NCBI GenBank assembly: GCA_964359725.1
Contig: CAYHTT010000002.1
Coordinates: forward strand, 1-49,213
Source: Candidatus Woesearchaeota archaeon
GTDB lineage: Archaea; Nanobdellota; Nanobdellia; SCGC-AAA011-G17; GW2011-AR20
DNA length: 49,213 bases
Direction of reading: 5' to 3'
Positions 1 through 49,213 of this stretch are shown here, in pieces (the stretch's first letter is position 1; each line of letters opens with the position of its first letter). Below the pieces are notes generated by a model, which was not told where the DNA came from, did not search any database, and worked only from the letters and a program-made list of their open reading frames with translations. A program made the translations under genes and the position numbers.

Positions 1-1
1 A

Positions 2-562
2 GGTATTGTTTGGGATATTACAGCAATACATACAGCTTATCCTGATTTCTTTAATTCAAATATAAAGAAATTAATTTTCCATAAAGACCAAAATCCTTTT
101 TTAAATGAGATTTTTAAAAGAATTGGTTCAAGAAAAGAAATGATGCAAGTTGTTGAAGGTGGTCCTTGTGTTATTTTAGCAACTTCAGGAATGATGGTTG
201 GGGGAGCATCTGTAGAATACTTTAAATTATTAGCGGATAATCCAAAAAATAGTATTGTATTCAGCTCTTATTTAGGTAAAGGTACATTAGGAAGAAAAAT
301 AAGTGAGGGTGAAAAAGAAATTAGTTTAGATGGTGAAACTATTAAAGTTAATATGGAAGTTGCTGGAATTAGAGGTTTTACAGGACATTCAACAAGAGAA
401 AGATTAATTAGTTTTGTTAAACATCTTGATCCAAGACCTAAAAAAATTATTTTAGTTCATGGTGATAATAGTAATTGTTTAGATATTGCTAGTACATTAC
501 ATAAAATATTTAGGATAGAAACTAATGCTCCAAAAAATTTAGAAAGTATTAGAATAAAATAA
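2..562 (+). CDS. beta-CASP / metallo-beta-lactamase-fold ribonuclease (archaeal CPSF-like), C-terminal part; 5' end outside window
   Basis: The frame is open from base 2 (GIVWDITAIHTAYPDFF...) into the listed 140..562 ORF. The C-terminal GFTGHSTRERLISFVKHLDPRPKKIILVHGD resembles the conserved His/Asp end of beta-CASP RNases. Confidence 0.6.
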   Translation, partial: GIVWDITAIHTAYPDFFNSNIKKLIFHKDQNPFLNEIFKRIGSRKEMMQVVEGGPCVILATSGMMVGGASVEYFKLLADNPKNSIVFSSYLGKGTLGRKISEGEKEISLDGETIKVNMEVAGIRGFTGHSTRERLISFVKHLDPRPKKIILVHGDNSNCLDIASTLHKIFRIETNAPKNLESIRIK

Positions 563-1355
563 ACTTAATTATTAAATAAGCAATTAAACAACCTAAACTA
601 AGAACTGGCATTGCTGGATAAAACTTTCCTTTTTTTCCAATAAAAAATAATACTACTAAGGATAATGTTATTATTAATGAAGTTATTATGGCTGCTAATA
701 TATTAAATTCTTTTAAAATAACTCCTGCAAAGAATAATGTAAATCCAATATCTCCCCCGCCTAAAATAGCAGCAGTATATTTTTTCTCACCTTTTGCTTT
801 ATATGGCACATGTAATCCTGTAAATAATTTTGCTTTAGTTTGAAATTTTGCTAATTTAATCATATGTTTAGATTTAAAAACAGCATAAGCATCATATGCC
901 GATATTAGTAATAAAAAAATTCCAATTGAAAATAAATTAAATAAAGGAACAAAAATAGCTGCTAATCCTCCGTAAATAAACATCTCTATAACATTGTTAA
1001 TTATAATATTAATTCTAAATAATTTCGCTAATGCTAGTAAAATAGCCAAAATCAAAGCATAAAATTGATTAAAGAATGTTGAAAATGAAACAGCTAATGT
1101 AAATGCTATACTAATAAAAAACCATAATTTCCATAATAATAAAGCTCTAAATCTAATTAATATTAAAGCTAATATTGTTGCAAATAAAATTGTTATAAAT
1201 ATTGGAATAAAAGATGTTCTTTCCTCTAGCTCAGGGCGTTGTATATTATATGGTAGATCCTTAACTAAATAATTATTTATAATTACTAAACCAACTAAAT
1301 GAGCTGCAAGAAACATTAAAGCTATTAAAATTATTATATTAAGTTTGTGTTTCAT
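549..1355 (-). CDS. presenilin / signal-peptide-peptidase-like intramembrane aspartyl protease (A22 family)
   Basis: Polytopic membrane protein with the family motifs in the expected order: YD (ISAYDAYAV), GxGD (ILGGGDIGF) and a PAL-like PAM (FYPAMPV). Confidence 0.65.
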   Translation of the reverse strand: MKHKLNIIILIALMFLAAHLVGLVIINNYLVKDLPYNIQRPELEERTSFIPIFITILFATILALILIRFRALLLWKLWFFISIAFTLAVSFSTFFNQFYALILAILLALAKLFRINIIINNVIEMFIYGGLAAIFVPLFNLFSIGIFLLLISAYDAYAVFKSKHMIKLAKFQTKAKLFTGLHVPYKAKGEKKYTAAILGGGDIGFTLFFAGVILKEFNILAAIITSLIITLSLVVLFFIGKKGKFYPAMPVLSLGCLIAYLIIKFILF

Positions 1356-1451
1356 AAATTTGAGTTATTTACCTATTTAAATTAATTTCTACTTTGAAGT
1401 AATTTAAGGTAATAGATAAATTTAAAAATAACTTTTAATTTATTTAAAGTA

Positions 1452-2393
1452 ATGGCTCAGCCTTTTATACAGTTTGAAAATATATCAAAAAGTTTTGGAA
1501 AAAAAGTGGTGCTTAATGATGTTAATCTAAGCATACCTTATAAAGAAATTTATGGTATAATTGGTAAATCTGGTTCTGGAAAAACAACTTTACTTAGCAT
1601 TTTAATTGGATTTATTAGAGCAGATAAAGGCAAGGTTTATTATCAAAGTCAAGATACTAATAAAGAGATTAGTTTGGTTAAACAACAATTTGGGTTTGCT
1701 GCACAACAAGCTTCTTTCTATACAAGGTTAACTGTACGTGAGAATTTAGAATATTTTGGCAGATTATATGGATTAAAAGAATCTGAGTTACGCGAGAAAA
1801 TTCCTAATTTACTTAAGTTAGTTAATTTGCAAGATGCTGAGGATTTGCAAGGTTGGAAATTAAGTGCGGGAATGCAAAAAAGACTTGACATAGCTTGTGC
1901 TATTATTCATGATCCTAAAGTTCTAATCCTTGATGAGCCAACTCAAGATCTAGATCCTGTATTAAGAAAAGATATTCTTGATTTAGTAAAAAAAATTAAC
2001 AAAGATAAAGAAGTTACTGTTGTTGTTACATCTCATTTATTGGATGAAGTTGAATACATTTGCACAATGGTTGCTATTCTTGACAGTACTAAAATAATTA
2101 CTTCTGGAACATTAAATAATTTAAAAGATCGCTATAGTAAATATGTTGAAGTTATACTTGACATTGAAACAAAAAATTACGAAAAAATTATCAAACAATT
2201 AAAAGGAAAGCAAGATATCAAGAAAATTGTAGTTAGAAATGATAAACTTTACTTATATACAACTAATGGTGAAAATCTAATTAAAGACATGTTGGCTTTT
2301 GCAAGAGAAAGAAAATTAAAAATTAATAATATTAGCTTGAACAGGCCAAGTTTAGAAGAAATATTTGAGTCATTAACAAAGAAAAATGATTAA
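1452..2393 (+). CDS. ABC transporter ATP-binding protein
   Basis: Walker A GKSGSGKTT, ABC signature LSAGMQKRL, Walker B VLILDEPT, H-loop TSH. Confidence 0.9.
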   Translation: MAQPFIQFENISKSFGKKVVLNDVNLSIPYKEIYGIIGKSGSGKTTLLSILIGFIRADKGKVYYQSQDTNKEISLVKQQFGFAAQQASFYTRLTVRENLEYFGRLYGLKESELREKIPNLLKLVNLQDAEDLQGWKLSAGMQKRLDIACAIIHDPKVLILDEPTQDLDPVLRKDILDLVKKINKDKEVTVVVTSHLLDEVEYICTMVAILDSTKIITSGTLNNLKDRYSKYVEVILDIETKNYEKIIKQLKGKQDIKKIVVRNDKLYLYTTNGENLIKDMLAFARERKLKINNISLNRPSLEEIFESLTKKND

Positions 2394-3927
2394 ATTATTT
2401 GAGATAATAAAAAAGAATTTTCGTTTATTAATTAGAAGCAAGACTTCTGCATTAATTGTATTAGTTGGTCCTTTGGTATTAATGTTATTAATTGGGTTTG
2501 CTTTTAATACTAGTTCGATATTTGATATTAAAATTGGTACTTACTCATCTAGTTATAGTGAACTTAGTAATTCAATTAATGATAAATTAACAGATGAACA
2601 ATTTCGAGTACTTAAACTTGATAGTGAGGAAAGATGTATAGATGCTATTAAAACTGGAGAAGTTCATGTATGTACTATTTATCCAGCAGATTTAAACTTA
2701 CAAACTTCAGATAAAATTATTTTCTATGTTGATCAGACAAGATTGAATTTTGTTTATATCATCCTAGATAGAATCTCAAGCAAAATTGCTACTAAGTCAA
2801 CTGAATTAAGTACTGCTTTAACTAATCGCTTGCTAACAAGTTTAAATAATGCTAATACAAAATTAAGTGAAAAAGGTGGTATAGTTGTAGAATTAACTAC
2901 TAATTTAAAAGATGCTAAAGAACTTACAACTGATATTAAAGATCAATTTCTTAGCGTAGAATTAAATGTTTCTAAATCAAACTTTACTGAATTAAAAAAT
3001 GAGATAGATGATATAAAACAAAAGGAAAATTTAAGTGCAAGTTTATTCCGTGATTTAGATGATTTAGTTGAGGATGTAGAAGATAATTATGATAATTTAG
3101 TTTTGCAATTAGAAAGTGTTGCTTCAATACGTAATTCAGCAGAAACTGGTTTAGGTGCATTAGAAAATAAATTAGCTGGGAATATTCAAGATTCAGTAGA
3201 ACTTAAAAATACTATTGATGAGATTAATCAAGATATTAACTCAATTGAGATAAAAGATGTAGCTAGAATTGTTAGCCCAATATCAACAGAGATTAAACCA
3301 ATTGTTGCAGAGTCTACAAATTTAAGCTACACATTCCCTACTTTAGTTATCTTGGTAGTATTATTTGCTGGTGTACTTATAGGAGCAACAACAATTCAAG
3401 AAGAAAAATCCTCTAAAGCATATTTCCGTAACTTTATTACACCAACGCATGATATATTATTTATACTTGGCAATTATCTGAGTAATTTAATTATTATAGT
3501 AATTCAATTATTAATTATATTTGCTGTAATGCTTTATATAACAAAAACAAGTGTAGTTGAGTTAACCTTGCTTAATATATTTGTATTATTGGCAATTGTA
3601 GCTAGTGTTTTTATCTTACTTGGAATGTTAATTGGTTATTTATTTAGGAGCAATGAAACTAGTAATATTGCAGCTATTTCTGTATCTGCCTTATTACTTT
3701 TCTTTTCAAATACAATATTACCATTAGAAACTTTACCAACTGCTATTAGAGGTATAGTAAGTTTTAATCCTTTCATAATAGGAGAAGCATCCTTAAAGAA
3801 AGTATTATTATTCAATGAAAGTTTAACTAGCATATTACCAAGCATTTATACTTTAATAGGATATATTGCTTTATTAGTTGTTCTTGTTTACATAACTAGA
3901 GAATTAACTAAAAGATGGTTTAGTTAG
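2386..3927 (+). CDS. ABC-2 type permease with a large coiled-coil extracytoplasmic loop (YhgE/Pip-like architecture)
   Basis: Overlaps the ATPase gene by 8 nt (ATGATTAA). It has an N-terminal TM, a ~270-aa hydrophilic coiled-coil segment, then ~5 C-terminal TMs. Confidence 0.7.
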   Translation: MIKLFEIIKKNFRLLIRSKTSALIVLVGPLVLMLLIGFAFNTSSIFDIKIGTYSSSYSELSNSINDKLTDEQFRVLKLDSEERCIDAIKTGEVHVCTIYPADLNLQTSDKIIFYVDQTRLNFVYIILDRISSKIATKSTELSTALTNRLLTSLNNANTKLSEKGGIVVELTTNLKDAKELTTDIKDQFLSVELNVSKSNFTELKNEIDDIKQKENLSASLFRDLDDLVEDVEDNYDNLVLQLESVASIRNSAETGLGALENKLAGNIQDSVELKNTIDEINQDINSIEIKDVARIVSPISTEIKPIVAESTNLSYTFPTLVILVVLFAGVLIGATTIQEEKSSKAYFRNFITPTHDILFILGNYLSNLIIIVIQLLIIFAVMLYITKTSVVELTLLNIFVLLAIVASVFILLGMLIGYLFRSNETSNIAAISVSALLLFFSNTILPLETLPTAIRGIVSFNPFIIGEASLKKVLLFNESLTSILPSIYTLIGYIALLVVLVYITRELTKRWFS

Positions 3928-3967
3928 TTTTAAATATTAAATAAATTTCTTTTAATAAGGTGATAAT

Positions 3968-5065
3968 TTGGAAAGAATTGATCCTTGGGGTAGTATTGAT
4001 ATAAAGGATTATGGTAAATTAAGCAAGGAATTTGGTATTAAACCTTTTAAAGAAATTCTTTTTAGAATAAAAAAACCAAGTTTGTATATGCGCAGGAATA
4101 TTATTTATGGCCACAAAGATTTTTGGATAATATTAGATGCTATAAATAAAAAACAAAAGTTTGCAATGCTTACTGGTTTAATGCCTTCTGGAAAATTTCA
4201 TCTTGGTCATAAAGTTATAGCTGATCAAATTATTTATTATCAAAGATTAGGGGCACAATGTTATATTACAGTTGCTGATATTGAATCTTATTTAACAAGG
4301 AATATTCCATTAGATCAAGCTTACAAATTAGCAATTAATGAATATTTACTTAATTATATTGCTCTTGGCTTAAAACCAAAAAATGTTCATTTCTATTTTC
4401 AAAGTAATGGTAGCAAAGAGTATATGAATTTAAGCAAATATGTTAGTAAGAAAATAAATTTTAATGAAGTTAAAGCAATTTATGGTGACATAAGTCCTGG
4501 TAAATTAATTTCGGCTTTAACGCAAGTTGCAGATATACTTTATCCACAATTAAAAGAAAATAAAGGACCTAAACCAGTTATAGTTCCAGTTGGTTTTGAT
4601 CAATTGCCACATATTAATTTCACTCGTGATATAGCTTTAAGAATGAAAAAAGAATATAATTTTATTTTACCAAGTGCAACTTTCAATAAGTTTATGCCTA
4701 GTTTACAAGGTACTATAAAAATGTCAACATCTGCGCCAGAGTCTTACATAGCGTTAACAGATGATGAAAAAACTGTTAGAAATAAAATAATAAAGTATGC
4801 TTTTTCTGGGGGCAGAGCTACTATTAAAGAGCATCGTGAAAAAGGTGGTAATCCTGATATTGATGTTAGTTATCAATATTTAACTTTTTTAGAGGAAAGT
4901 GATGCAAAATTAAAAAAGATTTATTATGATTATAAAGATGGTAAATTATTGACAAGTGAGTTAAAAGAAATCTTAATTAATAAGTTAAATTCTTTCTTAA
5001 AAAAACACCAACAAAATAGGGAAAAGGCAAAAAAAGTATTGCATAAATATATTTTAAAAGATTAA
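3968..5065 (+). CDS. trpS: tryptophanyl-tRNA synthetase (archaeal/eukaryotic type)
   Basis: HIGH-type motif PSGKFHLGH, KMSKS-type KMSTS, N-terminal DPWGS...DYGKL and C-terminal GKLLTSELKEILINKL pattern typical of TrpRS. TTG start preceded by the SD-like AAGGTGA. Confidence 0.8.
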   Translation: MERIDPWGSIDIKDYGKLSKEFGIKPFKEILFRIKKPSLYMRRNIIYGHKDFWIILDAINKKQKFAMLTGLMPSGKFHLGHKVIADQIIYYQRLGAQCYITVADIESYLTRNIPLDQAYKLAINEYLLNYIALGLKPKNVHFYFQSNGSKEYMNLSKYVSKKINFNEVKAIYGDISPGKLISALTQVADILYPQLKENKGPKPVIVPVGFDQLPHINFTRDIALRMKKEYNFILPSATFNKFMPSLQGTIKMSTSAPESYIALTDDEKTVRNKIIKYAFSGGRATIKEHREKGGNPDIDVSYQYLTFLEESDAKLKKIYYDYKDGKLLTSELKEILINKLNSFLKKHQQNREKAKKVLHKYILKD

Positions 5066-5098
5066 TGTAACTACTAAAAAGTGCGTAAAAACGAAAGC

Positions 5099-5108
5099 TT
5101 TATAAATA
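5099..5108 (+). promoter_or_regulatory. TATA box (TTTATAAATA) upstream of the TrmB-family gene
   Basis: Matches the TTTATAAAT consensus that recurs upstream of genes in this window. AGGAG at 5181-5185 sits 8 nt before the ATG at 5194. Confidence 0.4.
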
Positions 5109-5193
5109 CATCTTGACTTCTAGATTATGCTTTCAAGGGAATAAAAATGGAAAGAAAATATATCATGGGAATAAATGTTAAGGAGTTAAGAAA

Positions 5194-5988
5194 ATGATAG
5201 TCAAAGAAGATTTTCTCAAAAAGTTAAGAGCATCTTTTGACTTAAACGAGTATGAAGTTAAGATATGGACTTCTTTATTAAGCAGAGGAGTAGCAAGTGC
5301 AGGTGAGTTAGCTGAAATAAGTGGTGTTCCAAGATCAAGATGTTATGATGTTCTTGAAACTTTAGAAAAGAAAGGATTTATTATAATGAAATTAGGAAAG
5401 CCAATTAAATATATGGCTGTAAAACCTGAAGAGATATTAAGAAGAGTAAAAGGAAATTTACAAAAAAAAGCAGAAGAACAAGTTAAAGCTTTAGAAGAAG
5501 TTAGAGATACTGAATTATATCGCGAATTAAAATTATTACATGATCAAGGTATTAAAAAAGTTGATGCAAGTTCTTTAAGCGGGGCTATACGTGGTAGAGC
5601 TAGAATTTATGATCAACTTGAGAGTATGCTTAGAAATGCTCAAAAAAGCATAACATTAGTAACTACAGCAAAAGGTTTAGTAAGAAAATATGAAATTTTA
5701 AAACCAATATTAAAGAAAAATAAAAATATTAAAGTTAGAATTTTAACTAATATTAATAAAGATAATAAGGAAATGGTAGATGAATTAAGAAAATACGCTG
5801 AAATTAAAAACATGGATAAGGTAAATTCTAGATATTGCATTATTGATAGCAAGGAAATATTATTTATGATGCTGGATGATGAAAAAGTGCATGAAAGTTA
5901 TGATACAGCAGTATGGGTTGATACTTCTTATTTTGCAAGTGCATTAGAAAATTTATTTAATTTGCATTGGAATAATTTAAAGGAGTGA
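5194..5988 (+). CDS. TrmB-family transcriptional regulator (N-terminal wHTH plus C-terminal TrmB domain)
   Basis: YEVKIWTSLL...ELAEISGVPRSRCYDVLETLEKKGFI is the TrmB-type winged helix, and the ~260 aa length fits a full-length TrmB. Confidence 0.75.
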   Translation: MIVKEDFLKKLRASFDLNEYEVKIWTSLLSRGVASAGELAEISGVPRSRCYDVLETLEKKGFIIMKLGKPIKYMAVKPEEILRRVKGNLQKKAEEQVKALEEVRDTELYRELKLLHDQGIKKVDASSLSGAIRGRARIYDQLESMLRNAQKSITLVTTAKGLVRKYEILKPILKKNKNIKVRILTNINKDNKEMVDELRKYAEIKNMDKVNSRYCIIDSKEILFMMLDDEKVHESYDTAVWVDTSYFASALENLFNLHWNNLKE

Positions 5989-5995
5989 AAGTAAA

Positions 5996-6292
5996 ATGAG
6001 TTCTGATATAAGCAATTTTAAAAAATTAGAAGAATTATGCAAAGAATTTCTTAATGATTCAGATAAAGATTTTGGAAATGAATTTTTTAGATTAATACCT
6101 TATCAAAATATTTTTGGTTTTATAACATTTGAAGAAGATTTAATTATAGATAGTTATGAATTTAGCATAAAAGTTACAAAATTTCCTTTCTCTAATCCTA
6201 GAATTAAAGTAAAGGTATATAATGTTGAGGATAAAAAAGATTCTAAATCAAAAACTTATATAATACAAAACTTTAAAAATAATAACACTTAG
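5996..6292 (+). CDS. hypothetical protein
   Basis: 98-aa ORF lying 7 nt after the TrmB gene in the same orientation. No motif recognised. Confidence 0.45.
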   Translation: MSSDISNFKKLEELCKEFLNDSDKDFGNEFFRLIPYQNIFGFITFEEDLIIDSYEFSIKVTKFPFSNPRIKVKVYNVEDKKDSKSKTYIIQNFKNNNT

Positions 6293-6301
6293 TTAATTAA
6301 A

Positions 6302-6826
6302 ATGAGTAGAAAAGTATATAGAATTGATAATAGTACATTTAGCGGTTTAGGAGGAAGAAATAAGGGGTATGGATTTAAATTAGGCAATGGTGATGGTGAA
6401 TATAATTTAACTTCTGATGGTAAAAGAATCAAGCAAGCATTTAGGGTATATCACTTTTTAGAAAAAACAAAAGAAGGTGTAGATATTTATTATTGTTTAG
6501 ATAGACATGGAAATAAGCGTCTTTTTTGCAAATTAGTTGGAGATGATCCAACACTTTATCCTTTTTTAGGAAATACTAAATACTCCCAAAACATATTTAT
6601 TGTTGATAATAATGGTAAAAATGAGCCTAGATTTATAGAAGAAGGTAAAGAATTGAGCTTAGAAGAGATGTTAAAATCCCAATTACAAGGGCATGGTCAA
6701 AACATTTACTTGTGGGACCCCGTTTTAGAAAGAATTGGAATGGCTGATAAATCAAATCTAGATGTGTTAATAAACCTAAATGATTTATTAAGAAAGCTTT
6801 ATTCAGAAATTCAAGCTAAAAAGTAA
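6302..6826 (+). CDS. hypothetical protein
   Basis: 174-aa ORF lying 9 nt after the previous ORF. No motif recognised. Confidence 0.5.
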   Translation: MSRKVYRIDNSTFSGLGGRNKGYGFKLGNGDGEYNLTSDGKRIKQAFRVYHFLEKTKEGVDIYYCLDRHGNKRLFCKLVGDDPTLYPFLGNTKYSQNIFIVDNNGKNEPRFIEEGKELSLEEMLKSQLQGHGQNIYLWDPVLERIGMADKSNLDVLINLNDLLRKLYSEIQAKK

Positions 6827-6846
6827 TGTGGTAATTAATAGAAAGT

Positions 6847-6856
6847 TTTATAAATA
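6847..6856 (+). promoter_or_regulatory. TATA box (TTTATAAATA) for pheS; spacing implies a leaderless or near-leaderless mRNA
   Basis: The consensus TATA starts 30 nt upstream of the ATG at 6877. Confidence 0.5.
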
Positions 6857-6876
6857 AGTGGTAATTAACTTATTGA

Positions 6877-8571
6877 ATGGCTTATATAAGAAAGGTTAAA
6901 ATTAAAGGCCAAGAATATTGGTATTTATTTCATACAATAAGACAAGATAATAAATTTCTTAAAAAAAGCAAATATCTTGGTAAAGAACTTCCTAAAAATC
7001 TAGAACAAATTAAAAAAGAATTCTTACAAGAAATTATTAAATCAAAAGAAACTAGAGAAACAAGAGAAAAAACTCAAACTGAGAAATTAATAGAAAGTTT
7101 AACACCAGTTGAAAGAAAAGTCTTGCCAATATTAAAAGAATATAATGAATTAAGTAAAGTAGCTAGTAAATTAAAACTTGAGGAGATTGAAGTTTTGCGT
7201 GCATTTTCATGGCTACAAGATAAAAATTTATTAAAAATTAATCAAGAAGAAAAAGAAATAATTAGCTTAGATAAAAATGGTTTAATTTATTTAAAAAAGG
7301 GCTTGCCAGAAAAACAATTTCTTAAATTATTGTCCAGTACATTAGAGAGTTTAAGTAAACATTTAAATCAAAATGAAATTAATGTATCTATTGGAATATT
7401 AAAAAGAAAAAATGCTATTTCATTCGGTAAGCAAATTAATATTACAAAAGAAGGTAAAAAATTATTACAGCAAGAAAGTAAAGAGGAATTATTTTTAAAA
7501 AAATTACCAATAGAAATTTCAAAATTAAATGATGAAGATAAATCAATTTATAATGAACTTAAAACAAGAAAAGAAATAATTAAAACAGAAACTAAAAAAA
7601 TAATTACAATAGAATTAACTGATTTCAGTAAAGAATTACTTAAACATAAATTAAAAGCAAATTTAATCGAATCATTAACATCTGAAATTATGGTAAAAGG
7701 TAGTTGGAAAGGTAAAACATTTAGAAGATTTAACATTCAAAGCGAGATACCAAAATTATATCCTGGAAGAAGGCATTTCGTAAATGAAGCTATTAATTAT
7801 ATTAGGAAAATTTGGTTAGAACTTGGATTTAAAGAAATGACTGGTAATATTGTGCAAACTAGTTTCTGGAATTTTGATGCTTTATTTACTGCACAAGATC
7901 ATCCTGTTCGCGAGTTACAAGATACATTTTTCTTAGCAGATCCAAAATATGGTAATTTATCAAAAGAATTATTAGAAAAAATTAAACAAGTTCATGAAAA
8001 TGGTGGTAATACAGGAAGTAAAGGTTGGCAATATAAATTCGATATTGAAGAAGCAAGAAAAAATGTTTTAAGAACTCATACTACTGTTTTAAGTGCAAAA
8101 ACTATTGCAACTTTAAAAAAATCTGAATTGCCTGCCAAATTCTTTACTGTAGGAAGAAATTATAGAAATGAAACTGTTGATTGGAGTCATTTATTTGAAC
8201 TTACACAAGTAGAAGGTATTGTTGTAGATGAAAATGTAAATTTCAGGCATTTATTAGGTTATTTAAAAGAATTCTTTAAGAAGATGGGTTATGATAAAAT
8301 AAGGATCAGACCCGCGTATTTTCCATATACATCAAATTCGTCTGAAATAGAAGTATTTCATCCAATAAAAAAACAATGGATCGAACTCGGTGGGGCGGGT
8401 ATACTTAGACCTGAAGTTACCATCCCATTAATAGATAAAGAAATTCCTGTGTTAGCGTGGGGTTTAGGTTTAGAAAGGACTATTATTGAATATTATAATA
8501 TTAATGATTTAAGATTGCTTTATAAAAATGATCTTAAGCAATTACGCGAAATTAAATTATGGTTGAAATAA
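6877..8571 (+). CDS. pheS: phenylalanyl-tRNA synthetase alpha subunit (archaeal type) with extra N-terminal segment
   Basis: Class II core: YPGRRHFVNEAINYIRKIWLELGFKEM, FDALFTAQDHPVRELQDTFFL, RTHTT, GRNYRNE, AWGLGLERT. Confidence 0.9.
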   Translation: MAYIRKVKIKGQEYWYLFHTIRQDNKFLKKSKYLGKELPKNLEQIKKEFLQEIIKSKETRETREKTQTEKLIESLTPVERKVLPILKEYNELSKVASKLKLEEIEVLRAFSWLQDKNLLKINQEEKEIISLDKNGLIYLKKGLPEKQFLKLLSSTLESLSKHLNQNEINVSIGILKRKNAISFGKQINITKEGKKLLQQESKEELFLKKLPIEISKLNDEDKSIYNELKTRKEIIKTETKKIITIELTDFSKELLKHKLKANLIESLTSEIMVKGSWKGKTFRRFNIQSEIPKLYPGRRHFVNEAINYIRKIWLELGFKEMTGNIVQTSFWNFDALFTAQDHPVRELQDTFFLADPKYGNLSKELLEKIKQVHENGGNTGSKGWQYKFDIEEARKNVLRTHTTVLSAKTIATLKKSELPAKFFTVGRNYRNETVDWSHLFELTQVEGIVVDENVNFRHLLGYLKEFFKKMGYDKIRIRPAYFPYTSNSSEIEVFHPIKKQWIELGGAGILRPEVTIPLIDKEIPVLAWGLGLERTIIEYYNINDLRLLYKNDLKQLREIKLWLK

Positions 8572-8572
8572 A

Positions 8573-10234
8573 ATGCCAAAAGTCATATTAGACAGAAAAG
8601 AAGTTGAGAAATTAATAGAAAAAAAACTAACAACAGAAGAATTAAAAGACAGCTTAACTTTTCTCGGGACTGATTTAGATAAAATTGACGATAGAGAGAT
8701 TATAGTTGAAATATTTCCAGATAGACCAGATTTACTTAGCGAAGCAGGTTTAGCAAGAGCTTTAGCATCTTTTATCGGATATAAAACTGGTTTAAGAAAA
8801 TATAAAGTATTAAAATCGGATTATAAAGTTATTATTCATGATTCAGTAAAAGATGTACGTCCATATACTGCTTGTGCTGTTGTCAAAAATTTAAAATTAA
8901 ATGATGCAAGAATTAAACAAATAATTCAATTACAAGAAAAATTACATATTACTTATGGAAGAAATCGCAAAAAGGTTGCTATTGGTATTTACCCTTTTGA
9001 AAAAATTAAGTTTCCAATTAGATTTTTAGCCAAACAAAATAATGAGATAAAATTCCAACCTTTAGATTTTGATAAAGAACTAACAGCTAATGAAATTCTT
9101 GAAAGACATCCAGCTGGAAAAGAATATGGACATTTGTTAAAAGATTTTAAAAAATATCCATTATTTATTGATGCGAATAATAATATTTTAAGTATGCCCC
9201 CAATAATTAATTCTGAATTAACCGGCAAAGTAACAGAAAAAACAAAAGATATTTTTATTGAATGTAGTGGATTTGATTTTAGAATTTTGAAAAAATGTCT
9301 AAATATAATAGTTTGTGCATTAGCTGATTTAAATGGAGTAATTTATGAAAATGAATTAATTTATGATAATAAAAAAGAAATTACTCCTAATTTAATACCA
9401 GAGGAAATGAAATTAGATATTAATTATGCAAATAAAATTCTTGGTTTAAATTTAAATGAAAATGATGTTAAAAAATTATTGGAAAGAATGGGTTATAATT
9501 ACGAGAATAAAACGGTTTTAATCCCTGCTTATAGAGCAGATATTTTACATGAGATTGATTTAGTTGAAGATATTGGTATAGCATATGGTTTTAATAATTT
9601 TAAAGAACAAATTCCAAATATTGCTACAATTGGTGAAGAAAATAATTTTTATTTATTTAAAGAAAAAATTGCTAATTTACTTACAGGATATAATTTAATC
9701 GAGGTAAGAAATTATAATTTAACAAATAAAAATAATTTATTTAATAAAATGAATTATAATGGAGAAGCAATTTTATTAGCTAATTCAATAAGTCAAGGTT
9801 ATGATACTTTGAGAACATGGATTATTCCTAGCTTAATTGAAACTTTAGCAAAAAATAAACATAATGAATATCCACAAAATATATTTGAAATTGGCACAAT
9901 ATTCAAAAAAGGTGATACTGAAACTGGAATAATAGAAAATGAAAGATTAGCAATAGCATTATGCCATAGCAAAGCTAATTTTACAGAAATAAAACAAATT
10001 CTTGATTCACTATTACTTACATTAGGATTAAAATATGAGATAAAAGAAATTGAACATAGCAGCTTTATTCCTGGGAGAGTTGGTAGGGTTAGTGTAAATA
10101 ATAAGAATATTGCTTATATTGGTGAAATTCATCCTAAAGTTTTAGAGAATTGGAGTTTAGAAATACCTGTTGCAACGTTAGAATTAAATTTAACTGAGCT
10201 ATACAATTTAATAAAATTAACCCAAATAATTTAA
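8573..10234 (+). CDS. pheT: phenylalanyl-tRNA synthetase beta subunit (archaeal type)
   Basis: Starts 1 nt after pheS. The N-terminus EIFPDRPDLLSEAGLARAL and the B3_4/B5-like regions are typical of archaeal PheT. Confidence 0.9.
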   Translation: MPKVILDRKEVEKLIEKKLTTEELKDSLTFLGTDLDKIDDREIIVEIFPDRPDLLSEAGLARALASFIGYKTGLRKYKVLKSDYKVIIHDSVKDVRPYTACAVVKNLKLNDARIKQIIQLQEKLHITYGRNRKKVAIGIYPFEKIKFPIRFLAKQNNEIKFQPLDFDKELTANEILERHPAGKEYGHLLKDFKKYPLFIDANNNILSMPPIINSELTGKVTEKTKDIFIECSGFDFRILKKCLNIIVCALADLNGVIYENELIYDNKKEITPNLIPEEMKLDINYANKILGLNLNENDVKKLLERMGYNYENKTVLIPAYRADILHEIDLVEDIGIAYGFNNFKEQIPNIATIGEENNFYLFKEKIANLLTGYNLIEVRNYNLTNKNNLFNKMNYNGEAILLANSISQGYDTLRTWIIPSLIETLAKNKHNEYPQNIFEIGTIFKKGDTETGIIENERLAIALCHSKANFTEIKQILDSLLLTLGLKYEIKEIEHSSFIPGRVGRVSVNNKNIAYIGEIHPKVLENWSLEIPVATLELNLTELYNLIKLTQII

Positions 10235-11218
10235 ATTAGTTTTTTCTTCTTGTTGCATTAATGTATTATAACCTTCTTTAACTAATTTTGCTGCATGTAA
10301 AAAGTGTTCTTGTTTTACTTCATTACTTTTATTATGGATAGCGATTCTAGCAGCATTTAAAACAGCATTTCTTATATGACCTCCAGTAAACTCAAATTCT
10401 TTTGCTAACTTGTTAAAATCAACATCTTTTGCTAAAGGTAAATCATTACTTAGTAATTTCCAGATTTTTTCTCTCTCCATAATATTCGGCATTTTAAATA
10501 TTACATGCAAACTAATTCTTCTTTCAAATGCTTTGTCAAAATTGCTTACTAAATTTGTAGCAAATATTACAATGCCCTCAAATTTCTCTAATTCTTTTAA
10601 TAAAACATTTCTTGTTAAATTTGTTTCTGCATCTGTTGCATTAAATATAGCTGTTCTTGAAGAAGCAATAGCATCAGCTTCATCAAAAAATAATATTGCA
10701 TTGTCTTTTTTTGCTATTTCAAATACCTTTACAATATTTTTTCCAGTTTCGCCAATATAACTATCAACTAAATTAGAGTAACGTACTATGTAAATCTTTT
10801 TTCCAAGTTCATTTGCTAATACTTCTGCTGTTAATGTCTTTCCAGTACCAGAAATACCCGCAAAATTTAATGAAATCGCGTTACTATTTTGTAATTTATT
10901 TAATTTCCATTTATGTATCAAGGTGTAACGATTTTTAATTTGTGATAATGCTATATCTAATTGTGCTTTAACATCTTTAGATAATATAACATCCTTAAAT
11001 GATTTACTTGTTTTAACTTTTTCAATTAATCCATCATAATAACTTGTTATTGGTTGTTCATCAAATACAACTTCATATTGTTTATTATTAGAACCGAGCT
11101 CTTGTAATTCATTAATAACTAAGTTAAATTTCTTTCTTACACTTCTCTTTAACAAACTAACCTCTTTCTTCAATAAACTAATTTCTCTTTTGTAATCTTT
11201 CTCTTTCATATTAATCAT
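10217..11218 (-). CDS. classic-clade AAA+ ATPase with N-terminal coiled coil
   Basis: Walker A GISGTGKT, Walker B ILFFDEADA, SRH-like ATNLVSNFDKAFERR. The 3' end overlaps the pheT 3' end by 18 nt (convergent). Confidence 0.85.
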   Translation of the reverse strand: MINMKEKDYKREISLLKKEVSLLKRSVRKKFNLVINELQELGSNNKQYEVVFDEQPITSYYDGLIEKVKTSKSFKDVILSKDVKAQLDIALSQIKNRYTLIHKWKLNKLQNSNAISLNFAGISGTGKTLTAEVLANELGKKIYIVRYSNLVDSYIGETGKNIVKVFEIAKKDNAILFFDEADAIASSRTAIFNATDAETNLTRNVLLKELEKFEGIVIFATNLVSNFDKAFERRISLHVIFKMPNIMEREKIWKLLSNDLPLAKDVDFNKLAKEFEFTGGHIRNAVLNAARIAIHNKSNEVKQEHFLHAAKLVKEGYNTLMQQEEKTNLNYLG

Positions 11219-11314
11219 ATTATAAATAAAAATTTATAAATCTTTCTAGAAATTTCACCTCTTTTATTCGTTAAATGCATATTATTATTAATGCGAAAAA
11301 GTTTATAAATATTA

Positions 11315-11608
11315 CTAAAAGTTGTATAATATGTCTTTAAAATCTAAAACTTTATTATTTTTAATTTTAATACCTTCTTTTTCAAGTAATTTTGCCTTAT
11401 TTTTTAATCCAGTTGCAAATCCTGTTAAATGAGCATTATTACCAATTACACGATGGCAAGGTACATTTTTATAAGGATTTTTATTTAAAGCTTGTCCTAC
11501 AGCACGATAAGCTTTCATATTTAGTTTATTAGCTAAAATTTTATATGTAGAAATTTTACCTTTAGGAATTTTTTTACATAAATTGTAAACTTTTTCGTTG
11601 AAATTCAT
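11315..11608 (-). CDS. MGMT-family protein (stand-alone methylated-DNA-protein-cysteine methyltransferase DNA-binding/active-site domain)
   Basis: The active-site PCHRV motif (VPCHRVIG) lies in a 97-aa protein. The N-terminal Ogt domain is absent. Confidence 0.8.
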   Translation of the reverse strand: MNFNEKVYNLCKKIPKGKISTYKILANKLNMKAYRAVGQALNKNPYKNVPCHRVIGNNAHLTGFATGLKNKAKLLEKEGIKIKNNKVLDFKDILYNF

Positions 11609-11609
11609 T

Positions 11610-12047
11610 TTAAAGATTAAATTTTGGTAAATCCCTTATTAGTCGTGTAACATCGGATCGAATAGTATTTATACTGCTTCTATCTGATTTTGATAAAACT
11701 TTTACATTAACTAAATAATCTATAATATTGTCTCCTAAAAATTTGGAATTGGTTGATTTTTCTGCTTTTTTTAATTCTTCTAATGCATTTCTAACATTTA
11801 ATTTATCAAAGTATTCGTATGCTTCTTCTAAATAAGTTTTTGTTTGTTCTAATTGCATTTTAGCTTTATTAATAGAAGTTATAATCATTGAATCACGAGC
11901 ATTCAATAATTTATCATTCAATTTAGAAATTAAAGGATTTAAAATAAAATCAATTAGCCCTTTAACCTCGCCGAGTAAATTTATTTTATTTTCTTTCTTT
12001 TGTGTTTCTTCTTTAGTTTCTCTTTTGAATATATCAAATAAGCCCAT
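11610..12047 (-). CDS. hypothetical alpha-helical protein
   Basis: 145-aa ORF whose stop lies 1 nt from the MGMT start. The composition looks mostly helical or coiled-coil, and the N-terminus is MGLFDIFKR. Confidence 0.5.
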   Translation of the reverse strand: MGLFDIFKRETKEETQKKENKINLLGEVKGLIDFILNPLISKLNDKLLNARDSMIITSINKAKMQLEQTKTYLEEAYEYFDKLNVRNALEELKKAEKSTNSKFLGDNIIDYLVNVKVLSKSDRSSINTIRSDVTRLIRDLPKFNL

Positions 12048-12071
12048 AATTATAAAATTTTAAGTTACTAT

Positions 12072-13076
12072 TTAAATATTTTCTTTATTTAAAAGCTTAG
12101 CTTGTAAGATGTAGATTTTTCCAGATTCAATTGCAAATTCAATTTCTAAAGCATGATTATAATTTTGTTCTATTTTTTTACTATAGTTAGCTAATTTAAT
12201 GATCTCTTCATCATTTAAAACTTGTAATTCGCGTTTCTCTTCTGGAATATTTACTTTAATATTACTACCATACTCATTCCGAGTTAAGAAATAATCTTGC
12301 TTATTTACCCTTTTATCTTTAATTATTAAGGTTTCTTTATCTAAAATATAATTATTTGGTTTTACATTACTAGTTGTAATTAATTCAGAATAACCATGTG
12401 CTGCTTGAATAATAATTTCATTTTCATTAGTAATAGGATCTAAAGTAAATAAAAAACCCGATTTATCTGAATTTATCATTCTTTGTATTATAACTGAAAT
12501 TGCAACTTTATCATGAGGAATATTATTTTTCTCATGAAAGTAAATTGCACGAGTTGTAAATAAAGATGCCCAACATTTTTTTAAAGTATTTAATAAACTA
12601 GCATTACCTTTTACATTTAGATAAGTTTCTTGTTCTGAAAGTTCTTTTAAAGGTAATTCTAAAATAATACTAGCCCTTAATGCAATAAATGGCAAATCTC
12701 GTCCAACTTTTATTAAACTCAAAGCAGATTTATGTAAATTTATTAATTCAGGATCGACATTTAAATTGTCATATGCTTCAAAGATTTCATCTTTTAAATC
12801 ATTAGAAATTTCAGAATTAAAAATTATTTCTTGAATTTCTTTAGATTTAAGTTGCAAAGATTTTATATTATTAATGTCGGCAGTAGCAAGTATATTAAAA
12901 ATTTGTTTGTCTAGCCTATTTTCTTGTAAAAAATCTTTATAAGCTTCTGCAGTAATAATAAAACCTTGTGGTACTGGTAATCCTAATTTGTATAGTTGTG
13001 CTAAAGAAAAAGCTTTATTACCAGCTTTATTAACTTGCTCCTCATTAATTTCTGAAAACCATAATATATTTGTCAT
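12072..13076 (-). CDS. PEP/pyruvate-binding (PPDK_N, ATP-grasp) domain protein, stand-alone
   Basis: The N-terminus VNKAGNKAFSLAQLYKLGLPVPQGFIITAEAY is the start of the PEP synthase / PPDK nucleotide-binding domain. No swivel-His or PEP-utilizer C domain follows. Confidence 0.7.
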   Translation of the reverse strand: MTNILWFSEINEEQVNKAGNKAFSLAQLYKLGLPVPQGFIITAEAYKDFLQENRLDKQIFNILATADINNIKSLQLKSKEIQEIIFNSEISNDLKDEIFEAYDNLNVDPELINLHKSALSLIKVGRDLPFIALRASIILELPLKELSEQETYLNVKGNASLLNTLKKCWASLFTTRAIYFHEKNNIPHDKVAISVIIQRMINSDKSGFLFTLDPITNENEIIIQAAHGYSELITTSNVKPNNYILDKETLIIKDKRVNKQDYFLTRNEYGSNIKVNIPEEKRELQVLNDEEIIKLANYSKKIEQNYNHALEIEFAIESGKIYILQAKLLNKENI

Positions 13077-13133
13077 TTTATCTTTTAAGCTTTATTATAT
13101 TAATATATTGCTAAATAAAACTAAGATTTAAAT

Positions 13134-13640
13134 TTAACGTTTAATTAATCTTTGATCAGATCTTTTAATAGCGTGTTTATGTTCTAATTTTTCTATAAAA
13201 TCGCGAATTGCATGGGGATTACTAATTTTATCAAAAACTATTTCATACCCCTCATGACCGGGCGTATTAATATGGATAGCACCATAATTTAATAATCTTT
13301 GCCGTAATGATTGTGTAATTTTAATATCTGTAATTTGATGATAATAAACGCTTGTTTTTTTAACTTTGATTACACCATAAGATGAAGTAACTTTATTTTC
13401 ATCAATTACTATTGAATTTATTAGAAGATTTATTTCTAGCCAGATAAGTAAAATAAAACCCAAAATACCTGTAGATAAATAAATTACTTTAGAAATCTCA
13501 AATAATACATTACTAAAAATTCCAAGAAAAGCAAAGACAATTAAAACAATAACTATAATGTATCTAAAAAAATATGCACGTCTAGTCTGTTTAATTTTAA
13601 TAGGAAGTTTTTCTTCACTTAACATCGTAATAATTTGCAA
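13134..13640 (-). CDS. membrane protein with bacterial-type PH (bPH_2 / YdbS-YdbT-like) domain
   Basis: Two N-terminal TMs are followed by ...ITQSLRQRLLNYGAIHINTPG, the typical bPH_2 C-terminal strand pattern. Confidence 0.6.
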   Translation of the reverse strand: MQIITMLSEEKLPIKIKQTRRAYFFRYIIVIVLIVFAFLGIFSNVLFEISKVIYLSTGILGFILLIWLEINLLINSIVIDENKVTSSYGVIKVKKTSVYYHQITDIKITQSLRQRLLNYGAIHINTPGHEGYEIVFDKISNPHAIRDFIEKLEHKHAIKRSDQRLIKR

Positions 13641-13775
13641 GCATATTATACTTATAAAAGTTGCTAAAAGTTATATTATGTAATTTTTATTAAAGTTGTT
13701 TTATTTTATATAAAGATATCATTAAAATTATTTTTTAACTAATTTATCTTTATCGAGTAGTTACAATTAGAAAGA

Positions 13776-13784
13776 TTTATAAAT
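13776..13784 (+). promoter_or_regulatory. TATA box (TTTATAAAT) upstream of the 13815 ORF
   Basis: Consensus match 31-39 nt upstream of the ATG, in a 174-bp divergent intergenic region. Confidence 0.4.
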
Positions 13785-13814
13785 ACTTAATTCTAATAAA
13801 AATAAGATTTTAAA

Positions 13815-14318
13815 ATGCAACAACAAGTTCAAACTCAAAGTAATGTAAATTTAGAAGATTTAGCTGATAAATTAATTAGGGATTTTAATTTAAAATTAAT
13901 AAATATTGATAGGCATAATAATAATGCTAATGAAGTAGGATTTCAAGATGTTGATTTATTTTTAGAGAAACAGCCTAGCTTAGAATCATTAACAATAGCA
14001 AGAAATCCTTCAGAGTATGTATTAGATTTTGAGCAATTGACAGTTGATCATCATTATAATGGTGAGGAAAAAACCATTGTAACTTATGCTGCTTCAGATA
14101 GAAACTATTTCAAAAAAGCATTTAACATTTCGGAAACAGAAAATGAATTCTTAGCTGCTGTAAAAGATGATTATGATAAAATATTACAACAACCTAAACC
14201 AAGAAACCTATATATGGGAATTGTATATCATAAAAGAATTGCTAATGATCAAAAGTCTTTAGAAGAATTGTTTAATTATATAGCTGCTAAATTTAAAGGT
14301 GAAAAAGCTTCAGCATAA
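13815..14318 (+). CDS. hypothetical protein
   Basis: 167-aa ORF with its own TATA box. No motif recognised. Confidence 0.5.
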   Translation: MQQQVQTQSNVNLEDLADKLIRDFNLKLINIDRHNNNANEVGFQDVDLFLEKQPSLESLTIARNPSEYVLDFEQLTVDHHYNGEEKTIVTYAASDRNYFKKAFNISETENEFLAAVKDDYDKILQQPKPRNLYMGIVYHKRIANDQKSLEELFNYIAAKFKGEKASA

Positions 14319-14866
14319 TCCCAACCACTATAATTCTTTCTTTTAATATCATCATGTCTTGCTCTATCGCAAAAATTATCATATTCTTCATGGTCATTAA
14401 AAGGTTCGCAAAAATAAATTCCACTAGAGGTCATATACCAAGCAATTCTATGTCTCTCATGCCCACGAGGACTCATAAAAAATTCACCTATAGTTTCAGT
14501 TGGATAACTATTTTTTAATTCAACTATTTTTCTTATTAAATCACGAAATCTTTTAATTTCACCGGGATTATTAAAATCACTTTTCTTAAATTTATTTCTA
14601 AATTGGTTAGAGCAAAACCAAAGATGATAACTTCGTTGTTCATATTTACTATACTCTTTAATAAATTCGCTTAAAATATTTTTAATATAATTAACATTTT
14701 CTGTATTATACATATTAGCAAGAACTTCTTTAAATTTCTTTTTTAATTCTTTATTTTTAAAGATTTCAGGATTCATTCCTTTAAGAACCTGAATTATTTT
14801 ATTATAATCATTAAAATTAAGTAAATTTTTTATAACTTTAATTGCATCTTCTTCTGTAAAGACCAT
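14276..14866 (-). CDS. hypothetical protein (His/Cys-rich C-terminal half)
   Basis: 196-aa ORF. Its 3' end overlaps the convergent 13815..14318 ORF by 43 nt. Confidence 0.5.
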   Translation of the reverse strand: MVFTEEDAIKVIKNLLNFNDYNKIIQVLKGMNPEIFKNKELKKKFKEVLANMYNTENVNYIKNILSEFIKEYSKYEQRSYHLWFCSNQFRNKFKKSDFNNPGEIKRFRDLIRKIVELKNSYPTETIGEFFMSPRGHERHRIAWYMTSSGIYFCEPFNDHEEYDNFCDRARHDDIKRKNYSGWDYAEAFSPLNLAAI

Positions 14867-14908
14867 GTAATTAGTAAATAATTTAAATTAATAAATCTTA
14901 TCATTATT

Positions 14909-15550
14909 ATGGATAAACTCCTAGAAAAACGCAAATTAATGATTGAAGTAGTAAAAAATTATGGTGTTAAAAACAAAAATGTATTACAAGCTATGTTAAA
15001 AGTTCATAGACATTTATTTGTGCCAAAAGAATTTCAAGATCAAGCTTATGAAGATTATCCTTTACATATAGGCCATAATCAAACAATTTCTCAACCATAT
15101 ACAATAGCTTTTATGTTAGAATCCTTAGAATTAAAAAAAGATGATAAAGTTCTAGAAATTGGAACTGGTTCTGGTTATTCCGCAGCATTAATTGCTTATA
15201 TAACAAAAACTAAAGTTTATACTAGTGAAATTATTTCAAGCTTAGCATTAAAAGCTGAAGAAAATTTAAAAAGAGCCAAGATAAAAAATGTTGAAGTAAT
15301 TTATGCAGATGGCACCCTTGGTTTAAAGAAATATTCCCCATATGATAAAATATTAGTAAATGCAGCTTGTCCTGATTTTCCTGAGCCATTAACAGAACAG
15401 TTAAAAAATAATGGTATTATTGTTGCTCCAATTGGAGGTTTATTTAGTCAAGAAATGGTTAAAGCTAAAAAAATTGGAAAGAGGTTAGAAAGAAAAAATC
15501 TAGGAAGCTTTATCTTTGTACCATTAGTTGGGGAATTTGGTTGGAAATAA
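14909..15550 (+). CDS. pcm: protein-L-isoaspartate O-methyltransferase
   Basis: Motifs ISQPYTIAFMLE and VLEIGTGSGY (SAM motif I), with a length typical of Pcm. Confidence 0.9.
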   Translation: MDKLLEKRKLMIEVVKNYGVKNKNVLQAMLKVHRHLFVPKEFQDQAYEDYPLHIGHNQTISQPYTIAFMLESLELKKDDKVLEIGTGSGYSAALIAYITKTKVYTSEIISSLALKAEENLKRAKIKNVEVIYADGTLGLKKYSPYDKILVNAACPDFPEPLTEQLKNNGIIVAPIGGLFSQEMVKAKKIGKRLERKNLGSFIFVPLVGEFGWK

Positions 15551-15551
15551 A

Positions 15552-16079
15552 TTATAATTCTATTTTCTTAATTTCAATTGCATATTTTCCAGGCATTCTT
15601 GGCTTAGATAAGGATAAAGCTTTTTTTGCTACATTTAATCCTTCTTGATCTACTTTAGTTGTAAATATTATTGTACCTTGATAAACTTGTGCAGCTAGTC
15701 CAATTGGCTTACCAAATGAATGAGCCATACCTGTTTGTAATCTGTCTGCATGAGCTCCACCAAGAATTTTATTCTCCCGTAAAACATGATGAGGATAAGT
15801 TAACAATTTTAAATGATAACCTTTATGACCTAACTCATTATATAATCTCCTATTAATTATTTGTCTACTTGATTCTAGAGCATTATGTCTTATTTGATGA
15901 GCATTTGTAGCTACTAAACCAACTTCATATTCAAATTTTTTATTTGGATTACCCATTTCAAATCTCACTATCTTATTAGAAGGAAAGGCTTTTATGTAAG
16001 ATTTAGCTTTAACACGAGAGTGCCTAGTATAAGGACGAGTAATTCTATTATAACAATGACCTTTTCTCAAACCTGCCAT
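15552..16079 (-). CDS. rpl10e: 50S ribosomal protein L10e (uL16)
   Basis: The N-terminus MAGLRKGHCYNRITRPYTRHSR and the overall pattern match L10e. A TATA-like TTTATAAATT lies at 16104-16113, about 29 nt upstream of the ATG. Confidence 0.92.
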   Translation of the reverse strand: MAGLRKGHCYNRITRPYTRHSRVKAKSYIKAFPSNKIVRFEMGNPNKKFEYEVGLVATNAHQIRHNALESSRQIINRRLYNELGHKGYHLKLLTYPHHVLRENKILGGAHADRLQTGMAHSFGKPIGLAAQVYQGTIIFTTKVDQEGLNVAKKALSLSKPRMPGKYAIEIKKIEL

Positions 16080-16126
16080 ATTTTAAGAATTTAGATTTAT
16101 AGATTTATAAATTTTGCTATGTCTTT

Positions 16127-16191
16127 GACTTAGTCCGAAAACTTTAGTTTTGTCCGAAGAAAAATAAATATATACGGAAAGTGTCCGAAAA
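16127..16191. repeat. left terminal inverted repeat region with three GTCCGA boxes
   Basis: The boxes are GACTTAGTCCGAAAA (16127-16141), TGTCCGAAGA (16151-16160) and GTGTCCGAAAA (16181-16191). Confidence 0.7.
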
Positions 16192-16275
16192 TTATTTAAA
16201 AAATTTTCCAATAATGGTTCTGTAAAATCTTCGGCATATAGAAATCTTTAAATAGATATTTTATTTCAAGATTTT

Positions 16276-16443
16276 ATGGCAAAAGACAATTTTGACAAGT
16301 TCTTAGATGAGAGTAAGAAATTAGTATTGCTTAATAAAGCAATTTATAATAAAGCGGTAACTGACGCGAGAAAAGAAGAGATTATGGAAAGTCTTCGTGG
16401 GCAAATTAATTACTTAATTAATAAATATTTTTCTGAAAAATAA
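16276..16443 (+). CDS. small hypothetical ORF (55 aa) inside the element
   Basis: Manual translation gives MAKDNFDKFLDESKKLVLLNKAIYNKAVTDARKEEIMESLRGQINYLINKYFSEK. It is below the ORF-track cutoff and there is no other support. Confidence 0.25.
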   Translation: MAKDNFDKFLDESKKLVLLNKAIYNKAVTDARKEEIMESLRGQINYLINKYFSEK

Positions 16444-16444
16444 T

Positions 16445-16594
16445 TTAATATATTTGATTAGCATTATAAATCAAATCAAGCCATTTATTCTTCCCAAGAT
16501 TTAAATTAACACCAGCTTGTTCTATTGGTGTTTTATTTATCCCTTGATGTATTCTTATAAAATTATAATGAACAACAAAAAGATTTTGATACCC
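16445..16594 (-). pseudogene. relic of the C-terminus of a DDE (rve/IS6-like) transposase
   Basis: Minus-strand translation gives GYQNLFVVHYNFIRIHQGINKTPIEQAGVNLNLGKNKWLDLIYNANQIY*. This matches the conserved [F/Y]NxxRPHQ-L-GKTP-E-AG tail of DDE integrase-fold transposases. An in-frame stop lies immediately upstream and no catalytic domain is present. Confidence 0.55.
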
Positions 16595-16703
16595 TTAATG
16601 AACATATTTTAGAAACCTCTTATAAAGATAAAGAAAATTCCGCGATAGATTACATTCACTCTGAAAAAGAAAAAGGGTCTGTTTTCTGGCAAACTAAAAT
16701 GCT

Positions 16704-17504
16704 TTAATTAAGATTAATATTCTTCTTTAATAAATACCTTTTTATTATTTTAGTAATTAGGTCTTCAAGTGATTGAATTACCTCTAATCCTCTTATTAGG
16801 TTTGGTCTTATTGTAAATAAGAGTATTTTTATTCTGGTTAATTTTTCTGAGTCTTCCTCTTTTAAGATTTTTTCATATTTTTTCAAATCTTCTTCCTTTT
16901 TAAATCCGAAAAGAAGCCCAGACATAGAGTCAGAAGTTTTTTTTGAAACATCTATATTATAAACTTCCATTAAAATTCTTTTTATATCTCTTTCAAGCTC
17001 CGATAAGATATAATTTAATGTTTCCATTACCTCTAAAATACCGAAAAATTCTTTAATTTTTTTCGGAACATTTTGCGAACCAAATTCTTTAACAATTTTC
17101 TCTCTTAAATCAGATTCAGAAAAATCCAACATATTTGTTGCACCAAGCCACCCAAAAATTTTATGGGCGTAAAAAGGTTTAGTGAGAATTGATTTTATCT
17201 CAGTTTCGCTATATTTAGAATAATCCCTTTCATTTAGATTTAAAGAATTAAGGAATAATTTTACTTCATTCAGTTCCTTAAGTATGTGGTCTAAATCAAG
17301 ACTTATATTTTTAATAAATATTTCCTCTTTATTAGATTGTTTTTCTGCTTCATCTGGCAATGTTTTTTTCGTTTTAGCATTCAAATGTTTATTTTTATAT
17401 TCTTCCTTACACTTAATGCTGCAGAATCTTTTTCCATCGAAAGTATGAATAATCTTAAGATTAAAAATTCCAATTTTTCTACTGCAATTAGGACAACCAT
17501 TCAT
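16704..17504 (-). CDS. TRASH/FCS-type zinc-finger protein with helical C-terminal region (cargo of the element)
   Basis: The N-terminal spacing C-x2-C-x20-C-x3-C (CPNC...KRFCSIKC) equals the TRASH/zf-FCS consensus. The rest is Lys/Glu-rich and helical, with no DDE signature. Confidence 0.6.
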   Translation of the reverse strand: MNGCPNCSRKIGIFNLKIIHTFDGKRFCSIKCKEEYKNKHLNAKTKKTLPDEAEKQSNKEEIFIKNISLDLDHILKELNEVKLFLNSLNLNERDYSKYSETEIKSILTKPFYAHKIFGWLGATNMLDFSESDLREKIVKEFGSQNVPKKIKEFFGILEVMETLNYILSELERDIKRILMEVYNIDVSKKTSDSMSGLLFGFKKEEDLKKYEKILKEEDSEKLTRIKILLFTIRPNLIRGLEVIQSLEDLITKIIKRYLLKKNINLN

Positions 17505-17568
17505 TTCAATTCAAGAATAGTAGATTAAATCATTATTTAAATTTAATGATTATAATTCTCATAAAAAC

Positions 17569-17612
17569 TTCTCGGACACTTATCGGACAGATTTAGCTTT
17601 TCGGACTAAGTC
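17569..17612. repeat. right terminal inverted repeat region with three TCGGAC boxes (the mirror of the left end)
   Basis: The boxes are TTCTCGGACAC (17569-17579), TCGGACA (17584-17590) and TTTTCGGACTAAGTC (17598-17612). Confidence 0.7.
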
Positions 17613-17619
17613 TATGTCT

Positions 17620-17877
17620 TTAAACTATTTCGACTTTTGTACCAAGACATTGTCCAGGCATACCAGTATTAAAATAAGCTCTTAATGCACCTTTATTGCC
17701 ATGTATATTTTTTATTACCCCAGTAAGTTCTTTTCCTTTAGGAGATTTCCAAATAACTTTTTTGCCAATAAGTAATTTAGCTTTTTCTTTATTATGTAAT
17801 CCGGGAACTTGCAAAATAAGTTGATTATTATATTGCCTATTTCCACCAATACGAAAATTAATTATTATAGCTTCCAT
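17620..17877 (-). CDS. rpl35ae: 50S ribosomal protein L35Ae (eL33)
   Basis: KLLIGKKVIWKSPKGKELTGVIKNIHGNKGALRAYFNTGMPGQCLGTKVEIV is closely similar to archaeal L35Ae. Confidence 0.9.
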   Translation of the reverse strand: MEAIIINFRIGGNRQYNNQLILQVPGLHNKEKAKLLIGKKVIWKSPKGKELTGVIKNIHGNKGALRAYFNTGMPGQCLGTKVEIV

Positions 17878-17878
17878 T

Positions 17879-19615
17879 TTAACTTATTAATATTTCAATT
17901 TCTTTTCCAATTAATTTTTTTAAACTCTCTAAAGTTTTCTCTTTCAAATAAACATCTTTAACATTAATGTTCTTTAAACTTTCATCTAGATCTTTCTGAG
18001 AAATTTCTTTAAAATTACTCAAGCTTCCATTACTTGATAAATCTGCTTTTAATATATCTTTTTCTTTTGAAGCTAGATCTTTAATTATATAAGCATTCTT
18101 CTCTAATAAATAAATTTCTCCTAATTTATCTTCATATTTAAAGCGGATTTTAACCCTCTCGCTTTCTAATCCTCTTTTTCTTTGTACAAATTCTAAAATA
18201 CTTCTAATATATTCACGAGCTTCTCTTCTTAATTTCTCATTTTCAGCTTTACTTAATTTTGTATCGCGAGCTTTAATTACCCTTTGTAATAAATTTAAGT
18301 ATCTTTTTGGTATTTCTCCTTTATCAACGACTTTCTTAATTGTTTGTTCTAATGATACTTCCTCTTTCACATCTAAAACATTAAATAAGTCACGAGTAAC
18401 AGCAATACAAGCATTATAAACATCTAATATTGATTCAGATTCTTTTCTTTTTTCTAGTTGAATAAATAATTTCTTTATTCTTTCAATATATTCTTTAACT
18501 TCCTTGACTAATTCATCTACATCTTTGCCAGAAACTTCTTTTATTTTACCATGTTCAACATCCTTATAATAATTGCGAACTTTTTCAAGAAATTTAACAT
18601 ATTTTTCTTCAAGTAATTTTTCTTTCTTAACAAAGATTTCATCCATTAACTCAATAGTTTCTGTAGGTGTAGGTGGGTTTACTCCATAAAGCATTAATAT
18701 TGCTTGTGCTGGATTTAATGTTGCATAATAAATATCCTCTACAACTATGCTAATCATTTTTCCTTTTACTCTTTCTAATAATTTTTCACCAATATCCATT
18801 TGCATGTCAATAGCTTCGGGACTTGGTTTAATTCTACCCATTTGTAATAATAAACGCCAAGGCATAAATACACCACGATCAAATAATGGAACGCCATCTC
18901 TCAAGAAAGTAAAAATTACAGGATGAGCATCTTTAACAGCATCCCAGAAGTCTGTTAAAATATAAGTTTGAATATGAAAATCTTTATTTACACCAGTAAG
19001 TTCTTTAGCTTCATAACCTTGAGTAATTATAATTGTTCTTAGTTTTTCTTTTAACTCAAATCTAGACATTCTTTTAACATCTGTATCATCAACAATAACA
19101 AAAACATCTATATCATGAGCTTTTTTATCTCCTCTAAATAAACTACCAGCTGCAACATAACTCATAATGTAACGTTCAAATTTCTTTAAAACCATTGATT
19201 TATGAACTTCTGCTATTTTAATAGCTGCAAGCATTTCTTTAGGATCATATATTTGTGCACTCATTGCAATTAACTGCAAAATTTCATATTTACCATCAAA
19301 ACAATTTTCTTTTAATTCAGATAAAAGTAAGGTTTCTGGTTTAAGATTTTTATCAATATCATTAGCAAATTTTTCTATTATCTTGCTAAGTTTTTCTTTT
19401 AACTCAAATTTACTCATTTTCTTGCTGTCAGAATCATCTACTAAAACTAAAACATTTATGCTAGTTTTATCATCTTGTTTAGGTGGAAGTAAAGCTATTC
19501 CTAAAATATATTCGGAAAATTCCTTTAAAACAAGCTTCTTGAATTTATCTAGCTTTAGCTTTAATTGCTCAAATTTCTTCTTTAAATCTTCTGGAATTTT
19601 TGGTTGCTTGTTCAT
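17879..19615 (-). CDS. tandem Pol-beta-superfamily nucleotidyltransferase-domain protein with a long helical C-terminal region
   Basis: Two related modules are present: INVLVLVDDSDSKKMSKFELKEKLSKII (aa 53-80) and GSLFRGDKKAHDIDVFVIVDDTDVKRMSRFELKEKLRTII (aa 157-196). Only the second has the G[S]x9-13DxD NTase signature. The stop lies 1 nt from the L35Ae start. Confidence 0.7.
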   Translation of the reverse strand: MNKQPKIPEDLKKKFEQLKLKLDKFKKLVLKEFSEYILGIALLPPKQDDKTSINVLVLVDDSDSKKMSKFELKEKLSKIIEKFANDIDKNLKPETLLLSELKENCFDGKYEILQLIAMSAQIYDPKEMLAAIKIAEVHKSMVLKKFERYIMSYVAAGSLFRGDKKAHDIDVFVIVDDTDVKRMSRFELKEKLRTIIITQGYEAKELTGVNKDFHIQTYILTDFWDAVKDAHPVIFTFLRDGVPLFDRGVFMPWRLLLQMGRIKPSPEAIDMQMDIGEKLLERVKGKMISIVVEDIYYATLNPAQAILMLYGVNPPTPTETIELMDEIFVKKEKLLEEKYVKFLEKVRNYYKDVEHGKIKEVSGKDVDELVKEVKEYIERIKKLFIQLEKRKESESILDVYNACIAVTRDLFNVLDVKEEVSLEQTIKKVVDKGEIPKRYLNLLQRVIKARDTKLSKAENEKLRREAREYIRSILEFVQRKRGLESERVKIRFKYEDKLGEIYLLEKNAYIIKDLASKEKDILKADLSSNGSLSNFKEISQKDLDESLKNINVKDVYLKEKTLESLKKLIGKEIEILIS

Positions 19616-19621
19616 AATTAT

Positions 19622-19774
19622 TTAGCTTAATTTTTGTTTTTTAAAGCTTTTCTTTTCATATTTCTCAAGAACAATCGGACCTTGATAACCACAATTATTA
19701 CAAATATAATTATTAGTAAAGCCTAGTAAAAATGGCTTAATTTTATCACTTTTGCATCTTGGACAAATATTCAT
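19622..19774 (-). CDS. small zinc-ribbon protein (50 aa)
   Basis: Manual translation gives MNICPRCKSDKIKPFLLGFTNNYICNNCGYQGPIVLEKYEKKSFKKQKLS, with CxxC...CxxC. It ends 6 nt before the NTase gene start. Confidence 0.45.
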   Translation of the reverse strand: MNICPRCKSDKIKPFLLGFTNNYICNNCGYQGPIVLEKYEKKSFKKQKLS

Positions 19775-19822
19775 TATAATGTAAAGATTTGATTTTATTT
19801 AAATCTTGTTAAATAGCTAAAA

Positions 19823-19832
19823 TTTATAAATA
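19823..19832 (+). promoter_or_regulatory. TATA box (TTTATAAATA) for tRNA-Val
   Basis: The consensus lies 22-31 nt upstream of the mature tRNA 5' end at 19854. Confidence 0.5.
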
Positions 19833-19853
19833 TAAAAAAATAAAAATTTTTAA

Positions 19854-19927
19854 GGGCTTGTGGTCCAGTGGTTTAAGACGTCACGTTTACACCGTGAAGG
19901 TCCCCAGTTCGAATCTGGGCAGGCCCA
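19854..19927 (+). tRNA. tRNA-Val (anticodon TAC), no intron
   Basis: Hand-folded cloverleaf: acceptor GGGCTTG/CAGGCCC, anticodon stem TCACG/CGTGA, loop TTTACAC, T arm CCCAG-TTCGAAT-CTGGG, discriminator A. Confidence 0.88.
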
Positions 19928-19988
19928 CTCATTTCCAAAAAGTTTTTAAATAAGTTCATTATTAAAAATTAAATAAAATTTAATTGAA

Positions 19989-20597
19989 ATGTTGTACGTT
20001 CCTAAAGCAATATTCTTTACCAAAGGTAAAGGAGTACATAAAGATTATTTGCAGTCTTTTGAGCTTGCATTAAGAGATGCAAAAATCGAGAAATTTAATT
20101 TAGTTACTGTTTCTAGTATTTATCCACCGGGTTGTAAAAGAAGTCCTGTAGAAGATGCAATAGCATATTTAGAACAATATGCAGGTGCACGTTTAGAAGT
20201 AGTAATGGCACGTAATCATACAAATGAACCTAATAGATTAATTGCTGCTTCAATTGGGGTTGCAATACCTGCAGACGATAAACAATATGGTTATTTATCT
20301 GAACATCATCCTTTTGGAGAAACTGATGAAAAGGCTGGGGAATATGCAGAAGATCTTGCAGCAACAATGTTAGCAACAACTTTAGGAATAGAATTTGATG
20401 CTGACACAGCATGGGATGAACGTGAAAAAATTTATAAAATGTCTGGCAAAATAGTTAAGAGTTATAATATTACTCAAAGTGCTGAGGGGGATAAAAACGG
20501 TTTTTGGACAAGTGTAATAGCCGCCGGTGTTTTTTTACCAGAGATTCCCCCTAAAAAGAATGGAAAAAATTTACAAGAAATTATAAATCAATCATAA
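19989..20597 (+). CDS. pdaD: pyruvoyl-dependent arginine decarboxylase
   Basis: The N-terminus [46 protein letters not shown] includes the self-cleavage Ser-Ser site typical of PdaD. Confidence 0.82.
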
Positions 20598-20632
20598 AGC
20601 TTAAATAAAGTTATTTTCTCTTTTTATATTAT

Positions 20633-20739
20633 GCGATAGTAGTATAGTGGTTAGTATACGAGCTTGCCAAGAAACTTTTTTCAAAAGTTTCATCAAAAGC
20701 AAAAAGCTCGTGACCCGGGTTCGACTCCCGGCTATCGCA
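20633..20739 (+). tRNA. tRNA-Gly (anticodon GCC) with a 35-nt canonical 37/38 intron (20670-20704)
   Basis: Acceptor GCGATAG/CTATCGC, anticodon stem CGAGC/GCTCG, loop TTGCCA|intron|A. The BHB has a TTGC/GCAA central helix flanked by 3-nt bulges, and the intron has an internal hairpin GAAACTTTT-TTC-AAAAGTTTC. Confidence 0.85.
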
Positions 20740-20782
20740 TTTTACAAAAAGCTTTTAATTAGCAAATTCTTTTTACTTTCTT

Positions 20783-21685
20783 ATGTATAAATTTAAAGAA
20801 AAATTCCTAGAGCATTATAGTAAATTAACTGATATTAAAGAGTTCTGTGAATATTGTATTAAGCCATTAAATAAAAGTATAAGAGTAAATACATTAAAAA
20901 TTACAGTAAAAGAATTAAAAGAAAGATTAAATGATTATGAGTTTAAACAAATTCCTTGGTGTAAAGAAGGATTTTGGATTAAAGGACCTAGAACAGATTT
21001 AGGAAATTTAATGGAACATAGTTTAGGATATTTTTATGTTCAAGAAGCTGCATCAATGATTCCGCCATTAGTATTAGAGCCTAAGCCAAATGAGGTAGTA
21101 TTGGATTTAGCAGCTGCTCCTGGCTCAAAAACTACACAGATTGCTCAATTAATGCAGAATAAAGGAATTATAATAGCAAATGATATTGCTTATGATAGAT
21201 TAAAACCATTAACAATTAATTTAGAAAGATGTGGAATTAGTAATACAATTGTAACATTACGCTCTAATTATAGTTTTAAGGAAATGAGATTTGATAAAAT
21301 TTTATTAGATGCACCTTGCTCTGGTTCTGGTGCAATCCGTAAGTCATTAAAGACATTAAAAATTTGGAATCCATATATGGTTAATAAATTAGCTAATCAA
21401 CAAAAAAGATTATTGTTAAATGCTTTTGACTCATTACAAGAAGATGGTATATTAGTTTACTCAACTTGTTCTATTGATCCAGAAGAAAATGAAGATGTAA
21501 TTAATTTCTTATTAAATAACAGGCAAGTAAAATTAGAAAAAATTGATCTAGATATTAAAAGAAGTCCTATCATATTAGATTATGGAAAAGAGCATTATAA
21601 TAATGAGATTGAAAAATGCTTGAGAATATGGCCACAAGATAATAATACAGAAGGATTTTTTGTGGCTAAAATAAAAAGAGCTTAG
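20783..21685 (+). CDS. NOL1/NOP2/Sun-family RNA cytosine-C5 methyltransferase
   Basis: SAM motif LDLAAAPGSKT and catalytic Cys motifs DAPCSGSG and YSTCS. Confidence 0.85.
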   Translation: MYKFKEKFLEHYSKLTDIKEFCEYCIKPLNKSIRVNTLKITVKELKERLNDYEFKQIPWCKEGFWIKGPRTDLGNLMEHSLGYFYVQEAASMIPPLVLEPKPNEVVLDLAAAPGSKTTQIAQLMQNKGIIIANDIAYDRLKPLTINLERCGISNTIVTLRSNYSFKEMRFDKILLDAPCSGSGAIRKSLKTLKIWNPYMVNKLANQQKRLLLNAFDSLQEDGILVYSTCSIDPEENEDVINFLLNNRQVKLEKIDLDIKRSPIILDYGKEHYNNEIEKCLRIWPQDNNTEGFFVAKIKRA

Positions 21686-21772
21686 TGGGGTTGGCAGGAT
21701 TTGAACCTGCGACCTCGTGGTTTTTAGCTTTTGTCCCTAACCACGTATCATACCAAGCTAGACCACAACCCC
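21686..21772 (-). tRNA. tRNA-Pro with apparent anticodon AGG (21736-21738) and a 13-nt 37/38 intron (21722-21734)
   Basis: Reverse complement reads GGGGTTG TG GTCT AGCTTGGTA TGAT A CGTGG TTAGGG|ACAAAAGCTAAAA|A CCACG AGGTC GCAGG TTCAAAT CCTGC CAACCCC A. The BHB has a TTAG/CTAA central helix with bulges GGA and AAA. G37 and A73 fit Pro identity. Confidence 0.78.
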
Positions 21773-21815
21773 ATAAAGAAAATTATTTATACTACATTTA
21801 TATAATTAACCTTAG

Positions 21816-22307
21816 ATGGAAGATTATATTATTATTGGTATAGATCCTGGAACAACTAAAGGTTATGCGGTTTTAGACTTTAATGGTGATATTCTAGCAG
21901 CAAACTCAAGTAAAAAACTTAATATAGAAACAATAATTAAAGAGGTATTTAAATTTGGCAAACCAGTATTAATTGGAACAGATGTAAATAAAGTTCCTAG
22001 TTTTGTTGAAAAAGTTGCAGCAAGATTAGGAGCACGAGTAAGTAAACCAGAATTTAATATACCAAAACAACATAAAAGAATCATTATTAAGAGATTTTTA
22101 AAAGATAAAAAATTTCAAACGAGTAATAAACATGAAAGTGATGCTTTAATTGCAGCAATATTAGCTTATAAAAGTATTAAGCCTTTATTAAAAAAAATAG
22201 AAGATAAACTAACTAACACTAGTAAATCTTATTTAATAGAGGATATTAAAAAAATAGTTGTTAAAGAAAATATTAATATTAAAGACGCTGTTAAATTACT
22301 CGAGTAA
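21816..22307 (+). CDS. DUF460-like RNase H-fold (RuvC/YqgF-like) putative nuclease, short form
   Basis: IIGIDPGTTKGYAVLD..., LIGTDVNKVP and NKHESDALIAAILAY resemble the acidic triad layout of RuvC-like nucleases (COG2433 N-terminal domain). The 3' end overlaps the rad50 3' end by 17 nt. Confidence 0.55.
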   Translation: MEDYIIIGIDPGTTKGYAVLDFNGDILAANSSKKLNIETIIKEVFKFGKPVLIGTDVNKVPSFVEKVAARLGARVSKPEFNIPKQHKRIIIKRFLKDKKFQTSNKHESDALIAAILAYKSIKPLLKKIEDKLTNTSKSYLIEDIKKIVVKENINIKDAVKLLE

Positions 22308-24345
22308 TATGTTGTTGTTTATTTAGTCTAATAACATAATCAACAAAACTTTCTATTTTTGGTTCATGACTTACTAGAATTAATTGTTTTAAATTTAATT
22401 CTCCTAAAACATTCCTTACACGATCAAGTTGTTCATCTGAAAATCCATCTGTTGGCTCATCTAAGATTAATAAATCTCGTGTTTTAATATTTGTCATTAA
22501 ATTATTTATAACTTGATTTAAAGCTAATCTATAAGCTAAAGCAGTAGCTGTTTTTTCTCCACCAGAAAGATAAATAAAATCTAAATCATGACCATTTTGT
22601 TCAATTATGGGAGTAAATTCCTCATCTAAATTAACTTGGATATTTTCAATTTCCATAAGCATGTTAAACCATTTTTGGAATAAAGAATTAAAATCATTAT
22701 AAACACGTAGCATAATTTGCTTCTCAATTACATTAACAATATTTTCAAAATATTCCTCTAACCAATTTTGTATATTTGCTAAATTATTAATATTATTTTT
22801 AACTGCTAATTTATAGGAGATTTCTTGATTTAAATTATCAATAATTTTATTAAGCTCATTTAAATTTGCTAGATAAGTTGCTCTTTCTAACTCTAAATTA
22901 CGTTCTTTCTTCTGCAAATCTTCTAATTCTTTTTTTAATCTCTCAAATTTTGTTTCATCATATTCTTTTATTCTAAAATTTAATCCATTAATTTTTTCTT
23001 TTAATGAATTTATATCTTCACTTAATCTAGTTTGTTCTTTAAGTAATAGGTTTTTTCTTTGTTTTTTCTCTTTTAAATTATCTATTTTTAATTTAATTAA
23101 ATCATAATTTGCTTTTTCTTCTCTTAATTTTTCTAAATTATTTTTAAAATCATTTAAAGAATCTTGTAAGCTAAATTTTTTATTTTTATAATTCATTATT
23201 TCTTTATCGTAATTTTGGATTTTATAATTCTCAGTATCTTTAATTTGGGTTTTATGCTCATGAGTTACATTTTGTTTACATAAAGGACATTCTTTAAGCT
23301 CAAGAATTTTAGATTTTAGCTCAGTAGACTGTAATTTTTTTGTTTCAAATTCATTTAATTTTTTATTAACTTGCTCTAATTCATTTTCATAACTTTTAAT
23401 TTTATCATTAAAATCTTTAATTTTATTATTAACTTCCTCAATATCTAGCAATTCTAATTTTGTATCTTTTTCTAATTTATTTATTGTTAAGATTAAATTT
23501 TCAATTTCCTTGGAATTGTTTTCATAATTTTCTAAAATGTTATCGAGTTTAACTTTATTTATTTCAATTTCTTTTTTTAACTCCTTTAATTTATTAACTT
23601 CATTTTCACTAAGTTTAATTTCTTCTCTTTTTTTATCAACGTCCTTATTAATATCATTTATTTTTGGAATTATTTCTTTTATATTATCATCAAGATTAGA
23701 ATGCTCTTTAATTTTATTTTGTAATTCTCTTTTCTTGTCTTCTAAATCATAAATCTTGCCTTCTAATTCTTTTCTTTTTTGTTTTAAATATTGTGTATAA
23801 ATTTTAGAATTTTCTTTAATACGTTTATACTTATCAATATCAAATACTTTTCTTAATGTATCTAATCTAATATCTTTATCCCCTAGTAAAATTGATTTCA
23901 TCTCTTCTTGAGGTGTATAAACAGTATAACGATAAATTAAAGATTTAGATTTAGTGAGTAATTCTTTAGGATAATTTAATAAATCCAGAATATCTTGTTT
24001 AAGTTCAATAGCACTTCTCTCTTTTTTTTCATTATTAATAATTATAAAGCCGGTATCTTGCGTAACTGAATCATGATTTCTTTTTAAACTTCTTTTAATT
24101 ACAACATCTTTATTCTCTATATTAAAATTAAGCTCTACTTCACCTTCATTTGTCCCATTCCTAAGTAAGCTTGCTCCTGATAAATTACCTCTTCTTAATC
24201 CAAATAATGCAAAATCTATAGCTAATAATATAGAAGATTTCCCAGAGCCAATATCCCCTGCTAATAAAATACTTCCTTCTGGAAAATTTATTTCCTCTTC
24301 TAAATAACTTCTAATATTTTTTAATTTAATTTTTTTAATTATCAT
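22291..24345 (-). CDS. rad50: DNA double-strand break repair ATPase Rad50
   Basis: Walker A GDIGSGKSS, a long coiled coil with the zinc hook CPLC, signature LSGGEKT, Walker B LLILDEPTDGF. The start is taken at MIIKKIKLKNIRSY (24345) rather than at the upstream Met of the listed ORF. Confidence 0.88.
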   Translation of the reverse strand: MIIKKIKLKNIRSYLEEEINFPEGSILLAGDIGSGKSSILLAIDFALFGLRRGNLSGASLLRNGTNEGEVELNFNIENKDVVIKRSLKRNHDSVTQDTGFIIINNEKKERSAIELKQDILDLLNYPKELLTKSKSLIYRYTVYTPQEEMKSILLGDKDIRLDTLRKVFDIDKYKRIKENSKIYTQYLKQKRKELEGKIYDLEDKKRELQNKIKEHSNLDDNIKEIIPKINDINKDVDKKREEIKLSENEVNKLKELKKEIEINKVKLDNILENYENNSKEIENLILTINKLEKDTKLELLDIEEVNNKIKDFNDKIKSYENELEQVNKKLNEFETKKLQSTELKSKILELKECPLCKQNVTHEHKTQIKDTENYKIQNYDKEIMNYKNKKFSLQDSLNDFKNNLEKLREEKANYDLIKLKIDNLKEKKQRKNLLLKEQTRLSEDINSLKEKINGLNFRIKEYDETKFERLKKELEDLQKKERNLELERATYLANLNELNKIIDNLNQEISYKLAVKNNINNLANIQNWLEEYFENIVNVIEKQIMLRVYNDFNSLFQKWFNMLMEIENIQVNLDEEFTPIIEQNGHDLDFIYLSGGEKTATALAYRLALNQVINNLMTNIKTRDLLILDEPTDGFSDEQLDRVRNVLGELNLKQLILVSHEPKIESFVDYVIRLNKQQHITRVI

Positions 24346-24739
24346 CTTTCTTCCAAATAAAATGTGAAATATAAGCTGGTTTCCAGCCTTCACTATAATA
24401 ATGACCCCTGTAAATTATTTTATCATAATAAATATATTCGGGTAGTGCTGCTGCAAATGCAAATTCGCTATTATAAGTTTTTTTACGCAACCAAAACTCA
24501 ACTTCCAGCTCATTTAAACCCTTTTTCAAGCAAGTTTCTAATAAACAGTTTCCATTCTGTAAACGATCTTTACGAGAATTATTATTTATATAAAAAAAAT
24601 ATGCATTAGGAACTAACGATTCCATTTCATTAATCAATATATTTCTAATTAATTTATCTATGGTTTTAAAATTTCTTACCCTCAAATTCTTATATTCCTT
24701 ATACTTCCTTAATAATTTACCTTTATAGTAAAATGACAT
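24335..24739 (-). CDS. hypothetical protein embedded between mre11 and rad50
   Basis: 134-aa Tyr/Lys-rich ORF. It starts 3 nt after the mre11 stop and overlaps the rad50 start by 11 nt. No motif recognised. Confidence 0.5.
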   Translation of the reverse strand: MSFYYKGKLLRKYKEYKNLRVRNFKTIDKLIRNILINEMESLVPNAYFFYINNNSRKDRLQNGNCLLETCLKKGLNELEVEFWLRKKTYNSEFAFAAALPEYIYYDKIIYRGHYYSEGWKPAYISHFIWKKDDN

Positions 24740-24742
24740 TTT

Positions 24743-25903
24743 CTAAAGCTCGAATATTTTATCAATATCTTTAATTAATCTGGATTCAAAGTCTATATTA
24801 CGCTCGCCCTCATCTTTTTCTAAATTAAAGGCTTGCATTAAATTAACAATAATTTTATCTTCGTCTTTAATTTTATTGCTTAAATGCTCTTTTATTATAG
24901 CTAGTTCAACATCTTCTATTTCACCAGCTTTTACTTCAAATTCTTTAAATTCTAAACTTTTTAATTTGCTAGTATTTTTTAAAATAATATAAGCATTTAA
25001 TTGCTCAAGTATCTTAAAATTAATATCACTTGGTTTTCCACTTGCTAAAGTTCCTTCTATCCGTATAAGCAAGATTTTATCTTTTACATCTTTTATTTTT
25101 CTTAATTCATTTTCTACTTGCTCAGATGTTTTATCTTGAGCATTAATTAAATAATAAACAACATCTTTAAGTTTAATTTCTTTTCTTGTAATATTAAGTT
25201 TCTCGTCAACAATGAAAAATCCACCATTTTTTAATTCCTCTAATTCTTTAAAACTATTTGGAAATAATGGACCAGGATAAGCTATTAATCCATAACCTTG
25301 TTTAAATTCATTATAAACAGCATGAGTATGGCCACCTGCATAATAATTAAAGTTTTTAGGTAAGTCAGTATAACTTTGAGCAGAAATATTTTCAAGTTCT
25401 TTTGGCTTAAATTCTTCAAGCAAAGCATGAAACATAAATATTTTAAACCCAGGTTCACTTGCTAAATTTTCTTTATCTATTTCTTTGTATAAGTTACGAT
25501 CTAAACCAGCCCTTAACCCGTATATACCAGTTATTTTTGTATTAGTTTTATCTATTGTAAACCCTAATTTACCATTATCAAATTTCATTGCATTTTCTAA
25601 TAAGCCAGATTTTTCTAAAACATCTAGCATTGTTTTTCCACTTGGACTAAAATCATGACTTCCAGGAATTACATAACATGTTATATCATGCTCGCGTAAC
25701 TTATCTAAAGCTTGAGCAGTTCTTTTTAATATATCTATACTTGGTAGACTAGTATTAAATAAGTCTCCAGAAATTAAAACAAATGCAACATTTTCTTTAA
25801 TACATTCATTAATTGCAGTTTCAAAAGCTTTTATGCTAAGCTCTTTTAATCTCTCCTCTCTCCAACCACCTACATGACAATCAGACATATGAGCAAATTT
25901 CAT
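24743..25903 (-). CDS. mre11: DNA double-strand break repair nuclease Mre11
   Basis: Calcineurin-like phosphoesterase motifs SDCHVG, GDLFN, PGSHD and GGHTH, with the gene positioned upstream of rad50. Confidence 0.88.
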   Translation of the reverse strand: MKFAHMSDCHVGGWREERLKELSIKAFETAINECIKENVAFVLISGDLFNTSLPSIDILKRTAQALDKLREHDITCYVIPGSHDFSPSGKTMLDVLEKSGLLENAMKFDNGKLGFTIDKTNTKITGIYGLRAGLDRNLYKEIDKENLASEPGFKIFMFHALLEEFKPKELENISAQSYTDLPKNFNYYAGGHTHAVYNEFKQGYGLIAYPGPLFPNSFKELEELKNGGFFIVDEKLNITRKEIKLKDVVYYLINAQDKTSEQVENELRKIKDVKDKILLIRIEGTLASGKPSDINFKILEQLNAYIILKNTSKLKSLEFKEFEVKAGEIEDVELAIIKEHLSNKIKDEDKIIVNLMQAFNLEKDEGERNIDFESRLIKDIDKIFEL

Positions 25904-25991
25904 AACTATAATATATTAAGAAAATTTATTAAACTTATGTAGTATAAAAATAAAGAAAACATTTTTATATTATTAAATTCCTTAATATAAT

Positions 25992-27416
25992 ATGAGAAAA
26001 GAGGTGATTTTTCTAATATTTTTATTTATTATTCCTTTAGTCAATGCTCAGCAAGAAATAACAATTTTTGGTACTAGTTATTCAATAATTTTAGTAGCTC
26101 CTTTATTCTTTATGGCTTTAGTTGCATTGTTCTTTTTTGGTTTAATAATCAAAGATAATTTACCAAAAATAATGCATTTTAAATTAAAAACTTCAGGAAT
26201 AATGCTCAAACATAAAAAACATGAAGTTAAAATAGAACCAGAAAAAGAGATTAATTTTCATTCTAAGCTACATTCTTTAAAAATTAAACTATATAAATTG
26301 GGGGAAGAACCTAGTTTTGATGAATTTAATGCATTATTTAAAGAATTTATCAAAACAAGATTTAATATTAAACAAGAATTTACTTTCCCTGAAATAGCTA
26401 ATTTAATAAAAGATGTTAAAATAATTAGTTTGGCTGATAAGATTAGTAAATTAAAGTACGGTGGTGTGAAAATAGATTATAATGATATAAATGAGTTATT
26501 AAATAGTTTTACAGATATCTTAGCACATTATAGAATCAAACATGAACTGATTAAATTAAGTACTTTTGAGAAATTAAGATTAAATATTGCTAAATTATTC
26601 AAAAAAGAAATTGAGGTAAAACCAGTAAAGATTAAAGCTAAATTAGAATTACCAAAAGCCCCTACTAAAGTATTGTTTAAGCCAGTATTAGAAGAGAAAA
26701 AACCATTATCATTCTTGTTAAGAAAAATAAATTACAAATTGTTTGCTAGCATTAGGAAAAGGCATATTTTGAATCTAATAAAACATGGTAGAAATATTTT
26801 AATTAAAAATCCTAATCTAGCTAAAAGATTATATGCAAGAGCATTATTAAACTATTATAAATTACCATTAAAATTTGAAAAAGATATTGCTAATGAATTA
26901 ATTGGTTTTAATGATGAATTATTAAAATATAGAGTTCATGAAAAGGCTTTCTTAGATGTTTCAAGTAGCTTACTTAGATTAAAGCATCAAGGCAAACATG
27001 TTTCTGAGAAAGGTATTGGTTTAGTTAATATTATGAAAAATTTTATTAAAAAAGAAGAATTATTAAGTGCTGTAAAATTAAAGGAATTCTCTAAGAAATT
27101 AGGTCATGCTGAACGAGCATTAAAATATTATGCCCCAAAGAAAGTTGAAGTTAAACCAGAAATAAAGCACATAGAATTTGAAAAACCAGAAGTTAAATTT
27201 GAACATTTTGATAAAGAGAGGTTTAAATTTTTATTAAGACATCCTGGATTACATAAAGAAAAGCATGAAATCATTAAACCAGTTAAAAGACTTACTAAAA
27301 ATCTAAGATTATTACAAAAAGAGAAAAGTCATATTTACAATAAACTTGTTAATTTAGAGAATATTCATTCGCATCATAAATTAGAACATAAATTCCATAA
27401 ATTAAAAGCAGAATAA
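25992..27416 (+). CDS. hypothetical membrane protein, Lys/His-rich
   Basis: Signal-like N-terminus (FLIFLFIIPLVNAQQ), one further TM, then a ~400-aa basic region. Convergent with the vWA gene; the two ORFs abut (27416/27417). Confidence 0.5.
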   Translation: MRKEVIFLIFLFIIPLVNAQQEITIFGTSYSIILVAPLFFMALVALFFFGLIIKDNLPKIMHFKLKTSGIMLKHKKHEVKIEPEKEINFHSKLHSLKIKLYKLGEEPSFDEFNALFKEFIKTRFNIKQEFTFPEIANLIKDVKIISLADKISKLKYGGVKIDYNDINELLNSFTDILAHYRIKHELIKLSTFEKLRLNIAKLFKKEIEVKPVKIKAKLELPKAPTKVLFKPVLEEKKPLSFLLRKINYKLFASIRKRHILNLIKHGRNILIKNPNLAKRLYARALLNYYKLPLKFEKDIANELIGFNDELLKYRVHEKAFLDVSSSLLRLKHQGKHVSEKGIGLVNIMKNFIKKEELLSAVKLKEFSKKLGHAERALKYYAPKKVEVKPEIKHIEFEKPEVKFEHFDKERFKFLLRHPGLHKEKHEIIKPVKRLTKNLRLLQKEKSHIYNKLVNLENIHSHHKLEHKFHKLKAE

Positions 27417-28352
27417 TTAAGGTATTGTTCTATATTTTGTATTAAACATTACCCACTCACCTATTAATAAAATTAAAGCTATCAACATAAATGGTAAAGT
27501 TAAATTTCTACCTATCCTTGATTCAGTTACAGATGCTATTTTCTGATAAGCTTGTTTTAATGATTCTTTATCTGCAGCTTTAAAATAAGCTCCTTCTGTA
27601 CTTAATGAAATTATCTTTAATGTTTCTTCGTCTAGCTTAAGTACAATATCTGTTTCTGGTAATACTCCCCCTTCTTCTGTACCAATACCAATTGTATAAA
27701 TACTTGTTAGTTTTAAATTAGCATATTCAATTGCATCTTCTATATTACTTCCAGTATTACTTTGACCATCTGTAAGTAAGATAACTGCTCTTGAACGATT
27801 ACTTTGTAATAATAAATTTGTACTTGTTATAATAGCATCACCTAATGCTGTACCTCCAGTTGTAGCTGTTTTAATATCATTTAAAACTTGTTTTGCTAAT
27901 AAAAAATCCTCTGTTAAAGCTTGGTTAACATTAACTGTACTTGAGAAACTAGTTACAGCTATTTTATTTGTATGCGAGATAGTATCAATAAAAAGTTTAG
28001 CAGCTTCTTTTGCAGATTCTAATCTATTTGGAGCAAAATCATCAGCTAGCATACTATTACTTGCATCTATAGCTAATACAAAATCAAAATTACTTGCTTG
28101 TCCTGTGTACCAATATGTTGTTCCAGCGAGAGCAAAAGCTAATAAAATTAATATTAATACTCTAACAAAAAGTAAAGATAAATTTTTTGATAAAACTTCG
28201 CCCCCAGTAATTCTTTCGATAGCTTCAAAATTAGCAAACCTCATTGCTCTTCTTTTTGTGCTTTTTAATGCAAGAAAATGTATAATTATTATTATAGGTA
28301 TAACAAATAAAAGCCATAAATACTCTGGACTTGCAAATGTTACTTCTGCCAT
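27417..28352 (-). CDS. vWA-domain membrane protein (BatA-like)
   Basis: N- and C-terminal TMs flank a vWA domain with the MIDAS motif DASNSM. Confidence 0.8.
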   Translation of the reverse strand: MAEVTFASPEYLWLLFVIPIIIIIHFLALKSTKRRAMRFANFEAIERITGGEVLSKNLSLLFVRVLILILLAFALAGTTYWYTGQASNFDFVLAIDASNSMLADDFAPNRLESAKEAAKLFIDTISHTNKIAVTSFSSTVNVNQALTEDFLLAKQVLNDIKTATTGGTALGDAIITSTNLLLQSNRSRAVILLTDGQSNTGSNIEDAIEYANLKLTSIYTIGIGTEEGGVLPETDIVLKLDEETLKIISLSTEGAYFKAADKESLKQAYQKIASVTESRIGRNLTLPFMLIALILLIGEWVMFNTKYRTIP

Positions 28353-28353
28353 A

Positions 28354-29250
28354 TTACTTCCATCTTAAAGCTCTTTCTCTAAATAATGTTAATACTGGTT
28401 GAACAAATGATTTATCTGTAGAAATATCAATAAAATCAGCCACATTTTTATGAAAAATATGCTCAATTTCAAGTTCTTGTTCTCTAATCATTTTTTCATA
28501 AGCTGGTTTAATAATAGCTGGATCAACCAATAAAGTTTTATTAGAATGAGGATCTGCTATAACAATTTCTCCAGCATCTTCTGGCAATGTTCTATCTCTT
28601 GGATCTCTAGTCATTATTCCAATAACATCAAACTTCTTAGTAAGCAATTTTAAGCTATATTCCCAATCTTTATCAAGATAAATAAAATCTGAGACAATAA
28701 TTAAAACAGTTGATTCCTTTAAATAATGTAAAGCAAATTCTGTAGCAACTTTAAACATAAATCTACCGCCATAATTATCGGGGTTAACCAGTAATCTTGT
28801 AATATTATAAATTTGTTGTCTGCCTTTTTCAGGATAAATTTTTGTAATTACTTTATTACTTATTAAAGCAATACCAACATTATCCCCTACTTCTAAAATA
28901 GCATTAGCCATTGCACTTACTAATTCAATAGCATATTCAATTTTTAATTTTTCAATAGAACCAAATAACATACTTGCGCTTGAGTCAAGAATAAAAAAAA
29001 CATTAATATCGCGCTCTTCAACATATTCTTTAATTAAAATTTCTCCTGTTCTAATACTTGCTTTCCAATCTATTAACGAAGCATCATCATCTTGTGAATA
29101 TGGACGATAGCCTGCAAACTCTAAGCCCTTACCTTTGAATACACTTCTATAAGCACCAAGTGCTCGAGTAGTAACTAATGTTTTTGATAAGGCCTGTAAT
29201 TTTCTTAATGCAGGTGTAATTTCTAATTTGAATAATAATTTTTTTGCCAT
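28354..29250 (-). CDS. DUF58-family protein (vWA-like)
   Basis: ILDSSASM motif, a length typical of DUF58, and the standard position between MoxR and BatA-like genes. Confidence 0.72.
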   Translation of the reverse strand: MAKKLLFKLEITPALRKLQALSKTLVTTRALGAYRSVFKGKGLEFAGYRPYSQDDDASLIDWKASIRTGEILIKEYVEERDINVFFILDSSASMLFGSIEKLKIEYAIELVSAMANAILEVGDNVGIALISNKVITKIYPEKGRQQIYNITRLLVNPDNYGGRFMFKVATEFALHYLKESTVLIIVSDFIYLDKDWEYSLKLLTKKFDVIGIMTRDPRDRTLPEDAGEIVIADPHSNKTLLVDPAIIKPAYEKMIREQELEIEHIFHKNVADFIDISTDKSFVQPVLTLFRERALRWK

Positions 29251-29251
29251 T

Positions 29252-30235
29252 TTAAGGCATTGCTACTTTTTCTAGAACTTCTTTTATTATATCATCTGTA
29301 TTAATATTTTCAGCCTGTCCTTCATAATTTAATAATATTCTATGGCGCATAACATCATGTGCTACTTTTTTAACATAAGTTGGCAATACATAATTATTTC
29401 CTTGAATTAATGCTTCTGCTTTTGCTCCAATAAATAATCCAATTGAAGCACGGGGACTACAACCCCAATCAATATAATGTCCTAGCTTAATTTTATATTT
29501 TTCAGGATTTCTTGTAGCATCAACTAATTTAACAATATAATGTTCTATGTCCTTACTAATAAATATTTTTTTAACAAAATCCTGCATATTAACTATTTCA
29601 TTAGGATTAGTTATTTTATTTAAAGAATATTCTTCAAATCTTCTTAATGTAATATTTGTTGTAAGAATTTTATCTTCTTCTTCTATCTTAGGGTAAGTTA
29701 TTTTTACTTTAAATAAAAATCTATCAATCTGAGCTTCTGGTAATTGGTATACACCAGAACTTTCAATTGGATTTTGAGTTGCCATTACAAAAAATGGGTC
29801 TGGTAATCTAAAAGTCTGTGTGCCAATAGTAACTTGGCGTTCTTGCATCGCCTCTAATAAAGCAGATTGAGTCTTAGGAGGACTTCTATTAATTTCATCT
29901 GCAATTATATAATTAGAAAAAACAGGCCCTTTTACTATTGTAAATTGATCTTTTTCTTTTATGTAAGTTGTTAATCCTAATATATCTGTTGGAAGTAAGT
30001 CAGCTGTAAATTGGATTCTTGAATATTGACAACCAGTTACTCTTGCTAATGTTCTCACAATTAAGGTTTTGGCTATACCAGGGATACCTTCTACTAAAAC
30101 ATGACCATTACTTAAAATTGCCCTTAGCAAGCCATTTATAATATCTTGTTGTCCTACAATTATTTTAGAACATTCATGCTTTATTTGAGTAAGTCTATGT
30201 TGAAACTTCTTTACTTGCTCTGTACTTGGTTTCAT
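29252..30235 (-). CDS. MoxR-family AAA+ ATPase
   Basis: Walker A GIPGIAKT, Walker B IIADEINR, and ATQNP...PEAQ(I)DRF typical of MoxR. Confidence 0.9.
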   Translation of the reverse strand: MKPSTEQVKKFQHRLTQIKHECSKIIVGQQDIINGLLRAILSNGHVLVEGIPGIAKTLIVRTLARVTGCQYSRIQFTADLLPTDILGLTTYIKEKDQFTIVKGPVFSNYIIADEINRSPPKTQSALLEAMQERQVTIGTQTFRLPDPFFVMATQNPIESSGVYQLPEAQIDRFLFKVKITYPKIEEEDKILTTNITLRRFEEYSLNKITNPNEIVNMQDFVKKIFISKDIEHYIVKLVDATRNPEKYKIKLGHYIDWGCSPRASIGLFIGAKAEALIQGNNYVLPTYVKKVAHDVMRHRILLNYEGQAENINTDDIIKEVLEKVAMP

Positions 30236-30296
30236 TATTAATTAAGTTCTAAGTATATTATATATAGTTTATGTATCACTTTAAAATGATAATTAA

Positions 30297-30620
30297 CTAA
30301 GCTTTAATTTTATCAATATTTGCTGCTAGAATAAAATCATTTATACTTAATCCATTTACTGAATGAGTCCAGATTTCAATATTACATTTACCATAAGTAA
30401 AATATATATTTGGATGATGTCCTTTTCTTTCTGCTACCTTACCAATTTTATTAACAAACTTTAAAGTTTCTTTAAAGTTATTAAATTTAAATTCTTTATA
30501 CAAATGTTTATTTTTTAATTTCCAATTTTTAACTTGTTTAAGATATTTTTTTATTAAAGAATAAGACATTGGTGGCATTCCGCCTTCACATGTTATACAC
30601 TTCTTTTTACTTAGATCCAT
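30297..30620 (-). CDS. pterin-4-alpha-carbinolamine dehydratase (PCD/DCoH)
   Basis: ERKGHHPNIYFTYGKCNIEIWTHSVNGLSINDF matches the His-His-Pro core of PCD. Confidence 0.82.
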   Translation of the reverse strand: MDLSKKKCITCEGGMPPMSYSLIKKYLKQVKNWKLKNKHLYKEFKFNNFKETLKFVNKIGKVAERKGHHPNIYFTYGKCNIEIWTHSVNGLSINDFILAANIDKIKA

Positions 30621-30691
30621 AAAATTATTATAATAAAGGGGTATTTAAAATTAATCTCAATCTTTATAAGCTACATAAAATTAATAATCCA

Positions 30692-31192
30692 ATGGATATT
30701 AAACAAAAATTACTTGCATTAGCTATAGCGATTGTACTAGTTATGTTTATTGCTGTAGGTATAGATACTTTTTATAAAGCTCCATTAAATCCTTGTGATA
30801 AAATTTATGAGGCTAGACCAAAAGTTTTTATCTCAAATTGTGAATTATTACAAGAGCCAAATAAAACTGAATGTTTTAGAGAACAACAATTATTTTATGA
30901 TAATCAAAGTTTAGAAGCACAAAAATGCTATAATGAATTCCGACCAGTAGAGAATTTATATAAAAGAAATGTGTTTATTATATTAGCTATTATCGGGGTA
31001 TTAACAATAGTTTTAGGATTATTTTTAAAACAAGTTCCAGCTGTTTATCTTGGATTAATGTTAGGTGGATTGATAAATATTATAGAAGGTGTAGTACGTT
31101 ATTGGGCAAATATGAATGAATATTTAAGATTTGTAATTCTAGGAATATTATTAGCAATATTAATATGGATAAGTTATAAGAAGTTAAGATAG
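30692..31192 (+). CDS. hypothetical membrane protein
   Basis: 166-aa ORF with an N-terminal TM, a Cys-containing extracytoplasmic segment and three C-terminal TMs. Confidence 0.5.
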   Translation: MDIKQKLLALAIAIVLVMFIAVGIDTFYKAPLNPCDKIYEARPKVFISNCELLQEPNKTECFREQQLFYDNQSLEAQKCYNEFRPVENLYKRNVFIILAIIGVLTIVLGLFLKQVPAVYLGLMLGGLINIIEGVVRYWANMNEYLRFVILGILLAILIWISYKKLR

Positions 31193-31264
31193 TGAATTTT
31201 TGGGGGGAAGTTTATGGGATTATTAACCATTAACTTTTTATAGTTATCTAACATTGTTTATTTT

Positions 31265-31729
31265 ATGGGTTTATTAAAATCAATTAAGAGGCATGCAGGC
31301 AAAATTGCAGTAGTTGGTGGACTTGCAGCAATGCTCGGTACTTTTGTATTAACTTCAAAAAATGATGAGTATTATAATACACCTAGATCTGAATTGGGAT
31401 TTGAATATTTAAATAATAACAAAATTCCAGATGCTGTAAAAATAGAGTATATTCCTAATTCTAGTTCTGAAAATAGATTAATAAATATTTACTTATCATT
31501 AGATGGGAAAGACTCAACAAAACTTGGAGAAATTAAAGGCTACAAACTTGCTTATGTTAGTGTTAGAGATGAAAGTAAGGATGGTAAAAATGATATTGTA
31601 ATCGGGGTTTATGAGAATAAAGCATTCGCGTCTTTTATTATTCCACCGCATTATAGATTTATATTTAAGGGAAATGGGGATGGTACTTTTAAATCTCCAG
31701 AAAGAGTGCGCATGCCATTAAACATATAA
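31265..31729 (+). CDS. hypothetical membrane-anchored protein with FG-GAP-like motifs
   Basis: N-terminal TM. DGKNDIVIGV and GNGDGTF resemble FG-GAP/VCBS Ca-binding turns. Confidence 0.45.
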   Translation: MGLLKSIKRHAGKIAVVGGLAAMLGTFVLTSKNDEYYNTPRSELGFEYLNNNKIPDAVKIEYIPNSSSENRLINIYLSLDGKDSTKLGEIKGYKLAYVSVRDESKDGKNDIVIGVYENKAFASFIIPPHYRFIFKGNGDGTFKSPERVRMPLNI

Positions 31730-31787
31730 CTAAACTACCAAATTAATTCTTATTGAACCGTAAAATATTTTATACACCCACAAAAAT

Positions 31788-32489
31788 TTAACCAAAATAA
31801 GTTAGTTCTTTTTTCTCTTTTTGTTCTTGAGCTTTAGTTTGTTGTTCCATTAATGATTTAAGTTTAGCTTCAAATTGCTCTGCCTTAGCTAATAATGGTT
31901 TGTAGTCAACTTTTAAATTTAGATATTTATCTAATACCTCAATTAATTTAGCAGCAGCTCTTGAATCAGGTAAATTAGAATGAGTTTCAGCAAATAATCC
32001 TACTACTGGCACAGCAGATTTTAATAACAAAGCTCCTGTAACCCCCATTATTATGCCTTCTTTAAGTGGCTCGAGTTTAATTTTTTTAATCTTAGTTTCG
32101 ATATTAGAATTATTAGTAAAGTAAAAAGCTCTTTCTTGTTCAGAAGGAGAAGCTACACCTTCTAAAGTTATTATCTGTTTAGCTTTAAGTTCTTTTGCTA
32201 AATTTGTTAACATTGCAGAGATTTCCCATTCTAATCCAGCAACATTTGTTATTGCATGAAATATAATAATATTATTCTTTTTATCATAAAATATTCCAAG
32301 TGGTTCAACTAATTCAGAATTATGCACAGCTACCATTGGTACTAGTTTATCACTTTCTAATCTGCCAATTAATTTAGCATTTAAATGTTCTATTAAAAAT
32401 TCTGTTGTTATCGTGCTTACAAATCCGAATCCAGGAAAACCTTCTATTATTATTGGATTTCTGGGCTTCTCTTCTAGAATTAATTCCAT
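31788..32489 (-). CDS. PAC2-family proteasome assembly chaperone-like protein
   Basis: PIIIEGFPGFGFVSTITTEFLIEHL is the characteristic PAC2 (COG1938) N-terminus. The start is taken at MELILEE (32489). Confidence 0.6.
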   Translation of the reverse strand: MELILEEKPRNPIIIEGFPGFGFVSTITTEFLIEHLNAKLIGRLESDKLVPMVAVHNSELVEPLGIFYDKKNNIIIFHAITNVAGLEWEISAMLTNLAKELKAKQIITLEGVASPSEQERAFYFTNNSNIETKIKKIKLEPLKEGIIMGVTGALLLKSAVPVVGLFAETHSNLPDSRAAAKLIEVLDKYLNLKVDYKPLLAKAEQFEAKLKSLMEQQTKAQEQKEKKELTYFG

Positions 32490-32556
32490 AAAGTTAGTAA
32501 TCTTAAATAGTTTATAAGTTTTATGTTTTGTTAATAGTAATATTTTAAAATTTATT

Positions 32557-33750
32557 TTAATTGGTTTTAATCTCAATAACATCTAAATTCCTTAATATAT
32601 GATCTTTTCCAATGACTTGTTTATTTTTTATGTTTATAGCTTTAACAAAATTCTTTCCAATATCTGTATGAACTTGGTAAGCTAAGTCAATTGCTTTACT
32701 ATTTGGGGACATTAAAAAACAATCTGGCAATATATTACCAGAACTATCTGTTAAATGAGCATTCTCAACCGGAAATACTGCTATATATTTAAGTAAATTG
32801 AAAACAGCGTAATTCAAAACATCTTGTACACCTGTAGTACCATATTTTTCTAAAACATCTTCTTTGATAAAATGTAATGCTCTTAATTGATTTAATGTTA
32901 GTTTATCTTCGTCTATTATAGCAAAGTTATCTTCTCCTGGAACATAATTAATAAGTTTATGTTTTGCAGCTTCTCTTAATGCAACCTCGCTTTCAGCAGA
33001 ACAAGGAATTATTATATAATCTGGAAATTCTTGTCTTAACTTATCTAAGTACATCTTGCTTCCTTGAACATCTATTTTATTAGCTGCAATTATCATTGGT
33101 TTAGTTATTTTTCTTAATTCTCTTGCAAGATTCATTAAATCTTCTTCACTCCAATCTTTTGGGTCATGTAATAATTTTAATTTTTTAATTACTTGTTCAA
33201 TAATTTCCTCTGTAATTTTTAATCCAGATAATTGCTTAGCGAGAGCTTTTTTAATGTTTAAATTTTCTTGTTTAATTTGTTTAGTAAATTTATCCCAGCC
33301 TTTCTTTAATATACCAAGATACCAAAAATCTAATTCATTTTCGAGAAATTTAACATCTTCTAAAGGATTATGACTTAAAGCTGGCACAGGATTACCACGT
33401 TCATCTGTGCTTCCAGAAATATCTATAATATGAATTAAAACATCTGCTTCTCTAATATCATTTAAAAACTCTAATCCAAGACCTTCTCCTAAATGAGACC
33501 CTTCAATTAAACCTGGAACATCCATTAGTTTTACTGGAATAAATCTATTATTATTAACACAATAACCATATTTTGGATTACATTTAATATTAAATTCTTT
33601 ATCCACACATTGAATTTTAACAAAAGCCACTCCTTCTTGAGATTTAATTGTTGTAAATGGATGTGGGGCTATTTCTACTTCTGCTAAAGTTGCTGCTTTG
33701 AAAAATGTTGATTTACCTGCGCTTGGTTTTGCTACTACTGCGATTAACAT
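32557..33750 (-). CDS. Obg-family GTPase/ATPase (YchF/OLA1-related, archaeal Ygr210-like) with C-terminal TGS domain
   Basis: G1 KPSAGKSTFF, G3 DVPGL, G4 ANKID, and a TGS-like C-terminal end. Confidence 0.82.
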   Translation of the reverse strand: MLIAVVAKPSAGKSTFFKAATLAEVEIAPHPFTTIKSQEGVAFVKIQCVDKEFNIKCNPKYGYCVNNNRFIPVKLMDVPGLIEGSHLGEGLGLEFLNDIREADVLIHIIDISGSTDERGNPVPALSHNPLEDVKFLENELDFWYLGILKKGWDKFTKQIKQENLNIKKALAKQLSGLKITEEIIEQVIKKLKLLHDPKDWSEEDLMNLARELRKITKPMIIAANKIDVQGSKMYLDKLRQEFPDYIIIPCSAESEVALREAAKHKLINYVPGEDNFAIIDEDKLTLNQLRALHFIKEDVLEKYGTTGVQDVLNYAVFNLLKYIAVFPVENAHLTDSSGNILPDCFLMSPNSKAIDLAYQVHTDIGKNFVKAINIKNKQVIGKDHILRNLDVIEIKTN

Positions 33751-33759
33751 AATATTAAA

Positions 33760-34017
33760 TCAAGAAGTAAGTTTAAATGTTTTACTAATGCTTTTCTTTT
33801 TTATTACCATTATTATTAAAGTTATTAAAATAACTCCTAAAATAGTTAAAAACGTATTTAAGGTATTAATCTTCATTCCTATTAAATTTAAGTAAAATAC
33901 AATTAAAGGAACTATTGCTATTAGATAATGCAAAGTAGAAACTTTTATAATATTTATAATAATCATATTTCTAATGTTTAAAAAAGATAAAACATTAATT
34001 TTTATTATTATACTCAC
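33760..34017 (-). CDS. possible small two-TM membrane protein
   Basis: 85-aa hydrophobic ORF in the 310-bp gap between argS and the GTPase gene, on the same strand. In an AT-rich region it could be a chance ORF. Confidence 0.3.
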   Translation of the reverse strand: MSIIIKINVLSFLNIRNMIIINIIKVSTLHYLIAIVPLIVFYLNLIGMKINTLNTFLTILGVILITLIIMVIKKKSISKTFKLTS

Positions 34018-34060
34018 AATAATCGGATCTTATTTCTATTTAAGAAAACCAAGAGTTTAA

Positions 34061-35731
34061 CTACATCTTAAGAGGAGCTTCTATTCCAAGTAAATTCAAA
34101 GCTGTTTTAATAACATAAGTAAAAGCTAAAACTAAAGCTAATCTTGCATTTCTTAAATCTTTATTTTCTTTAAGAACAGGACAATTATGATAAAATTCGT
34201 TAAATTTTTGTGCTAAATCATAAGCATAATTTGCAATATAATTTGGCTTTAGATCACGAGCAGTTTTATTAACAACATTAGGAAAATCGGCTAACATTTT
34301 AATTAAAGTAATTTCTTCTTTTTTATTTATCAAAGTAGGATTAATTTTTTTAGTTAATTTAGCTTTTCTTAATATTGAATTAGCTCTCGCATAACTATAT
34401 TGTATGTAAGGAGCGGAGTCACCTTCAAAACTTAAAGCTTGCTCTGGATTAAATATAACATTTTTTTCAGGAGAAATTTTTATGATGCTATATTTTAAAG
34501 CACCATAACCAATTACCTTAGCTAATTTATTATCTTTATTTTTTCTCTTTTCGAGTTCATCTTGAGCTTTTTTTGTAATTTCTTCCATAAAATTAGAAAG
34601 TAAAACAACATTACCTGCTCTTGTACTCATTTTACCCTCATTCAATAAAACAAAACTATAATGAACAATTTCAGGAGCTTTATGACTAAGTAAGTTTAAT
34701 GCAGCTCTAAATTGTGCATAATAAAGTTTTTGGTCCTCTCCTAAAACAATAATATTACGATCTTTTGCATGTTTAATTTTATAAATTGTATAAGCTAAAT
34801 CCCTTAATCCATACAATGAAGTTCCATCTGACCTAGTTAAAACAAAAAAACTAGAATCTTGTGGTAAATTAAATCCTCGCAAATCTAAAACTTGTCTATT
34901 TTGTTCATCTGTAAATAGTTTATTAGTTTTTGCTAATTCTTTTAATATTTTATTACAGTCTTTATTAAATAAATAATCTGATTCATAATCAAAATAATTA
35001 TAATTAATACCAATTTCTTTTAAAATAGATGATTGACCTTTTACACATATGCCAACAATATCATTAAATTGTTTTCTTACTTTTCTATTACCATGCTCTA
35101 ATTTATTAAGTAACTCAAAAACTTTTTTCTCAAGTTCAGGATTTTTTTCTATGTCTTTATTAATTTGTATATAAAGCTTTATTAAATCTTTAAATTTTCT
35201 TTTTTTATTTTTTGCAGCTAATACCAGCATAGCTATCTGCTTTCCAATGTCATTAACATAATAATGAACTTCTACTTTATAACCTAAGAATTTTAACAAC
35301 CTTACTAAAGAATCTCCTATTAAAGCATTTCTTACACGTCCTAAATGAGGCTCTGCATTTGGATTTATACTTGTATGTTCAATTAAAGCTTTTTTATTTT
35401 TGCCAATTAAACTAGTACCAAAATTATATTTTCTTTTCAAAATTTCTTTTAATAAAATTTCATTAAGTTTAGCTTGATTTATAAAGAAATTAATGTAAGC
35501 TCCTTTACATTCTACTTTACTAATATAAGAATCAGGATGAAAATATCTTACTAGGTTATTAGCAATATCTTTTGGAGATTTCTTTTCTTTACTTGCTATT
35601 AAAAAACATGGAAAAGAATAATCACCAAAACTCGGGTTAGGTGGTGTTTCTAATACTGTATAAATTTCATTTTCTGGTAAGTTAGTTATTTTTCTTATTA
35701 ATGTAGTAATATGCTGTTTAAAAACATCCAT
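34061..35731 (-). CDS. argS: arginyl-tRNA synthetase
   Basis: Class I motifs SINPNAEPHLGRVRN (HIGH region) and KMSTR, plus a C-terminal anticodon-binding (DALR) region. The start is taken at MDVFKQH (35731). Confidence 0.9.
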   Translation of the reverse strand: MDVFKQHITTLIRKITNLPENEIYTVLETPPNPSFGDYSFPCFLIASKEKKSPKDIANNLVRYFHPDSYISKVECKGAYINFFINQAKLNEILLKEILKRKYNFGTSLIGKNKKALIEHTSINPNAEPHLGRVRNALIGDSLVRLLKFLGYKVEVHYYVNDIGKQIAMLVLAAKNKKRKFKDLIKLYIQINKDIEKNPELEKKVFELLNKLEHGNRKVRKQFNDIVGICVKGQSSILKEIGINYNYFDYESDYLFNKDCNKILKELAKTNKLFTDEQNRQVLDLRGFNLPQDSSFFVLTRSDGTSLYGLRDLAYTIYKIKHAKDRNIIVLGEDQKLYYAQFRAALNLLSHKAPEIVHYSFVLLNEGKMSTRAGNVVLLSNFMEEITKKAQDELEKRKNKDNKLAKVIGYGALKYSIIKISPEKNVIFNPEQALSFEGDSAPYIQYSYARANSILRKAKLTKKINPTLINKKEEITLIKMLADFPNVVNKTARDLKPNYIANYAYDLAQKFNEFYHNCPVLKENKDLRNARLALVLAFTYVIKTALNLLGIEAPLKM

Positions 35732-35765
35732 AATTATAAGAATTAAAAGCATTATATAAATTTAT

Positions 35766-36155
35766 TTATGTTAAGAAAATTTCATAAAGTACCCAAAGTA
35801 ATAAAATAAACCAGATTAATGTATATAACCATACCCATGCGCTGAGTTTCTTGTTATAAGCCTTTTGAAGCACTGAAATTAATTCTTTTGAATTTGCTAA
35901 AAAACCAAGTCCAATTAGCATACTGGATAATGCCACTACTGCAAAAATCTGCACAATACTTAATTCTTGTAACAAATAATAAAATATTATAAATGCGAGT
36001 ACTATAAATATAACTGTGGTTAAAGCACCACCACTATATACTGGCTTTACAACATTATTATACCATGCTTTTTTATTTATTACAATAACAATTATCTTAA
36101 GAAGAGCAAGTAAAACAAATATTAATGCAATAATCTCAATAGGTGTTAAAGCCAT
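35766..36155 (-). CDS. hypothetical membrane protein (4 TM)
   Basis: 129-aa hydrophobic ORF. Confidence 0.5.
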   Translation of the reverse strand: MALTPIEIIALIFVLLALLKIIVIVINKKAWYNNVVKPVYSGGALTTVIFIVLAFIIFYYLLQELSIVQIFAVVALSSMLIGLGFLANSKELISVLQKAYNKKLSAWVWLYTLIWFILLLWVLYEIFLT

Positions 36156-36226
36156 ATATTAATTATAATATGCTGATATATAAATTTATTGAAAAGATTT
36201 TTATATTAACATAAATTTAAAATTAT

Positions 36227-37177
36227 ATGGCCCTTTATGACTTTCTTGTATTAATAATTTCTTTAGCAGTTTTAGTTATTGGAGCTGAGTTGCTTGTAAA
36301 AGGAGCTTCTAAATTAGCTAAACATTTTGGGATTTCAGATTTTGTTATTGGATTAACTTTAATAGCTATAGGAACTTCTTTACCAGAATTAGCAACTTCA
36401 ATATCTGCTTCTATTGCAAAAGATTCCGGTTTAATAATTGGTAATATAGTTGGAAGCAATATAGCTAATATCGGCTTAATACTTGGGGTAGCAGTTTTAC
36501 TTTATACAATAAAGGCAAAAGATAAAGCTTTTATTCGAGATAGTTGGTTTTTATTTTGGGTAAGTATTTTATTTATAATATTTATATTTAACAAAGTAAT
36601 ATCATTTACAGAAGGTTTAATTTTCTTATTAATATTTTTCTTTTATTTATTACATTTGTTTAAATCAAAAGAAGAAAAAATTATACCTTATCAAAAATTA
36701 GCTAAACATATACATCTACGAGGTGATTTTATTAAAAATATTAGCTTTACTTTATTTGGCATAATTGGATTGTATTTTGGAGCTAAATTCTTAATTCCAG
36801 CTGCCGAGAATCTTGCTCGTGCTGTTGGTGTGGGTACTGAGATAGTTGGTCTAACTTTAATAGCTGTAGGAACATCATTACCCGAGTTATTCGTTACAAT
36901 ATCAGCTGCAAGAAGACATTTAGAGGGAATTTTTATTGGTAATTTAATTGGAAGTAATATAGCTAATATACTATTAATTTTAGGAATTTCAAGTTTAATT
37001 AATCCGATTCAAATTAGCAATTCAATATTATATTTATTTGTTCCAATTATGATGATACTTACAATATTATTATTAAAATTTATAAAAAATAATTTTGCAT
37101 ATAGAATATTACAAGGGTTTGCTTTATTATTCTTCTATGCAATATTTATTTTGATATTATTTTTAATAAGATTTTAA
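36227..37177 (+). CDS. Na+/Ca2+ exchanger-family (CaCA, YrbG-like) antiporter
   Basis: Two alpha-repeats, GTSLPELATS and GTSLPELFVT, each followed by GNI/LxGSNIANI. Confidence 0.85.
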   Translation: MALYDFLVLIISLAVLVIGAELLVKGASKLAKHFGISDFVIGLTLIAIGTSLPELATSISASIAKDSGLIIGNIVGSNIANIGLILGVAVLLYTIKAKDKAFIRDSWFLFWVSILFIIFIFNKVISFTEGLIFLLIFFFYLLHLFKSKEEKIIPYQKLAKHIHLRGDFIKNISFTLFGIIGLYFGAKFLIPAAENLARAVGVGTEIVGLTLIAVGTSLPELFVTISAARRHLEGIFIGNLIGSNIANILLILGISSLINPIQISNSILYLFVPIMMILTILLLKFIKNNFAYRILQGFALLFFYAIFILILFLIRF

Positions 37178-37180
37178 TTT

Positions 37181-39718
37181 TTAATCATGTTGTTTAGTTA
37201 CTTTTCTTATTAATGGATTAGCAATTAATCCTATTAATAGAACTCCTAAAGTTGCTATAATAATTAAAATCCAATCTTGTAAATTTAATGGAACTGTTTT
37301 AAATATGCTGCCTCCGAAATAAACTACAATTATTTGCAATATTAATGAGGTTAAAATAGCTAATATTAACCATTTATTTGAAAATATTTTTAATTTATAT
37401 TGTGAACGTACCATTTGTACACGAACCATTTCTAGCATAACAACTAAAGTAAATACAATAGTTTGAGCTTTCGATATATTTGGTAAGTTTAATTTAAATA
37501 ATATTAATCCTGCTACTGAAATTAATATCCCCATAACTAAAACATTTAACATCATATTTTTTGAAATTATTCTTTCTTTTGGATTTCTAGGAGATTTTTT
37601 CATCACATCTGGATTCATTGGGTCTATGCCAAGAGCTAAAGCAGGTAAACCATCTGTAACCAAGTTAATCCATAAAATTTGTAAAGCAGTTAATGGTAAA
37701 ACTAAATTATTATCAACCTTAAACATTAATAACATAGCTAAAAATATTAACAAAACTTCACCAAAATTGCTTGAAAGTAAGTAATTAACAAATTTTTTAA
37801 TATTATCATAAATTGCACGACCTTCTTCAACTGCCAAAACAATAGAATTAAAATGATCATCTAATAATATCATATCAGAAGCTTCTTTAGCAACATCTGT
37901 TCCAGAATTAACTGCTATCCCAATATCAGCTTTCTTTAATGCAGGAGCATCATTTACACCATCTCCAGTCATTGCCACTATATTATTATGTTTTTTTAAC
38001 GCATCTAATATCCTAACTTTATGTTCAGGATTAACTCTAGCATAAATATCAGTATGTAGAGCAACTTGTGCTAATTTCTCATCTGTCATTTCCTCTAATT
38101 CTTTACCTGTAAGAGTTCTATCTCTTAATCCAATTTGTCTTGCTATTGCTTGTGCTGTTAACTTATGATCTCCTGTAATCATAACAACTTTTATTCCTGC
38201 ATCTTTACATCTTTTAATAGCATCCTTAACTTCTTCTCTTGGAGGATCAATCATTCCCACTAATCCAAGAAATATCATATCTTTTGATTTACCTTCTGTA
38301 TGATAAGCACAGCCTAAGACACGTAATGCTTGATTAGCAAATTTCTCAGCTAGCTCTATAATTTTTTGTTTTTGCATTAAAGTAAATTTAGAAATTCTAC
38401 CTTTGTAATTATAATAATTACATAATTCATAAATTCTTTCAGGAGCGAATTTAGCAAATGTAACTTTTTTATTGTCTATTTTATGAAAAGTTATCATATA
38501 TTTACGTTCAGAGGTAAATGGAATTTCATCTATTCTAGGATATCTTGGAGTAGAATTTGCACCAGACATTTCTAATAAAGCAATTTCGGTCGGGTCTCCA
38601 ATATCTGGCAGATGAGCATCATTACAATTTACTAATATTTTTAACATTAATTCTTTATTTTTGCTGTCTTGTTCTGGAGAAATTATATTGCCGTCTAAAT
38701 ATAGCTTAGTTACCTTCATTTTATTCTGTGTAATAGTTCCAGTTTTATCAGCTGCTATAACAGTAGTTGAGCCAAGAGTTTCAACAGAAGCTAATTTTCT
38801 TATAAGAACATTTTTTTTAATCATCTTTTGAACACCAATAGCTAAGCTAATTGTTACAACTGCTGGTAATCCTTCTGGAACTGCAGCAACAGCTAAACTA
38901 ATAGCTATTAACAACATTGTAACAATATCTTGACCTTCTAATACACCAGAAAATAATATTATTAATGCAATTATTATAACTCCTATGCCAAGGGTTAAAC
39001 CAAGAGTTTTTAATTTATTTTGCAATGGAGTAACTTTGCTTTTCTCTTCTTGTATTAATGTTGCAATTTTACCAACTTCTGTATTCATGCCAGTATTAAC
39101 AACAATTGCTTTCGCGCGTCCATTAACTAAAGTGGTACTTGAAAATAATATATTAATTTGCTCTGCTAATTCAGCTTTTTGTTTTAATACTGTAACAAAT
39201 TTTTTTACTAATGTTGATTCACCCGTAAGTATGCTTTCATTAACCTCAACATCTTTTGCTTCAAATAAGTAAGAATCAGCTGGTATTTTCATTCCCGAAT
39301 CGATTAATATAATATCCCCTAGAACTAATTCTTTACTAGAAATTAATCTAACTTTATTATTTCTAAGAACTTTAACATTACTTGTTTCTAGTTTTTTTAA
39401 AGCTTCTAAAGATTTCTCAGCTTGATATTCTTGAATAAATCCCAGAATTATATTTAATATTATTATTGCACCAATTACACTAGCATCTAAAAATTCCTTA
39501 ACTATTAATGAGATTACAACTGCAACAATTAAAATATAAACTATAAAACTATTAAGTTGCGAGAATAATATTTTTAATACTTTATTTTCTTTCTTTTCTT
39601 TAAGTTCATTTAAGCCATATTTTTCTAATCTTGAAGAAGCTTCTTTTTCTGTTAATCCTGATTCATTAGAAGATAGTTGTTTAAAAACAGCCTCTTTTTC
39701 TAACTTGTAAAATTCCAT
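37181..39718 (-). CDS. P-type cation-transporting ATPase (P2, Ca2+-ATPase-like)
   Basis: Motifs TGES, PEGLP, DKTGTIT, MITGDHKLTA and TGDGVNDAPALKKADIG. Confidence 0.92.
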   Translation of the reverse strand: MEFYKLEKEAVFKQLSSNESGLTEKEASSRLEKYGLNELKEKKENKVLKILFSQLNSFIVYILIVAVVISLIVKEFLDASVIGAIIILNIILGFIQEYQAEKSLEALKKLETSNVKVLRNNKVRLISSKELVLGDIILIDSGMKIPADSYLFEAKDVEVNESILTGESTLVKKFVTVLKQKAELAEQINILFSSTTLVNGRAKAIVVNTGMNTEVGKIATLIQEEKSKVTPLQNKLKTLGLTLGIGVIIIALIILFSGVLEGQDIVTMLLIAISLAVAAVPEGLPAVVTISLAIGVQKMIKKNVLIRKLASVETLGSTTVIAADKTGTITQNKMKVTKLYLDGNIISPEQDSKNKELMLKILVNCNDAHLPDIGDPTEIALLEMSGANSTPRYPRIDEIPFTSERKYMITFHKIDNKKVTFAKFAPERIYELCNYYNYKGRISKFTLMQKQKIIELAEKFANQALRVLGCAYHTEGKSKDMIFLGLVGMIDPPREEVKDAIKRCKDAGIKVVMITGDHKLTAQAIARQIGLRDRTLTGKELEEMTDEKLAQVALHTDIYARVNPEHKVRILDALKKHNNIVAMTGDGVNDAPALKKADIGIAVNSGTDVAKEASDMILLDDHFNSIVLAVEEGRAIYDNIKKFVNYLLSSNFGEVLLIFLAMLLMFKVDNNLVLPLTALQILWINLVTDGLPALALGIDPMNPDVMKKSPRNPKERIISKNMMLNVLVMGILISVAGLILFKLNLPNISKAQTIVFTLVVMLEMVRVQMVRSQYKLKIFSNKWLILAILTSLILQIIVVYFGGSIFKTVPLNLQDWILIIIATLGVLLIGLIANPLIRKVTKQHD

Positions 39719-39767
39719 TAAAAAATAATAATTATCATAGCTATATTAAGATTTTGATTTAGTAAAG

Positions 39768-39777
39768 TTTAAATATT
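39768..39777 (+). promoter_or_regulatory. TATA-like box (TTTAAATATT) for the tRNA-Ile/tRNA-Glu pair
   Basis: Lies 23-32 nt upstream of the tRNA-Ile 5' end. Confidence 0.35.
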
Positions 39778-39799
39778 AACTTCATAGAATTTTTTCTAA

Positions 39800-39916
39800 G
39801 GGCCTGTAGCTCAGCCTGGTTAGAGCACATGTCTTATATGACATTACTAGGCACAATTTTTGAGCTAAGAAAGCTAAGAGAGCATGTGGTCGGCGGTTCA
39901 AATCCGCTCAGGCCCA
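39800..39916 (+). tRNA. tRNA-Ile (anticodon TAT, 39835-39837) with a 42-nt canonical 37/38 intron (39839-39880)
   Basis: Acceptor GGGCCTG/CAGGCCC, D arm GCTC/GAGC, anticodon stem CATGT/GCATG, loop CTTATA|intron|A. The BHB has a CTTA/TAAG central helix with bulges TAT and AGA. T arm GGCGG-TTCAAAT-CCGCT. Confidence 0.85.
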
Positions 39917-39919
39917 CTC

Positions 39920-40024
39920 GCTCCTGTAGTCTAGTGGCCAAGGATTCGGATAGGTTTCCTGAAAAAGAAAATTTAGAATAACCCTTTCGAGGCCGAGACC
40001 CGGGTTCAAATCCCGGCAGGAGCA
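39920..40024 (+). tRNA. tRNA-Glu (anticodon TTC, 39986-39988) with a 32-nt non-canonical intron between positions 29 and 30 (39950-39981)
   Basis: Acceptor GCTCCTG/CAGGAGC. The anticodon stem CGG|intron|CC pairs with GGCCG, and the loop is CTTTCGA. The BHB has an ATTC(24-27)/GAAT central helix, bulges GGA and AAC, and an outer helix AAGG/CCTT. T arm CCGGG-TTCAAAT-CCCGG. Confidence 0.8.
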
Positions 40025-40039
40025 TATTATTTAATTATA

Positions 40040-40603
40040 ATGGAAGATAATAATATTGATATAGAAATAGAGAATTTTGATGAAAATAAAGAGGTCGAAG
40101 AAAAACCCAAAATATTTAAGAAAATATTTCTTATTATAATTGGGGTTTTTCTAATAATTTTAATAGTAACTTATTTATTAACTAATCCTATAATAAGAAG
40201 CATTTTTGTCGGATTAGTCGAAAGCTCAAAAATAAAAGATAATATAGTTGGTATAGATTTCAAAAATAAACTTATTTTTCAAAACAATACTTATGATGGA
40301 TTATTAAATATCTATGATAATAACCCTGGATTAGAGTTTAAAGTTTGTTTAAATGGCTATATAGAAAATGGTAATTATTTAATCAATGAAGTTTATATTC
40401 CAGAGACATATCTACAAACCCATAATAAAGTTATAGCTGAACCTTGTCCTAATGATAGTTTAGTAGATATGCACAGTCATCCATTAAAACATTGCTTACC
40501 AAGTGAACAAGATTTTAAAAGTTTTAAATCATTTAAAGAAAGAAATGATAATGCAATAATGGCTGTGATGTGTGAACGTGGAAGATTTAATTTTTATAGT
40601 TAG
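40040..40603 (+). CDS. membrane-anchored JAB/MPN+ (JAMM) metalloprotease-domain protein
   Basis: An acidic N-terminus and one TM are followed by a JAMM motif H-x-H-x7-S-x2-D (DMHSHPLKHCLPSEQD). Confidence 0.6.
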   Translation: MEDNNIDIEIENFDENKEVEEKPKIFKKIFLIIIGVFLIILIVTYLLTNPIIRSIFVGLVESSKIKDNIVGIDFKNKLIFQNNTYDGLLNIYDNNPGLEFKVCLNGYIENGNYLINEVYIPETYLQTHNKVIAEPCPNDSLVDMHSHPLKHCLPSEQDFKSFKSFKERNDNAIMAVMCERGRFNFYS

Positions 40604-40651
40604 ATAAGTTTATAAATTTTTTAAAATTACTAAAAATTAGGGTATTTTATA

Positions 40652-41332
40652 ATGATAATAAAAAACTTAATGGCAATAGCTGCACACCCAGACGATATAG
40701 AATTCGGTTGTTGTATTACCGTACATAATCTAATAGAAAAAGGTTATCAAGCTATATACATAATAGTGAGTAATGGTGAAAGTGGCTTTAAAATTGAGCA
40801 CAAACCAAGAAAAGAAAGAATAAAAATTAGAGAAAAAGAACAAATTGAAGCTGCTAAGGTTATAGGTGTTAAAAAAGTAATTTTCCTTAATGAAAAAGAT
40901 GGTTTTTTGCAAAATAATAAAAAGTTAAGAGCGAAATTAGTTAAATTAATAAAAACTTATAAACCAGAAATTGTTTTTAGTTTTGATCCTGCTAATCGTG
41001 ATTTTATAAATTTAAATTTAAGTCATATAGATCATAGAAATTTAGCAGAAACTGTATTTGATGCTGTATTTGCAGCTAAAAATAAATATTTATTTCCTGG
41101 AAAACCACATAAGGTTGATAAAATTTACTTCTTTGGATCAAATAAACCAAATTATTTTGAGGATATAACTAAAAAAATTAATTTAAAATTAAAAGCGTTA
41201 GAAAAACATAAAAGTCAATTTACTGATTTTAAAAAAGTTGAAGAATTTTTAAGAAAATTTCTCAGTAAGAATTCTAAAAAATATAAATACTCGGAGGCTT
41301 TTAGAATAGTTAATGTTGTGCAAATTACATAA
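40652..41332 (+). CDS. PIG-L / LmbE-family N-acetylglucosaminyl deacetylase
   Basis: The N-terminal AHPDDIEFG motif plus downstream HIDH. Confidence 0.82.
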   Translation: MIIKNLMAIAAHPDDIEFGCCITVHNLIEKGYQAIYIIVSNGESGFKIEHKPRKERIKIREKEQIEAAKVIGVKKVIFLNEKDGFLQNNKKLRAKLVKLIKTYKPEIVFSFDPANRDFINLNLSHIDHRNLAETVFDAVFAAKNKYLFPGKPHKVDKIYFFGSNKPNYFEDITKKINLKLKALEKHKSQFTDFKKVEEFLRKFLSKNSKKYKYSEAFRIVNVVQIT

Positions 41333-41363
41333 ATTTAATTAATTTTTATAAATAAGAAATAAC

Positions 41364-42746
41364 TTATGTAGTAACTCCAAATAAATTCTTAAACCATTCA
41401 ATTATTTTTTCTATTAAATTAACACTTACACATGTTCCAGAAACACAAAGATTACTTCTACATTCAAAGTTATTTTCACAATTTTGATCTCCAGTCTTTT
41501 GGGAATTAAACTCTCCAGTTATAGAACAATATTTACTTTTACTAATATAGCCAACTGAAACACATTTATCCTCTAAAATACATCCATCACATAAAATCTG
41601 TCTTTCACCTTCACCAGCTCCTTCGCTTATTCCCCCTGAAGGAACTTCAACTGTAGTTGGTAAAGCACCTTCACCAATTGATGTTTCGCCACCACCACTT
41701 CCCCCATCTCCTCCACCTCCTCCAGCGCCACCTCCGCCTCCTCCGCCTCCAGATCCTCCACCACCTCCTCCGCCAGATACACTTGAAACATTACTCGTGG
41801 ATGGGGTAGTTGTTGTTGGAGTTGAGGTTGTTTGATTAGTTTGAGAAGGTTGTGATACACATGCTCCACTACTACAAATCTTGCCAGAAAGACAACCAGT
41901 CCATTGACCATTTGAACAATATTGTTGGTTATTGCTTGGATTACATGATGGAGCAGTACATTGAGTATAAATCCATACACCATCTTGACAATAACCATTC
42001 GAAGGAAGATAACCACCTTTACCAATTTTCATTGCTATTAAGTACGACGGACTTCCAGTGTAAGTGCCTTCACAGTAATAGTCTATTGCATATAATTTTC
42101 CATTGTTATAAATATCTTCACAATAATCTGTTGCTGTTTCAGTTCTTCCATCAGAGTATGTTAAAGTTACAGTTCCCTTAACATTTATATTTCCATTACC
42201 ATCAGGATCATCACATGTTGGTATACTTGATATACACGCTCCATTACTACAAGTTTGGCCAGAAGGACAACTCGTTACAGAATTCCATTCTAAACAAGAA
42301 TCAGAATCATAATTACCGCAAGTTTGATAACCGCTACCAGAACATTGCTTAGCTCCATTACTTGGGCATTCATCTGTACATGTTGGCGTAATAGGAATAC
42401 AAGCTCCATTACTACAAGTTTCAGATGAAGAACAAGAAGTTACAGAATTCCATTCTAAACAAGAATCAGAATCATAATTACCACAAGTTTGATAACCATT
42501 CCCAGAACATTGTTTATCCCCACTATTAGAACATTCATTAGTACAAGACGGTGTTTCATTAGCAACTTGTTTACCAGTAATTTTCCCGCCAAAAATCTCA
42601 ATAAATTTATTTAATAAATCTTTTAATGTTAATATTTTCTTATCTTGGGCATCAACATAAGTTACAGAAAGTATAAATAAAAATAAAACAAAAAGGGTAA
42701 AAATAATTCCCGTAAGTCTTCTTTTTTGCTGTTTGTCTTTATGCAT
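41364..42746 (-). CDS. secreted Cys-rich repeat protein with poly-Gly linker
   Basis: N-terminal signal/anchor (IIFTLFVLFLFILSVTYVDA), two 55-aa Cys-rich modules, more Cys motifs (SCSxGxC), a Thr/Ser/Pro linker, a ~30-aa Gly run and a C-terminal Cys module. Confidence 0.7.
   Translation of the reverse strand: MHKDKQQKRRLTGIIFTLFVLFLFILSVTYVDAQDKKILTLKDLLNKFIEIFGGKITGKQVANETPSCTNECSNSGDKQCSGNGYQTCGNYDSDSCLEWNSVTSCSSSETCSNGACIPITPTCTDECPSNGAKQCSGSGYQTCGNYDSDSCLEWNSVTSCPSGQTCSNGACISSIPTCDDPDGNGNINVKGTVTLTYSDGRTETATDYCEDIYNNGKLYAIDYYCEGTYTGSPSYLIAMKIGKGGYLPSNGYCQDGVWIYTQCTAPSCNPSNNQQYCSNGQWTGCLSGKICSSGACVSQPSQTNQTTSTPTTTTPSTSNVSSVSGGGGGGGSGGGGGGGGAGGGGGDGGSGGGETSIGEGALPTTVEVPSGGISEGAGEGERQILCDGCILEDKCVSVGYISKSKYCSITGEFNSQKTGDQNCENNFECRSNLCVSGTCVSVNLIEKIIEWFKNLFGVTT
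42222..42551. repeat. tandem 165-bp duplication inside the Cys-rich gene (aa 66-120 and aa 121-175)
   Basis: The two copies share an identical 44-nt core GTTACAGAATTCCATTCTAAACAAGAATCAGAATCATAATTACC, followed by one mismatch and then CAAGTTTGATAACC. The flanks are more diverged. Confidence 0.85.
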
Positions 42747-42851
42747 TTAAAATCTTAAAATGCTATAATTTGTTAGAATATAAATTTAACTATTTTATTA
42801 GTTATCTAAAATTTTAATTAATTTTATAAACCTTCTTAAATTAATATTAGT

Positions 42852-43445
42852 ATGAATTATTTATTCTTGGACATAGAAACTGTGCCTATTAAAATTAATA
42901 ATGAAGATGTTAAAGAATATTTAATGGATAAAAAGATTTCTAAAGAACGTAGAAGTATGGACCCGAATTATAGTAAAATAATTACAATTGGTTTAAAAAG
43001 TAATGATAAATTAGAATTATTTTATGGTGATAATGAAAAAGAGTTATTAGTAAAATTTTGGGATTTAGTTAATAAAGATGTAATTATAGTTACGCATAAT
43101 GGTTATGGCTTTGATATACCTTTTTTATTAATAAGGAGTATAGTAAATAATGTTTTGCCTAAAAATATTAATTTAAATCCTTGGCAAATGCTTAATTCAA
43201 ATCATTTTGATACTATGTTATTTTTTTCTCAACATAGTAATTTTACTAATCCAAGATTAGATATATTAGCTAAATTAAATAATATTAATACACCAGAAGA
43301 AAGAATTTTAGGTAATGAAGTTGAGAAATTTTATAAACAAGGTAATTGGGAAAAAATTAAAGAAAGATGTACTCAAGATATTGAATTATTAGAAAAAGTT
43401 TTTAATAAGTTATGTAAAAATTATATTGAAAATTATAAGAGATAA
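42852..43445 (+). CDS. DnaQ-fold 3'-5' exonuclease (PolB-exonuclease-like, stand-alone)
   Basis: Exo I LFLDIETVP, Exo II HNGYGFDIPFL, Exo III-like HFDTM...TQDIELLEKVF. Confidence 0.65.
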   Translation: MNYLFLDIETVPIKINNEDVKEYLMDKKISKERRSMDPNYSKIITIGLKSNDKLELFYGDNEKELLVKFWDLVNKDVIIVTHNGYGFDIPFLLIRSIVNNVLPKNINLNPWQMLNSNHFDTMLFFSQHSNFTNPRLDILAKLNNINTPEERILGNEVEKFYKQGNWEKIKERCTQDIELLEKVFNKLCKNYIENYKR

Positions 43446-43446
43446 A

Positions 43447-43725
43447 ATGGTACAAAGAAATAATCATGACGAATTATATGGTACTATTAAATATAAAAGA
43501 AGAACAATCCGATTTTTTATAGATAAAAATTATGAAATTCAGCTTGGTTATGTAAAAAAAAGAGTCCCTTATAAAGAGAGTTTAAGGGAAGTACTTATAC
43601 CTATTGAATTAAATGATAAAGAAAAAAAGGATCTTACTGGTTTAGTATTAAAGGAGTTACAAAAAAGTATGAAAATTAGTTCTATTGATCATCAACTTGA
43701 TTTTTATGTTAGTAAAGATAAATAA
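43447..43725 (+). CDS. hypothetical protein
   Basis: The ORF starts 1 nt after the exonuclease stop when the MVQRNNHDE start is used. No motif recognised. Confidence 0.45.
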   Translation: MVQRNNHDELYGTIKYKRRTIRFFIDKNYEIQLGYVKKRVPYKESLREVLIPIELNDKEKKDLTGLVLKELQKSMKISSIDHQLDFYVSKDK

Positions 43726-43737
43726 GGCGGACTTTAA

Positions 43738-44118
43738 TTAAGAAATAAAATGAAGGGCAAATAAATGTCCTCTAAATAGTATAGGAACTAAAGTCACATT
43801 AGTCTTAACTTTTTTCCCATCTCTTTTTTTCCATACAACCTCAATATTGCTTGCTATTAAATTACGCATTGCATTACCATAAGCTGTAACTAGACTTTTT
43901 TGACTATTTTTATCTACAAAGGTCTCTAAAATATCTTCTTTAGTATGAGCCCATTCTTTTGGGGAATTATAACCAAGTAAAGAAGCAAATTTTTTATTAC
44001 AAATTTTATGTATATCATCTAAATAAATGTATATTGCTTGTTTAGATTTATCCAATATTGGGGAAAATTGCTCTGCAACTCCTCTTATAAGCTCTTCATG
44101 ATGACTATGTTTTTCCAT
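43738..44118 (-). CDS. hypothetical protein, possibly a single PAS-like fold
   Basis: The 126-aa size and the alternating pattern (...QAIYIYLDD...NIEVVWKKRDGKKVKTNVTLVPILFRGHLFALHFI) resemble a PAS core. The call is weak. Confidence 0.4.
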   Translation of the reverse strand: MEKHSHHEELIRGVAEQFSPILDKSKQAIYIYLDDIHKICNKKFASLLGYNSPKEWAHTKEDILETFVDKNSQKSLVTAYGNAMRNLIASNIEVVWKKRDGKKVKTNVTLVPILFRGHLFALHFIS

Positions 44119-44180
44119 TTTCTAAATCTTTAAAATTATCATTCAATGAAAATGTAAAAATTTATAAAGTTATTTAAAAA

Positions 44181-44296
44181 GCGGACAGCTTTCCTAGCTT
44201 CCCGTGTAAAAACACAGTACAACTAGGAACGTAGACCTGCTTAACTTCCGAGTTCGAAATGGGATCGGGTGTTACCAGGTCACTATGGCCGTCCTA
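44181..44296 (-). rRNA. rrf: 5S ribosomal RNA (not linked to 16S/23S in this window)
   Basis: The reverse complement contains GGACGGCCATAGTG...ACACCCGATCCCATTTCGAACTCGGAAGTTAAGC...GTACTG...GGGAAGCT...GCTGTCC. The terminal helix GGACGGC/GCTGTCC pairs. The ends are approximate to a few nt. Confidence 0.88.
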
Positions 44297-44317
44297 AGGT
44301 TTATTAAAAAAATATAA

Positions 44318-44328
44318 TTTATAAATTT
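44318..44328 (-). promoter_or_regulatory. TATA box (TTTATAAATTT) for 5S rRNA, overlapping the pth2 stop codon
   Basis: It is centred about 27 nt upstream of the 5S 5' end. The pth2 stop occupies 44327-44329. Confidence 0.5.
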
Positions 44329-44665
44329 AACTATAAATCTTTAATTTGCCTGTAATTTTATCTACTTTCTTATCATCATCTGGGCCAATTGCTAAACATG
44401 TAATTGTTCCTGGTTTAACTTCTGTTCTCCCAGCATCTTTAATCAAAGCAGTAACTAATTTAGCTTTATCTGCTAATTTTTTATATTTAAGTAATTCCTT
44501 TTCGTCTTGAACTTTTAAAATTACTTTTTTTGAAAAATTTCGCCATTCTTGGATTTTATCTTTATCACTTTTTAGAACAGCTTCTACACTTGCATGCGAA
44601 CATTGACTAGCTAGTTTGCCCGGACTTAATTTTAAATCTTTTCTAACTAATATAATTTGTTTCAA
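44327..44665 (-). CDS. pth2: peptidyl-tRNA hydrolase, archaeal type (Pth2)
   Basis: KQIILVRKDLKLSPGKLASQCSHAS...LIKDAGRTEVKPGTITCLAIGP is the Pth2 signature. An apparent TTG start overlaps the upstream stop (TTGA). Confidence 0.88.
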   Translation of the reverse strand: MKQIILVRKDLKLSPGKLASQCSHASVEAVLKSDKDKIQEWRNFSKKVILKVQDEKELLKYKKLADKAKLVTALIKDAGRTEVKPGTITCLAIGPDDDKKVDKITGKLKIYS

Positions 44666-44943
44666 TCTGGTTCACCTTCTAATAAATCTGCTGGAATAAA
44701 TGGTATATTAGATTTATCCTTTAAAACTGGTAATTTTTCTAATTCATCTTTATCAACATATAACAATTTTTCATTTTCAAGTTTGTATAAACTTATGCAA
44801 TTTTCACAAAAATAATAAATTGAATTAGTATTATCTAAAGAATATAATTTTTTTAATCTTACTTTAGTATCATCAAAATGACTAGGATGATCACAATAAT
44901 ATTCTTTCTCAAAAAATTCTTTTATTTTGTCTAATAAGTTCAT
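44662..44943 (-). CDS. small zinc-ribbon-like protein with acidic tail
   Basis: 93-aa ORF with CDHPSH...CENC ligand candidates and the C-terminal tail ADLLEGEPD. Confidence 0.45.
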   Translation of the reverse strand: MNLLDKIKEFFEKEYYCDHPSHFDDTKVRLKKLYSLDNTNSIYYFCENCISLYKLENEKLLYVDKDELEKLPVLKDKSNIPFIPADLLEGEPD

Positions 44944-44948
44944 TTTAA

Positions 44949-45191
44949 TTATTCTTCATTTTTAGCTTTTAATAATACTTTCTCTAAATCTGATCTTGAT
45001 ATCTCTCCTCTTTCTTTATTACTTAATTTTATTACAATTGGGTCTCTGCGAATATCATTAAATTTTAATTTATAAAATTCGTGTTTAATATTTGATGGGC
45101 AATAATAAACATTTTCTCTTCTATTATTAAAATATATTGTAGAAAATTGTTTTAAAGGGGTGCCGCATAAAGGATAAGGACAAATAGCCAT
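44949..45191 (-). CDS. small zinc-ribbon-like protein
   Basis: 80-aa ORF with CPYPLC...CPSNIKH ligand candidates. A 5-nt gap separates it from the next gene. Confidence 0.45.
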   Translation of the reverse strand: MAICPYPLCGTPLKQFSTIYFNNRRENVYYCPSNIKHEFYKLKFNDIRRDPIVIKLSNKERGEISRSDLEKVLLKAKNEE

Positions 45192-45213
45192 ATATTTCTG
45201 TAAGTTAACTTAT

Positions 45214-45963
45214 TTATAAATTTTTCACATCCTTCACTTTCCCAAAATATAATATTTTTGATAACTCATTTACATTCTCAGTAGGCTCAACTACAAAAAC
45301 CTCAAAATTATCTAAATTTATATCATTCAAAAAAGAACTTAGTAAATTTCCTTTTAATATATCACTTCCATGTGTAAGCAAATTAAAAGAGGGCATTACA
45401 ATTAAAGTTTTATTATGCCATTTGCCCTTTAAAAAACAATTATAACGCTCTAATCTAATACCTTTTTTTAAGCCGATAGCAGGATGTTTATGACCCATTA
45501 TAATTATCTTATTAAGGTTAGCTAAAATTTTATCACCATGTAATATTGTAATATCTTTAATATTATAACTTTCAATTAATTCCATGTTACGCTTTTCAGC
45601 TATAGGTTTTAATATAGGATCATGATTACCTTTAATTATAATAATTTCTTTATCTTGCAAAAAATCAAATAATTTTAGAATATTACGCCATTCTTGTGGT
45701 GAGATTTCTCCAAATTCATGCTTTAAATCACCATTAAAAACTACTCTCTCAACTTTAACTTTATTTAATATTAATTTTAATTTCTGCATTAAATCATTAA
45801 ATTGAAATCTTGGAATTAATACACCTCGTTTAGATAAACTTTCCTCTATCCCAATATGTAAATCGCTCATTACAAGAGTTTTTTCTTTCCTTAAATACAA
45901 AGCTAAATCAATAATTTCAATATTATCTGTAAGTTGCATATTCAATCTCGTGTTGTTTACCAA
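45214..45963 (-). CDS. Lhr-associated metallophosphoesterase (MPE/PdeM-like)
   Basis: Motifs SDLHIGIE, NGDLKHEF, KGNHD, HGD and GHKHP. It overlaps the Lhr 3' end, and an alternative start lies at 45939. Confidence 0.78.
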   Translation of the reverse strand: MVNNTRLNMQLTDNIEIIDLALYLRKEKTLVMSDLHIGIEESLSKRGVLIPRFQFNDLMQKLKLILNKVKVERVVFNGDLKHEFGEISPQEWRNILKLFDFLQDKEIIIIKGNHDPILKPIAEKRNMELIESYNIKDITILHGDKILANLNKIIIMGHKHPAIGLKKGIRLERYNCFLKGKWHNKTLIVMPSFNLLTHGSDILKGNLLSSFLNDINLDNFEVFVVEPTENVNELSKILYFGKVKDVKNL

Positions 45964-48520
45964 TTTTAGCTAATATTAATGTATGCATATTTCTTAAAAA
46001 TTTAATTTTATCTTCCATCTTTAATAAATCCAAGTAACCTTGTAAAACAATATTAAATGCAAAAGGACTTGGTAAATTTGTATGAACTTCTTTTATTTTT
46101 ATTTCTCCAGATTCAATTTTCTTTAAAACATTTATAGTATTTTCAATATCCATTAAATCCTCTAAAACTTCTCTGCGTGCTTCTTTTAATATTGAAAAAT
46201 TATTACTTATTCTTTTTAAAGCACTCATTAATAACATACTAGAAACTTGTTGTCTACCAACTCTTTTTTTATGTCCTTTATACTCTCGCAAAATCATTAA
46301 AGAACGAGTAGCACAATGTCTAAATCTCCTTTTTAATACTTCACTTCCTTCTATAGCATTTTCTAATAATAATCTTAATTTTTCTGATTTAAGTAATTTA
46401 AATGCTTGCAAAACTTGAACATTACCTTCGTAACTTAAATAAAATCCATTATCATTAACCCCAATTTCTACATCTTTATGTTGTAGTTTGCCAATAGCAT
46501 AACCTATCGCTCTTGAAAGACAATCATTAACTCTTCTACCATATAAACTATGAAAGATAACATATTTTTTATTATCTTCATTATAATGCTCAATTAATAA
46601 TTTTTTATCATTCGGAATTTCTTTTAAGTACAAATATTGTTCATTAAAATAATTATATATAGCTAAAGCTGCATTTTTATCAACGTATAAATAATTATTA
46701 ATAAAATCTAGAATTTCTTGTTTTGATTTTTCAGATTTAAATTTTTCTTCCATTAATCTTCTAAACTTACCAATTTCTAATGCTAAATCAAAACTTAATG
46801 GTAACATTTCACTAACCCAATTTGGAATTGTTGGTGGTCTATTACCAGAAACATGTACTTGAGCAACCATACCACGAGAAAACATAAATTCATAAGTTTG
46901 CCCGCCAAGAGTAAAAACATCATTACGTTTCATGCGTTCAACAAAATTTTCATCTAAATGTCCTATTACTTGATCACCTATTTTCACAGTAATAAATGTT
47001 TCATCTGGGATAGTGCCAATATTAGTCATATATATTACGCGAGCAAGTTTACCTCTTCTTCCTATAATACCAGTTTCTTCATCATACCAAATTTTAGCAT
47101 AAACATGTCTATCTTCTAAAGTTGTATAAACACCTGCTAAATATTTTATAACTTCAATAAAATCTTCTTTGCTTAAATTTCTATAACAGTAAGAACGTTT
47201 TATTAATTTATATAAATCATTAATATTAATTTTATCTGAAATTGCGATACCATAAATTTGCTGAGCAAGAACATCTAAACAATTTTGAGGAATATGAATT
47301 CTATCAATATTTCTTTCAAGAACATTTTTTAACATTACACTTGATTCAATTAAATCATCTCTATCTAACACAATTAATCTAGCTTTAATTGTATCATGTA
47401 AATGATGCCCGGCTCTACCTTGCCTTTGGGTGCAACGAGCAATTGATTTTGGACTACCGAGCATAATTACTAAGTCGATATAACCTATGTCTATGCCAAG
47501 TTCAAGAGAAGTTGAACAAACGATAGCTTTTAATTTACCTTCTCTCATTCTTTTTTCCATATCTAATCTATGTTGTTTACTCAAGCTACCGTGATGCGCA
47601 CCAATATTTTCAGTATAACTTTTTGGAAATTTTTCTTTTAAATAATGTACAACTCTTTCAGTAGCTGATCTTGTATTAGTAAAAATTAAAGTTGTTTTAT
47701 GATCTTGAATTAACTTATGGATTAATTTGTACATTGCATGATGCATTTCTTCATGTGTTGTATTAATTAAATCTGGTAATGGACATAATACTTTAATATC
47801 CATTTTTTTGCTTAAATCAATATTAGCTATTTTGCATTCACGATTATTTCCAACAACAAATTTAGCTATTTCTTCTATTGGTTCTGCTGTTGCTCCTAAA
47901 CCAATCCTTACAAAATTTCCCGCTAGTTCATGCAATCTTTCTAAAGACAAACTTAGATGAACTCCGCGTTTATTTTCTGCAAGAGAATGAACTTCGTCTA
48001 TAATAATATATTTTACATCTCTTAATTTTTCACGAAATTTTGGAGAAGTTAAAATTAAAGCTAGACTTTCGGGTGTGGTAACTAAAATATGCGGAGTTTC
48101 TTTTAGCATTTTTTGTTTTTCAGTTGCAGAAGTATCACCTGTTCTTACTGCCACCCTTATATCAAATTTCTTTCCTGCTAATTCTTCCATTTCTTTTAAT
48201 GGTTGCTCTAGGTTAAAATGTATATCATTACTTAATGCTTTTAAAGGAGAAATATAAACACAATAAACTTTATTTTCTAATTTATCTTGCTCAGCTAAAA
48301 TTATTAATTCATTTAATATGGACATAAAACCTGTAAGAGTTTTACCAGAACCAGTTACAGCAGAAACTAAAACATTCTCTTGATTATGTATTGGAATTAT
48401 AGCATATTTTTGAGGTTCGGAAAAAGTATTAAACTTATTTTTAAACCAAGTTCGTACTATAGGTTGTAATATACTAAAGATTTCTTCATCTTTATATGGC
48501 TTATCTAGATAACTTATCAT
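45923..48520 (-). CDS. lhr: Lhr-like ATP-dependent DEAD/DEAH-box helicase
   Basis: Motif I AVTGSGKT, motif II DEVH, motif VI QRQGRAGH, and a long C-terminal Lhr-type (DEAD-associated) region. Confidence 0.9.
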   Translation of the reverse strand: MISYLDKPYKDEEIFSILQPIVRTWFKNKFNTFSEPQKYAIIPIHNQENVLVSAVTGSGKTLTGFMSILNELIILAEQDKLENKVYCVYISPLKALSNDIHFNLEQPLKEMEELAGKKFDIRVAVRTGDTSATEKQKMLKETPHILVTTPESLALILTSPKFREKLRDVKYIIIDEVHSLAENKRGVHLSLSLERLHELAGNFVRIGLGATAEPIEEIAKFVVGNNRECKIANIDLSKKMDIKVLCPLPDLINTTHEEMHHAMYKLIHKLIQDHKTTLIFTNTRSATERVVHYLKEKFPKSYTENIGAHHGSLSKQHRLDMEKRMREGKLKAIVCSTSLELGIDIGYIDLVIMLGSPKSIARCTQRQGRAGHHLHDTIKARLIVLDRDDLIESSVMLKNVLERNIDRIHIPQNCLDVLAQQIYGIAISDKININDLYKLIKRSYCYRNLSKEDFIEVIKYLAGVYTTLEDRHVYAKIWYDEETGIIGRRGKLARVIYMTNIGTIPDETFITVKIGDQVIGHLDENFVERMKRNDVFTLGGQTYEFMFSRGMVAQVHVSGNRPPTIPNWVSEMLPLSFDLALEIGKFRRLMEEKFKSEKSKQEILDFINNYLYVDKNAALAIYNYFNEQYLYLKEIPNDKKLLIEHYNEDNKKYVIFHSLYGRRVNDCLSRAIGYAIGKLQHKDVEIGVNDNGFYLSYEGNVQVLQAFKLLKSEKLRLLLENAIEGSEVLKRRFRHCATRSLMILREYKGHKKRVGRQQVSSMLLMSALKRISNNFSILKEARREVLEDLMDIENTINVLKKIESGEIKIKEVHTNLPSPFAFNIVLQGYLDLLKMEDKIKFLRNMHTLILAKIGKQHEIEYATYR

Positions 48521-48596
48521 TTTTGTAAATTTTTATAAAGCGTTAAAAGTAGAATTTTGCAATTTATAAACTTTATGTAATAAAAAATAGAATAAC

Positions 48597-48842
48597 CTAT
48601 TTAAGATTGAGCAATTTTTTAAATGTTTCAGGATCATAGCCCACTACAATTTTACCATCTATCTCTGTTACAGGAACGCCCATCTGCCCACTCTTTCTAA
48701 TCATTTCTTGTGCTGCTTTTACATCTTTATCAACATAAATACTTTTAAACTTGATTTTATGTGCGTTTAAAAATTCCTCTGTCTTATGACACCAAGGACA
48801 CTGAACTGTGCGCCAAATCAAAACTTTATGTTCTTTAACCAT
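48597..48842 (-). CDS. glutaredoxin-like / NrdH-like thioredoxin-fold protein
   Basis: 81-aa ORF with the CPWC active site near the N-terminus and GVPV...G...GY (cis-Pro region). Confidence 0.78.
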   Translation of the reverse strand: MVKEHKVLIWRTVQCPWCHKTEEFLNAHKIKFKSIYVDKDVKAAQEMIRKSGQMGVPVTEIDGKIVVGYDPETFKKLLNLK

Positions 48843-48889
48843 TTTTCACCCAAATTTTAAGCGAATTTAATCATATAAAAATGTTTCTT

Positions 48890-49213
48890 TTAACTTAAAC
48901 TCGCAGAACTAAATAATACATTAAAACGTCTACACCATATTACAACAGAATTATAATCTTTAGCATCTTGTTCTGTAACTTCATAAACTTGATTTCCTGA
49001 ATTTCCCTTTAACTGACCAAGAGATTTAAACTCACCTAATTTATCTTTCGAATCAATATTGTTTTCTTTAGACAAATAAACATATAAATCTGGTCCACTA
49101 GTTACTTTAAAATTTTCTAATAAAAGTGAATATTCATCATCAGATTTTACAAATTTAGCTTGACCTTCTCCTTTATGAATAGAATCAAGTTCAATAAAAT
49201 TCCCTTGCTTTAT
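48890..49213 (-). CDS. DM13-domain protein, C-terminal part; 5' end outside window
   Basis: The minus frame is open to the window edge: IKQGNFIELDSIHKGEGQAKFVKSDDEYSLLLENFKVTSGPDLYVYLSKEN... This matches the DM13 pattern (G-G-a-x-v...L-x-L-x-x-F-x-v-x-x-GPDL-x-VYL). Confidence 0.55.
   Translation of the reverse strand: MKQGNFIELDSIHKGEGQAKFVKSDDEYSLLLENFKVTSGPDLYVYLSKENNIDSKDKLGEFKSLGQLKGNSGNQVYEVTEQDAKDYNSVVIWCRRFNVLFSSASLS

Follow-up and report, generated by a model that had tools for sequence, protein, structure and literature searches.

A DDE cargo transposon, probably shortened by internal deletion, between the L35Ae and L10e genes of a DPANN archaeon

The window analysed here, a 49,213-nt stretch of DNA from a tiny groundwater DPANN archaeon, carries an element of 1,486 bp (positions 16127 to 17612) between the genes for the ribosomal proteins L35Ae and L10e. 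The flanking genes, and the borders, ends and contents of the element, are as follows.

15552–16079, minus strand: ribosomal protein L10e (uL16), flanking gene (PF00252, E=4.6e-26)
16104–16111, minus strand: TATA-box-like motif of L10e, TTTATAAA, with the L10e ATG 24 nt downstream and the left duplication 6 nt away
16118–16126, no strand: left 9-bp target-site duplication TATGTCTTT, identical to 17613–17621 and flush with the left terminal inverted repeat
16127–16141, plus strand: left terminal inverted repeat GACTTAGTCCGAAAA, 15 bp, 100% complementary to 17598–17612 (pair I12)
16127–16191, plus strand: left end with three GTCCGA boxes (16133–38, 16152–57 and 16183–88; spacing 19 and 31)
16276–16443, plus strand: ORF55 (55 aa), an intact orphan reading frame that converges on the transposase stump
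16445–16594, minus strand: transposase stump, the last 49 codons and the natural stop (16445–16447), with secure homology from 16582 (LFVVHYNFIRIHQGINKTPIEQAGVNLNLGKNKWLDLIYNANQIY followed by the stop)
16561–16582, no strand: putative deletion junction with 22 nt of microhomology, read as NYNEQQK on the plus strand (TGT-fold gene) and as LFVVHYN on the minus strand (transposase)
16561–16707, plus strand: what is left of the TGT-fold 'gene 2', a stump of its final 48 codons and the stop (16705–16707)
16704–17504, minus strand: ORF266 (266 aa), an intact orphan gene carried as cargo; its product has a CxxC...CxxxC zinc ribbon at the N terminus and long helices after it
17569–17612, minus strand: right end with three GTCCGA boxes (17601–06, 17583–88 and 17572–77; spacing 18 and 11)
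17598–17612, minus strand: right terminal inverted repeat, 15 bp, the perfect complement of 16127–16141
17613–17621, no strand: right 9-bp target-site duplication TATGTCTTT, sharing 2 nt with the L35Ae stop codon (17620–17622)
17620–17877, minus strand: ribosomal protein L35Ae, flanking gene (PF01247, E=1.3e-14)

The first-pass annotation had described a 9-bp direct repeat abutting a perfect 15-bp inverted repeat, with the right copy overlapping the L35Ae stop codon, and all of this was found exactly as claimed. The three boxes reported for each end were also present, six in total, but the GTCCGA(A/G)A given for them was too strict, the observed consensus being the slightly looser GTCCGA-[A/T/G]-[A/G]-A. 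The GTCCGA hexamer occurs seven times in the whole window, six of these inside the two element ends, while 1.75 occurrences are expected in shuffled 49 kb sequence and none of 100 shuffles reached seven. Perfect 15-nt inverted pairs lying 300–8000 bp apart number 12 in the window, and of these only the pair of this element lies between two direct copies of a 9-bp sequence; a chance match of the 9-bp flank has p = 2.4e-5, which gives ~3e-4 such configurations expected per window. The transposon signature formed by the terminal repeats, the boxes and the duplication is well beyond chance. The GTCCGA boxes are putative transposase-binding sites, a role suggested by the analogous multi-site ends of other transposons.

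When the insert and one copy of the duplication were removed in silico, a 45-nt spacer between L35Ae and L10e was obtained (reconstructed empty site ...TTTTGCTATGTCTTTAAACTATTTCG...), in agreement with the compact junction proposed earlier, and the left duplication does lie next to the L10e TATA-like box, as had been claimed. From what is generally known of archaeal promoters, TTTATAAA is a putative promoter element of L10e, and the insertion left this motif intact. In about 30 of 80 DPANN loci fetched via L10e, only 2–50 nt separate L35Ae from the L10e gene behind it, and the same 578-aa gene often precedes the pair in those loci. The element splits a gene pair that is directly adjacent in these ~30 related genomes, where the segment itself is lacking. 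A shared ancient insertion with AR20 was also considered and rejected, since the transposase stumps are only ~38% identical (compared by eye) and the boxes differ; the flanking proteins are 65–79% identical, and the window ends are still perfect.

The end sequence recurs at other loci. In the same aquifer community, the final 41 nt at L111 match the right end at 40 of 41 positions, with the same box spacing and unrelated flanks, and the homology to the window stops at the outermost base of the element, independently confirming the outer boundary G16127/C17612. Another Nanoarchaeota genome (L153) carries the right end at 86% identity with the identical 18/11 box spacing; in both cases a single end is visible, the L111 contig breaking inside the element. 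No full-length or autonomous copy carrying a full transposase between GTCCGA ends was found, and apart from the 49-aa stump the cognate transposase has been seen only in fragments elsewhere. A search for the exact terminal repeat plus three boxes in 185k GTDB genomes and IMG/VR returned two bacterial tandem repeats only and nothing viral, while three of the four matches of a metagenome scan (L108–L110, 44–47% GC) share unrelated conserved sequence. Among the matches listed for degenerate three-box scans, L153 was the only relevant one, the others being periodic repeats of viruses and of unrelated genomes, often those of high-GC bacteria. All eight assemblies of the population carry the identical insert, which is fixed in its population, and no empty site was found. 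A 13-bp variant in L003 was dismissed as a run of scaffold Ns.

The earlier view that the insert contains no intact transposase was upheld, just a 49-codon C-terminal stump being present, whereas the view that no IS family can be recognised was not, since the stump groups with the IS6-like archaeal DDE transposases, and would place the element with them. The stump was detected by tblastn (E=0.002), gives a short match to the L018-type transposase profile (HMM positions 352–394, 15.5 bits, E=1.8e-6) and carries the post-DDE motif YNFIRxHxxxxxTP; alone, its 49 residues matched no NCBIfam model. Its relatives comprise 181 proteins at E<=1e-3 among 1.84 billion (the best being 89% and 80% identical), and include both fragments of up to 89% identity and full-length proteins of ~390 aa.

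The second stump matches the TGT-fold family HMM at positions 320–368 (54.3 bits, E=3e-18) and is 89.6% identical to gene 2 of L001/L025. Gene 2 was considered as the missing transposase and rejected, its predicted model being a TIM barrel that resembles tRNA-guanine transglycosylase; Pfam and NCBIfam searches with gene 2 gave no match, and neither did a profile search of PDB sequences. Both stumps are C-terminal gene ends and they abut: DNA homology to gene 2 of L001 starts at 16560, and homology to the L106/L352 transposase genes extends to ~16584. Their order and orientation fit a single internal deletion in a longer cargo transposon.

Four loci (L016, L018, L354 and L356) yielded full-length elements whose transposases are distantly related, and from these we delimited a group, the DPANN zinc-finger/DDE cargo transposons. 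These sister elements span 4.0–7.1 kb and hold 3–6 genes, including restriction-modification or other defence cargo. All four have subterminal repeated boxes at their ends and a perfect 9-bp duplication, which with the window copy makes five elements out of five. The L018-type transposases are ~410 aa long and combine SWIM with IS1/IS1595-type zinc domains. The cargo is modular across the group: the TGT-fold gene is absent from L354 and L356, whereas in L016 and L018 it comes after the transposase, a 71-aa gene and an 88-aa gene, in that order, and before the cargo. The window copy shares with the group the 9-bp duplication, the boxed inverted-repeat ends and, as a stump, the TGT-fold passenger. 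The box-bearing architecture of the ends is common to all, although the sequences differ, with three GTCCGA boxes per end in the window and, in the sister elements, ends reading GAGAGTGTT..., with the terminus GAGAGTG and two ~19-nt boxes (GTGTTAAG-N5-GTGGCTT). The group comprises at least 421 clusters of transposases, which in our searches came almost exclusively from DPANN genomes. Literature searches returned no description of the family. The element thus led to an apparently undescribed group of IS6-like archaeal transposons with defence genes and 9-bp target duplications. As an autonomous partner for the window copy, L107 (an AR20-type 305-aa IS) was rejected because it has neither GTCCGA ends nor clear terminal repeats; the closest relatives of the stump (L106, L352 and L353) are truncated copies or are followed by other cargo, likewise without GTCCGA ends.

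With IS6/IS26 these elements share short inverted termini and, in the relatives of the transposase, a DDE_Tnp_IS240 domain (PF13610, E=1.9e-9). IS6 was the best NCBIfam model for all four transposases tested, although three of them scored below its cutoff (NF033587, 125 bits): the full-length stump relatives P0204, P0256 and P0175 reached 148.6, 116 and 107 bits, and the L018-type P0053 reached 91.5. The terminal motif quoted for IS6 and IS1 is GGnnnTG, from which archaeal 'IS6' elements often deviate (PMC6807381); the GAGAGTG of the sister elements resembles it, but neither this terminus nor the GACTTAG of the window starts with GG. IS6 elements make 8-bp duplications and are 0.7–0.9 kb long with a single ORF of 213–254 aa, only ISDsp3 among the listed members having a passenger gene (PMC7986276). 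In contrast, the duplications are 9 bp in the window and in the four sister elements, the latter are 4.0–7.1 kb long with several cargo genes, and the 1.49 kb window copy has two non-transposase ORFs; ends with two or three subterminal boxes, and an L018-type transposase of ~410 aa with extra zinc domains, are also unlike IS6/IS26. Similar in this last respect are the clostridial IS6 clades h and i, in which an N-terminal CxxC zinc-finger extension precedes the IS6-type core of a 340–450 aa transposase (PMC7986276), giving the same combination of zinc-finger domains before the catalytic core and a longer protein. These clades are however bacterial, and SWIM, multi-gene cargo and 9-bp duplications are not reported for them. 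The group departs from most of the defining features of IS6 (9-bp instead of 8-bp duplications, multi-gene cargo, extra zinc-finger domains), which bears on the disputed question of whether archaeal 'IS6' elements should form a family of their own.

Eukaryotic Mutator-like elements (MULEs, Pack-MULEs) and prokaryotic IS256 are characterised by target duplications of the 9-bp class, transposases with a SWIM zinc finger, repeats just inside the termini, and non-autonomous forms in which pieces of genes are carried along. The present elements resemble them in duplication class, SWIM, subterminal repeats and non-autonomous derivatives, but SWIM is C-terminal in MuDR-type transposases and N-terminal in the L018-type ones, and the IS256 model (NF033543, cutoff 150 bits) gives our transposases 27–35 bits. 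The relation to Mutator/IS256 is one of resemblance, not of membership. Like MITEs and other deletion derivatives, the window copy has intact ends and a target duplication, lacks a working transposase and could move solely in trans. MITEs, however, have no coding capacity and are usually shorter than ~0.8 kb (those in the IS6 review are 227 and 336 bp; PMC7986276), whereas the window copy has 1,486 bp and two intact ORFs.

Taken together, these results make it highly probable that 16127–17612 derives by internal deletion from a DDE transposon with cargo, of a kind specific to DPANN archaea, and that this copy is non-autonomous. Of the first-pass proposal, a transposon-like insertion that is mobilised in trans or is a decayed IS, the insertion stands, supported by the adjacency of L35Ae and L10e in relatives, the occurrence of the end at other loci, the transposase stump and the 9-bp duplications of elements with related transposases; the copy would however derive by deletion from a larger cargo transposon and not by decay of a simple IS. 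The ancestor would have measured ~4 kb, with the probable layout: left end with three GTCCGA boxes, ORF55 (rightward), IS6-like transposase (leftward), small genes (rightward), TGT-fold gene (rightward), ORF266 (leftward), right end with three boxes. In full-length elements the TGT-fold gene is paired with an L018-type transposase, to which the stump is only ~35% identical, and the ends differ as well; this ancestor may therefore have belonged to a different lineage or been built from reshuffled modules.

Its transposase would have bound the GTCCGA boxes, paired both ends and joined them, through a cointegrate or by cut-and-paste, to a target cut with a 9-bp stagger, the repair of which would give the TATGTCTTT duplication. 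The target would have been the 45-nt L35Ae–L10e spacer, immediately upstream of the L10e BRE/TATA, so that L10e would have retained its own promoter and the insertion would have been tolerated; a core ribosomal protein gene pair can then be split by a transposon if the downstream gene keeps its promoter. A later deletion via the 22-nt microhomology would have taken out the small genes together with the greater part of both the transposase gene and the TGT-fold gene, leaving the two C-terminal stumps back to back. The copy would no longer be self-mobile, although its intact ends could serve a matching transposase in trans.

Pieces of a transposase, a TGT-fold gene and ORF266 might instead have been picked up by a non-autonomous element consisting only of ends, in the manner of Pack-MULEs. 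The clear modularity of cargo in the group, and a stump from another subfamily than the transposase paired with the TGT-fold gene in L016/L018, would suit such capture, but we consider it unlikely: both stumps are C-terminal, have the order and orientation expected of a single deletion and meet at a microhomology, and the TGT-fold stump and ORF266 are convergent, as they are in L001/L025.

Both intact ORFs are orphans. ORF55 matched no Pfam family above cutoff and has no relative in 340 fetched loci. The only relative of ORF266 among 5.8 billion proteins is P0002 (55% identical), and its AF2 model (pLDDT 50), too poor for a fold search, shows a zinc ribbon and helices with no predicted DDE fold. 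In L001/L025, from the same aquifer, an 88-aa gene, the TGT-fold gene and an ORF266 homologue follow one another in this order, which puts ORF266 in a cargo slot. The element could be autonomous if ORF266 were itself the transposase, a new zinc-ribbon type of recombinase acting on the GTCCGA boxes, and the gene is indeed intact, sits beside one end behind a TATA-like box, encodes an N-terminal zinc ribbon and belongs to no known family. This is nevertheless very improbable, given a low-confidence predicted fold of zinc ribbon and long helices with no catalytic-looking core, a single relative, the position of that relative in the slot that holds restriction-modification cargo in the sister elements, and a DDE transposase stump within the same element.

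We think it similarly improbable that the segment is an old, non-mobile intergenic region in which the GTCCGA arrays are operators through which a regulator controls ORF55 and ORF266, both of which face inward. Its fixation in the population would agree with this, as would the position of the box arrays 40–90 nt upstream of an inward-reading ORF at both window ends and in L153 (a HEPN gene), but the perfect 9-bp duplication flush with perfect terminal repeats, the adjacency of L35Ae and L10e in relatives, the transposase stump inside the insert and the end sequence that stops at the identical base in unrelated flanks all argue against it. A remnant of a site-specifically integrated plasmid or virus, its att cores being the 9-bp repeats, would explain direct repeats at both borders, interior orphan genes and a gene typical of mobile defence islands, but is extremely improbable, as the sole recombinase trace is a DDE transposase with no integrase or integrase stump, the repeats abut inverted, box-bearing termini, and the unrelated 9-bp repeats of four elements with related transposases form the pattern of target duplications and not of a fixed att site.

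The genomes of DPANN archaea are tiny, these archaea depend on hosts, and hardly any of their mobile DNA has been catalogued; the IS6-like group described here moves restriction-modification and other defence genes, some members also carrying the uncharacterised TGT-fold gene. A wider reading, which we offer tentatively and as a whole, is that the deleted GTCCGA-box copy represents a distinct, possibly still active lineage of a large undescribed, DPANN-restricted IS6-like group with 9-bp duplications, defence cargo and TATA-proximal insertion. Its cargo would include restriction-modification genes, GmrSD-HNH, a RelA/SpoT-like gene and an uncharacterised TGT/DpdA-fold enzyme, and ORF266 would encode a new protein with a defence or accessory role. 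As part of the same tentative reading, insertion would be preferred ~3–6 nt from the TATA-box-like TTTATAAA, where archaeal core promoters have their upstream border. If true, this preference would add a rare archaeal example of promoter-targeted integration, and would explain why the L35Ae–L10e spacer was independently struck in two lineages.

The window has a G+C content of ~26% and encodes archaeal ribosomal proteins, and contigs identical to it come from groundwater of the Hainich wells H41 and H51, in the 0.1-µm filtrate. The direct repeat, inverted ends, GTCCGA boxes and L35Ae/L10e flanks that the first-pass annotation had described from the sequence were confirmed in every detail. The features of the insert and its surroundings are as follows.

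15552-16079, minus strand: L10e gene, flanking the insert
16118-16126 and 17613-17621: 9-bp direct repeat TATGTCTTT
16127-16141, with a perfect complement at 17598-17612: terminal inverted repeat GACTTAGTCCGAAAA, directly inside the direct-repeat copies
16276-16443, plus strand: ORF55, intact, reading inward from the end
16561-16707: stump of gene 2, a gene with a predicted tRNA-guanine-transglycosylase-like fold
16704-17504, minus strand: ORF266, intact, reading inward from the end
17620-17877, minus strand: L35Ae gene, flanking the insert

The hexamer GTCCGA occurs seven times in the window, against 1.75 expected from shuffles of the whole window, and six of the seven copies fall in the insert ends, where the three at one end mirror the three at the other in orientation. 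The window contains 12 inverted pairs that are perfect over 15 nt, and only that of the insert has a flush 9-bp direct repeat, a combination with a chance expectation of ~3e-4.

The two flanking genes form a conserved pair, which the insert splits. Among 80 DPANN loci retrieved via L10e, L35Ae lies directly upstream of L10e in about 30, with a gap of 2-50 nt, and a homologue of the 578-aa gene often precedes the pair. In the window this conserved gene (17879-19615, minus strand) lies upstream of L35Ae, in a synteny shared with many DPANN genomes; its matches to nucleotidyltransferase and HEPN families are weak, falling below the Pfam cutoffs or near them. As the first-pass annotation had proposed, excising 16127-17621 restores a compact junction, leaving a 45-nt spacer that reads, on the coding strand, TAA-AGACATA-GCAAAA-TTTATAAA-24 nt-ATG. 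The insertion therefore lies just upstream of a putative BRE/TATA-like L10e core promoter, which it left intact. The empty site that the same annotation had proposed looking for was not seen among eight independent assemblies of the window's population, since all eight carry the identical insert.

Neither ORF266 nor ORF55 matched a family above threshold. Among 5.8 billion proteins, the only relative of ORF266 is P0002 (55% identity), encoded on a 1.5-kb contig from the same well, L001, where it is convergent with gene 2. Translated window 16561-16704, upstream of which there is no ORF, shares ~90% identity with the last 48 residues of gene 2 in L001, and the window therefore carries a gene 2 stump. 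In a Hainich relative (L025) the order is canonical: an 88-aa gene, gene 2 and the ORF266 homologue. Homologues of gene 2, ~371 aa long and seen in L016, L018, L009-L015 and L025, form a conserved family with neither a Pfam nor an NCBIfam model. The confidently predicted structure is a TIM barrel (pLDDT 82.6), and the top PDB matches of this model in Foldseek were all tRNA-guanine transglycosylases (E ~4e-5, TM ~0.5). On this model we rejected gene 2 as a transposase; a DpdA-like enzyme that modifies nucleic acids is one possibility.

The gene 2 stump directly adjoins, on its left, the remnant of a transposase, which points away from it: positions 352-394 of a transposase-family profile match minus strand 16594-16460 (E=1.8e-6). 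The peptide, LFVVHYNFIRIHQGINKTPIEQAGV..., still has the familiar post-DDE motif, and its reading frame closes with a natural stop codon. An exhaustive search with this 49-residue stump returned 181 relatives, the best being P0173 (89% identical) and P0174 (80%), both themselves from genes that are partial or truncated; the matches also include full-length proteins, of 305-396 aa. This layout would be the exact remainder of a single deletion inside a leftward transposase gene, rightward small genes and rightward gene 2. A stretch of 22 nt (16561-16582) reads as either gene, transposase or gene 2, and marks a microhomology junction.

Gene 2 is part of a module that recurs in ten DPANN genomes, ordered as a divergent ~412-aa gene, a 71-aa gene, an 88-aa gene, gene 2 and variable restriction-modification genes. 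The product of the ~412-aa gene is a DDE transposase that has, besides a DDE_Tnp_IS240 core, a SWIM zinc finger and an IS1/IS1595-type zinc domain; IS6 is the NCBIfam model that fits it best, with a score under the cutoff. It has at least 421 relatives, and all organism names that occur among the 120 listed are those of DPANN lineages or of an unclassified archaeon. Complete elements could be delimited at four loci.

Complete sister elements, with cargo and 9-bp duplication
L018, 7.1 kb: TGT-fold gene, type III restriction-modification; ATTTTCCAA
L016, 6.2 kb: TGT-fold gene (frameshifted), Eco57I/MmeI-like enzyme; TCGGAAAAA
L354, 6656-11247, 4.6 kb: RelA/SpoT-like gene, EcoRI-type methylase, GmrSD-HNH; TTCACATGT
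L356, 7222-11247, 4.0 kb: methylase-specificity fusion; GCCAAGCGA

All four have perfect 9-bp duplications and GAGAGTGTT termini followed by two repeated boxes. Cargo in this group is modular, differing between L354, L356 and a further locus, L352. In L352 a possible EVE-like gene (by eye) and a DNA methylase directly follow the transposase stop; its public contig opens (1-34) with Illumina adapter sequence, GTGACTGGAGTTCAGACGTGTGCTCTTCCGATCT, which makes the 5' end an artefact of assembly.

The insert is a dead, fixed, non-autonomous transposon copy that contains a transposase stump, in support of the earlier reading of a transposon insertion lacking an intact transposase. It very probably arose by DDE insertion followed by internal deletion: a transposase would bind the GTCCGA boxes at both ends and cut the target with a 9-bp stagger, and a later microhomology-mediated deletion would disable the element. 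It is an ordinary kind of element from an uncharted lineage. Like the DPANN group, IS256/Mutator elements have a SWIM finger and duplications of the 9-bp class, but their transposases do not match those of the group. The nearest known family is IS6/IS26, although the catalytic domain fits only loosely and the 8-bp duplication, GG termini and single-ORF 0.8-kb layout of that family (PMC7986276, PMC6807381) are all absent here. IS6 elements proper transpose via cointegrates (PMC7986276), and Harmer and Hall argued that archaeal 'IS6' elements may merit a separate family (PMC6807381). The element probably functions like an IS6-type or other DDE transposon, and it is not filed as an IS6 member. 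No description of the DPANN group was found in the literature searched, whose limited coverage makes this no proof of novelty.

Further copies of the end, for which the first-pass annotation had proposed a search, were found at two sites. The autonomous GTCCGA-ended copy with a full transposase that it had also suggested seeking was not found. A metagenome scan with the terminal repeat and next box recovered L111, a 28%-GC contig from well H51 whose last 41 nt agree at 40 positions with the right end of the insert. The terminal G is the last homologous base; beyond it lie unrelated genes that the window lacks. The contig breaks off within the element. Among the matches listed from a degenerate three-box scan was L153 (1544-2169 of JAHIWS010000019.1, a Nanoarchaeota MAG from another site), with 86% identity to the window end and identical 18/11-nt box spacing. 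Having no partner end inside 6 kb, it looks like a solo, decayed end; it could alternatively be an end now acting as a promoter/operator region. A 181-aa HEPN-like gene (by eye) lies 40 nt downstream, followed by housekeeping sugar-metabolism genes. L108-L110, JGI contigs of 44-47% GC, were discarded as chance matches of the window's terminal 15-mer; they share the conserved sequence GACTTAGTCCGAAAATTG[C/A]AAGTCCGACAT.

Finally, the reconstructed empty sites of four of the five complete elements (window, L018, L016 and L356) have a TTTATAA/TTATAAA motif whose start lies 10-14 nt ahead of the target duplication, compared with 4.9% of random 59-nt windows having it anywhere; it is absent at the single-end sites L111, L010 and L014. 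In this small sample of five complete elements, the motif suggests insertion next to archaeal TATA boxes. In the closest relative, archaeon GW2011_AR20 (CP010426.1, L026 3424-4000), the L35Ae-L10e spacer is 577 bp long and holds a different transposase stump, a 110-aa ORF oriented as in the window with ~38% identity to the window's (by eye), together with two copies of its own repeated box, AAATCAACCGAA. The spacer seems to have been hit independently in this relative.
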